Source: Bifidobacterium longum subsp. longum JCM 1217 | Lineage (GTDB): Bacteria > Actinomycetota > Actinomycetes > Actinomycetales > Bifidobacteriaceae | Direction of reading: 5' to 3' | DNA: 32,000 nucleotides | Assembly (NCBI RefSeq): GCF_000196555.1 | Contig: NC_015067.1 | Span: 1,350,001 to 1,382,000, forward strand | Shown: piece after piece, positions 1 through 32,000 of the stretch | Layout of the letters: each line of letters begins with the position of its first letter | Numbering within the stretch: the stretch's first letter is position 1 | The notes under the pieces: generated by a model | The model's database searches: none | Seen by the model: the letters and a program-made list of their open reading frames with translations, nothing else | What the model was told of the DNA's origin: nothing | Made by a program: the position numbers and the translations under genes

Positions 1-116
1 TTGGGCTGCATGACGTTCTGCTGAACGTCGTTTTCGCTCCAAGCGAACCAATTTCGGTTGTTCTTTGCGCTACTTTGCGCCACTTTGCGCTGATTCCCAC
101 TGCTCATCGGCACCAT
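1..116 (-). CDS. Partial hypothetical protein (N-terminus only, continues beyond the left window edge)
   Basis: The minus-strand frame is open from the window edge to ATG at 116 (alternative ATG at 107), with an in-frame TGA just upstream. It reads MVPMSSGNQRKVAQSSAKNNRNWFAWSENDVQQNVMQP. Third codon positions are mostly G/C, like neighbouring genes. It is absent from the ORF track because it has no stop in the window. No motif recognised, and it contains a 10-bp tandem repeat, which is odd for coding DNA. Confidence 0.3.
   Translation of the reverse strand, partial: MVPMSSGNQRKVAQSSAKNNRNWFAWSENDVQQNVMQP
63..92. repeat. Three tandem 10-bp units, each starting with CTTTGCGC (CTTTGCGCTA CTTTGCGCCA CTTTGCGCTG)
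   Basis: Read directly: CTTTGCGC occurs at 63-70, 73-80 and 83-90, which is exact 10-bp phasing. Confidence 0.8.
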
Positions 117-232
117 ATTTTTGAGTCATTCCACATTCCGCTGGCTAGGTTTTGAAGGTCTCGTGTAGGCATCCTCTCGGTATCACCGAGCCTTAAGCAA
201 CCTTCCAGCCCGACACTTTACGGTCGTGTCTT

Positions 233-1201
233 GTGAAGAAGTTTTTCGAAGGTCTTTCCCTCTCATCCATCGTGGCGGGCACCCTTGCCGCCGTCACCTC
301 ATTCTTACTGGCATCGAAAATCGGTATCGCCGGCTCGGTAATCGGCGCGGCAGCCAGCTACATCGTCTCCGCGGTGGCCACCAAAATCTATCAAAACATA
401 CTCACCGCCTCCGGTGAGAAACTACAGTCGGCCTCGTCTTCCGGCAATGACGATGACACTACGGATAATAAGTCCGATAAGGCAGCCGAATCCGAGTCCG
501 ATACGACGATGACCGGCATGGTCAATACCGTTTCCACCGCGCGCAAGCCGCGCGAAGTCGTGTCCAATCGAGCGAACGGACGAACCTATTCGGTCAATGA
601 ACTGCGCAAGGCCCGCTCCCATAATTCGAAGCGCACCGCCATTATCGTCACGCTGGTATCCGGCCTGCTCGCCGTGGCAGTAACCGCCGGCATCGTCATG
701 CTAGTCACGCAGGGCCGTGGCACGGACCATATCATCACTCCGTCCACCACGCCCACGCAAACCGACACCAAAACGCAGACCGACACGTCCAATCAGAATA
801 ACGGACTGCCGCAGCCGGGCATTACCGACGGTTCGAATGATTCCAACACCAAGGACTCCACATCCGGCTCGTCCAACGACGGCACCGATTCAAGCACGTC
901 CGGCTCAACCGGCACCGACTCCTCAACCGATTCCAACACCAATGGATCCACCGATGGTTCGACCGGCACCGATTCCTCCACTAATTCGGGCACGACTGGC
1001 GGTTCCACCGGTTCCGGCACCACCGGAGGCACCACCGGCACCGGCAACGGTTCAACCGGATCGGGTTCAGGATCAGCCAATGGCTCCGGTTCCTCTTCCA
1101 GCTCCACGGGCGGATCATCCAGTTCAAACTCCGGTAATAGCGGTTCGAGCGGCTCCTCAACCGGTAGCAGCAGCGGAACCGGCATCAAATTCATTGGCTG
1201 A
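233..1201 (+). CDS. Membrane protein with a Ser/Thr/Gly/Asn/Asp-rich low-complexity C-terminal region (function unknown)
   Basis: 322-aa ORF with a GTG start at 233. It has hydrophobic segments (LSLSSIVAGTLAAVTSFLLASKIGIAGSVIGAAASYIVSAVA and TAIIVTLVSGLLAVAVTAGIVMLV) followed by about 140 aa composed almost entirely of S/T/G/N/D. No catalytic motif. Confidence 0.6.
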   Translation: MKKFFEGLSLSSIVAGTLAAVTSFLLASKIGIAGSVIGAAASYIVSAVATKIYQNILTASGEKLQSASSSGNDDDTTDNKSDKAAESESDTTMTGMVNTVSTARKPREVVSNRANGRTYSVNELRKARSHNSKRTAIIVTLVSGLLAVAVTAGIVMLVTQGRGTDHIITPSTTPTQTDTKTQTDTSNQNNGLPQPGITDGSNDSNTKDSTSGSSNDGTDSSTSGSTGTDSSTDSNTNGSTDGSTGTDSSTNSGTTGGSTGSGTTGGTTGTGNGSTGSGSGSANGSGSSSSSTGGSSSSNSGNSGSSGSSTGSSSGTGIKFIG

Positions 1202-1273
1202 CAATCGCCGACTCGATAGCAGCGATGGCGGCAATGCCAGTCAATGACGTGGGGCAATGAGAACATGGAACGT

Positions 1274-1813
1274 ATGACTACCATCATTATGAATACCTCT
1301 GAGGGCAGCATCACCATCAACCTGTTCGACGACAAGGCTCCGAACACCGTGGCCAACTTCCTGGGCCTCGCCACTGGCGAGAAGGAATGGGCGGACCCGT
1401 ACACCGGCCAGCCTTCCCACGGCAAGTTCTACAACGGCCTGATCTTCCACCGTATCATCAAGCAGTTCATGATTCAGGGCGGTTGCCCGCTGGGCACCGG
1501 TACCGGCGGCCCTGGCTACGAGTTCGACGATGAGATCGACCCGAGCCTGAAGTTCGACAAGCCGTACCTGTTGGCTATGGCCAACGCCGGTCTGCGTCGC
1601 GGCATGGACGGTAAGGTCCATGGCACCAACGGCTCCCAGTTCTTCATCACCACCGTGCCGACCCCGTGGCTGGACGGTCACCACACCATCTTCGGTGAGG
1701 TCGCCGATGACGACTCCAAGAAGGTCGTCGATAAGCTCGAAGCACTGGACACCGATCCGATGGATCGCCCGCTCGAGCCGGCCGTGATTCTGTCCGTGGA
1801 CGTGGCGGAGTAA
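1274..1813 (+). CDS. ppiA: Peptidyl-prolyl cis-trans isomerase, cyclophilin type
   Basis: Cyclophilin motifs are present: [51 protein letters not shown]. The ORF is open from 1244. I placed the start at [11 protein letters not shown] (1274) by alignment from memory to cyclophilin N-termini; 1244 and 1265 are alternatives. Confidence 0.9.
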
Positions 1814-1828
1814 GACCGACAACATATA

Positions 1829-1845
1829 CGAAAAGGTCCTGATTC
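1829..1845. terminator. Left half of a hairpin split by the IS3 insertion (stem CGAAAAGGTCCTGA plus loop remnant TTC)
   Basis: 1829..1842 CGAAAAGGTCCTGA is the exact reverse complement of 6809..6822 TCAGGACCTTTTCG. It lies 16 nt after the cyclophilin stop. Confidence 0.55.
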
Positions 1846-1869
1846 TGAACCGCACCCCGATTGTTGGAC
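1846..1869. repeat. IS3 left terminal inverted repeat (TGAACCGCACCCCGATTGTTGGAC)
   Basis: Matches the reverse complement of 6775..6798 (TGAACTGCGCCCCGATTGTTGGAC) with 2 mismatches. Confidence 0.8.
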
Positions 1870-1909
1870 TGAAGTAATTCAGATTCGATGATCGGAGGTG
1901 CGGTTTCTC

Positions 1910-2425
1910 ATGTGTAGGGATCGCAGGCGTCATTACGATGACGGTTTCATGCGGGTCGTCGCCGACCTGATCCGGGGCGGGGCCGGGAGGCGTTCTCTCG
2001 CCCGCCGGCTTGGCGCGCCCGTCAGTACCGCGGGAAAATGGGTGTTGTCATACCGGTTTGGCGGGGAGGCGGCGCTCATGGGAGAACGCGAAGGCAACAG
2101 GAGATACGACTACGAGACGAAGCTCGCGGCGGTGCGCGACCATGTGGAGCATGGGCTGACGAAGGCCGAAGTCATGGAGAAGTACAGGATCGCGGGTCCC
2201 GCCCCGTTGGAGCGCTGGTGCCGCGAGTACCGGTCCGGCGGCCCGGACGCGCTGCGTCCGAAACCGAAGGGCAGGCCCAGGGGCGCGAAATCCAAGCCGA
2301 GGCCGGCTCCCACAAGGGAACAGCTCCTTGAGGAGGAGAACGCGTACCTCAAGGCGAGGGTCGCGTACCTGGAAAAAGTCGACGCCCTGCTGGCGCGGAG
2401 ATCGGCAACCGGGACAGAACGGTGA
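1910..2425 (+). CDS. IS3-family transposase OrfA (HTH plus leucine zipper)
   Basis: GGAGG at 1894-1898 precedes ATG at 1910. RRHYDDGF...LARRLGAPVSTAGKWV resembles the IS3 OrfA HTH, and the C-terminal heptad region is LEEENAYLKARVAYLEKVDALLA. The ORF-track start at 1898 (GTG) overlaps the SD and is less likely. Confidence 0.8.
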   Translation: MCRDRRRHYDDGFMRVVADLIRGGAGRRSLARRLGAPVSTAGKWVLSYRFGGEAALMGEREGNRRYDYETKLAAVRDHVEHGLTKAEVMEKYRIAGPAPLERWCREYRSGGPDALRPKPKGRPRGAKSKPRPAPTREQLLEEENAYLKARVAYLEKVDALLARRSATGTER

Positions 2426-2997
2426 TCGTCTCCATGCTGGCGGGGCCGGGACATCGGCTCCGGCACCTGCTCAGGGCGGCCGGACTGGCGAAAAGCACGT
2501 ATTACCATCTTCTGTCGCATCCGGCCGCCGTGACCCGGCCGGACATCGAGCCGATGGTCGCCGAGATATTCGCGCGCACGCCCAACGGGTGCGGCCACCG
2601 GCAGATACGCATGTGCCTCGTGCACGAGTTCGGGGTGCGGGTGAGCCACAAGAGCGTGCTGAAGGTCATGAGGCGCATGGGCCTGGAATGCCGGATACGC
2701 AGGCCGAACCCGTACCGGAAATACAGCTCGTACCGGGACGAGACGGGCGCGAGGGCGGAGAACCTGCTGAACCGCGACTTCACGGCCGACCGGCCGTGGG
2801 TGAAGCTGGGCACGGACGTCACCGAGTTCAGGGTCGCCGACGGCAAGGCGTATCCGGCTCCCGTATACGATATGGGATCCAAGGAGATCGTGGCCTGGGA
2901 CGTCAGCCGGCATCCCGACATGGCCCAGCAGCGGCGCCTGCTCGCCATGCTCGAGGAGAAGCTGCCCGAAGACGCCGACCCGATCCCGCACTCCGAT
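2374..2997 (+). pseudogene. IS3-family transposase OrfB, 5' fragment (truncated at the HSD motif by the nested element)
   Basis: The -1 frame relative to orfA is open from the A-AAA-G site at 2373-2378. It reads ...LLRAAGLAKSTYYH...WVKLGTDVTEF...YDMGSKEIVAW...PIPHSD, then meets TAA supplied by the inserted element at 2998-3000. Confidence 0.8.
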
Positions 2998-3090
2998 TAA
3001 GCCGGGTTTGTTGTTAAGCCGGGGAACGGTTCGGGGTCTTGGTGGCTGGCCGTGTCCCATGTGGTTTCCCGGCTTAACGTTCCGGGTTAT
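2997..3090. repeat. Left 94-bp terminal inverted repeat of the RIT element
   Basis: I verified base by base that it is the exact reverse complement of 6344..6437. It contains TTAAGCCGGG at 2997-3006 and 3014-3023, and the inverted copy CCCGGCTTAA at 3068-3077. Confidence 0.95.
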
Positions 3091-3130
3091 GTTCGTCTTG
3101 TCCCATTTGATTCGAACGAAGGAGTTTGCC

Positions 3131-4333
3131 ATGGGTGAGACGACGGTTGGCCATGTCGCGGGCGAGGTGGTCCGCGCGCTTTACGGGGCCGGTTATATGG
3201 AATCCACCATAGGCCAGTACCGCAAGTCCATCAGGGCGTTGGAACGGTACGCCGGAGGCCCGGATGCGGTGTACACGCGTGGGTTGGGCGCGGGGTTCGC
3301 CGCGTCGACCTTCAGTGAGCGGACGGGCGGTTTCAGCAGGCAGCGGTGGTTCGATTACGGCAGGCTGGCGCGTTTGTGCGACTCGTATCTGCGGTCCGGT
3401 TCGGTGGACCTGGGCAAGTGGCGCAGGAGCAGGCTTGCGGAGCCGGTGGTTCCGGGTTTGGCCGTGGTCATGGAGCGTTGGGAGGCGTATCTCGCCGGTT
3501 CGGGACTGGCTTCGGCGACGGTGGGGCATTACCGTCGGATGGCGGGCTTGTTCCTCACGTGGCTGGAATCTCATGGGGTCGTGTCGTTGGACGGTTCGGA
3601 TGGCTCGCATGTGCTGGGGTTCCTGGCCGGGCTGCGTTCACGCTGGTCGGAGTCGTCGATGCGGCACGCCGCGTCGGACCTGCGCCCGTTGTTCAGATGG
3701 CTCGGGCGGGATGACCTGGCGGACGCGATCGGCCTGGCCGGCATACGCAGGACCCACGCGATCGCGGGAACGTTGCCCGACGACGAGCACCGCCGCTTGC
3801 TGGAGGCGTGCGCCTCGCGGTCGGTGCCGTCGAGGGACGCGGCGATCACCCTGCTGTCGCTGACGTGCGGGCTGAGGGCATGCGATGTGATCGGTCTGAG
3901 GATCGCCGACGTGGATTGGGATTCCATGAGCATAGGTCTGGTGCAGCGAAAGACGGGCAATCCGTTGACCGTGCCGATGACGGGACCGCTGGCCGCGAGG
4001 CTGGCGTCCTGGCTGTTGGACGAAAGGCCCGCCACCGACGACGACCGTGTGTTCGTGCGGTACAAGGCGCCCCATGTCGCGCTTCGGGGTCATTCATCGG
4101 TGTACGAGGCGATCAGCCGTGTCATGCGGCACGCCGGGCTCGGACGCCGGGGCGGTTCCAGGCTGTTGCGGCGCAACGCGGCGACGAGGATGCTGGAGGC
4201 GGCCACGCCGTTGCCGACGATCAGCGCGGTGCTTGGCCACGCCGACCCCGATTCCACACGCGTCTACATGGCCACGCACCGCGGGGGAATGCTCGCGTGC
4301 GTGCTGCCCGTGCCGGAAGGCGGATCGTCATGA
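3131..4333 (+). CDS. Tyrosine recombinase/integrase, first of the trio (RitA position)
   Basis: GAAGGAG at 3118-3124 precedes ATG at 3131. The N-terminal region is SAM-like. The C-terminal catalytic region reads CGLRACDVIGLRIADVD...GSRLLRRNAATRMLEAATPLPTISAVLGHADPDSTRVYM, with a conserved LGH...Y ending. The stop overlaps the next start (ATGA at 4330-4333). Confidence 0.85.
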   Translation: MGETTVGHVAGEVVRALYGAGYMESTIGQYRKSIRALERYAGGPDAVYTRGLGAGFAASTFSERTGGFSRQRWFDYGRLARLCDSYLRSGSVDLGKWRRSRLAEPVVPGLAVVMERWEAYLAGSGLASATVGHYRRMAGLFLTWLESHGVVSLDGSDGSHVLGFLAGLRSRWSESSMRHAASDLRPLFRWLGRDDLADAIGLAGIRRTHAIAGTLPDDEHRRLLEACASRSVPSRDAAITLLSLTCGLRACDVIGLRIADVDWDSMSIGLVQRKTGNPLTVPMTGPLAARLASWLLDERPATDDDRVFVRYKAPHVALRGHSSVYEAISRVMRHAGLGRRGGSRLLRRNAATRMLEAATPLPTISAVLGHADPDSTRVYMATHRGGMLACVLPVPEGGSS

Positions 4334-5295
4334 GACCCACGGAACACGGATTCGTCGGCCCGCTCGCCGGCGAATTGGAGGAGTACATCCGTTTCAAGGC
4401 GTCCATGGGCAGGCATGGCGCCACCCGCGTCCAGGTCCTGCGCTCGTTCGACCGGCATTGCCTCGAACACGGGGCCGTGCGTCTGGAGCGGGGCGTCGTG
4501 GAGCGATGGATCGCCCATAGGATCGACGCGAATCCCGGGGGTTGCCGCTCGTGGTTCTCGTACATCAGGGACTTCGGCAGGTGGATGCGACTGGCCCACG
4601 ATCCCGACGCGTACGTGCTCTCCGACCAGTGGAAGGCCGGATCCCCGCGTCCGACGCCGTACCTGCTGACGGACCGCGAGGCCGCCCTGTTCCTGCGGGC
4701 CGCGGGAACGTTGGAGTCTCCGTCGCCGTGGGCGTGGCAGTCTCGCGCGTTCTTCATGCTCATGGCCTGCTGCGGGCTGCGCACCCGAGAGGTCAGGAGA
4801 CTCGCCGTCGGGCACGTCGACCACAAGGCCCGTTCCATCGACGTGGTCGATTCCAAGGCCGGTCGCAGCCGCAGGCTGCCCGTGGGCGACGAGGTCGCCG
4901 CCGAACTGCTGGAATGCGACCAACGGTCCCGCGAACGCTTCGGAGACGACCGTCCCGCGTTCTTCGTCACCTCCACCGGCAATCCGGTCTCCCCGGGCAT
5001 GCCCGGCGTGGTGTTCCGCCGCGTCTGGACGCGGGCCGGGCTCGAGTGGCCACAAGCCGGCAAACGGCCCAGGCCCTATGATTTCCGGCACCGGTTCGCG
5101 TTCGCGAACATCGAGCGGTGGACTCGCGACGGCGTGGACGTGATGGCGATGCTGCCCTATCTGGCGGCCTACATGGGACACGCCGGCATCGACAGCACCC
5201 TCTACTACGTGCACGCCAGCCTCGATTTCATGGACGGATACGCGGACCTCGTCGCCGACGCCGAACGCGTGGTCCCGGAAACGGAGGAACCATGA
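4330..5295 (+). CDS. Tyrosine recombinase/integrase, second of the trio (RitB position)
   Basis: Starts MRPTEHGFVGPLAGELEEYIRF. Catalytic region: CCGLRTREVRRLAVGHVD...PYDFRHRFAFANI...YMGHAGIDSTLYYV. There are ATGA overlaps at both ends (4330-4333 and 5292-5295). Confidence 0.85.
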   Translation: MRPTEHGFVGPLAGELEEYIRFKASMGRHGATRVQVLRSFDRHCLEHGAVRLERGVVERWIAHRIDANPGGCRSWFSYIRDFGRWMRLAHDPDAYVLSDQWKAGSPRPTPYLLTDREAALFLRAAGTLESPSPWAWQSRAFFMLMACCGLRTREVRRLAVGHVDHKARSIDVVDSKAGRSRRLPVGDEVAAELLECDQRSRERFGDDRPAFFVTSTGNPVSPGMPGVVFRRVWTRAGLEWPQAGKRPRPYDFRHRFAFANIERWTRDGVDVMAMLPYLAAYMGHAGIDSTLYYVHASLDFMDGYADLVADAERVVPETEEP

Positions 5296-6347
5296 GCAAG
5301 GCAAGGAAAACGGCCGCCAGCTCCGGTGAACCGGACTTCTGGCGAGTCGCGCGCGACTGGCTGCACCACTGGCTGCCCAAGGTGCGGGGCAGCTCGCCGA
5401 AGACCGTCGAGGCGTACCGCATCGGCCTGGAATCCTACGTCCGATGGCTCGAAACCACGGAAGGCACGCAGCGCAGCCACATCGGTTTCGGGCATTTCGA
5501 CCGGGCGCGCCTGGGCCGGTGGGTCGAATGGATGCGGACCGAGCGCGGGTACTCGGACCGCACCATCATGCTGAGGATGACGACGATGCGCGTGTTCCTC
5601 GACCACGCGGGCCTCGAACACCCGGCATTGACCGCGCTGGGCAACGACGCGGCCGGCATACGTGTCAAACCACCCGCGCGCAAACCCGTCGACCACCTCG
5701 GGGAGGAGCACACCAAAGCGTTGCTGACCGCATGGGGCACCGGCGACGCCAAATCGCGCAGGAACCGCATGCTCCTGATCCTCATGTACGACACCGCCGC
5801 CAGGATCGGCGAACTCGCCGCACTGACCATCGCGGACGTGGGTATGGATAAGCCGGCCAGGGTCACGCTCACCGGCAAACGCGGCAAGAGCCGGGTCGTG
5901 CCCCTGGGAGAAAGGACACGAACCCACCTGGCCGCCTACCTCGAGGAATTCCATCCCGGACCGTCCATGCGCGACGGCGACGGGCCGTTGTTCCACTCGA
6001 CGAGGAACGGCGCCATCCAGCCGCTCTCCGTGGACCGGATCGACGAGATCCTCAAAACCGCGGCGGCCAGAGCACGCCGCGGGACGTGCCCGTCCATGCC
6101 CGAACGCGTCCACTGCCACCTGATCCGCCGGACCCGCGCCATGGACCTCTACCAACAGGGCGTGCCGCTACCGCTCATCATGCAACTGCTCGGCCACGAA
6201 AGCATGAGCACAACCAGCGCGTTCTACGCGTTCGCGACCCTCGACATGATGCGCAAAGCCGTCGATGCGGCCAACCCCGGCCCCGACCCCTCCAAGGAGA
6301 CATGGCTCAGCGAGCAACGACTCCGACAACTACACACCCTCAAATAA
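5292..6347 (+). CDS. Tyrosine recombinase/integrase, third of the trio (RitC position)
   Basis: Starts MSKARKTAASSGEPDFW. The core-binding region includes SPKTVEAYRIGLESYVRWL. Catalytic region: DTAARIGELAALTIADV...VHCHLIRRTRAMDLYQQGVPLPLIMQLLGHESMSTTSAFYAF. The TAA stop (6345-6347) lies inside the inner end of the right inverted repeat. Confidence 0.85.
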   Translation: MSKARKTAASSGEPDFWRVARDWLHHWLPKVRGSSPKTVEAYRIGLESYVRWLETTEGTQRSHIGFGHFDRARLGRWVEWMRTERGYSDRTIMLRMTTMRVFLDHAGLEHPALTALGNDAAGIRVKPPARKPVDHLGEEHTKALLTAWGTGDAKSRRNRMLLILMYDTAARIGELAALTIADVGMDKPARVTLTGKRGKSRVVPLGERTRTHLAAYLEEFHPGPSMRDGDGPLFHSTRNGAIQPLSVDRIDEILKTAAARARRGTCPSMPERVHCHLIRRTRAMDLYQQGVPLPLIMQLLGHESMSTTSAFYAFATLDMMRKAVDAANPGPDPSKETWLSEQRLRQLHTLK

Positions 6348-6437
6348 CCCGGAACGTTAAGCCGGGAAACCACATGGGACACGGCCAGCCACCAAGACCC
6401 CGAACCGTTCCCCGGCTTAACAACAAACCCGGCTTAA
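6344..6437. repeat. Right 94-bp terminal inverted repeat of the RIT element
   Basis: Exact reverse complement of 2997..3090. Motif copies are at 6357-6366 (TTAAGCCGGG), 6411-6420 and 6428-6437 (CCCGGCTTAA). Confidence 0.95.
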
Positions 6438-6469
6438 TCACTGTTAAACCGATGTCGGTTTAACAGTGA
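6438..6469. repeat. 32-bp palindrome TCACTGTTAAACC-GATGTC-GGTTTAACAGTGA (13-6-13 layout) abutting the right inverted repeat
   Basis: Read directly. The 13-nt arms are exact reverse complements. Each arm contains TGTTAAACCG, a 9/10 match to the subterminal TGTTAAGCCG of the 94-bp repeat. No counterpart exists at the left junction. Confidence 0.85.
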
Positions 6470-6752
6470 CATGGGCTGGCAGTACCGGCACCGGTGGTGG
6501 CGCGACCGGCTCGCGGGACTGAACATCCGCCAGTCCATGAGCAGGAAGGGCAACTGCATCGACAACGCCGCGACCGAGCAGGTGTTCGGCCACCTCAAGG
6601 ACGAGTTCCACGCCGGACGCGAGTTCGCCTCATACGAACAGTTCAAGAACGAACTGGACGCGTACATCATCCACTGGAACACCAAACGCCGCCAGATACG
6701 ACTGGAGGGACACACCCCGGAGGAATTCCGGAACATGTCCCCCACAGCCTAA
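6470..6752 (+). pseudogene. IS3-family transposase OrfB, 3' fragment
   Basis: MGWQYRHRWWRDRL...SMSRKGNCIDNAATEQVFGHLKDEF...WNTKRRQIRLEGHTPEEF is the typical C-terminal part of an IS3 integrase core (DDE glutamate region). It continues the frame broken at 2997. Confidence 0.85.
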
Positions 6753-6774
6753 TCAGGTACCCTTAATAAACCAC

Positions 6775-6798
6775 GTCCAACAATCGGGGCGCAGTTCA
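6775..6798. repeat. IS3 right terminal inverted repeat (GTCCAACAATCGGGGCGCAGTTCA)
   Basis: Its reverse complement matches 1846..1869 at 22/24 positions and it ends in CA. Confidence 0.8.
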
Positions 6799-6822
6799 GG
6801 TATTCCAGTCAGGACCTTTTCG
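6799..6822. terminator. Right half of the hairpin split by the IS3 insertion (loop remnant GGTATTCCAG plus stem TCAGGACCTTTTCG)
   Basis: 6809..6822 is the exact complement of 1829..1842. ATTC at 6802-6805 repeats ATTC at 1842-1845 and may be a target duplication, offset 3 nt from the IRR end. Confidence 0.5.
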
Positions 6823-6829
6823 TGTTCTT

Positions 6830-6853
6830 GGCTCCCCTCTCTGAGAGGGAGCC
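6830..6853 (-). terminator. Hairpin GGCTCCCCTCTCTGAGAGGGAGCC downstream of the rel stop
   Basis: A GC-rich imperfect stem (GGCTCCC/GGGAGCC plus inner pairs) lies 17 nt beyond the rel stop on the minus strand, with no clear U-tract. A near-identical hairpin occurs after rpoD at 26032..26054. Confidence 0.5.
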
Positions 6854-6869
6854 AGAGTAAGGTAACGGC

Positions 6870-9194
6870 CTACTTCATCTTGCGCAGTCGAGGTTCGGCG
6901 GATTCCTTGGCACCAGTGATGCGGTACACGTCGAACACGCCATCAATCTTGCGCACGGCTGCCAGCAACGAGTTGAGATGCTGCGGATCGGCCATTTCGA
7001 AGCTGAACTGGCTGGTGGCCACGCGATCGGAACCGGTGGCGATCGTACCGGAAATGATGTTCACGCCATGGTCGGAAAGCACACGTGTCACGTCCGAAAG
7101 CAGGTTTCGTCGATCCAGCGCCTCGACCTGAATCTTGACCATGAACAGGCCCTTGGTGCTGGTCCATTCGACTTCGACCACACGCTCAGGCTGCTTGTTT
7201 TTCAGATCGATCATGTTCTGGCAGTCGGTGCGGTGCACGGATACGCCCTGATTACGGGTGATGAAGCCGATGATATTGTCACCGGGCACCGGCATGCAGC
7301 AACGGGCCAGCTTGATCCACACATCGCCCACGCCCTTGACGGACACGCCGGTGGAGCTGCTGGAGGCCTTGCGTTCCATGGGCTTCAGCGGCAGGACTTC
7401 CTGCTCGACTTCCTCATCGACCTCGTCGGCACCCGCATCCTTGACCAGATGCGAGATGACGTTCTGCGTGGAGACCTGTCCGTCACCAATGGCGGCGAAC
7501 ACGGCGTCCGCGTTCGGGAAGTTAAGGTCGTCGGCCACACCCACCAGTGCTTCGGGCGTAAGCAATGTGTTGACCGGCAGATTGCGCTTGCGCATCGCGC
7601 GGGTCAGCTCGTCACGGCCCTCCTCGATGGCTTCAGTACGACGCTCCTTGGAGAACCACTGACGAATCTTGTTGCGGGCCTTCGGGCTCTTGACGAAGCT
7701 CAGCCAATCGCGTGACGGGCCGGCTGTATCGGATTTGGACGTCAGAATTTCGACGGTATCGCCATTATCGAGCGTGGTGTCGAGCGGCACCAAACGACCG
7801 TTGACGCGCGCGCCCATCGTACGGTGGCCCACTTCGGTGTGCACGGCGTACGCGAAGTCGACCGGCGTGGCGTGAGCGGGCAGGGATACGATTTTGCCTT
7901 TCGGCGTGAACACGTAGACTTCGGACGAGCCAAGGTCTTCCTTGAGCGAGCCCAAGAATTCGTTGGAATCAGGGGTTTCGCTGGTCCAGTCGGCGAGCTG
8001 CTGAATCCATTTGAGGTTATCGACCTCGGAAAGCTCCTGATTGTTTTCATCACGCTTTCGATCGGACTTGTCCGGCGAGCTCAGGGCGCGGCCGGCCTGG
8101 CCGTTTTCCTTGTATTTCCAGTGCGCGGCGATGCCGAATTCGGCGCGGCGGTGCATGTCCCAAGTGCGAATCTGGATTTCGACCGGCTTGCCACCGGGGC
8201 CCACCACCGTGGTGTGCAGCGACTGGTACATGTTGAGCTTCGGCATGGCGATGTAGTCCTTGAATCGGCCGGGAACCGGGTTCCACCGCGCATGCACGGC
8301 ACCAAGCGCCGCATAGCAGTCCTGAATGGTGTCGACGATGATGCGCACACCGACCAAATCGTAGATGTTCGCGAAATCATGGCCGCGCACGATCATCTTC
8401 TGGTAGATGGAGAAGTAATCCTTCGGGCGTCCGGTGACGTATGCCTTGATGTTCTGCTCGTCGAGATCCTCGTTGATCTCCGCCAGAATCTGCTTCAGGT
8501 ACACATCGCGCTGGCCGGCTCGGCGAGCCACCAGTACCACGATCTCGTTGTAGATCTTCGGGTAGAGCACCTTGAAGCTCAGTTCCTCGAGCTCCGTCTT
8601 GATGGCGTTCATACCGAGTCGGTTGGCCAAAGGTGCGTACACGTCAAGGGTTTCACGCGCCTTCTTCTGGGCGGACGTGGTCTTCACATAGCGCCAGGTG
8701 CGAGCGTTGTGTACGCGGTCGGCGAGCTTGACCACCAAGGTACGCACGTCGCGGCTCATGGCCACCACGAGTTTGCGAATGGTTTCGGCTTGGGCGGAAT
8801 CACCCACTTCAAGCTGACTCAGCTTGGTAACGCCATCGACCAGACCGGCCACGGTGTCGCCGAATTCGGCGCGGCATTGATCCAACGTATAGTCGGTGTC
8901 TTCCACCGTGTCGTGCAACAGGCCGGCTGCCACCACGATCGGGCCCATGCCCAGATCCGCGAGAATCTGGGAAACGGCCAGCGGGTGGATGATGTACGGC
9001 TCGCCAGACTTGCGGCGCTGGGCGGAGTGCTGGATGACAGCACGCCGGTAGGCACGGTCAAGAATGGACAAATCCTCATCGGGGTGATGGGACTTGCACA
9101 CCTTCTTGATTGGATCCAGCGGATTGAGCGGATCGGCACTGATCTCACAACCCAACTTACGGGCGGCGTACTGCTCGCCATCAATCTCTGCCAT
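6870..9194 (-). CDS. rel: Bifunctional (p)ppGpp synthetase/hydrolase (RelA/SpoT homologue)
   Basis: HD hydrolase motif HPLAVSQILADLG...LLHDTVEDT; synthetase motifs RPKDYFSIYQKM, DLVGVRIIV, YQSLHTTV; TGS region (VYVFTPKGKIVSLP) and a C-terminal ACT-like region. GGGAGG lies 8 nt upstream of ATG at 9194 (MAEIDGEQY), so the ORF-track start at 9224 is less likely. Confidence 0.95.
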   Translation of the reverse strand: MAEIDGEQYAARKLGCEISADPLNPLDPIKKVCKSHHPDEDLSILDRAYRRAVIQHSAQRRKSGEPYIIHPLAVSQILADLGMGPIVVAAGLLHDTVEDTDYTLDQCRAEFGDTVAGLVDGVTKLSQLEVGDSAQAETIRKLVVAMSRDVRTLVVKLADRVHNARTWRYVKTTSAQKKARETLDVYAPLANRLGMNAIKTELEELSFKVLYPKIYNEIVVLVARRAGQRDVYLKQILAEINEDLDEQNIKAYVTGRPKDYFSIYQKMIVRGHDFANIYDLVGVRIIVDTIQDCYAALGAVHARWNPVPGRFKDYIAMPKLNMYQSLHTTVVGPGGKPVEIQIRTWDMHRRAEFGIAAHWKYKENGQAGRALSSPDKSDRKRDENNQELSEVDNLKWIQQLADWTSETPDSNEFLGSLKEDLGSSEVYVFTPKGKIVSLPAHATPVDFAYAVHTEVGHRTMGARVNGRLVPLDTTLDNGDTVEILTSKSDTAGPSRDWLSFVKSPKARNKIRQWFSKERRTEAIEEGRDELTRAMRKRNLPVNTLLTPEALVGVADDLNFPNADAVFAAIGDGQVSTQNVISHLVKDAGADEVDEEVEQEVLPLKPMERKASSSSTGVSVKGVGDVWIKLARCCMPVPGDNIIGFITRNQGVSVHRTDCQNMIDLKNKQPERVVEVEWTSTKGLFMVKIQVEALDRRNLLSDVTRVLSDHGVNIISGTIATGSDRVATSQFSFEMADPQHLNSLLAAVRKIDGVFDVYRITGAKESAEPRLRKMK

Positions 9195-9327
9195 GCCAGT
9201 CACCTCCCTCGTCATGAAGTTCATTGTAGCCGCGAACCGGAGCCTTGTGCATTCACCTGTTCGCCATCATTGGTTCCACAACCGTTGTTGCCGTCATCAC
9301 CTTAGTCATTCAACCGGCCTAATCCGG

Positions 9328-9804
9328 TCAGGACGCCACTCCCGTCGAACCGAACCCGCGTTCGGCGCGATCGGATCCGGGCAGTGTCTCGGCCGGGATG
9401 AACCGAGCCTCAACATACCGCTGAATCACCAATTGAGCGATGCGATCGCCCGGATGGAAGACGGCGGTGTGCTTCGGATCGAGGTTGATCAGAGGCACCT
9501 TGATCTCGCCACGGTAGCCGGCATCAACGGTGCCAGGCGCGTTGAGCACGGTGACGCCCTGCTTGGCGGCCAGCCCGGAACGCGGATGCACCAACGCCAC
9601 GTAGCCCGCAGGTAGGGCGATGGCCACGCCGGTGGGAACCAGTGCCCGTTCAAAAGGCTTCAGCGTCACATCGACGGTGGTGATGAGGTCGGCACCGGCA
9701 TCGCCCGCGTGGGCATAGTGCAGCTGGGCCGGATGTTCGGGGTCGAGGCTCTTGACCAGGACCTCGGTGGATTCGGGCTCGTTGTAGGTCTCGTCGAACG
9801 CCAT
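9328..9804 (-). CDS. dut: dUTP diphosphatase (dUTPase)
   Basis: Trimeric dUTPase motifs: AGDAGADL, HPRSGLA, GTVDAGYRGEI, GDRIAQLV, RGFGSTG. The ATG at 9804-9802 overlaps the TGA of the upstream gene by 1 nt (TGATG). Confidence 0.9.
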   Translation of the reverse strand: MAFDETYNEPESTEVLVKSLDPEHPAQLHYAHAGDAGADLITTVDVTLKPFERALVPTGVAIALPAGYVALVHPRSGLAAKQGVTVLNAPGTVDAGYRGEIKVPLINLDPKHTAVFHPGDRIAQLVIQRYVEARFIPAETLPGSDRAERGFGSTGVAS

Positions 9805-10100
9805 CAGGCGGCGCACTCCTCACACACCGGCTGGCCATCCTCGTCCGTGTAGGCGAGCTGGCTGCGATGCTTGACCAGGAAGCACTGCGAGCAGATGAAC
9901 TCGTCACCCTGCATGGGGATGACGGTCACCGAGGAATCCTCGTTGCTCAAATCGGCGCCCGGCAGTTCGTAGTCTTCGGCGATGGCGTTCTCATCGTCGT
10001 CGATGTCGCTCGAGGCGTTCTGCGAGGACTTCCCCAGCGCCTGCAGCGATTCCTCGTCCTCATCCTTGTTGCGGGGGGAATCATAATCCTGAGCCATCAT
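9804..10100 (-). CDS. Small acidic protein with a C-terminal CxxC...CxxC zinc ribbon (DUF4193-like, conserved next to dut in Actinobacteria)
   Basis: MMAQDYDSPRNKDEDEE...ELPGADLSNEDSSVTVIPMQGDEFICSQCFLVKHRSQLAYTDEDGQPVCEECAA. The family assignment is from memory of the actinobacterial dut neighbourhood. I chose the start at the MM codons (10100) rather than the ORF-track 10175. Confidence 0.7.
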   Translation of the reverse strand: MMAQDYDSPRNKDEDEESLQALGKSSQNASSDIDDDENAIAEDYELPGADLSNEDSSVTVIPMQGDEFICSQCFLVKHRSQLAYTDEDGQPVCEECAA

Positions 10101-10255
10101 GGTCCTTTCGTCGTCTTTGGTTCGTAAGTCGATATATATAGCACGGTCAGCGCCGTACTCGCCCATAGGATACACGATTTGAAATACTCGTAAAGTTCGA
10201 CACGTGGGGCATACTTAAAAGAAGTAATGTCTTTGCGACGGAAAGTGGTGCGAAT

Positions 10256-11347
10256 ATGCCAGATGATCGGCTTGAAAAAGCCCGTTTCGTGCGCGTGAGC
10301 AAGACGGGGGACCTCGTATTCTCCCTTGGCGGCAGGGAAATGGCTGTGAGCGTGGACGACACGCTCGAACGGGCGATTCTTGAGGCCAAGCAGGTCAGAA
10401 GCGAGATGCGACAGGCTCCCCAGCCGCATCAGCAGTCCACTTTGCCGATTTCCCAGATACAGTCGCTGATTCGCGCCGGTGCCGATCCGGCCCGTGTCGC
10501 GGAGAAATATCATCTGAGCGAAATGCTGGTACGTCGTTTCTCCATGGCTGTGGAGACCGAGAAACAGTATGCCATCGAACAGTTCCTTGCCGTGGCGGCA
10601 CCCAAAGACAGCAGGGTGCGCACCATCAGCGAACTGGTGGAACGCACGCTGGCCTCTGCGGGAATCGGCATGGAATCAGTGACCTGGAAATCCACCCGAC
10701 GTGGACTTGAGCCTTGGCGCATCGTGGCGATATTCACTTCCGCGGGCCGTGAGATCCATGCCGAATGGACGTGGAATATGCACGACAATTCCGTGATGAG
10801 CCTGAACAATGCCGCTCGAAAACTGCTCGGCGAACAGAATCCGGAATCAGCCACGGATTCCAAACTCAAGCCGACGATTCCCGAACTGCCCGGCGACTCC
10901 GTACGCTCCGCGCGTATCGAGCGCGCCGTGTCTGCTTGGGCGGCTCCTACGCCTTCGATTCCGGCCGCACGGCCTGCCGCAATCCGGCCCTCTGTCACTT
11001 CCACAGGTTCCATGCCCCCAGTGGATCTATCCACGTCCATCTCACCGGCCACGACCCAGGCTCATGGCACTACGGCCCCCAGTCCGGTCTCTTCGCAGAC
11101 CGCCGGATCTGTTTCGCCATCTGCCGCAGGATTACAGCAATCGCCTGCCACGGCACCAGAGCAGGGCTCTGACAATGTTTCGGACAAGACCATACGGAGT
11201 GGCCCCAATGCACAGCTAGTAGCCACCGAGCAGGAGCGGGCGGCCGAATCCGCCGCCACCGAACATGAGGCACCAGCCAAACCGGCCAAGCGTAAATCAG
11301 GACGTTCGGCCGTACCAAGCTGGGACGAGATTCTGTTCGGAGACTGA
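10256..11347 (+). CDS. sepH: SepH-like cell-division protein (DUF3071 N-terminal domain, disordered Pro/Ser/Ala-rich middle, conserved basic C-terminus)
   Basis: The N-terminus (ARFVRVSKTGDLVFSLGGREMAVSVDDTLERAI ... IQSLIRAGADPARVAEKYHLSEMLVRRF) resembles DUF3071/SepH as I recall it. The C-terminal RSAVPSWDEILFG motif and the position divergent from the DUF4193-dut pair fit conserved actinobacterial synteny. Confidence 0.65.
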   Translation: MPDDRLEKARFVRVSKTGDLVFSLGGREMAVSVDDTLERAILEAKQVRSEMRQAPQPHQQSTLPISQIQSLIRAGADPARVAEKYHLSEMLVRRFSMAVETEKQYAIEQFLAVAAPKDSRVRTISELVERTLASAGIGMESVTWKSTRRGLEPWRIVAIFTSAGREIHAEWTWNMHDNSVMSLNNAARKLLGEQNPESATDSKLKPTIPELPGDSVRSARIERAVSAWAAPTPSIPAARPAAIRPSVTSTGSMPPVDLSTSISPATTQAHGTTAPSPVSSQTAGSVSPSAAGLQQSPATAPEQGSDNVSDKTIRSGPNAQLVATEQERAAESAATEHEAPAKPAKRKSGRSAVPSWDEILFGD

Positions 11348-11356
11348 ATTTCCGAA

Positions 11357-12625
11357 TCAGGCCATATCGATCAGGCAGGGAATATCCATTTCCAATGCTG
11401 TTTGGGAGCCATGCACGCTCGGCAGGTGGGTGGCCTTGTCTCCTTGCGTACGCGAATCGACGAGGGTCACGGCTCCCGCTGCCTGCACGACCACATCGCC
11501 GAGCATTGGCCGGACTCGCTCGCAGACCGGTCCAAACAATCCGTCCGCGATGGCCTCATCCTTGGTCCGCACCAAGGCTCGGTCTTGCAGACAATCGCGC
11601 CACCGGCAAGCTATATCCTCAGGTCGTTCATCCGGCTCGGCATACAGCATCAGCGAGCGCGGCTCCCCCCCGACCAGTGACACGCCTCGGGTGAGCTGCG
11701 GTTCAACGGCGATGTCAATCCGCTGGTCCATGTCGGTTTGCACCATGCCGTGGTCGGCTACGATGACGATCAGCGTGCCTTTGGGTGCGCTGCGTTTCAG
11801 GAGCGCGAGCTGGGCGTCGATATGTTCGAATGCGGCCACCCAGTGTTCGGAATCCCACCCGTAATTGTGGCCGACTTTGTCGGCGTCACGGATGTACAGG
11901 TAGGTCAGGCCGGGGGTGCGGGAGGCGCGTGCGGCGGCCAGCACACGATCGCGTGGGGTGACGTTGCCTTGATAGTCGGTGCCTCGCAATGCGGCTTCGG
12001 TCAATGGCGATTTGGAGAACTTGGGCAACCCCGAGCTCGTGACGCGCACCTCTTGAGCCGCAAGTTTCTCGAACACCGTCTCCTCGCGCTGCAGGTCGAG
12101 CGGATCGACCATGGGCGGCACAGGAATGTGCGGATTGGCTGGTTTGGGTGCCAGCGCGTCTTTGAACTGGATGAGTTGGATGAGCTTATGGCTGGCGGGT
12201 TCGAGCTGCGTATAGCCCGCCATTGCGGTCAGTCCCGGGCAGGTTCCGGTACCGAATGCGGCCATGGCCGCCACAGTGGTGCTTGGAGCGCAGGTAGCGA
12301 TGGGACGCTGATTGGCGCTTTCGTTCATCAGCGAACGCAGATAGGGCGCGTGGCCGAGGCGCATGGCGAGGTTCCAGTAGCCCAGGCCGTCCACGAGCAC
12401 CACGATGGCCGATTCGGCATCGGGCAGCCCCAACGCGCGCTGGCATGCCTTGGGATCGGCGTGGACCTTGGTGGGGGCCGGATGTCCGATGGCGGCGGAC
12501 AAGGCGGGCAGCACGGCGGACAGGTGCAGTGCTCCCCCACGCCGATCGGCCGGGGCGTCATCCCCATAGCCCACTGTGGGCACCAGCCGCAGCAACTCGT
12601 CCATATCCGGCGTCTCAACACTCAT
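11357..12625 (-). CDS. Alkaline phosphatase superfamily protein (nucleotide pyrophosphatase/phosphodiesterase-like)
   Basis: Metal-ligand style motifs: [42 protein letters not shown]. The start is uncertain. ATG at 12625 ([11 protein letters not shown]) avoids the intergenic inverted repeat, while GTG at 12646 and ATG at 12703 are in-frame alternatives. Confidence 0.75.
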
Positions 12626-12660
12626 AGTTGCCCATTCAAGTAGCACCCCTCCCCTTGGCT

Positions 12661-12830
12661 CAGTGCGCAGAGAACGGTTCTCAATAACAACTGTGCGCTC
12701 CAACGCACATAATCAAACAAACGCACATCGACTGAAACACTGGAATCACGCCGTTTTATCGGCAAACATGTGCGATTGGCGCACCGAAACCAGCGCACAG
12801 TTGTTATCGAGAACCGTTCTCTGCGCACTG
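12661..12830. repeat. 170-bp element: 39-bp inverted repeat arms (12661..12699 and 12792..12830, 38/39) flanking a 92-bp spacer
   Basis: CAGTGCGCAGAGAACGGTTCTCAATAACAACTGTGCGCT compared with the reverse complement of AGCGCACAGTTGTTATCGAGAACCGTTCTCTGCGCACTG shows one mismatch. Each arm holds a 13-bp palindrome, GAGAAC-N-GTTCTC. The spacer has AACGCACAT at 12702-12710 and 12720-12728, and inverted ATGTGCG at 12768-12774. Confidence 0.9.
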
Positions 12831-12875
12831 TTTCGCGCCCTCCCGCTAATATGGGGGCGTTCGAAAGGGAGTTTC

Positions 12876-15605
12876 ATGGCATCACACCGCAAACCGTCCG
12901 CGCAAACCTATGATCCGCGCACGGTCAAGGAGCATATCGTCGAGACGCCGCTGAACGAGGAGATGAGCAAGTCCTTCCTCGAGTATGCGTATTCGGTGAT
13001 TTACGCACGCGCACTGCCCGATGCGCGCGATGGCTTGAAGCCGGTGCAGCGCCGCATCGTCTACCAGATGGGCGAGATGAATCTGACTCCCGACCGCCCG
13101 TATATGAAGTCCGCCCGCGTGGTGGGCGAGGTGATGGGCAAGCTCCACCCGCACGGTGATTCCGCGATCTACGAGGCCATGGTGCGTTTGGCACAGCCGT
13201 TCGCGATGCGTCTGCCGCTGGTAGACGGCCACGGCAACTTCGGCTCGCTGGATGACGGCCCTGCGGCCTCCCGTTACACCGAGGCCAGGCTTGGCCCGGC
13301 CGCTCTCGGCATGAACGCGGATATCGATGAGGACACCGTCGACTTCACGCCGAACTATGACAACAAGCTCAAGGAACCGACCGTGCTGCCGGCCGCCATC
13401 CCGAATCTGCTGGTCAACGGCGGCTCGGGCATCGCCGTGGGCATGGCCACGAACCTGGCCACCCACAATCTGGGCGAGGTGGTAAACGCCGCCAAGTTCC
13501 TCATGGCGCATTCGGACGCCACCCTGGAACAGCTGATGCGTTACGTGCCCGGCCCCGACTGGCCCACCGGCGGCACGATCATCGGCCGCGACGGCATCCG
13601 TGAGGCCTATGCCACTGGCCGTGGTACGCTCACCACGCGCGCCGCCACGCATATCGAGCATGTCACGGCCCGCAAGCAGGCCATCGTGGTCACCGAGCTG
13701 CCGTACATGGTGGGCCCGGAGAAGGTAATCGAACGTATTTCCGACGGTGTGAAGAACCGCAAGCTGGAGGGGATTTCCGGCGCGTTCGATCTGACCGATC
13801 GTCATAACGGCACGCGTATCGTCATCGAGATCAAGACTGGTTTCGACCCGCATGCGGTTCTGGTGCAGTTGTTCAAGCACACACCGTTGCAAGACAACTT
13901 CGCCATGAACAACGTGGCGTTGGTGGAGGGCCGCCCGCACACGATGGGTCTGAAGGAGATGCTTCAGGTGTGGGTGGACCACCGCCGTGTGGTGATTCGC
14001 CGCCGCAGTGAATATCGCAAGAAGAAGGCGCTGGAGCGCCTGCACCTGGTCGAGGGCCTGCTGCTGGCCATGTTGGACATCGACGAGGTGATTCAGGTAA
14101 TCCGCACCTCGGATGATGCGGATGCCGCGAAGAGCCGTTTGATGGTCGTTTTCGATTTGGACGAGGTCCAGGCTCAGTACATCCTCGACCTGCGTCTGCG
14201 CCGACTGACCAAGATGAACCGTATCGAGCTTGAGGCCGAACGCGATGATCTGAAGAAGCGTATCGAGGAGCTGACCCGGATCCTGGCCTCCGCCGAGGCG
14301 CTCGACCAGGTGGTCACCGACGAGATGGACGAAGCGGTCGCCAAGTGGGGCTCGCCGCGCCGTACCGTGCTGCTGGATGCCGACCCGGATGGCACGTTGA
14401 CGCCGGTCGTGGCGCAGGGTGCCGGGGCTTCGGGCGTGTCCAAGTCCGCGCTCGAAGCGGTGAAGGCCGCCACTACGATCTCCTCCGCCGAAGCCGATGT
14501 GGCCGCAGCCGCAGCTGCGGCCAAGAAGACCGGCGAACAGTCCACGCTGACCGGAGCCTTGAAGATCGAGGACGAGCCGTGCGTGGTGATGATGAGCGCT
14601 ACCGGTTTGATTGCCCGTACCACGCCAAGCGCGATGGACGTGTTCAATGCACGATCCACTTCCGATGAGCGTTTGAGAGACGATCAGATCACCACAATCT
14701 TCGAGACTTCCACGCGCGCTACGTATGGGCTGGTCACGTCGGCCGGCCGCCTGGTGCTCGCGCATGTGGTTGATTTGCCTGCCTTGCCCGCTACCGCCAC
14801 ATTGTCGCTGAAGGGAGGAGTTCAGGCCGACGAACTGATCGGCATGACCGAATCCACCGATCCGATTCGCGGTGAGCGTGTGATTACGGCGATTGCCATG
14901 GAGCAGCCGACGTCCGGCAAGACCAGTGCCAAGGACGAGAGCGAGGATGGCGGGGCCGCCGAGGCCAAGCCGTTGCCGTCGCTGGCTATCGGTACCCGTA
15001 ACGGTGTCATCAAGCGTTGGAATCGTGAGGCACCCACCACCATGGATTCTTGGCCCGTCATTGATCTGAAAGATGGCGACGAAGTGGTATTCGCCGCCGT
15101 GGCCGAGGATGACGACCGTCTGGTGTTCATCTCCTCCGATTCCTCGCTACTGACCTTTGAGGCGAAGAACGTGCGCCCGCAGGGTCGTACTGCGGGCGGT
15201 ATGGCCGGCATCAAGCTGGCCGAGGGCGCCCGTGTGGCGGCCTTCAACGTGGTTCCCGCCGGCAAGGTGGCATGGACCTATGAAGAGGGCGAGAACGGCT
15301 TGACTTCCGGATCCGGTGCAGTGGTGCTCACCGTGGCCGGCGATTCCGATGCACTGCCCGGCACCGAAAACGGCGCGGCGAAGGTCACTCCGCTGGAAAT
15401 GTACCCCACCAAGGGTCGCGCTACCGGCGGCGTGCGTTCCCAGCGATTCCTGAAGGGCCAGAACACGCTGATTCTTGCCTGGGTGGGCCTCTACCCGTTG
15501 CACGCCTCTACATCCGCAGGCTCTCCGGTCGAGCTTCCCAAGCCCGATATGCGCCGAGACGGTTCCGGAGTAGACCTCGCCTCCCCCATCGCCTTCATTG
15601 CGTAA
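12876..15605 (+). CDS. parC: Type IIA topoisomerase subunit A, ParC-like (topoisomerase IV subunit A)
   Basis: AAAGGGAG lies 5 nt before ATG at 12876. Motifs: [32 protein letters not shown], active-site [10 protein letters not shown], and a beta-pinwheel-like C-terminus. I did not find a QRRGGKG-type GyrA box. It is separated from a ParE-like gene in the same window rather than lying in a gyrB-gyrA pair. Confidence 0.85.
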
Positions 15606-15644
15606 CCTCAATTAAGCTCCCTCTGATGGGCCGAGCCGTAAAGC

Positions 15645-15665
15645 AAACACCCCAGTGGGGTGTTT
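15645..15665 (+). terminator. Hairpin AAACACCCC-AGT-GGGGTGTTT downstream of parC
   Basis: A perfect 9-bp stem with a 3-nt loop lies 40 nt after the parC stop, followed by GTAGG. The T tail is limited to the distal stem (TGTTTGT). Confidence 0.5.
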
Positions 15666-15749
15666 GTAGGCGAGGAGCGAACGATAGTGAGCCAAACAAT
15701 AGAGAAGAGACCCTAAACCCGGCCTACACTAAGCATTAAGGAGGTGGCG

Positions 15750-16538
15750 ATGAGACTACTGGTTGCCGTATCCAATGAACCGTTGGCCCACGCCATTCAT
15801 GGTGCCCTGCTTGCCGGTCGTCATGAGGTGTCTTTGGCAAGCACCGGTAGTATCGCGCTCGCCGCTGTCGCCAAGGAGTCATTTGACGCAGTGATTCTCG
15901 ATGAATCCCTGCTCGGCATCTCCACCGAGCAGCTCATCGAATCCCTACGCAATGCCCGTGCCTCCGTCAAGATTCTGCTGCTGACTTCGACGCCACTCAG
16001 CAAAACCATTGGTGAAGGCAGCCGCTGGCGAGCGCTGCCTGACGAGTACGCCCCTATCGAAGAGACGCCCTACAGCTCCTTCAGCGCGAATTCACGCACA
16101 AACAACTCAGATGCCGAAGCCGAACAACGCTCGGACAATGCTGCCTCTAGCGCACAAGCTAACGTACGACGCCCAGATGCCGCGCTGAGCAAACCATTCT
16201 CCGATGGCGAACTGCTCTCATACGTCGGCTCGCTTGCCACCGACTCCCCCGCCATGATCATTCGTGGCAATCTCACGTTGGACACCACGAATCACAAGGC
16301 CTACTACGCATCCACTCACAGCGCAATCTCACTGTCCCGTCTGGAATACAGTTTGCTTGAAGCGCTGGTCAAGGCTGATGGCCAGTTCGTCAACACCAGC
16401 GAGTTGGTCAAACTTGTCGGCGGCCCATTCTTCGAGCAACAGGGCTTACTCAAGAACGCCCTCTACACACTGGATAAGAAGCTCACCCGCGCCGGCCTCA
16501 TCATGACCCAACGAGGCTCCAACTACCGCATTCGATAG
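15750..16538 (+). CDS. Atypical orphan OmpR-family response regulator (possibly GlnR-like)
   Basis: AAGGAGG at 15738-15744 precedes ATG at 15750. The receiver has a retained acceptor Asp (AVILDES), Thr (LLLTS) and KPF, but the N-terminal acidic pair is replaced (LVAVSNE). A long insert lies between the Thr and the Lys. The C-terminal winged helix reads LSRLEYSLLEALV...YTLDKKL...RGSNYRI. No histidine kinase is adjacent. Confidence 0.75.
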   Translation: MRLLVAVSNEPLAHAIHGALLAGRHEVSLASTGSIALAAVAKESFDAVILDESLLGISTEQLIESLRNARASVKILLLTSTPLSKTIGEGSRWRALPDEYAPIEETPYSSFSANSRTNNSDAEAEQRSDNAASSAQANVRRPDAALSKPFSDGELLSYVGSLATDSPAMIIRGNLTLDTTNHKAYYASTHSAISLSRLEYSLLEALVKADGQFVNTSELVKLVGGPFFEQQGLLKNALYTLDKKLTRAGLIMTQRGSNYRIR

Positions 16539-16548
16539 CTGGGCTCAA

Positions 16549-19500
16549 TCAGTACAGCCGCATGCCTTGGGGAACGGGGGTGAAGCCGGACTGGTGGAGG
16601 ATGCGGGCGAAGGGGTGACGGGCGTTGAGGGGTTCGCCATTGATGTCGCTGAATGTCACGGAGCCGGTGCCATTGCGTTTGAGGGCGTAGGCCAGTTCTG
16701 TGGCGGCCTTGCGCATTTGTTCGTCGGAATCATTGACAGCGGCTTCATGGCCGACCGATTGATCGAACGCTGTCAGGTGCTTGGCTTTGGCGGCCGCGTA
16801 TAGTAGCGCGCCTTGCGCATTGAGCACGACCGTGGCTCCGATACGGCGTGCCGGTTTACCCGCACCGGCAGGCGCGTCCGGCCACGCGATGGCGGAGCCA
16901 CTGAGATTTGCGGGGTCGAGCACACTCAATGCCACCACGGACTGGCCGCGATGCTCTGACGGATGACGCAACGCATCCACGGTGTCGCGCTCGGCAAATT
17001 GGGCCGCGCCGAAACCACGGACGAACATGCCTCGTACCAGTCGACCATGCTCCTCCATGCGATTCAATACCGGATACAACGCTGAGTAGCCACCCGGGAT
17101 ATTTTCCTTGTCAATCACCGGCTGCGCGATGACGCCATACCTGTCCAGCAACGTCTCGACCAGTGCGAGTGCCCGTTCGGTCTGGTCGGTGTCTTCGGCT
17201 TCAGCTTGCCCGATTACGGCGGACCACAAACCTCCTAACGTCATATCCGTAGTGGCTCGGCGAATCGGAGCGACACGCCCACGACGACGTGATGTAGTGG
17301 ATTTACGCGGGCTTGCTGCGCCTGCGGTTAATGCACGCACCGGCGCGAAGCTGGAATTGGTGACCTTACCTTGCCAGACCAAGCTCCACAAGGCATCCTT
17401 GAACTGCTGTTCGCTCCACTCTTGCGGAATGATTTCGCCGGTGTTTGGATTGATGTCCGGCTCCGCGGTCTCATTCCACGCACGTTTGGCGGCATCCATC
17501 AGTTGACGGGCATGGAACGCTCCCCCTGAGTCCAGTGCGGTCAGAATCGCTTCCGGCATGGTGGCGTCTGAGGCGTTCGATGTCGTACCATGTTCCACAC
17601 CGCTGAACAATATTGAATCCGCCGGATAGAAAGCAACCTCACCGGGGTCCATCGCACTGGTTCCCCCGGTTTTTGAGCCGACCCAGACCACATCGCCGCT
17701 GGTCAGCAACTCATCCAGCAATGCAGGTTGGTAGTCTCGTACTCGTGCGGGGAATACTGCCGACTCCCAGAGTGCAGTGGGCAGTGATATGCCCTCCAGC
17801 TGCTCGATAACGCGCATGAGCCCGTCAGCACCTTCATATCGTTCGCCGCCGACCGGCCCGATACCTTGTCGGTCGATAAGAAACATCTGGAACGCCTCTG
17901 ATTCTACTGGCTTGACTGCTTTACGCGCCTTGGCCAATGAGCGAGACCGAATACGGCGGAATACGTCCTTATGGAGCCACTGTTGGCCTTGCTCGTCATC
18001 ATCTACAAAGTGGCCTTGCAGCAACTCGCCTTTGGCAGCCAGCACATCCAGAGTGTGCACGGCATCCGTAGCATCGAGGTGTAGATCGGCTATGAGCTGA
18101 TCGGCGGTGAAAGGACCATGGGTTTTGGCGTAACGGGTCACGCGACCAGTCACATCATCGTCGGCAAGCTCATTCCAGAAAGTGTGCTCCCCCAGTTCCT
18201 GTTCGACTTCGCGAATCACGTCCGGGTTGAGCACTTGTGCCATATCGGTGGTGCCGAGCAAGCGTTCGAGCACGTGCGGATCGAGAGACAGCAGTTGCGC
18301 GCTACGCTCGGCCTGAGGTTGGTCATACTGGTACATCACCACGCCGACGAAGCCAAAGAGAATGTTCTCGGCGAAAGGCGATGGCGACTCGGTTTCCACG
18401 TCCTTCACGGTAATGGTGCCGGCTTGCAATCCGGTCATCACCTCGTTCAGGGCGGGCATGTCGTATACGTCTTGCAAACATTCGCGCGCGGTTTCCAGCA
18501 GCAGCGGAAAGTTCTTGGCCATACGTGCGGATTGCAGGAGCTGTGCGGCGCGCAGTCGCTGCTGCCATAGGGGCACGCGACGGCCCGGGTCGGATCGCGG
18601 CATGAACAGTGATCGGGCGGCGCATTCGCGGAATCGTGCGGCAAATAGCACGGACTCGCCCACTTGACGCTCTACATCTGCTTTGAGGTCTTCTGGGTCG
18701 AAAAGGAACAGGTCTTGAGCAGGAATATGTCCGTCACCGTCCGGTAGCTGAATGACGATACCGTCATCGGCGGCATATACCTGCCCGTCGAAACCGTAGC
18801 GTTGGCGCAGTCTGCGGCTGATGGCCATGGACCACGGTTCGTGAACGCGGCGGCCGAAGGGGCTTAACAGCACGATGCGCCATCCGCCGTCTTCATCGCG
18901 TGTGCGCTCCACGATAAGGGTTTGGTCGCTGGGAACTGCACCAGTGGCGGCTTGTTGCTCGGAGAGTAGGCGGGCCAAGTTGGTGATGGCGTTGGCATCT
19001 AGGCCATCGTGGTGGAGACGGGTGAGGATTGTTGGGATGAAGGTTGGGACAGCTGGACCTTCTGCGGCAGAACTCCCCCCAGTCCGCTTCACGTCTAATC
19101 CGGCGGCGATTTCTCGGGTGAAGCGGGCTATGGTACGGCTGAAACCGTAGTCACGGCCAGCGCCTTCACCGTGCCAGAACGGCAGACGGGCGGTGCGGCC
19201 CGGAGCCGGCGTCACCACCACACGGTCGCGGGTGATTTCCTGAATCTGCCATGTGGAGGTACCCAGTGTAATGACATCGCCCACACGCGATTCGTAGACC
19301 ATCTCCTCATCCAACTCGCCGACGCGACGCTGGCCTTTGCCGGCGTCCGCCTCAGGCAGGACCACGGTGTACAGCCCTCGATCGGGAATCGTACCGCCAG
19401 AGGTAACGGCCACTTTCTGCGAACCGGGACGGGCGGAAATCAGGCCATTATCCCGATTCCATACCAGTCGCGGCCGGAAGGCCGAGAATTCCTCTCTGTT

Positions 19501-21282
19501 GTATTCGCCGGACATCATGCCGATTACCGCATCGAACATGTCACGTGGCAGTTCGGCAAACGGCGCAGCACGACGCACCGTGGCATACCAGTCATCAGCG
19601 TTCAAATCGTGCATCGCGGCAGCGGCCACGGTCTGCTGGGCAAGAATATCGAGCGGATTGCGCGGCACGGCCAATGGTTCTATATCGCCGGCAATCATGG
19701 CTTCCAGACTTGCGGCCCCAGTGACAATCTGCTGACGGGTGAGCGGATAGAACAATGCGTGAGAGACGCCACCGACCTGATGATCGGCACGGCCTACACG
19801 CTGCAATCCGGAGGAGACCGACAACGGCGTATCGACTTGAATCACCAAGTCGACCGAGCCCATATCAATGCCGAGCTCCAAACTGGAGGTGGCCACCACG
19901 CAACGCAATTCACCACGTTTAAGCCGTTCCTCAATCATTTTGCGACGGTCTTTGGAAACCGACCCATGATGAGCCATGGCGATGACATCATCGCCCTCAT
20001 GTGAGCCGACAAGCATGGTGGTGGAGCCGACCACAGCATCGTAATGCGTGGAGAACCCTTCGCGGCCTTCCGGAGAGCCCAGATCCCGCACAGTGTCGGG
20101 ATTGGTGCCATGCCGGGTCTGCGCATACAAATCGTTCAAGCGCGCAGTGAGTTTCTCAGCCACACCACGCGAATTAACGAACACCAATGTAGTGCGGTGC
20201 GCGAGAATCTCATCCAAAATACTGCGTTCCACCACAGGCCAAATGGAACCGGAGGTACGGTCGCCCGCCGCTCCAACCAACGCGGAGGAATCAAACTCAT
20301 CACTCGCATCAGAATCGTCCCCAGAAGTGGAAGAAACATCTCTATCATCCACCGGCACAATGCCCCTGCGTTCAGCAAGTCGCTGCATGGCCGGCGTGAC
20401 ACCACTGATATGCGGAGCGGACCGTTCAGCATCCACGCCACCGACACGCTGCTTGGCATTCACGGACTGCAAATCACGCATGTTTTCCAACGGCTCAATC
20501 ATGCGCAAATCCATTGCAGGCCGCCCACCGGGATTCACGATGGTAACCGGTTGCCCGCCGCCCAGGAATCGCGCCGCCTTTTCAGGCGGATTCACCGTAG
20601 CGGATAGACCGATGCGCTGCATATGACGATCGCCACGGCCAGCATCAACGGCGGCATCACCGCCCTCATCAGCATCTGCATCGATTGCATCTCGCTTGCG
20701 CGATTCTGCGACAAGGTTCTCCAGCCGTTCCAGACTTACCGCCAAATGTGCGCCGCGCTTGGTGCCCGCCACTGCATGAATCTCATCGACGATCACCGTA
20801 TCGACAGTGCCGAGAATCCGCCCTGCCTTCGAAGTGAGCAACAAATACAACGATTCTGGCGTGGTAACGAGGATATCCGGTGGATGGGAGGCTATGCGCC
20901 GCCGCTCCTGTGCGGTGGTGTCGCCTGAACGAGTGGCGACCGCGATCTTCGGTACGGGCAGCCCTTGCGCCTCGCATTGTGCAGCAATGCCCTCCAAAGG
21001 CTGTTCTAGGTTCTTGGCCACATCGGCCGCGAGCGCCTTTAACGGCGAGATATACAGCACACGCACACCGGCACGCCGCGTGCGTGGCACGGTCATCAAT
21101 CGGTCGATGGCTGAGAGAAACGCGGCCAATGTTTTACCGGAACCGGTAGGGGCGATGACCAAGACATTGCGACCGGAATGGACTGCCGGCCATGCCTGAG
21201 CCTGTGCCTCGGTCGGCTGACCGAAGGCATGCTCGAACCACATCTTGGTGGGTTCGGAAAACAGGCTCAGGCTTTCGTACAT
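16549..21282 (-). CDS. lhr: Lhr-family large ATP-dependent DNA helicase
   Basis: 1577 aa. Motifs: Walker A VIAPTGSGKT, DEAH-type box VIVDEIHAV, motif VI region LQRVGRADH. The long C-terminal extension is typical of actinobacterial Lhr. Confidence 0.9.
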   Translation of the reverse strand: MYESLSLFSEPTKMWFEHAFGQPTEAQAQAWPAVHSGRNVLVIAPTGSGKTLAAFLSAIDRLMTVPRTRRAGVRVLYISPLKALAADVAKNLEQPLEGIAAQCEAQGLPVPKIAVATRSGDTTAQERRRIASHPPDILVTTPESLYLLLTSKAGRILGTVDTVIVDEIHAVAGTKRGAHLAVSLERLENLVAESRKRDAIDADADEGGDAAVDAGRGDRHMQRIGLSATVNPPEKAARFLGGGQPVTIVNPGGRPAMDLRMIEPLENMRDLQSVNAKQRVGGVDAERSAPHISGVTPAMQRLAERRGIVPVDDRDVSSTSGDDSDASDEFDSSALVGAAGDRTSGSIWPVVERSILDEILAHRTTLVFVNSRGVAEKLTARLNDLYAQTRHGTNPDTVRDLGSPEGREGFSTHYDAVVGSTTMLVGSHEGDDVIAMAHHGSVSKDRRKMIEERLKRGELRCVVATSSLELGIDMGSVDLVIQVDTPLSVSSGLQRVGRADHQVGGVSHALFYPLTRQQIVTGAASLEAMIAGDIEPLAVPRNPLDILAQQTVAAAAMHDLNADDWYATVRRAAPFAELPRDMFDAVIGMMSGEYNREEFSAFRPRLVWNRDNGLISARPGSQKVAVTSGGTIPDRGLYTVVLPEADAGKGQRRVGELDEEMVYESRVGDVITLGTSTWQIQEITRDRVVVTPAPGRTARLPFWHGEGAGRDYGFSRTIARFTREIAAGLDVKRTGGSSAAEGPAVPTFIPTILTRLHHDGLDANAITNLARLLSEQQAATGAVPSDQTLIVERTRDEDGGWRIVLLSPFGRRVHEPWSMAISRRLRQRYGFDGQVYAADDGIVIQLPDGDGHIPAQDLFLFDPEDLKADVERQVGESVLFAARFRECAARSLFMPRSDPGRRVPLWQQRLRAAQLLQSARMAKNFPLLLETARECLQDVYDMPALNEVMTGLQAGTITVKDVETESPSPFAENILFGFVGVVMYQYDQPQAERSAQLLSLDPHVLERLLGTTDMAQVLNPDVIREVEQELGEHTFWNELADDDVTGRVTRYAKTHGPFTADQLIADLHLDATDAVHTLDVLAAKGELLQGHFVDDDEQGQQWLHKDVFRRIRSRSLAKARKAVKPVESEAFQMFLIDRQGIGPVGGERYEGADGLMRVIEQLEGISLPTALWESAVFPARVRDYQPALLDELLTSGDVVWVGSKTGGTSAMDPGEVAFYPADSILFSGVEHGTTSNASDATMPEAILTALDSGGAFHARQLMDAAKRAWNETAEPDINPNTGEIIPQEWSEQQFKDALWSLVWQGKVTNSSFAPVRALTAGAASPRKSTTSRRRGRVAPIRRATTDMTLGGLWSAVIGQAEAEDTDQTERALALVETLLDRYGVIAQPVIDKENIPGGYSALYPVLNRMEEHGRLVRGMFVRGFGAAQFAERDTVDALRHPSEHRGQSVVALSVLDPANLSGSAIAWPDAPAGAGKPARRIGATVVLNAQGALLYAAAKAKHLTAFDQSVGHEAAVNDSDEQMRKAATELAYALKRNGTGSVTFSDINGEPLNARHPFARILHQSGFTPVPQGMRLY

Positions 21283-21297
21283 ATGTACGATTATAGG

Positions 21298-22290
21298 TCA
21301 GCTGAAGTAGGCGATGACTTCTTCGGCGGTACCGTAGGCACTTTGGGCACCAAGCTTGGTGGCCGCATAGGCGGAGACGTAGGAGCCGATTTGCGCGGAT
21401 TGCAGCAGCGTATGACCGGCGGCCAAGCCAGCCAGCACGGTCCCCATGAACGAGTCGCCGCAACCGGTGGTGTCCACTGCATTGACTTGCGCGGCGGATA
21501 CGCGATGCCAACGTCCGTTCTCGATCACCACCGATCCCGACGCACCAAGCGTCACTATCGCCCGGTCGAATCCGTAATCGGTGAATCGTTCGGCGACCTC
21601 ATACCAGTCGAGTGATTCCACGTCATCATCCGGCAGGCCCAGCAGTTGAGCCACTTCATGCTGGTTGACCAGCAGAATATCCGTGGCTTCCACCAGTTCG
21701 TGAGGCAGCTCGTCCATAAATGGCGAGTCGTTGAGCAGCACGGTCACGCCAGCGTCATGCGCGGTCTGCGCGGCGGCGATAACGGTGGCAATCGGGCTCT
21801 CCAGACACAGTCCCAATACCGCGCATTCGGCGATGGTCGTGCGATGTGATTGCACATAGCCGGCACTTGCCTTGGCATTGGAACCCGGCGAATAGACGAT
21901 GGTGTTCTCGCCCTCAGCGCTCACGGTGATTACCGTGGTGCCGCTGGGGCCTTCGACATGCAGGATATCGGCGGTGTCGACGCCGGCCTCATCCAGCTTG
22001 CTTAATAGGAAGTCCGCGTTGGAGTCCTCGCCCACCGCGCCCAGCAACTGGACATTGACACCGAGACGAGCGGCGGCAGATGCCTGATTCGCGCCCTTGC
22101 CGCCCGGCAGCACTTTCATGGCACCACCATTGACGGTTTCACCTGGCTTGGGTAGTCGTTTAGTGGTTACGGTGTAATCGGCGTTCATCGAGCCGACCAC
22201 GATTACCGAGCCCGGCGCATCCTTCAGCGCTCTCAATCGTTCCCGTACGGGCTCGGGCATCTGTTCATGTTCTTCTTCACTTATCACCAT
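21298..22290 (-). CDS. rbsK: Ribokinase / PfkB-family sugar kinase
   Basis: PfkB signatures GGKGANQASAAARLG and DTTGCGDSFMG, with N-terminal VVGSMNADY. The start is taken at MVISEEEHE (22290); 22329 is an in-frame alternative. Confidence 0.8.
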   Translation of the reverse strand: MVISEEEHEQMPEPVRERLRALKDAPGSVIVVGSMNADYTVTTKRLPKPGETVNGGAMKVLPGGKGANQASAAARLGVNVQLLGAVGEDSNADFLLSKLDEAGVDTADILHVEGPSGTTVITVSAEGENTIVYSPGSNAKASAGYVQSHRTTIAECAVLGLCLESPIATVIAAAQTAHDAGVTVLLNDSPFMDELPHELVEATDILLVNQHEVAQLLGLPDDDVESLDWYEVAERFTDYGFDRAIVTLGASGSVVIENGRWHRVSAAQVNAVDTTGCGDSFMGTVLAGLAAGHTLLQSAQIGSYVSAYAATKLGAQSAYGTAEEVIAYFS

Positions 22291-22333
22291 GGGCTCCAAG
22301 CATAGTAGGCGTCGGGCCCAAATGCGCATATGA

Positions 22334-23560
22334 TCAGCCGCGCAACTTGCGAAGACGCTCGTGCATGGCCACCATCAGCACCAAGAGCACCAGCAAATAC
22401 CACGGGTAGAGACTGATTGTCGCATATTGCGCGATGATGCCGAACAGTGGCGGCATGAGCAGTGAGCCCACATAGGCGCAGGCCATCTGCACGCCGACGA
22501 TGGCCTGCGATTTGTCTTCGCCGAAGTAGGCCGGCGTCGAGTGGATGACGCACGGATAAATCGGCGCGCACCCGAAGCCGATGACCACCAGCCCAACGAC
22601 CACGCCAAGGTGGTGAGGCAATGGCACGAACATGGTGAGGATGCCGGCGAACACCAGCACTTGGCCGAGGCGAATCATGACCGGGTCCTTGAATCGCATG
22701 GTCAGGAAGCCGGAAAGCGCACGGCCCACGGTGATGCCTACGTAGAATAGGCTGGCCCAGCTGGCGGCGGTGATCTTGTCGATGCCGCTGTGCATCACCA
22801 TATAGCTGGAGGCCCACAGGCCCGCCGTAGATTCGACGGCGCAGTAGCAGAAGAACATCACGAGGATTTCCTTGGCACCGCGAATGGCGAGCACGCCGGC
22901 CACGCCGAGCGGTTTGCGTTCGGCAACAGACACCCCTTCAGCAGTGCCAAATCTCTCGGCATTGCCGTCAGATGATGCGGTGTCATCGGTCGATTCGCCG
23001 ACCGCAATTGCGCCACGTTTCTTCCACAGCGGCAGGCTCAGCACCAGGATGACGGTCAGCATCACCTGCAGGATCGCGATGTACCGATAGCCCCACGGCC
23101 AGCCTTGGCCTTGAGAGAGCGCATAGCCCATGATGTAGGGGCCGACCGATGCGCCGACGCCCCACATGCAGTGCAGCCAGCTCATATGCCGGCTTTCGTA
23201 GTGAATGGCTACGTAGTTATTGAGCGCCGCATCCACTCCGCCCGCGCCAAGGCCGTATGGTATGGCGATGGCCAACAGCACCCAGTAATTCGAGGTAACG
23301 GAGAAACCGGCCAAGGCCGCCGCAGTCAACGCCACCGAAACGGCGGTGACCTTGCCTGCCCCGAATTTCAATGTCATTCGGACCGAAAGCAGTGCCGAGA
23401 CGATCGTGAACATGGAAATCACCGCGGAGATGCCGCCGGCCCACGCCACCGGCACGTTCAGATCCTGGCTCATGGTGGGCCATGCGGATCCGAGTAGCGA
23501 ATCCGGCAATCCCAGACTGATAAACGCCACATAGATGACGGCAAGCAACAGACTGGCCAT
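22334..23560 (-). CDS. MFS transporter (substrate unknown, probably a sugar given the linked kinase)
   Basis: About 12 hydrophobic segments with a central hydrophilic loop (KKRGAIAVGESTDDTASSDGNAERF). GGGAGA lies 6 nt upstream of ATG at 23560; GTG at 23578 is an alternative. Confidence 0.8.
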   Translation of the reverse strand: MASLLLAVIYVAFISLGLPDSLLGSAWPTMSQDLNVPVAWAGGISAVISMFTIVSALLSVRMTLKFGAGKVTAVSVALTAAALAGFSVTSNYWVLLAIAIPYGLGAGGVDAALNNYVAIHYESRHMSWLHCMWGVGASVGPYIMGYALSQGQGWPWGYRYIAILQVMLTVILVLSLPLWKKRGAIAVGESTDDTASSDGNAERFGTAEGVSVAERKPLGVAGVLAIRGAKEILVMFFCYCAVESTAGLWASSYMVMHSGIDKITAASWASLFYVGITVGRALSGFLTMRFKDPVMIRLGQVLVFAGILTMFVPLPHHLGVVVGLVVIGFGCAPIYPCVIHSTPAYFGEDKSQAIVGVQMACAYVGSLLMPPLFGIIAQYATISLYPWYLLVLLVLMVAMHERLRKLRG

Positions 23561-23726
23561 GTCCCATCTCCCATTCACAGTACGGCACCGGTTGTGATAA
23601 CGATGTCATCAGTCTATCGAATGACTCATGGGCAACACGCATAAAACATATGACAACGTGCTCACCTCAAACGCCAATTACGGAAATTCTCGGTAAGCAC
23701 GATGTCATTATCAGCGACGTCTTCGA

Positions 23727-26003
23727 TCAGGTATCGATCTTGGAGCGGTCGAAATCGTCGGCGTTGTCGACGATGAACTGCTTGCGCGGCGGCACGTCGT
23801 CGCCCATCAGCAGGCTGAAGATCTCGGATGCCTGGGCGGCGTCCTCCATGCGGATGCGGCGCAGCATACGCGTGCGCGGGTCCATGGTGGTGTCCGCCAG
23901 CTGGTCGGCATCCATCTCGCCCAGACCCTTGTATCGCTGGATGTCGTCGTTGTAACCGATGTGCTTCTTGTCGAGGTCGGCCAGTTTGCCGGCCAGCTCG
24001 TCATCGGAATACGTGTAGATGTATTCGCCCTTGTGCGAGCCGGTCAACGCGATGCGGTGCAGCGGCGGTACTGCGGCATACACGTAGCCGTGTTCGATAA
24101 GCGGCCGCATGTACCGGTAGAACAGCGTCAGCAACAGGATACGGATGTGCGCGCCGTCCACATCGGCATCGGTCATCATGATGATCTTGTGGTAGCGCGA
24201 CTGTTCGATGTCAAAGCTCTGGCCGGAGCCGGCGCCCACCACCTGGATGATGGCCGCGCATTCCTTGTTGGAGAGCATCTGCGTAATCGACGCCTTCTGC
24301 ACGTTCAGAATCTTGCCTCGAATCGGCAGCAGCGCTTGGAAACCGGCGTTGCGGGCGGCCTTGGCGGTACCGAGTGCGGAATCACCCTCGACGATGAACA
24401 GTTCGGCCACGTCGTCATTGCCCGGCTGGCAGTCGGAGAGTTTGGCCGGCATCGAGGCGGATTCGAGCGCGTTCTTGCGGCGCGTGACCTCCTTGGCCTT
24501 GCGCGACTGGATGCGTGCGTGCATTTCGCCGACGATCTTCTCCAGCACGCGGCCGGATTGTTCCTTGTACCCGCGCTTGGAGCCGGTGATCATCTCGCCG
24601 AATTGCTTGTCGGTGAGCCGGGTGACGATCGGCTTGACCTGCGCGGTGCCGAGCACATCCTTGGTCTGGCCTTGGAACTGAGGTTCGGCCACGCGTGCGG
24701 TGACCACGGCCACGAGTCCGGCTTGGATATCGTCGCGCTCCACCTTCATGGCGGAGTCCTTCATGTTCACCTTGAGCTTGCGGGCGTTGTCTTCCACCGC
24801 CTTGCGAATCTGCTTGGTGATGGCGTTCATGAAACCGTCCACGTGAGTACCGCCGCCGGGCGTCTCCACGATGTTCACGAAGCTCATGATTGTGGTGTCA
24901 TAGCCGTTGACCCATCGCAGGGCGATATCCACGCCGCAGGTGCGTTCGATTTCCTGGGCGTGCAGTTCACCGCCCTTGCCCACGGCCTGGGTCTCCTCCT
25001 TATAGGTGCCCTCGCCTTGGATGCGCCAGATGTCGGAGATCGGCTCGCCTTTGGACAGGAAGTCGACGAAGTCCTTGACGCCGCCTGTGTGCAGGAATTC
25101 CACGACGCGCGGGTGCGCGGGCTGTTCGCCGAACGCGCCATCAACGACCTGGTCGCCGGCCGTCAGTGAGAAGTCCTCCTCGGCCGGGCTCTCGGCATCG
25201 TCGGACGAGACATCCAAGGCCGGTGCCTGGTCTTGCGCAGGTTCGACTGTTGTGTCATCAGTGGCCTCGACGGTGTCAGTCGCCGCCGTTTCCGGTACGT
25301 TTTCGTCGATGATGGTGATTTTGAGGCCGGGCACCAGGAAGCTGGTCTGACGCACGCGGTCGATGAGCTGTTCGTATGAGAACTCGGCGGTTTTGTTGAA
25401 GATCTCCGGATCATACCAGTAACGAATACGGGTACCAGTGGTTTTGGGAGATACCTTGCCGATGATTTCCAGCTCGGTGGGTCGGTTCTTGCGAGTGCGC
25501 TTGAACGGGGAATCGGGAGACGGATTGGCCGGGTCGGCATCCGTGTATACGCCAGGGTGACCTTGGTGGAAGGTCATGTGGTGCGTCTTGCCGTCACGAT
25601 CCACTTCGACGTCCAGTCGGGAGCTCAGGGCATTGACCACGGAGGAGCCCACGCCGTGCAGGCCACCGACGGCGTTATAAGACGAGTTGCCGAACTTGGC
25701 ACCGGCGTGCAGTTTGGTCAGTACGACCTCCACGCCGGACAGGCCGGTTTTCGGTTCCTTGTCCACCGGGATGCCTCGGCCATTGTCCGCGACTTCCACG
25801 GAACCGTCGGTGTGCAGGGTGACCACAATGTCGTTGCAGAAGCCGGCCAAGGCCTCGTCCACGGAGTTGTCGATGATCTCCCACAGGCAGTGCATAAGCC
25901 CCTGCGAGTCGGTGGTGCCGATGTACATGCCCGGACGCTTGCGTACCGCATCCAAGCCCTCAAGAACAGCTAGGTCCTTGGCACCGTATTCTTCTTTGGG
26001 CAT
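23727..26003 (-). CDS. parE: Type IIA topoisomerase subunit B, ParE-like (topoisomerase IV subunit B)
   Basis: GHKL ATPase motifs LEGLDAVRKRPGMYIG, LWEIIDNSVDEA, DNGRGIPV, GGLHGVGSSVVNALS. Toprim motifs ELFIVEGDSALGTAK, PIRGKILNV, IMTDADVDGAHI. It is 758 aa because of an acidic insertion. Confidence 0.85.
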   Translation of the reverse strand: MPKEEYGAKDLAVLEGLDAVRKRPGMYIGTTDSQGLMHCLWEIIDNSVDEALAGFCNDIVVTLHTDGSVEVADNGRGIPVDKEPKTGLSGVEVVLTKLHAGAKFGNSSYNAVGGLHGVGSSVVNALSSRLDVEVDRDGKTHHMTFHQGHPGVYTDADPANPSPDSPFKRTRKNRPTELEIIGKVSPKTTGTRIRYWYDPEIFNKTAEFSYEQLIDRVRQTSFLVPGLKITIIDENVPETAATDTVEATDDTTVEPAQDQAPALDVSSDDAESPAEEDFSLTAGDQVVDGAFGEQPAHPRVVEFLHTGGVKDFVDFLSKGEPISDIWRIQGEGTYKEETQAVGKGGELHAQEIERTCGVDIALRWVNGYDTTIMSFVNIVETPGGGTHVDGFMNAITKQIRKAVEDNARKLKVNMKDSAMKVERDDIQAGLVAVVTARVAEPQFQGQTKDVLGTAQVKPIVTRLTDKQFGEMITGSKRGYKEQSGRVLEKIVGEMHARIQSRKAKEVTRRKNALESASMPAKLSDCQPGNDDVAELFIVEGDSALGTAKAARNAGFQALLPIRGKILNVQKASITQMLSNKECAAIIQVVGAGSGQSFDIEQSRYHKIIMMTDADVDGAHIRILLLTLFYRYMRPLIEHGYVYAAVPPLHRIALTGSHKGEYIYTYSDDELAGKLADLDKKHIGYNDDIQRYKGLGEMDADQLADTTMDPRTRMLRRIRMEDAAQASEIFSLLMGDDVPPRKQFIVDNADDFDRSKIDT

Positions 26004-26031
26004 ACAGTCCTATTTTTCTCTTCAAATGCTT

Positions 26032-26054
26032 GGCTCCCCTCACAGAGGGGAGCC
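26032..26054 (-). terminator. Hairpin GGCTCCCCT-CACAG-AGGGGAGCC between the rpoD stop and the parE start
   Basis: A perfect 9-bp GC-rich stem lies 7 nt beyond the rpoD stop on the minus strand. Together with its flanks (CTTGGCTCCCCTC ... GAGCCAGA) it repeats the hairpin at 6830..6853. Confidence 0.55.
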
Positions 26055-26060
26055 AGACGA

Positions 26061-27485
26061 TCATTGATCCAGGAAGTCGCGCAGGGTCTGCGAACGGGAT
26101 GGGTGGCGCAGCTTGGACATGGTCTTGGACTCGATCTGACGGATGCGTTCACGGGTCACGCCATACACACGGCCGATGTCGTCCAGCGTCTTCGGCTGGC
26201 CGTCTTCCAGGCCATAGCGCATCTTGATGACGCCGGCCTCACGCGGAGACAGGGTTTCCAGCACCTGCTTGAACTGTTCCTGCAGCAGGGAGAAGGCCAC
26301 GGCGTCGGACGGAGCGATGGCGTCGGTATCCTCAATGAGGTCACCGAACTCGGAATCGCCATCCTCGCCAAGCGGGGTGTGCAGGGAAATCGGCTCGCGG
26401 CCGTACTTCTGCACTTCCTGCACCTTCTCAACCGGCATATCCAGCTCGCGGGCCAGCTCGTCCGGCGTAGGTTCACGCCCCAGATCCTGCAGCATCTGGC
26501 GCTGTACACGGGACAGCTTGTTAATCACTTCGACCATGTGCACAGGCACGCGAATGGTGCGGGCCTGATCGGCCATGGCACGGGTGATGGCCTGACGAAT
26601 CCACCACGTGGCGTAGGTGGAGAACTTGAAGCCCTTCTTCCAGTCGAACTTCTCGACGGCACGAATCAGACCAAGGTTGCCTTCCTGGATCAAATCAAGG
26701 AAGAGCATGCCGCGACCCGTGTAGCGCTTGGCGAGCGAGACCACAAGTCGTAGGTTGGCTTCCAGCAGATGGTCCTTAGCCTTCTTGCCGTCGGCGGCGG
26801 CCCACTTGAGTTCACGCTTGCGCTTGAACTCCATGCCTTCGCTTTCGGTGTCGAGCAGGTGCTGGGCGTACAGGCCGGCCTCGATGCGCTCGGACAGGTC
26901 GACTTCCTGCTCGGCATTCAGCAGGCTCACACGGCCGATCTGCTTCAGGTAGTCCTTGACCGGGTCGGCGGTTGCGCCGGCCGCAATCACACGACGCTTC
27001 GGATTGCCCGAGGGGATGATGTTTTCTTCCTCATCATCCGTGTCGGAGACCACGTAGGCACCCTTTTCCTTGGGCTGCTCGGGTGCCTTGGACTTGGCTT
27101 CTTCCTCGTCCTCGTCGTCTTCCACATCATCGTCGTCGGCATCGTCCTCATCGAGGTCTTCGTCGTCGGCATCGTCTTCGTCAACGTCGTCAAGATCCTC
27201 GTCGAGGTCGTCAACGTCCAAATCGTCGTCGTTGACCTCGGCATCGTCATCAAGCTCGTCATCGACCTGAGTGTCCTCGTCTTTGACGAGCTCATCGTCC
27301 TTGGCCTTCTTCGCGGTTTTCTTCGCAGCGGACTTGCGCGTGGTCTTTTTCGAGGGCTCTGCGGACTTGGACTTCTTGGCGGAAGTCTTGCGTGCGGTGG
27401 TCGTAGAGCTGGCCTTCTTCTTGGTCTCGGTCTCCTCGCTGGACTCGGCTGTCTGCTTGGTTGCCGTCGTTTCCTTCGTGGCCAA
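26061..27485 (-). CDS. rpoD: Primary (housekeeping) RNA polymerase sigma factor, RpoD/HrdB/SigA type
   Basis: Region 2 reads [27 protein letters not shown]...[16 protein letters not shown]. Region 3 and region 4.2 ([28 protein letters not shown]) are present. The N-terminus is Lys-rich, then very acidic. I propose the start at TTG 27485 (MATKETTA), 6 nt after AGGAGGA. The ORF-track ATG at 27560 lies upstream of the candidate promoter. Confidence 0.9.
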
Positions 27486-27517
27486 AACTGCTCCTCCTGA
27501 TCTCTCGCCGTGAAGTG

Positions 27518-27546
27518 CATATACCACATGGGCCCACTTCTGGCAA
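27518..27546 (-). promoter_or_regulatory. Candidate sigma-70-type promoter of rpoD (-35 TTGCCA, 17-bp spacer, TGg-extended -10 TATATG)
   Basis: The minus strand reads TTGCCA-GAAGTGGGCCCATGTGG-TATATG, which would give a leader of about 25 nt to the TTG start. This is a pattern match only. Confidence 0.35.
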
Positions 27547-27687
27547 GGGCAAATCGTCAACTATGTGAGTAAACCACCCTCCACGGACGATTATTCCCAC
27601 ATCGTTGCCCGACGTGTTGCCGATCACCACACGCTTTCCTTCCGCGCATCGCGCGTAAAACCTCGGAAATCCGCCGTTTCTGTTCAC

Positions 27688-28353
27688 TCAGCCCGAGCAC
27701 CATGCCGGTGCCACGCCTCGATCGGCGGCTGAGAATATCATCGCCGCCAGCGAACAATCCTCATCGAGCAGCAGGCATCGCAAGGCGAACACCATTGCTC
27801 GCGGATCGCCCAGCCACCATAAGGTGTAGGCGATTACGGCCAATGGCTGTATGCAGTACGGCACCGGTGAGGCTTCGGCGATATCGAGCAACATACCGAT
27901 GCCGGTATGGCAACGCTCCTTATCCGGCATCATGCCTTCATCCTCGAATGCGCAGGTCAGCAGCTCGCCCATTCGTGTTCTCGTACGCGCCAGATGCGGT
28001 CGCGCCGCGAATTCCATGAGCCATGACTTGGGGCAACGGCTTTCATCAATAACCAACGAGAGAATCAGCGCATCACGAATCGATAAGGTCTCGCGCATGC
28101 CCACCGCAAACGCGGCCATCGTCTCTCGGCCTAGGTCGGTGTTCCCGGCATCGAGGCAAGACAGCCATTCGTCCAATGGTTCGGCCACCCAGTCGGCATT
28201 AGCCTGTTGCGCGCCTCGAAGTCGGCGATCATTGCGAAATTCCTGTGATCTCGTCTTCAACTCGTCAAAGACAAAGGGCTCCGTCTGCTCGGCGGCGTGC
28301 CGTTTGGCGTGTCGGTTCTTACGCGGCTTGTGTGGCGTGTTGTTGTTCATCAT
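27688..28353 (-). CDS. Conserved hypothetical protein upstream of rpoD (possibly DUF4192-like, assignment uncertain)
   Basis: The ORF has GGAGGA just upstream of tandem ATGs (28353/28350). It has a basic N-terminus (MMNNNTPHKPRKNRHAKRHAAEQ) and a Cys/Trp-containing body. No motif recognised, and the family guess rests on remembered sigma-factor neighbourhoods. Confidence 0.55.
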   Translation of the reverse strand: MMNNNTPHKPRKNRHAKRHAAEQTEPFVFDELKTRSQEFRNDRRLRGAQQANADWVAEPLDEWLSCLDAGNTDLGRETMAAFAVGMRETLSIRDALILSLVIDESRCPKSWLMEFAARPHLARTRTRMGELLTCAFEDEGMMPDKERCHTGIGMLLDIAEASPVPYCIQPLAVIAYTLWWLGDPRAMVFALRCLLLDEDCSLAAMIFSAADRGVAPAWCSG

Positions 28354-28554
28354 GTCCTCCTTGACTAATGGTGTGCAATCTATTGGTGTTGTGGTGCACG
28401 CTGAGCCAGGTAGCTCACGCACCGAGTGGGTGTGCCCACTATGGCTGAAAACGCCGTATGACGCAGGAAAAAACGACCATTGTGGTTCTAGCTTCAAAAC
28501 CCTTGATTTCCAACGTTCTTGTGTTCTTCAAACCCTGTGGATAAGTTATTAGGC

Positions 28555-29637
28555 ATGTGCACAACTGCTAACAACCGCGAAATCATCGAGCCACGCATCA
28601 TTCAGTTGGTGCGGGAACTGACTGCCGCCCCCGCCACCGACGAGGTTGCCGACGCCCTGAAACCGGTGATGGAACAGGTTGTGGACCAAGCCGCCTCCTC
28701 CAGCCAAGGAGGCAAACGACTGCGTGCGCTGCTCGCATTGGACGCCTTCGATATTCTTGCCGGCGACGTGACTCCTGATTGGCGTGATGCCATGATCGAC
28801 CTAGCCTGCGCCATTGAAGTGTTTCAGACGGCCGCACTGGTGCATGACGACATCATCGACGAATCCGATCTGCGCCGGGGCAAGCCTTCCGCACATCATG
28901 CCTTGGAGCAGGCCGTACACAGCGGTGCCATAGGCCGTGGCTTGGGCCTGATGCTCGGCGACATTCTGGCCACTGCCTGCATTGAAATCACACGCCGGTC
29001 CGCCAGCCGTCTTCCCAACACCGATGCCCTGAACGAGGCGTTTCTTACCATGCAGCGCGAGGTGGAAATCGGCCAAGTACTGGACTTGGCCGTCGAGATG
29101 ACCCCGCTGTCTAATCCCGAAGCTCTGGCGAACGCCTCATTGAACGTATTCCGCTGGAAGACAGCCAGTTACACCACCATCGCTCCACTGCTGCTTGCAC
29201 TGCTGGCCGCAGGAGAGAGCCCGGATCAGGCCAGACATTGCGCGTTGGCCGTCGGCCGGCCGCTCGGACTGGCGTTCCAACTGGCGGATGACCTGTTGGA
29301 TGTCGTCGGATCAAGCCGCAATACCGGAAAACCAATTGGCGGAGACATCCGAGAAGGCAAACGCACAGTGCTGTTGGCTGATGCTCTGTCTGCGGCAGAT
29401 ACGGCGGATAAGGCCGATCTGATTGCCATCTTCGAAGCGGATTGTCGCAATGACAACCAGGTGGCCCGCACCATTGAACTGTTCACGTCGACCGGTGCTC
29501 TTGATCGATCCCGCGAGCGCATCGCTGCCCTATGGGGTGAGTCCCGTAAGGCGATTGCCGGTCTTGAGCTGAATTCCGAAGCGCAACGCCGTCTGACCGA
29601 GGCTTGTGCGCGATTCATCCCCGAATCCTTGCGATAG
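28555..29637 (+). CDS. Polyprenyl diphosphate synthase (trans-isoprenyl diphosphate synthase family, e.g. geranylgeranyl diphosphate synthase)
   Basis: First aspartate-rich motif LVHDDIIDESDLRRGKPS, second motif FQLADDLLDV, and GKPIGGDIREGK. The start is taken at ATG 28555 (MCTTANN). Confidence 0.85.
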   Translation: MCTTANNREIIEPRIIQLVRELTAAPATDEVADALKPVMEQVVDQAASSSQGGKRLRALLALDAFDILAGDVTPDWRDAMIDLACAIEVFQTAALVHDDIIDESDLRRGKPSAHHALEQAVHSGAIGRGLGLMLGDILATACIEITRRSASRLPNTDALNEAFLTMQREVEIGQVLDLAVEMTPLSNPEALANASLNVFRWKTASYTTIAPLLLALLAAGESPDQARHCALAVGRPLGLAFQLADDLLDVVGSSRNTGKPIGGDIREGKRTVLLADALSAADTADKADLIAIFEADCRNDNQVARTIELFTSTGALDRSRERIAALWGESRKAIAGLELNSEAQRRLTEACARFIPESLR

Positions 29638-29779
29638 TCCGCAATGCGAGCCGCCGGACCATGAGACCATGGACACCGGTGAAAACCCATGAAAACTATG
29701 CGCTGATGCTCCGGCCGCGTAACCGGGGCCATGTACACTGAACGTGTTTAGTCGTGATTAAAGGAACCGTACGATACAA

Positions 29780-32000
29780 CATGAGTGAGAACGAGCCCGC
29801 GCAGATGATTGAGGGACGCTACCGCATCGTGCGCAATATCGCCGAGGGTGGTATGGCCACCGTGTATGAGGCCGTCGATGAGCGTCTGGGGCGCACCGTG
29901 GCGATTAAGGTCATGCACACACAACTCGCCAAAGGCCCGCATCGGGAGCAGTTCGTCGAACGGTTCCGCCGCGAGGCCAATTCGGCCGCGTCCATCGCCA
30001 ACCCGCACATCGTTCAGGTGTATGACACCGGCGAGTTCAATGGACTTGATTTTCTGGTCATGGAATATGTGCATGGCGTCAATCTGCGGCATGAGATGAA
30101 CACCCAAGGCACATTCTCCGTGCGTGAGACGCTGCGCGTGGTCGCGGAGACGCTGGATGGTCTGGCTTCCGCGCATCGCGCCGGCGTGGTCCACCGTGAC
30201 ATCAAGCCCGAGAACATTTTGATCAATGATCGCGGCCATGTGCAGATCACCGATTTCGGTCTGGCCAAGGCCGCCAGCCAGGCCACATTGAGCTCCACCG
30301 GCATGCTATTGGGCACCGCCGCTTATCTGGCTCCCGAAATGATCGAGAACAATCAGGCCACCGCGCAAGGCGACCTGTATTCGGTGGGCATCATGGCATG
30401 GGAGATGATGACCGGCAAGGTGCCGTTCGATTCGGATAATCCGGTGACGCTTGTCTTCAAGCATGTTCATGAGGACGTGCCGTCCGTGGCCACGGTCTGC
30501 CAGGGCATTGATCCGTCCGTGGCGGCGTTCATCGCCCATCTGACCGCGCGTCAGGTGGATGCCCGCCCCGCCGATGGCGCGGCAGCAGCTGAGGAATTGA
30601 GCCAGTTGGCCGCCAAATTGCCGCTGGAGGCGTGGCAATACCGTTTGCATGCCGAACCCATCGGAGGCGATCATACCGATGCCACCGCTGCAGCATTGGT
30701 AGGCAATATCGCCGAGCAGGCCCCGCTGACCGGCGTACCTGCCGGTGCAGCAACGTTCGAGCCGTCCGTACCGGCATTTTTGGTCGATGATGCCGCAAGC
30801 AATACCGCCGATACCGGTGGCGCCGCAGACGTCAATCCTCCGGCGCCTCCGGTCGCCCCCACCACGGCACTTGATTCGTCGATGTTAGCCGATGCTTCGG
30901 CTCCCCATAAGACGCAGATCATGGCACAGTCCGGCAGCGAGACACAAGTGCTGCCTCAGGCCGGCGATGCCTTCACCCGAGCGCTTGCCCTTTCCGATGA
31001 GCCGGATGTCGCTTCCAATGGCACCGGGCCAAAGAAGCAGCGCAGCAAAAAACCGCTCATCATCGTACTGGTGATAGTGCTGGTACTGGCTGCAATCGGC
31101 GGAACCGCCGGCTGGTGGTGGTTTGCCGGACCGGGCAGCTATTGGAGTGTGCCCAAGCCGGATGACGTGACCTGCGATGCGAATGCAAGCACCGAATGCT
31201 CGTTGGCCGGCGCGGATTGGGCCACGTATGAGAGCACGTTGAAGGCTCTCGGCATCCCCTACAAGACGCACAAGGAATACAGCGACGACGTGGCGGAAGG
31301 CAAGATCATCTCTTCTTCCGTGAACAAGACCAAGGCCGTTGTGAACAGCCGCATAAGCAAGCGAGCCAATCAGGAGCTTACGGTGGTGGTGTCCAAGGGC
31401 GTGCGGATGACCACCATCCCGAAGGATATTCTCGACGCGAATTCGGCCAATGGCAAGGACCCGTTGAACGCGCTCAAGAAGGCCGGCTTCGATAATGTCA
31501 AGCATGACGAGTCGAAGGATGAGTATTCGATGGACACGCCGCAGGGTGTGGCATTGACGATCTCCCCTGATCCCGGTACCACGGCCAAGCACAACGATGA
31601 GGTGACGGTTACTTTGAGCAAGGGACCGATGCCGGTGACCATGCCTAACATCGTCGGTAAGACCCAGGATGAGATGCAAGCCGCGCTCGGCGAGTTGAAG
31701 CTCACGGCCAATGTCACCGAACAGTACGATGACAAGGTCGAGGCCGGTCAAGTCATTTCCGCGTCTCAGGAAGCCGGAGCCCAGCTGAAGTGGGGCGATA
31801 GCGTGGACGTGGTGATTTCCAAGGGTCCGGAGATGGCGACGATACCGTCCGGCCTTGTCGGCAAACAGGAAAGCGCCGTAACCAAGACACTTGAAGGTCT
31901 CGGGTTCGAGGTGAAAACCGACAAGGTGCTCGGTGGCCTGTTCGGCACGGTACGTACCGTGAAAAGTGGCGATACGGACCTATCCAACGGCGGCAAGATT
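29780..32000 (+). CDS. pknB: Ser/Thr protein kinase with a transmembrane helix and extracellular PASTA repeats (PknB-like), 3' end outside the window
   Basis: I translated this directly, since it is absent from the ORF track for lack of a stop in the window. Motifs: IAEGGMATVY, AIKV, HRDIKPENIL, DFGLAK, GTAAYLAPE. TM segment PLIIVLVIVLVLAAIGGTAGWWWF. Repeated PASTA-like modules follow (e.g. VTMPNIVGKTQDEMQAALGELKL, ATIPSGLVGKQESAVTKTLEGLGF). Confidence 0.85.

Follow-up and report, generated by a model that had tools for sequence, protein, structure and literature searches.

The window analysed here, a stretch of 32,000 nucleotides from Bifidobacterium longum subsp. longum JCM 1217 (contig NC_015067.1, positions 1,350,001 to 1,382,000), contains a transposase gene that is split by a block of recombinase genes, which raises the question of what this block is and how it came to sit inside one particular codon. 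The insertion is 3473 bp long (2997-6469, counted from the first letter of the window) and separates GA from C of the Asp codon in the IS3 orfB motif H-S-D|M-G-W-Q-Y. The host IS3 is bounded by 25-nt terminal inverted repeats at 1845-1869 (plus strand) and 6775-6799 (minus strand) that are 92% complementary. Within these limits lie orfA, encoding an HTH protein (1898-2425, plus; Pfam HTH_28 and HTH_Tnp_1), the N-terminal part of orfB ending ...P-H-S-D(GA) (2422-2996, plus; HTH_21 and the start of rve), and the C-terminal part of orfB running from (D)MGWQY to the stop codon (6470-6752, plus; rve_2 and rve_3).

Uninterrupted copies of the same IS3 (L011 and L012) define the insertion site. In both, the N-terminal part of orfB runs straight into the C-terminal part found at 6470-6752, across the junction ...CCGCACTCCGA|CATGGGCTGG..., exactly as reconstructed in the original prediction, and these empty sites confirm its placement of the insert in the catalytic motif of orfB. 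L012, from another B. longum sample, shows this very chromosomal locus (PPIase - IS3 - RelA) without the insert, and the window minus 2997..6469 aligns with it over 4579 bp at 99.65% identity and without gaps. Once rejoined, OrfB matches Pfam rve from end to end (3-102 of 102). Beyond the ambiguous GA, there is no target duplication at the insert junctions. A second filled and empty pair is found at the GH101/LysR locus, where L164 carries the insert and L168 has the site intact. The IS3 copies that carry the element are disabled by it.

The insert opens with a left inverted repeat (IRL, 2997-3090, plus), and its partner (IRR, 6344-6437, minus) overlaps the stop codon of the third recombinase gene at its inner end. 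The repeat is perfect over 94 nt, as had been claimed, and when the GA/TC dinucleotides are counted the arms at 2995-3090 and 6344-6439 are complementary at 96/96 positions. A motif, TTAAGCCGGG, occurs in IRL at 2997-3006 and 3014-3023, and inverted at 3068-3077; six copies of the repeat motif are present against 1.1 expected by chance. Between the repeats there are three recombinase ORFs only, of ritA type (3131-4333, plus, 400 aa; Pfam Phage_integrase 6.6e-23 and a SAM-like N-terminal domain), ritB type (4330-5295, plus, 321 aa; 6e-17) and ritC type (5292-6347, plus, 351 aa; 1.3e-23). The tandem array of three tyrosine recombinase genes proposed earlier is therefore supported by profile matches in 3/3 proteins (E 1e-17 to 1e-23), and the translations, inspected by eye, show the Arg, His and Tyr residues of the motifs. 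The genes are joined by ATGA overlaps at 4330-4333 (ritA/ritB) and 5292-5295 (ritB/ritC). In RitA, Pfam finds one SAM-like domain (residues 114-197) and assigns nothing to the roughly 110 residues at the N-terminus; Smyshlyaev et al. (2021) describe two consecutive core-binding domains in RitA and an extra C-terminal helix in RitC. Against trios from Mesorhizobium loti and Sphingobium amiense plasmids, which were picked by architecture and not from a curated RIT list, BLASTP matched RitA best to the first gene (85-89 bits against 23-48), RitB to the second (71-82 against 26-39) and RitC to the third (74-82 against 24-40).

Judged by its sequence, the insert is an intact copy of an element already described in B. 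longum, the mobile integrase cassette (MIC) of strains DJO10A and NCC2705 (Lee et al. 2008, BMC Genomics 9:247, PMC2430713), and this cassette is a RIT element. The 96-nt inverted repeat given in that paper is identical to both window arms by exact string comparison (96/96), and its 20-bp palindrome, TTAAACCGACATCGGTTTAA, is identical to that of the window on the opposite strand. Both elements have three contiguous integrase genes with IS3 sequence on either side. The MIC is described there as 'sandwiched by two IS3-type IS elements', whereas here a single IS3 is cut at one codon and the empty sites match. The text of the paper reports three to four copies per genome, one of them bordered by a deletion, and makes no mention of 6-bp spacers, orientation polymorphism or a target rule.

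RIT elements (Van Houdt et al. 2009, 2012; Ricker et al. 2013) likewise have the A-B-C gene order, three recombinase subfamilies and 4-bp ATGA overlaps, and share with the window element a length of about 3.5 kb, flanking inverted repeats, an adjacent palindrome and several identical copies per genome. Overlaps of 4-8 bp between the three ORFs serve as a RIT criterion (PMC3414803, PMC2864759), and the window element has such overlaps together with three catalytic domains in A-B-C order, a repeat-flanked unit with a palindrome, and multiple copies. RITs are occasionally found inside transposase genes (IS66 tnpA, Tn6049 tnpA). Those published from proteobacteria are reported from radC, IS66 or Tn6049 genes, with 28-34-bp repeats, in contrast to the 90-96-bp repeats and conserved IS3 Asp-codon target of the clade to which the window element belongs. 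The original prediction had named both RIT elements and mobile integrase cassettes, a reading that stands on the repeat and palindrome matches to the published MIC and on A/B/C orthology with the proteobacterial trios. Its statement that the movement mechanism and target rules had not been worked out is in line with a table in a 2023 review (PMC10214605), in which RIT target specificity and movement are listed as not tested. The IS3 Asp-codon target rule, the origin of the spacers and the orientation polymorphism were not found described in the literature consulted, although parts of them may already appear in earlier work (Ricker et al. 2013; Lee & O'Sullivan 2010).

The RitA sequence is shared exactly with an allele that has entries in 8332 blocks of a public collection, and a single B. 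longum chromosome (LN824140.1) encodes the identical protein four times (L005-L008). A scan of genome contigs with RitA gave no match under Bifidobacterium, its sole near-identical match being a contig binned as Collinsella. That the window carries a functional copy, as was suggested, is plausible, since the ORFs are intact, the inverted repeats perfect and the RitA allele widespread, and since the same IS3 occurs filled, empty and with the insert in both orientations.

The insert had been predicted to end at an inverted repeat on both sides. This holds on the left, but the right end lies beyond IRR, where a palindrome module at 6438-6469 had been overlooked; the repeats enclose 3441-3445 bp only, and the full unit including the module measures 3473 bp. 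The module is about 32 bp long, lies outside the repeats and consists of a 6-bp spacer, a 20-bp palindrome and a second 6-bp spacer. These 32 bp are missing from the empty site and hence belong to the inserted DNA. In the window they form a perfect palindrome, TCACTG-TTAAACCG-ATGT-CGGTTTAA-CAGTGA (fold -16.7 kcal/mol, z = -6.4), made up of spacer B (TCACTG, the reverse complement of CAGTGA; 6438-6443, plus), the palindrome P that corresponds to the published one (TTAAACCG-ATGT-CGGTTTAA; 6444-6463, unstranded) and spacer C (CAGTGA; 6464-6469, plus). The arms of P are one base off the repeat motif TTAAGCCG. On the other side of the element, spacer A (CTCCGA; 2991-2996, plus) is the final 6 bp of the target itself; it begins at base three of the His codon and ends with GA of the Asp codon.

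P lies one 6-mer from the end of an inverted repeat, on the C-part side, in 120 of 122 copies in public contigs; in L078, one of the two exceptions, the element is absent beside P. The loop of the palindrome is ATGT in 73 and ACAT in 47 of 120 copies. P as a separate miniature element or as a feature of the target was rejected, since 0/122 are lone palindromes in an intact IS3 and the empty sites are without P.

The choice of target was examined in a comparison set of about 170 related copies. Near-identical elements occupy the same codon in at least 15 diverged B. longum variants of the IS3 N-part and in front of 33 C-part starts, which have a median identity of 50% across their first 30 nt, and similarity to the element ends sharply at its boundaries. 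By eye, the target flanks show only weak likeness to the arms of the inverted repeats or of P. RIT relatives in other Actinomycetota, among them Rhodococcus, Dactylosporangium and Acidimicrobiia, show the same layout at 21 junctions; their RitA is about 47-52% identical, and three rejoined relative flanks scanned against Pfam gave complete HTH_21+rve+rve_3 proteins. These observations bear on whether the cassette moves at all. An inert passenger might have entered a single ancestral IS3 and then been copied as a composite, by IS3 transposase acting in trans or by homologous recombination and gene conversion. The window's IS3 type does carry the cassette at three chromosomal loci, trans mobilisation is possible because the host IS3 keeps both terminal repeats, and gene conversion between copies also shuffles these regions, as the mosaic C-part starts at one locus reveal. 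Passive copying nevertheless seems scarcely credible, given that one and the same IS3 copy, at one chromosomal site, exists in filled and empty form, that host variants are only about 50% identical near the junction with homology breaking off exactly at the element ends, and that relatives with about 50% protein identity, in other classes of bacteria, sit at the same codon.

The spacers carry a further record. Spacer A, scored in complete elements, is constant for each N-part variant, although only two variants are represented by multiple copies (12/12 and 4/4), and in the window's IS3 type it is the 6-mer found in all four uninterrupted copies. Spacer C of the window is foreign to its IS3, whose own 6-mer is CTCCGA, and is absent from the empty sites; CAGTGA is spacer A of another IS3 variant, for example in L008. 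Spacer C also differs among copies within one IS3 type or C-part type and at a single locus. The spacer A set comprises TTCCGA, CAGTGA, CTCCGA, CTCGGA, CAGCGA and CGGCGA, and against 256 possible NNNNGA sequences it includes C in 119/120 copies and the reverse complement of B in 118/120. B is thus the reverse complement of a His-Ser-Asp-type 6-mer that serves as an IS3 spacer A, the remaining two copies being different or unmatched. We infer that the two 6-mers flanking the palindrome were each copied from the left 6-mer of some other IS3 target, in a carry-over like that of Tn554 and SE elements. A 6-mer on the N-side of one IS3 type cannot reach the palindrome side of another type by homologous recombination, a further argument against passive copying.

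The spacers also resemble the coupling sequences of Tn916 and CTnDOT, variable flank-derived stretches of 6-7 bp that travel with the element. A route of this type, with staggered cuts in the flanks, a double-stranded circle and a 6-bp heteroduplex, would make the spacers relics of earlier sites and let either junction inherit either 6-mer. It gains from the finding that C is the native CTCCGA in 3/8 copies of the window's IS3 type (L161, L164, L165) and that B of L161 is also the reverse complement of CTCCGA, which suggests that element-side spacers are sometimes rewritten with the current target. A symmetric heteroduplex, however, predicts an imported 6-mer at the left junction about half the time, against the constancy of A and its identity with the 6-mer of the uninterrupted copies, which point to a strand-biased reaction. 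Tn916 and CTnDOT also differ from the window element in being conjugative, in using one integrase with Xis, in their low or different target specificity and in having imported sequence at either junction. We regard this route as unlikely. Contigs of 3-4 kb had no direct terminal overlap, and neither a circular junction nor a circular contig was found among them. In the contigs compared, a joint of P, spacer and IRL was absent outside forms with two palindromes, some of which may be assembly artefacts from mixed orientations in a sample. For RITs, enrichment in exonuclease-resistant DNA has been reported with the circle junction undetected, and hairpin intermediates were suggested (PMC5737581).

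The reading that we favour, and consider probable, is that the cassette is a site-specific parasite of IS3 elements in which a 3473-bp unit recombines through a site made of P arm, spacer and IR arm, with strand bias and carry-over of 6-mers. The basis for this model of movement is comparative throughout, and the lack of a circular junction or circular contig in the contigs compared counts against it. The mobile unit would consist, in order, of IRL, ritA, ritB, ritC, IRR, spacer B, P and spacer C, and would integrate directly after GA of the second catalytic Asp codon of an IS3-family transposase (H-S/H/T-D|x-G-x-Q-Y). In the predicted recombination site, 'P arm - 6-bp spacer - IR arm', both arms would be versions of one 8-10-bp motif, TTAARCCG, in inverted arrangement, as in the core site of a tyrosine recombinase; its partner would be the target site 'N-side - YNNNGA - C-side'. 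Strand-biased exchange would leave the target's 6 bp (A) at the left junction and the element-borne 6 bp (C) at the right, and a departing element would take with it a copy of the left 6 bp of its site, as reported for Tn554 and SE elements. The palindrome would create two mirror-image sites, P-C-IRL in the joined form and IRR-B-P on the other strand, so that insertion would be possible in either orientation and spacer B would preserve, as its reverse complement, the 6-mer of an earlier donor. An intermediate in the form of a hairpin or a folded single strand may also be envisaged, with IRL paired to IRR, B paired to C and P closing the end.

The writing of spacer B is the weakest step of this model, because matches between B and the reverse complement of the current A come close to the number expected at random. 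For the same reason, in-place inversion that rewrites B from the current A was rejected, a single locus, L161, having such a B. An origin of B-P-C as a perfect palindrome, for example by hairpin-end replication, was likewise discarded, as there is no excess of copies in which C equals the reverse complement of B (28 observed, 32 expected).

Like the window element, Tn554 and SE elements are site-specific transposons that carry several tyrosine-recombinase genes and make no target duplication. To the right of a new insertion they leave 6 bp copied from the left flank of the donor, a pattern with which the native A and imported C of the window element would be compatible. In contrast to the window element, they are without long terminal inverted repeats and a palindrome module, and they need a non-recombinase protein (TnpC, Srap, GinD or Tfp). 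The window element encodes none, and for want of this accessory gene it was not filed as a Tn554/SE member. By analogy only with integron attC and CTX-phi attP(+) with XerCD, the imperfect palindrome could fold a single strand into a tyrosine-recombinase site, and an attC-like exchange limited to one pair of strands, with replication as the means of resolution, would yield a strand bias like the one proposed here. More tentatively, and with rather more doubt than assent, an entire actinobacterial clade of RIT elements might be a dedicated hyperparasite of IS3-family elements that recognises DNA coding for the second catalytic Asp motif, with strand-biased integration, possibly by way of a folded single strand, at a mirror-symmetric double att site formed by the repeat ends and the palindrome, and with spacers that record past hosts. 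If so, the three recombinases may reflect three half-sites, namely the element terminus, the palindrome or subterminal motif, and the target.

The interior of the element occurs in its two orientations in 34 and 33 copies, and the window's own locus is found in both. Between L007 and both L020 and L064, the flanks are collinear and the interior is inverted while B and C are unchanged, and in the proposed model the interior would flip in place between the 96-bp repeats as a separate process. Loop orientation follows interior orientation in part only (Fisher p = 0.014, from samples that are not independent), so several processes must overlap. The near-equal orientations, at a single locus as well, would suit a resident switch that turns the IS3 transposase off and on by inversion or excision, or controls its own expression by flipping, and is not primarily a transposon. 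Any observed 6-mer left behind would still encode Ser-Asp, so that orfB would be repaired by excision. A scan of the gap between IRL and ritA and its surroundings gave no sigma-70-like promoter, and ritABC might accordingly depend on IS3 read-through, but the search used a crude consensus that may not suit Bifidobacterium. A switch as the primary role is nonetheless very unlikely, because spread over many IS3 variants and loci shows real transposition and an excision event has not been seen. No excision footprint (Ser codon TCN changed to AGY) was present, a comparison of low power that covers the four uninterrupted copies of the window's IS3 type that were available, all CTCCGA, with one contig for each intact OrfB protein looked up. 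With this uniform 6-mer the empty sites may never have been occupied, and cut-out and copy-out movement look alike.

Beyond single insertions, the site-specific parasite that we favour may also rearrange its hosts. L003 consists of an N-part, the element and the inverted N-part of another IS3 bearing that IS3's native 6-mer, and L078 and L163 consist of an inverted C-part, B-P-C and a C-part, with the element absent. If IRR-B-P recombined, these would be the two reciprocal products expected from an internal IRR-B-P and a second IS3 target. With filled and empty alleles, both orientations and many spacer states in public assemblies, the B. longum cassette amounts to a natural experiment in which these alleles and states define candidate attachment sites and cleavage polarity. 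Lee et al. (2008, PMC2430713) proposed genome rearrangement through the cassette repeats, and two loci of hybrid structure, L162 and L166, likewise suggest that the 3.4-kb repeats supplied by the element rearrange the genome of this widely used probiotic species.

The insert lies in an IS3-family insertion sequence at about 1846-6799, which has terminal inverted repeats at 1845-1869 and 6775-6799, an orfA gene at 1898-2425 and an orfB gene split into an N-part (2422-2996) and a C-part (6470-6752). The two orfB parts were joined and the 285-aa product was used as the query for intact IS3 transposases, which were found at 100% and 99% identity, one cluster comprising 4949 member sequences. At the DNA level two intact copies (L011 and L012) are uninterrupted, ...CCGCACTCCGA running directly into CATGGGCTGG..., and L012 is the window's own chromosomal locus (peptidyl-prolyl isomerase, IS3, RelA/SpoT). 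With 2997..6469 removed, the window aligns with L012 over 4579 bp at 99.65% identity without a gap, so the boundaries proposed in the original prediction are exact. The inserted DNA is 3473 bp long and only an ambiguous GA is duplicated. The rejoined OrfB covers positions 3-102 of the 102-position Pfam rve profile, and the break falls immediately after the Asp of H-S-D, the second catalytic Asp of IS3-family DDE transposases.

The IS3 itself sits within a 15-bp perfect inverted repeat (1828-1842, ACGAAAAGGTCCTGA; 6809-6823, TCAGGACCTTTTCGT) located between convergent PPIase and relA genes, and looks to have entered a bidirectional terminator hairpin at its loop. The ATTC at 1842-1845 is repeated just beyond the right IS end, and the pair may be a 4-bp target duplication. 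Further left, a 322-aa ORF (233-1201) encodes a protein whose C-terminal two thirds are almost all Ser, Thr, Gly, Asn and Asp, and contains degenerate DNA repeats about 90 nt apart (824-874, 914-964 and 995-1045).

The insert carries three recombinase genes, ritA (3131-4333, 400 aa), ritB (4330-5295, 321 aa) and ritC (5292-6347, 351 aa), with an ATGA overlap at both junctions. All three products match the Pfam Phage_integrase catalytic domain, as expected of the tandem tyrosine recombinases read from the sequence, and the first and third also have a SAM-like N-terminal domain. The inverted repeat (IR) arms, 2995-3090 (IRL) and 6344-6439 (IRR), are complementary at 96/96 positions, each with three copies of the motif TTAAGCCGGG (six in the window versus 1.1 expected by chance). 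The repeats are thus perfect, as had been claimed, but the right one ends at 6437/6439 and not at 6469; the final 32 bp of the insert, previously overlooked, form a perfect palindrome whose 14-bp stem closes on a 4-nt loop. The folding energy of the single strand is -16.7 kcal/mol (z = -6.4), and since the palindrome is missing from the empty site it belongs to the mobile unit. The left junction reads ...CAC TCC GA / TTAAGCCGGG..., and the right end reads ...CCCGGCTTAA / TCACTG / TTAAACCG ATGT CGGTTTAA / CAGTGA / C ATG GGC TGG..., the slashes setting off two 6-bp spacers, B and C, on either side of the palindrome core P. The 6-mer to the left of the element is spacer A.

This object is already known. 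Lee et al. 2008 (PMC2430713) described mobile integrase cassettes (MICs) in B. longum, four copies in DJO10A and three in NCC2705, each with three contiguous integrase genes enclosed by a 96-bp inverted repeat together with a 20-bp palindrome and, in their words, 'sandwiched by two IS3-type IS elements'; a deletion that appeared during culture borders one of the copies. The inverted repeat printed there shows no mismatch in 96 positions to window 2995-3090 or to 6344-6439 read as reverse complement, and the published palindrome is the window's, on the opposite strand. The element is equally a recombinase-in-trio (RIT) element by the published criteria: its genes follow the order A-B-C and overlap by 4 bp, it is about 3.5 kb long, it has IRs on its flanks plus a palindrome, and a genome holds it in several identical copies. 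Against two proteobacterial plasmid trios, each of the three proteins scores best with the gene in the same position (71-89 bits, versus 23-48 bits for the other genes). The MIC/RIT reading first made from the sequence is therefore correct, and the locus is a good entry point into the mechanism of RIT elements.

Further copies were collected from ten places encoding an identical RitA, 105 metagenome contigs with the palindrome, and ten places encoding an identical truncated C-terminal part of the window's IS3. An IR end and a 6-mer flank one side of the palindrome in 120 of 122 copies; on the other side there is almost always a 6-mer followed by an IS3 C-part starting (Asp)-x-Gly-x-x-Tyr, a few flanks being degraded or deleted. 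None of the 122 is a lone palindrome in an otherwise intact IS3. The same codon is occupied in at least 15 N-part variants and 33 C-part starts, the latter with a median identity of 50% over the first 30 nt, and the similarity of the element stops exactly at its boundaries. Two IR-end variants, ...CAAACCCGGCTTAA and ...CAAAACCGGCTTAA, coexist in B. longum metagenomes (L013-L117), indicating that at least two element sublineages circulate.

When one genome per species was scanned with RitA, relatives with 47-52% identity turned up in Rhodococcus, Dactylosporangium, Nocardioides, Gordonia, Acidimicrobiia and other Actinomycetota. Twenty-one of their junctions have the layout of the B. longum element, in both orientations: an IR end (...GGCATAA or ...GGCGTAA), a 6-mer TCNNNN, the palindrome [TC]TAA[AG]CCG-N4-CGG[TC]TTA[AG], a 6-mer NNNNGA, and codons for D-(R/H/A/K)-G-x-(Q/E/N)-(Y/F). 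When the flanks of three relatives (an Acidimicrobiaceae MAG, Dactylosporangium and Rhodococcus) were rejoined, they gave complete HTH_21+rve+rve_3/rve_2 proteins. A palindrome module and insertion at the IS3 Asp codon thus characterise a clade that reaches beyond B. longum. Proteobacterial RITs have been published in radC, IS66 tnpA and Tn6049 tnpA, so different RIT clades may each have their own conserved target. In the literature on MIC and RIT elements that we covered, which did not include Ricker et al. 2013 or Lee & O'Sullivan 2010, we found neither a single-codon target common to the actinobacterial clade nor the spacer rule, orientation polymorphism and filled/empty alleles described below; we claim no priority. 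In the same scan no Bifidobacterium-titled record was matched. One 3.7-kb contig (L118, CABSUD010000179.1) from a MAG labelled uncultured Collinsella encodes a RitA with 98% identity to that of B. longum, and is either a mis-binned multi-copy repeat or a real transfer between gut Actinomycetota. In the Acidimicrobiaceae relative L148, flanking inverted repeats of 446 bp (5495-5940 and 9197-9642, 99.6%) arise because an identical IS3 C-part and palindrome lie on both sides.

The spacers follow a rule of their own. Spacer A is constant within an N-part variant (12/12 and 4/4 in the two variants with more than one copy), and in the window's IS3 type it equals the 6-mer of uninterrupted copies. 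Spacer C differs between copies in the same IS3 type, even between copies at a single chromosomal locus. The spacer-A set (TTCCGA, CAGTGA, CTCCGA, CTCGGA, CAGCGA and CGGCGA) consists of the ends of His-Ser/Gly-Asp codons, and to this set belong C in 119 of 120 copies and the reverse complement of B in 118 of 120. In the window A is the native CTCCGA, while B (TCACTG) and C (CAGTGA) both correspond to the native 6-mer of a different IS3 variant. B is the reverse complement of C, giving a perfect palindrome, in 28 copies with 32 expected, which is no excess, and B matches the reverse complement of the current A at the chance rate only. In L002 the 6-mer left of the element (about 5861-5866) is TTAGGA, giving codons CAT TAG GA with a stop replacing Ser, and an IR end with palindrome (3604-3660) lies about 2.2 kb upstream of the element.

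Relative to the IS3 and the palindrome, the interior lies with its ritC end beside P in 34 copies and its ritA end there in 33. Single loci show this too: both flanks of L007 are collinear with those of L020 and L064, and B and C are the same, yet the interior is turned round; at the window's own locus the window, L160 and L165 have one orientation and L161 and L046 the other. Orientation of the palindrome loop follows that of the interior only partly (p = 0.014). In the window's IS3 type the element is found at three chromosomal loci, two of which also have an intact-site allele (L012 and L168), and these sequences indicate that the element moves independently of IS3. Rare rearranged forms also occur. 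L003 has an N-part, the element, and then a second N-part, inverted, which comes from a different IS3 variant and has the CAGCGA native to it; L078 and L163 have an inverted C-part, B-P-C and a C-part without the element. As in L148, a palindrome is found on both sides of the element in six B. longum contigs (L001, L024, L041, L045, L100 and L116), some of which may be genuinely rearranged or else misassembled from mixed orientations.

All spacers share one orientation, YNNNGA preceded by the N-part or a P arm and followed by an IR arm or the C-part, so that four kinds of site around a spacer (s) can be listed: N-s-C (empty target), N-s-IR (left junction), P-s-C (right junction) and P-s-IR. 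A single motif underlies both the P arm (TTAAACCG) and the IR arm (TTAAGCCG), which face each other across 6 bp in P-s-IR, the layout of a tyrosine-recombinase core site. P-s-IR would then be the attachment site of the element. An integrated copy would hold it once internally, as IRR-B-P on the bottom strand, and a second version (P-C-IRL) would arise when the ends join, giving CGGTTTAA-NNNNGA-TTAAGCCGG with the donor's spacer A as the 6-mer. The two versions would be mirror images around the palindrome, and insertion through either would yield both orientations, with P always on the C-side and B always the reverse complement of a target 6-mer.

Tn554 and the SE elements are reported to leave the donor's left 6 bp on the right of a new insertion, with no target duplication (PMC10214605), a flank-carrying rule that the spacer pattern here would fit, and judging from the spacers a site-specific reaction of this type can account for them. 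Homologous recombination has no means of carrying 6 bp that lie on the N-side in one IS3 over to the palindrome side in a different one. Mosaic C-part starts at one locus show that gene conversion between copies also occurs. A symmetric heteroduplex of the Tn916 type would not keep the target's 6-mer always at the left junction. That constancy speaks for a reaction in which only one pair of strands is exchanged, or for some comparable bias, as in SEs. The most likely scheme is a P-s-IR attachment site used in a strand-biased exchange, in which recombination between the internal site and a second IS3 would give L003 and L078/L163 as its reciprocal products. Flips of the interior in place, which leave A and B unchanged, may come from crossing-over within the IRs, whether catalysed by the recombinases or due to homologous recombination. 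More speculatively, a single strand could fold back on itself, IRL pairing with IRR and B lying opposite C with P capping the end, and so recreate the attachment site without its complement, as integron attC and CTX-phi attP(+) do. RIT DNA has been reported as enriched in exonuclease-resistant DNA with no detectable circle junction (PMC5737581), which would fit a folded form. No circle junction was seen in our comparison contigs, and no excision footprint in the four uninterrupted copies.

Hybrid loci in L162 and L166 (JGI 3300029356 and 3300029420) join the N-part of the sucrose-phosphorylase-locus IS3, the element, and the C-part of the window's IS3 beside RelA, pointing to chromosomal rearrangement between two element copies, in agreement with the link between cassette and genome rearrangement made by Lee et al. 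2008 (PMC2430713). IS21-family elements (IstA/IstB) are present inside ritB in L009 (7200-10762) and inside the IS3 N-part in L168 (3076-5345). The element in L035 is 4921 bp long compared with 3441 bp, presumably through another nested insertion.

Follow-up and report, generated by a model that had tools for sequence, protein, structure and literature searches.

A palindrome at positions 6438-6469 of a 32-kb stretch of Bifidobacterium longum DNA (32,000 nucleotides, analysed whole and called the window below) lies between the right terminal repeat of a cassette of three tyrosine recombinase genes and the point at which the IS3-family insertion sequence interrupted by that cassette resumes. 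The locus raises the question of which of the two elements the palindrome belongs to, and what it might do there. The original prediction, made from the letters of the window, described perfect inverted arms around a centre that is asymmetric at its middle TG, likened the layout to dif, lox or FRT, and suggested that it may be an att-like crossover site.

Read directly from the sequence, 6438-6469 is TCACTGTTAAACCGATGTCGGTTTAACAGTGA. The symmetry was as predicted and goes further than the 13-6-13 arrangement first noted: the G..C and A..T of the presumed 6-bp centre pair too, making a perfect 15-2-15 inverted repeat with its asymmetry confined to the central TG. No other short-loop palindrome in the 32-kb window is as long; in 100 dinucleotide-preserving shuffles the longest arm ranged from 8 to 13, and an arm of 15 was reached in 0/100. 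Folded as single-stranded DNA, it gave -16.7 kcal/mol (z = -6.4). The arm sequence TGTTAAACCG is confined to the two palindrome arms within the 32-kb window, and related motifs occur in the terminal repeats of the cassette: TGTTAAGCCG or CGTTAAGCCG is present in two copies per repeat (7 matches against 1.7 expected), as is the arm-related motif [T/C]GTTAAGCCG. The predicted sharing of a motif between arms and repeats was thus borne out, the motif being found twice per repeat, except that the leading TG of the 10-mer first noted is part of a variable 6-mer; the conserved arm is TTAAACCGA.

A RIT element inside an IS3 copy

The features of the locus are as follows, with P for the conserved 20-bp palindrome, I for the predicted half-site at the outermost end of each terminal repeat, and MIC for mobile integrase cassette, a published name discussed below.

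1845-1869, plus strand: IS3 left terminal inverted repeat, 25 nt, 92% complementary to 6775-6799
1898-2425, plus strand: IS3 orfA; Pfam HTH_28 and HTH_Tnp_1 (helix-turn-helix)
2422-2996, plus strand: N-terminal part of IS3 orfB (target N-arm), ending ...PIPHS(D); Pfam HTH_21 and rve; collinear with the intact P0001-P0003 and L018/L019 up to 2996
2991-2996, plus strand: attL 6-mer CTCCGA, which belongs to the codons (CA)C TCC GA(C) of the target; same as the empty site in L018/L019 and constant for this N-arm at 6/6 junctions
2997-3090, plus strand: RIT left terminal repeat, identical to the published MIC repeat; I (TTAAGCCGG) at 2997-3005, inner motifs at 3012-3021 and 3070-3079
3131-4333, plus strand: ritA, tyrosine recombinase of 400 aa; Pfam Phage_integrase and SAM-like domains
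4330-5295, plus strand: ritB, tyrosine recombinase of 321 aa; Pfam Phage_integrase; 4-bp overlap with ritA
5292-6347, plus strand: ritC, tyrosine recombinase of 351 aa; Pfam Phage_integrase and SAM_1; 4-bp overlap with ritB
6344-6437, minus strand: RIT right terminal repeat; I (CCGGCTTAA) at 6429-6437
6438-6443, minus strand: internal 6-mer TCACTG, or CAGTGA on the opposite strand, which separates the terminus of the right repeat from the inner arm of P
6444-6463, no strand: P, TTAAACCGA TG TCGGTTTAA, a pair of predicted half-sites placed back to back about a 2-bp centre; this is the palindrome published for MICs
6464-6469, plus strand: attR 6-mer CAGTGA, foreign to the window IS3, whose own 6-mer is CTCCGA, and native to a different B. 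longum IS3 (CAC AGT GAC)
6470-6752, plus strand: C-terminal part of IS3 orfB (target C-arm), (D)MGWQY...; Pfam rve_2 and rve_3; collinear with the intact copies from 6468
6775-6799, minus strand: IS3 right terminal inverted repeat, pairing with 1845-1869

The IS3-family insertion sequence extends from about 1845 to 6799. Its orfB, which begins at 2422, is broken after ...PIPHS at CAC TCC GA (2989-2996) and resumes as (GA)C ATG GGC TGG CAG TAC from 6468/6470. Within it lie three adjacent recombinase genes on one strand, all PF00589 and overlapping by 4 bp, enclosed by inverted repeats (2995-3090 and 6344-6439) that are 100% complementary and measure 96 nt, not the predicted 94 bp. No fourth gene is found between the repeats, which hold only the three recombinases of 321-400 aa. 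The gene order ritA-ritB-ritC, the overlaps of 4 bp, and terminal inverted repeats that are long and contain repeated sub-motifs are shared with recombinase-in-trio (RIT) elements (Van Houdt 2009/2012), whose genes are described as overlapping by 4-8 bp, and homology to recognised RITs was established through RitC, RitA and RitB not being classified separately. A RitC search returned trios on 124 plasmids, including C. necator pHG1 (31% identity, E = 1e-30), with the gene order conserved, so that the trio of the window is homologous to those of pHG1 and other plasmids. The three-gene cassette inside the IS3 is a RIT element, which in B. longum goes by the name of MIC. The identical RitC protein is present in many B. 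longum genomes; a RitC search of genome contigs gave 9 loci, with no B. longum representative among them.

We refer to each 9-bp arm of P as p. The internal 6-mer at 6438-6443 makes, with both its neighbours, a complete 9-6-9 site (X1), and across each 6-mer p and I are mutually inverted, matching at 7/9 positions in B. longum (TCGGTTTAA / CCGGCTTAA).

The structure has been described before. Lee et al. 2008 (PMC2430713; BMC Genomics 9:247, Additional file 2) named such B. longum structures mobile integrase cassettes, found an exact 96-bp repeat and a 20-bp palindrome conserved in 7 MICs, and linked MICs to large deletions in laboratory culture. Window positions 2995-3090 are the published repeat, and the published palindrome TTAAACCGACATCGGTTTAA is found at 6444-6463 as its reverse complement. 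As in the window, repeat and palindrome stand between IS3 parts, with three contiguous xerC-type integrases and an IS3 half on either side, and MIC III was reported to have an 11-bp extension similar to the 6+6 bp that flank P here. The palindrome is an already known, published MIC component. The two accounts differ in that Lee et al. 2008 drew the MIC as 'sandwiched by two IS3 elements', whereas we find one IS3, split at its HSD codons; and the extension, only described there, is resolved here into two variable, target-derived 6-mers for which we propose a role. Neither Lee et al. 2008 (PMC2430713) nor a later citing paper gives a function for the palindrome, and the table of a 2023 review lists RIT movement, target specificity and mechanism as untested. 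We leave the novelty of the att-site model proposed below unclaimed, the RIT literature having been covered in part.

The palindrome is foreign to IS3

Two uninterrupted IS3 copies show the empty site. One (L018) comes from another sample and has the same cyclophilin-IS3-relA locus as the window; the other (L019) is an intact copy at a different locus. Both read ...CCCGCACTCCGAC directly followed by ATGGGCTGG, that is, CAC TCC GAC ATG GGC without a palindrome. BLAST comparison of the window with these copies delimits an insert of 3471 bp (2997-6467) with a 2-bp GA at both junctions, in the order repeat, rit genes, repeat, TCACTG, 20-bp core P, CAGT(GA). Intact OrfB proteins that are 97-99% identical to the reconstructed OrfB have PIPHSDMGWQY with no additional residues.

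Because intact IS3 copies lack it, the palindrome is not IS3 coding sequence, as had been predicted from the transposase reading frame (HSD-x-G-x-QY; HSDMGWQY, uninterrupted, in the intact copies), and an origin as native or ancestral IS3 sequence is ruled out. Inspection of the junctions of other element copies and of the empty sites gave the same picture: P was found with the element and was absent from the empty sites in L018 and L019. The comparison of occupied and empty sites shows that P arrives with the RIT.

The same layout in other RITs

Most of the RITs examined from Actinobacteria, Firmicutes and Proteobacteria share the layout of the window copy (6 bp, 9-2-9 palindrome, 6 bp, terminus). 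It lies beside one end of the following RITs, with RitC identities of only 30-52%:

Bacillota MAG: TTATGCCGA AT TCGGCATAG, CACAGA, TTATGCCGAAG
Youngiibacter: TCGCTA, TTATCCCGA AT TCGGGATAA, TAGCGA, TTATGCCGAAG
Clostridiales MAG: layout as in the Bacillota MAG and Youngiibacter
Arthrobacter, Rhodococcus and Mycobacterium plasmids: 6 bp, 9-2-9 palindrome, 6 bp, terminus
C. necator pHG1: TAGCGC, AAATGTGCT GC AGCACATTT, GCGCTA, TTACCGGCCG
Mesorhizobium: TGTCGC, TAATTCCGG GT TCGGAATTA, GCGACA, TAACTCCGAG
Agrobacterium vitis: layout kept, with a centre of 4 bp

The proteobacterial loci cited are those checked by eye, automatic repeat finding being unreliable on several. Two of the RITs inspected, from Bacillus (L137) and Bradyrhizobium (L144), have no such palindrome; apart from these two lineages and the rearranged forms described below, other trio elements carry it, and these alignments show the layout to be conserved across phyla. 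The arms of P co-vary with the repeat motifs of the element to which they belong, a pattern that speaks for co-evolution and selection. The arms of pHG1 and of the soil actinobacterial elements are closer to the inner repeat motif than to the terminus, which hints at two binding specificities, as in XerC/XerD.

Conservation of this kind bears on whether P might act through its structure, as a hairpin or cruciform formed in single-stranded or supercoiled DNA and used by a strand-biased copy-out pathway or one with hairpin intermediates (like attC, CTX or telomere-resolvase substrates) or as an insulating terminator. The DNA hairpin is very stable, as its z-score indicates, the centre is free to vary in the manner of a loop, and in one mobilome study RIT DNA was exonuclease-protected while circle junctions were undetected, leading its authors to propose hairpin intermediates. 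The minus strand, in addition, holds a terminator-like hairpin with a T-rich tail, made up of the inner p arm, the 6-mer and I (X1). However, it is the sequence of the arms that is conserved and not their pairing alone, identical TTAAACCGA arms being found in gut and soil elements with different termini, and the likeness of the arms to the repeat motifs of their own element points to recognition by protein. No T-tract follows P and there is no Rfam match; since X1, on the minus strand, is the sole terminator-like hit, a terminator or RNA element was rejected as the main explanation and kept as a minor rival. The integron attC and CTX attP are imperfect hairpins with extrahelical bases that are recognised in single-stranded form; the hairpin of P is perfect and stable. 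A role through structure is compatible with the half-site model given below, and does not exclude it; as the explanation of P, we consider it unlikely.

Element and target meet outside the palindrome

A metagenome scan with TTAAACCGANNTCGGTTTAA gave at least 112 loci and, together with one viral-contig locus, 119 occurrences of P among the matches listed, of which about 8 are unrelated chance palindromes. In 98 of the 119 listed, one face of P leads after 6 bp to a RIT terminus (TTAAGCCGG in gut elements, TTATGCCGAGG in a soil subfamily), and the other, again after 6 bp, to the D-x-G-x-x-Y codons of an IS3-family transposase. P split by target DNA was seen in none of more than 100 listed occurrences, the boundary of element and target lying 6 bp outside it. 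These junctions show that element and target meet at that distance from P. At least 54 distinct C-arm 16-mers were present among the matches listed; with the same codon hit in at least 54 IS3 C-arm sequences, the spread of a single IS3::RIT composite by IS3 transposition was rejected as the sole cause of the distribution.

In the canonical core site of tyrosine recombinases, inverted arms surround a spacer, as in the 11-6-11 arrangement of XerCD/dif. The original prediction likened P to this class. As a 13-6-13 core, P would exchange strands in the central GATGTC and would serve as attP or in P x P resolution. P does have perfect inverted arms that resemble the repeat motif, and in a few contigs (L077, L047) it stands alone between two inverted IS3 C-arms without a RIT, possibly as the P x P product of forms with P on both sides. 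Such a core, however, would be divided by the target junction, which falls 6 bp outside P throughout. Its centre is not conserved between copies either: the central 2 bp are TG/CA, AT, AA/TT, TA or AC among the listed copies, and the symmetric AT found in many lineages would abolish the directionality of a dif-, lox- or FRT-type core. The bases that vary with the target are those of the flanking 6-mers, not those of the centre. We regard exchange within P as improbable.

We hold it equally improbable that P is a separate miniature non-autonomous element made up of two half-sites, or the degenerate relic of a second RIT, placed in tandem with the RIT and without a part in its mobility. The arrangement 6 bp, p, NN, p, 6 bp does formally describe a 20-bp element with two ends, and P has a 6-mer in common with the RIT, as would be expected of tandem insertions. 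Against this, the listed matches of the P-anchored scan included no otherwise intact IS3 with a solitary P (N-arm, 6-mer, P, 6-mer, C-arm), and P accompanies RITs of distant phyla, co-varying with their own motifs. A relic of a circle junction, in which two RIT termini abut, was rejected, given that the arms are oriented the other way, with the motif running towards the centre, and that in soil and Arthrobacter elements they match the inner repeat motif, not the terminus. For a hybrid scar of integration or a cargo-capture site, both raised at the outset, we found nothing in support.

The flanking 6-mers derive from target codons

The 6-mers on either side of P read as (CA)Y, a Ser or Thr codon, and GA(C), with forms that include CTCCGA, TTCCGA, CTCGGA, CAGTGA, CAGCGA, CACCGA and CTCAGA; 213/214 of those among the matches listed fit YNNNGA. 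The attL 6-mer, between N-arm and terminus, does not change within a type of N-arm (25 junctions, 11 types) and is native where checked, being CTCCGA in the window IS3 (L018/L019) and CTCGGA in a second IS3 (L145). At attR (P, 6-mer, C-arm) the 6-mers vary for a single C-arm and among near-identical elements, and were the native ones in 0/17 junctions, which represent two verified targets and at least 4 independent events. The internal 6-mer, between P and the repeat, also varies among near-identical elements (TTCCGA, CTCGGA, CAGTGA and CTCCGA).

The foreign 6-mers have counterparts in other targets. CAGTGA, which flanks P in the window, is native to a B. longum IS3 paralogue (L146, CAC AGT GAC CGC GGC TGC CAC) and to a Rhodococcus target, and CAGCGA and CACCGA are native attL 6-mers in soil elements. 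The junctions compared show that the 6-mers vary and that they derive from target codons. Because the attR and internal 6-mers match native codons of other IS3 targets, we read them as probable footprints of earlier targets. In Tn554 and the strand-biased circularizing integrative (SE) elements the rule is that the 6 bp of the target are kept at attL and 6 bp from the left flank of the donor appear at attR; from a few independent events, we infer a one-sided inheritance of footprints of the same kind for RITs.

Orientation of the element and of the palindrome

The identical RitC is also found in complete B. longum genomes within a second, different IS3 (HSDRGCHY), where the rit genes run the opposite way. 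Written along the IS3, the two contexts read:

Window context: ...CAC TCC GA, repeat-ritA,B,C-repeat, TC ACTG (TTAAACCGA TG TCGGTTTAA) CAGT GA, C ATG GGC
Second context: ...CAC TCG GA, repeat-ritC,B,A-repeat, TC GGAG (TTAAACCGA CA TCGGTTTAA) CAGT GA, C AGG GGT

Despite the inversion of the rit genes, both contexts have P on the C-terminal side of the target, and its TG centre flips along with those genes. The 6-mer between repeat and P in the second context is CTCCGA (other strand), the native flank of the window IS3. Both orientations are likewise found in a complete Pseudarthrobacter genome, at two copies of a single target. The prediction that the palindrome is present only at the right junction therefore holds for the window copy, where it is at the ritC-side junction only, and does not hold in general: in some copies it is on the ritA side, and what is constant across copies is its position on the C-terminal side of the interrupted transposase gene.

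The link between a TG or CA centre and the orientation of the rit genes was seen in the complete genomes, with three exceptions, all in metagenome contigs (L038, L068 and L126). In short-read assemblies the interior between 96-bp perfect inverted repeats cannot be oriented and the ends of an element are not reliably linked. Several metagenome contigs have P on both sides, and their proportion among full-length contigs, about 1/3, is the fraction expected from random joining. A MAG labelled 'Collinsella' (L001) is uninformative on the junctions, its assembly running across the perfect repeat. Finished sequences, too, include rearranged forms, P being on both sides in an Arthrobacter plasmid (L133) and on neither in the complete genome of Eubacterium minutum. 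Forms with P on both sides or neither need extra events, such as inversion between copies.

A candidate attachment site with two faces

As it is foreign to IS3, belongs with the RIT and resembles the repeat motif, the palindrome is very probably a recombinase-binding att component. That part of the original prediction survives as a candidate function; the crossover itself had been misplaced, the boundary with the target lying 6 bp outside P. A dif-like site does occur at the locus, as the 9-6-9 arrangement of one arm of P, a 6-mer and the repeat terminus, instead of around the centre of P. We think it rather probable, though by no means certain, that P is an integral cis-acting part of the RIT, consisting of two outward-facing half-sites set back to back, and that strand exchange takes place in the 6-mers that flank it.

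According to this model, the 20-bp core of P would hold two 9-bp recombinase half-sites p (TTAAACCGA) separated by the 2-bp centre, each facing a 6-bp spacer, and the core site would be a p arm, 6 bp and the repeat terminus I (TCGGTTTAA-NNNNNN-TTAAGCCGG), a dif-like 9-6-9 inverted repeat. The attL site would run from the IS3 N-arm through a 6-mer to I, and attR from the outer p arm through a 6-mer to the C-arm of the IS3. Recombination of attL with attR would release a circle with the junction I-6-P-6-I, which would have near two-fold symmetry and contain two inverted core sites; joined in silico, the ends of the window insert form a perfect long palindrome centred on TG. Integration could then proceed through either core site, leaving the rit genes in either orientation and P always on the C-terminal side of the target, the target being the His-Ser/Thr-Asp codons of IS3-family transposase genes. 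Strand exchange would occur in the 6-mers with no match to the target required, and the left-flank 6-mer of the donor would be carried along as a footprint to attR of the next site.

The use of either site would account for the two orientations of the rit genes, the constant position of P on the C-terminal side, the flip of its centre and the old footprints on both its faces, and exchange within non-homologous 6-mers would produce the footprints. The binding of p and I by Rit proteins, cleavage at the 6-mer boundaries and a circular intermediate are steps that we infer from the sequence comparisons. Circle junctions of the form I-6-P-6-I or I-6-I did not appear in the fetched loci or viral contigs, a result that is uninformative. 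Counting against the model, the target arms have no obvious similarity to p or I, by which attB would be recognised; and the need for two p arms rather than one is explained by symmetry alone.

A broader proposal, which we make tentatively and with less conviction than the half-site model, is that P and its two 6-mers are a widespread signature of RITs, extending from Betaproteobacteria to Firmicutes and Actinobacteria, that reveals how they transpose: the circle would be pseudo-symmetric, with two inverted dif-like heterodimer sites, insertion would occur in either orientation and leave 6-bp donor footprints, and the clade of Actinobacteria and Firmicutes may be a dedicated parasite of IS3-family transposase genes, struck at the HSD codons of the catalytic core. 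If true, this proposal would also provide a rationale for more than one recombinase specificity. RITs occur in many phyla and on many plasmids, and the comparisons turn an unexplained palindrome into a concrete att-site model that specifies the bases bound, the positions cut, the circle junction and the target, all of which can be tested. They support, besides the model, a striking specificity of the element for the HSD codons of IS3-family transposases, and thus reveal one mobile element whose insertions specifically inactivate the transposases of others.

Relation to known systems

The p, 6 bp, I arrangement shares with the dif site of XerC/XerD two similar, non-identical inverted arms and a 6-bp spacer. 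In C. necator the p and I arms are unrelated in sequence, which suggests that two different proteins would bind them. Unlike XerC/XerD at dif, RITs do not serve chromosome dimer resolution, their spacer is not conserved, and three recombinases, whose binding is predicted, are encoded.

Tn554/SE elements are multi-protein tyrosine-recombinase transposons with site-specific insertion that keep 6 bp of the target at attL and a donor footprint at attR, a rule that RITs may follow as well. Their gene content is one large and one ordinary recombinase with a TnpC/Srap-type protein, whereas the RIT of the window has no large recombinase and no homologue of TnpC or Srap; RITs differ further in their long symmetric terminal repeats and in the double-faced palindrome that would allow either orientation.

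The 6-mers of RITs also resemble the coupling sequences of Tn916 and CTnDOT, which are non-homologous overlaps of 6-7 bp carried from the previous site. These elements use an Int with arm-binding sites together with Xis, and leave footprints at either end, unlike RITs, in which attL looked native in every case checked.

Forms with the palindrome on both sides or on neither

On the completely sequenced plasmid of Arthrobacter sp. U41 (L133), the conserved 20-bp palindrome, which in most cases marks one end of the recombinase-in-trio (RIT) element, is found at both sides. The inverted repeat of this RIT reaches 170 nt (2099-2268 and 5519-5688), because about 50 bp of one IS3 C-terminal flank is present twice, in inverted orientation, beyond each palindrome. 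A palindrome on both sides was also seen in seven metagenome contigs (L042, L053, L074, L075, L081, L083 and L085), which could be assembly chimeras.

The complete genome of Eubacterium minutum ATCC 700079 carries three RIT copies with identical flanks (L003/L004, 3687-7106; L009, 7511-7597), and the palindrome is absent at all three. Both flanks, which end in ..ATA CAC ACA GA and, inverted, ..ATC ATC CAA ACT GA, look like IS3 N-terminal arms. Elements of this kind, with two N-arm-like flanks and no palindrome, are the reciprocal counterpart of those that bear a palindrome at each side. In L009 the right repeat recurs, incompletely, about 500 bp downstream.

The palindrome with its 6-mers also occurs between two differing IS3 C-terminal arms in inverted orientation (L077, around 1744; L047, around 22; L120, around 882), with no RIT adjoining it at these three loci; such arrangements may be rearrangement products. 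A 3721-bp contig labelled as an uncultured Collinsella sp. MAG (L001) matches the RIT and IS3 of B. longum at 99.5-99.8% identity, and has an inverted IS3 N-part joined onto the right repeat. Most likely this is repeat sequence of B. longum that was mis-binned, the assembly having crossed the perfect inverted repeat.

Other contexts of RIT elements

In plasmid pHG1 of C. necator H16 (L136, 1083-1114 and 4612-4646) the proteobacterial RIT seems to lie within a gene annotated 'site-specific integrase' and not within an IS3, and the palindrome is again at the C-terminal side. If this RIT truly interrupts an integrase gene, then RIT subfamilies would each target a gene of some other mobile element. 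A decayed RIT remnant is present in another Bifidobacterium lineage (L150-L157, around 5380-5480), with ritC fused into a 487-aa ORF and an IS256-type transposase upstream. Its palindrome has the centre TA, the 6-mer facing the IS3 C-arm is CAGAGA, and next to it is an IS3 C-part of the window's type (DMGWQY).

Additional features of the window

A hairpin of 9 pairs can be drawn on the minus strand at 6429-6452 from the repeat terminus, the 6-mer and the inner arm of the palindrome, and GTTTGTTGTT comes after it. A simple scan rates this hairpin as terminator-like, and it would be oriented towards transcription that comes into the element from the 3' side of the IS3.

RitA residues 1-113 (3131-3470), which precede the SAM-like core-binding domain, gave no Pfam match. 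A published classification describes RitA proteins with two sequential core-binding domains, an arrangement that could be suited to binding paired half-sites.

An ORF and a gene lie to the left of the IS3:

233-1201, 322-aa ORF with a long Ser/Thr/Gly/Asn-rich low-complexity region, upstream of the isomerase gene
1244-1813, cyclophilin-type isomerase gene

The low-complexity region is composed of degenerate 27-90-bp repeats of families D1-D6.
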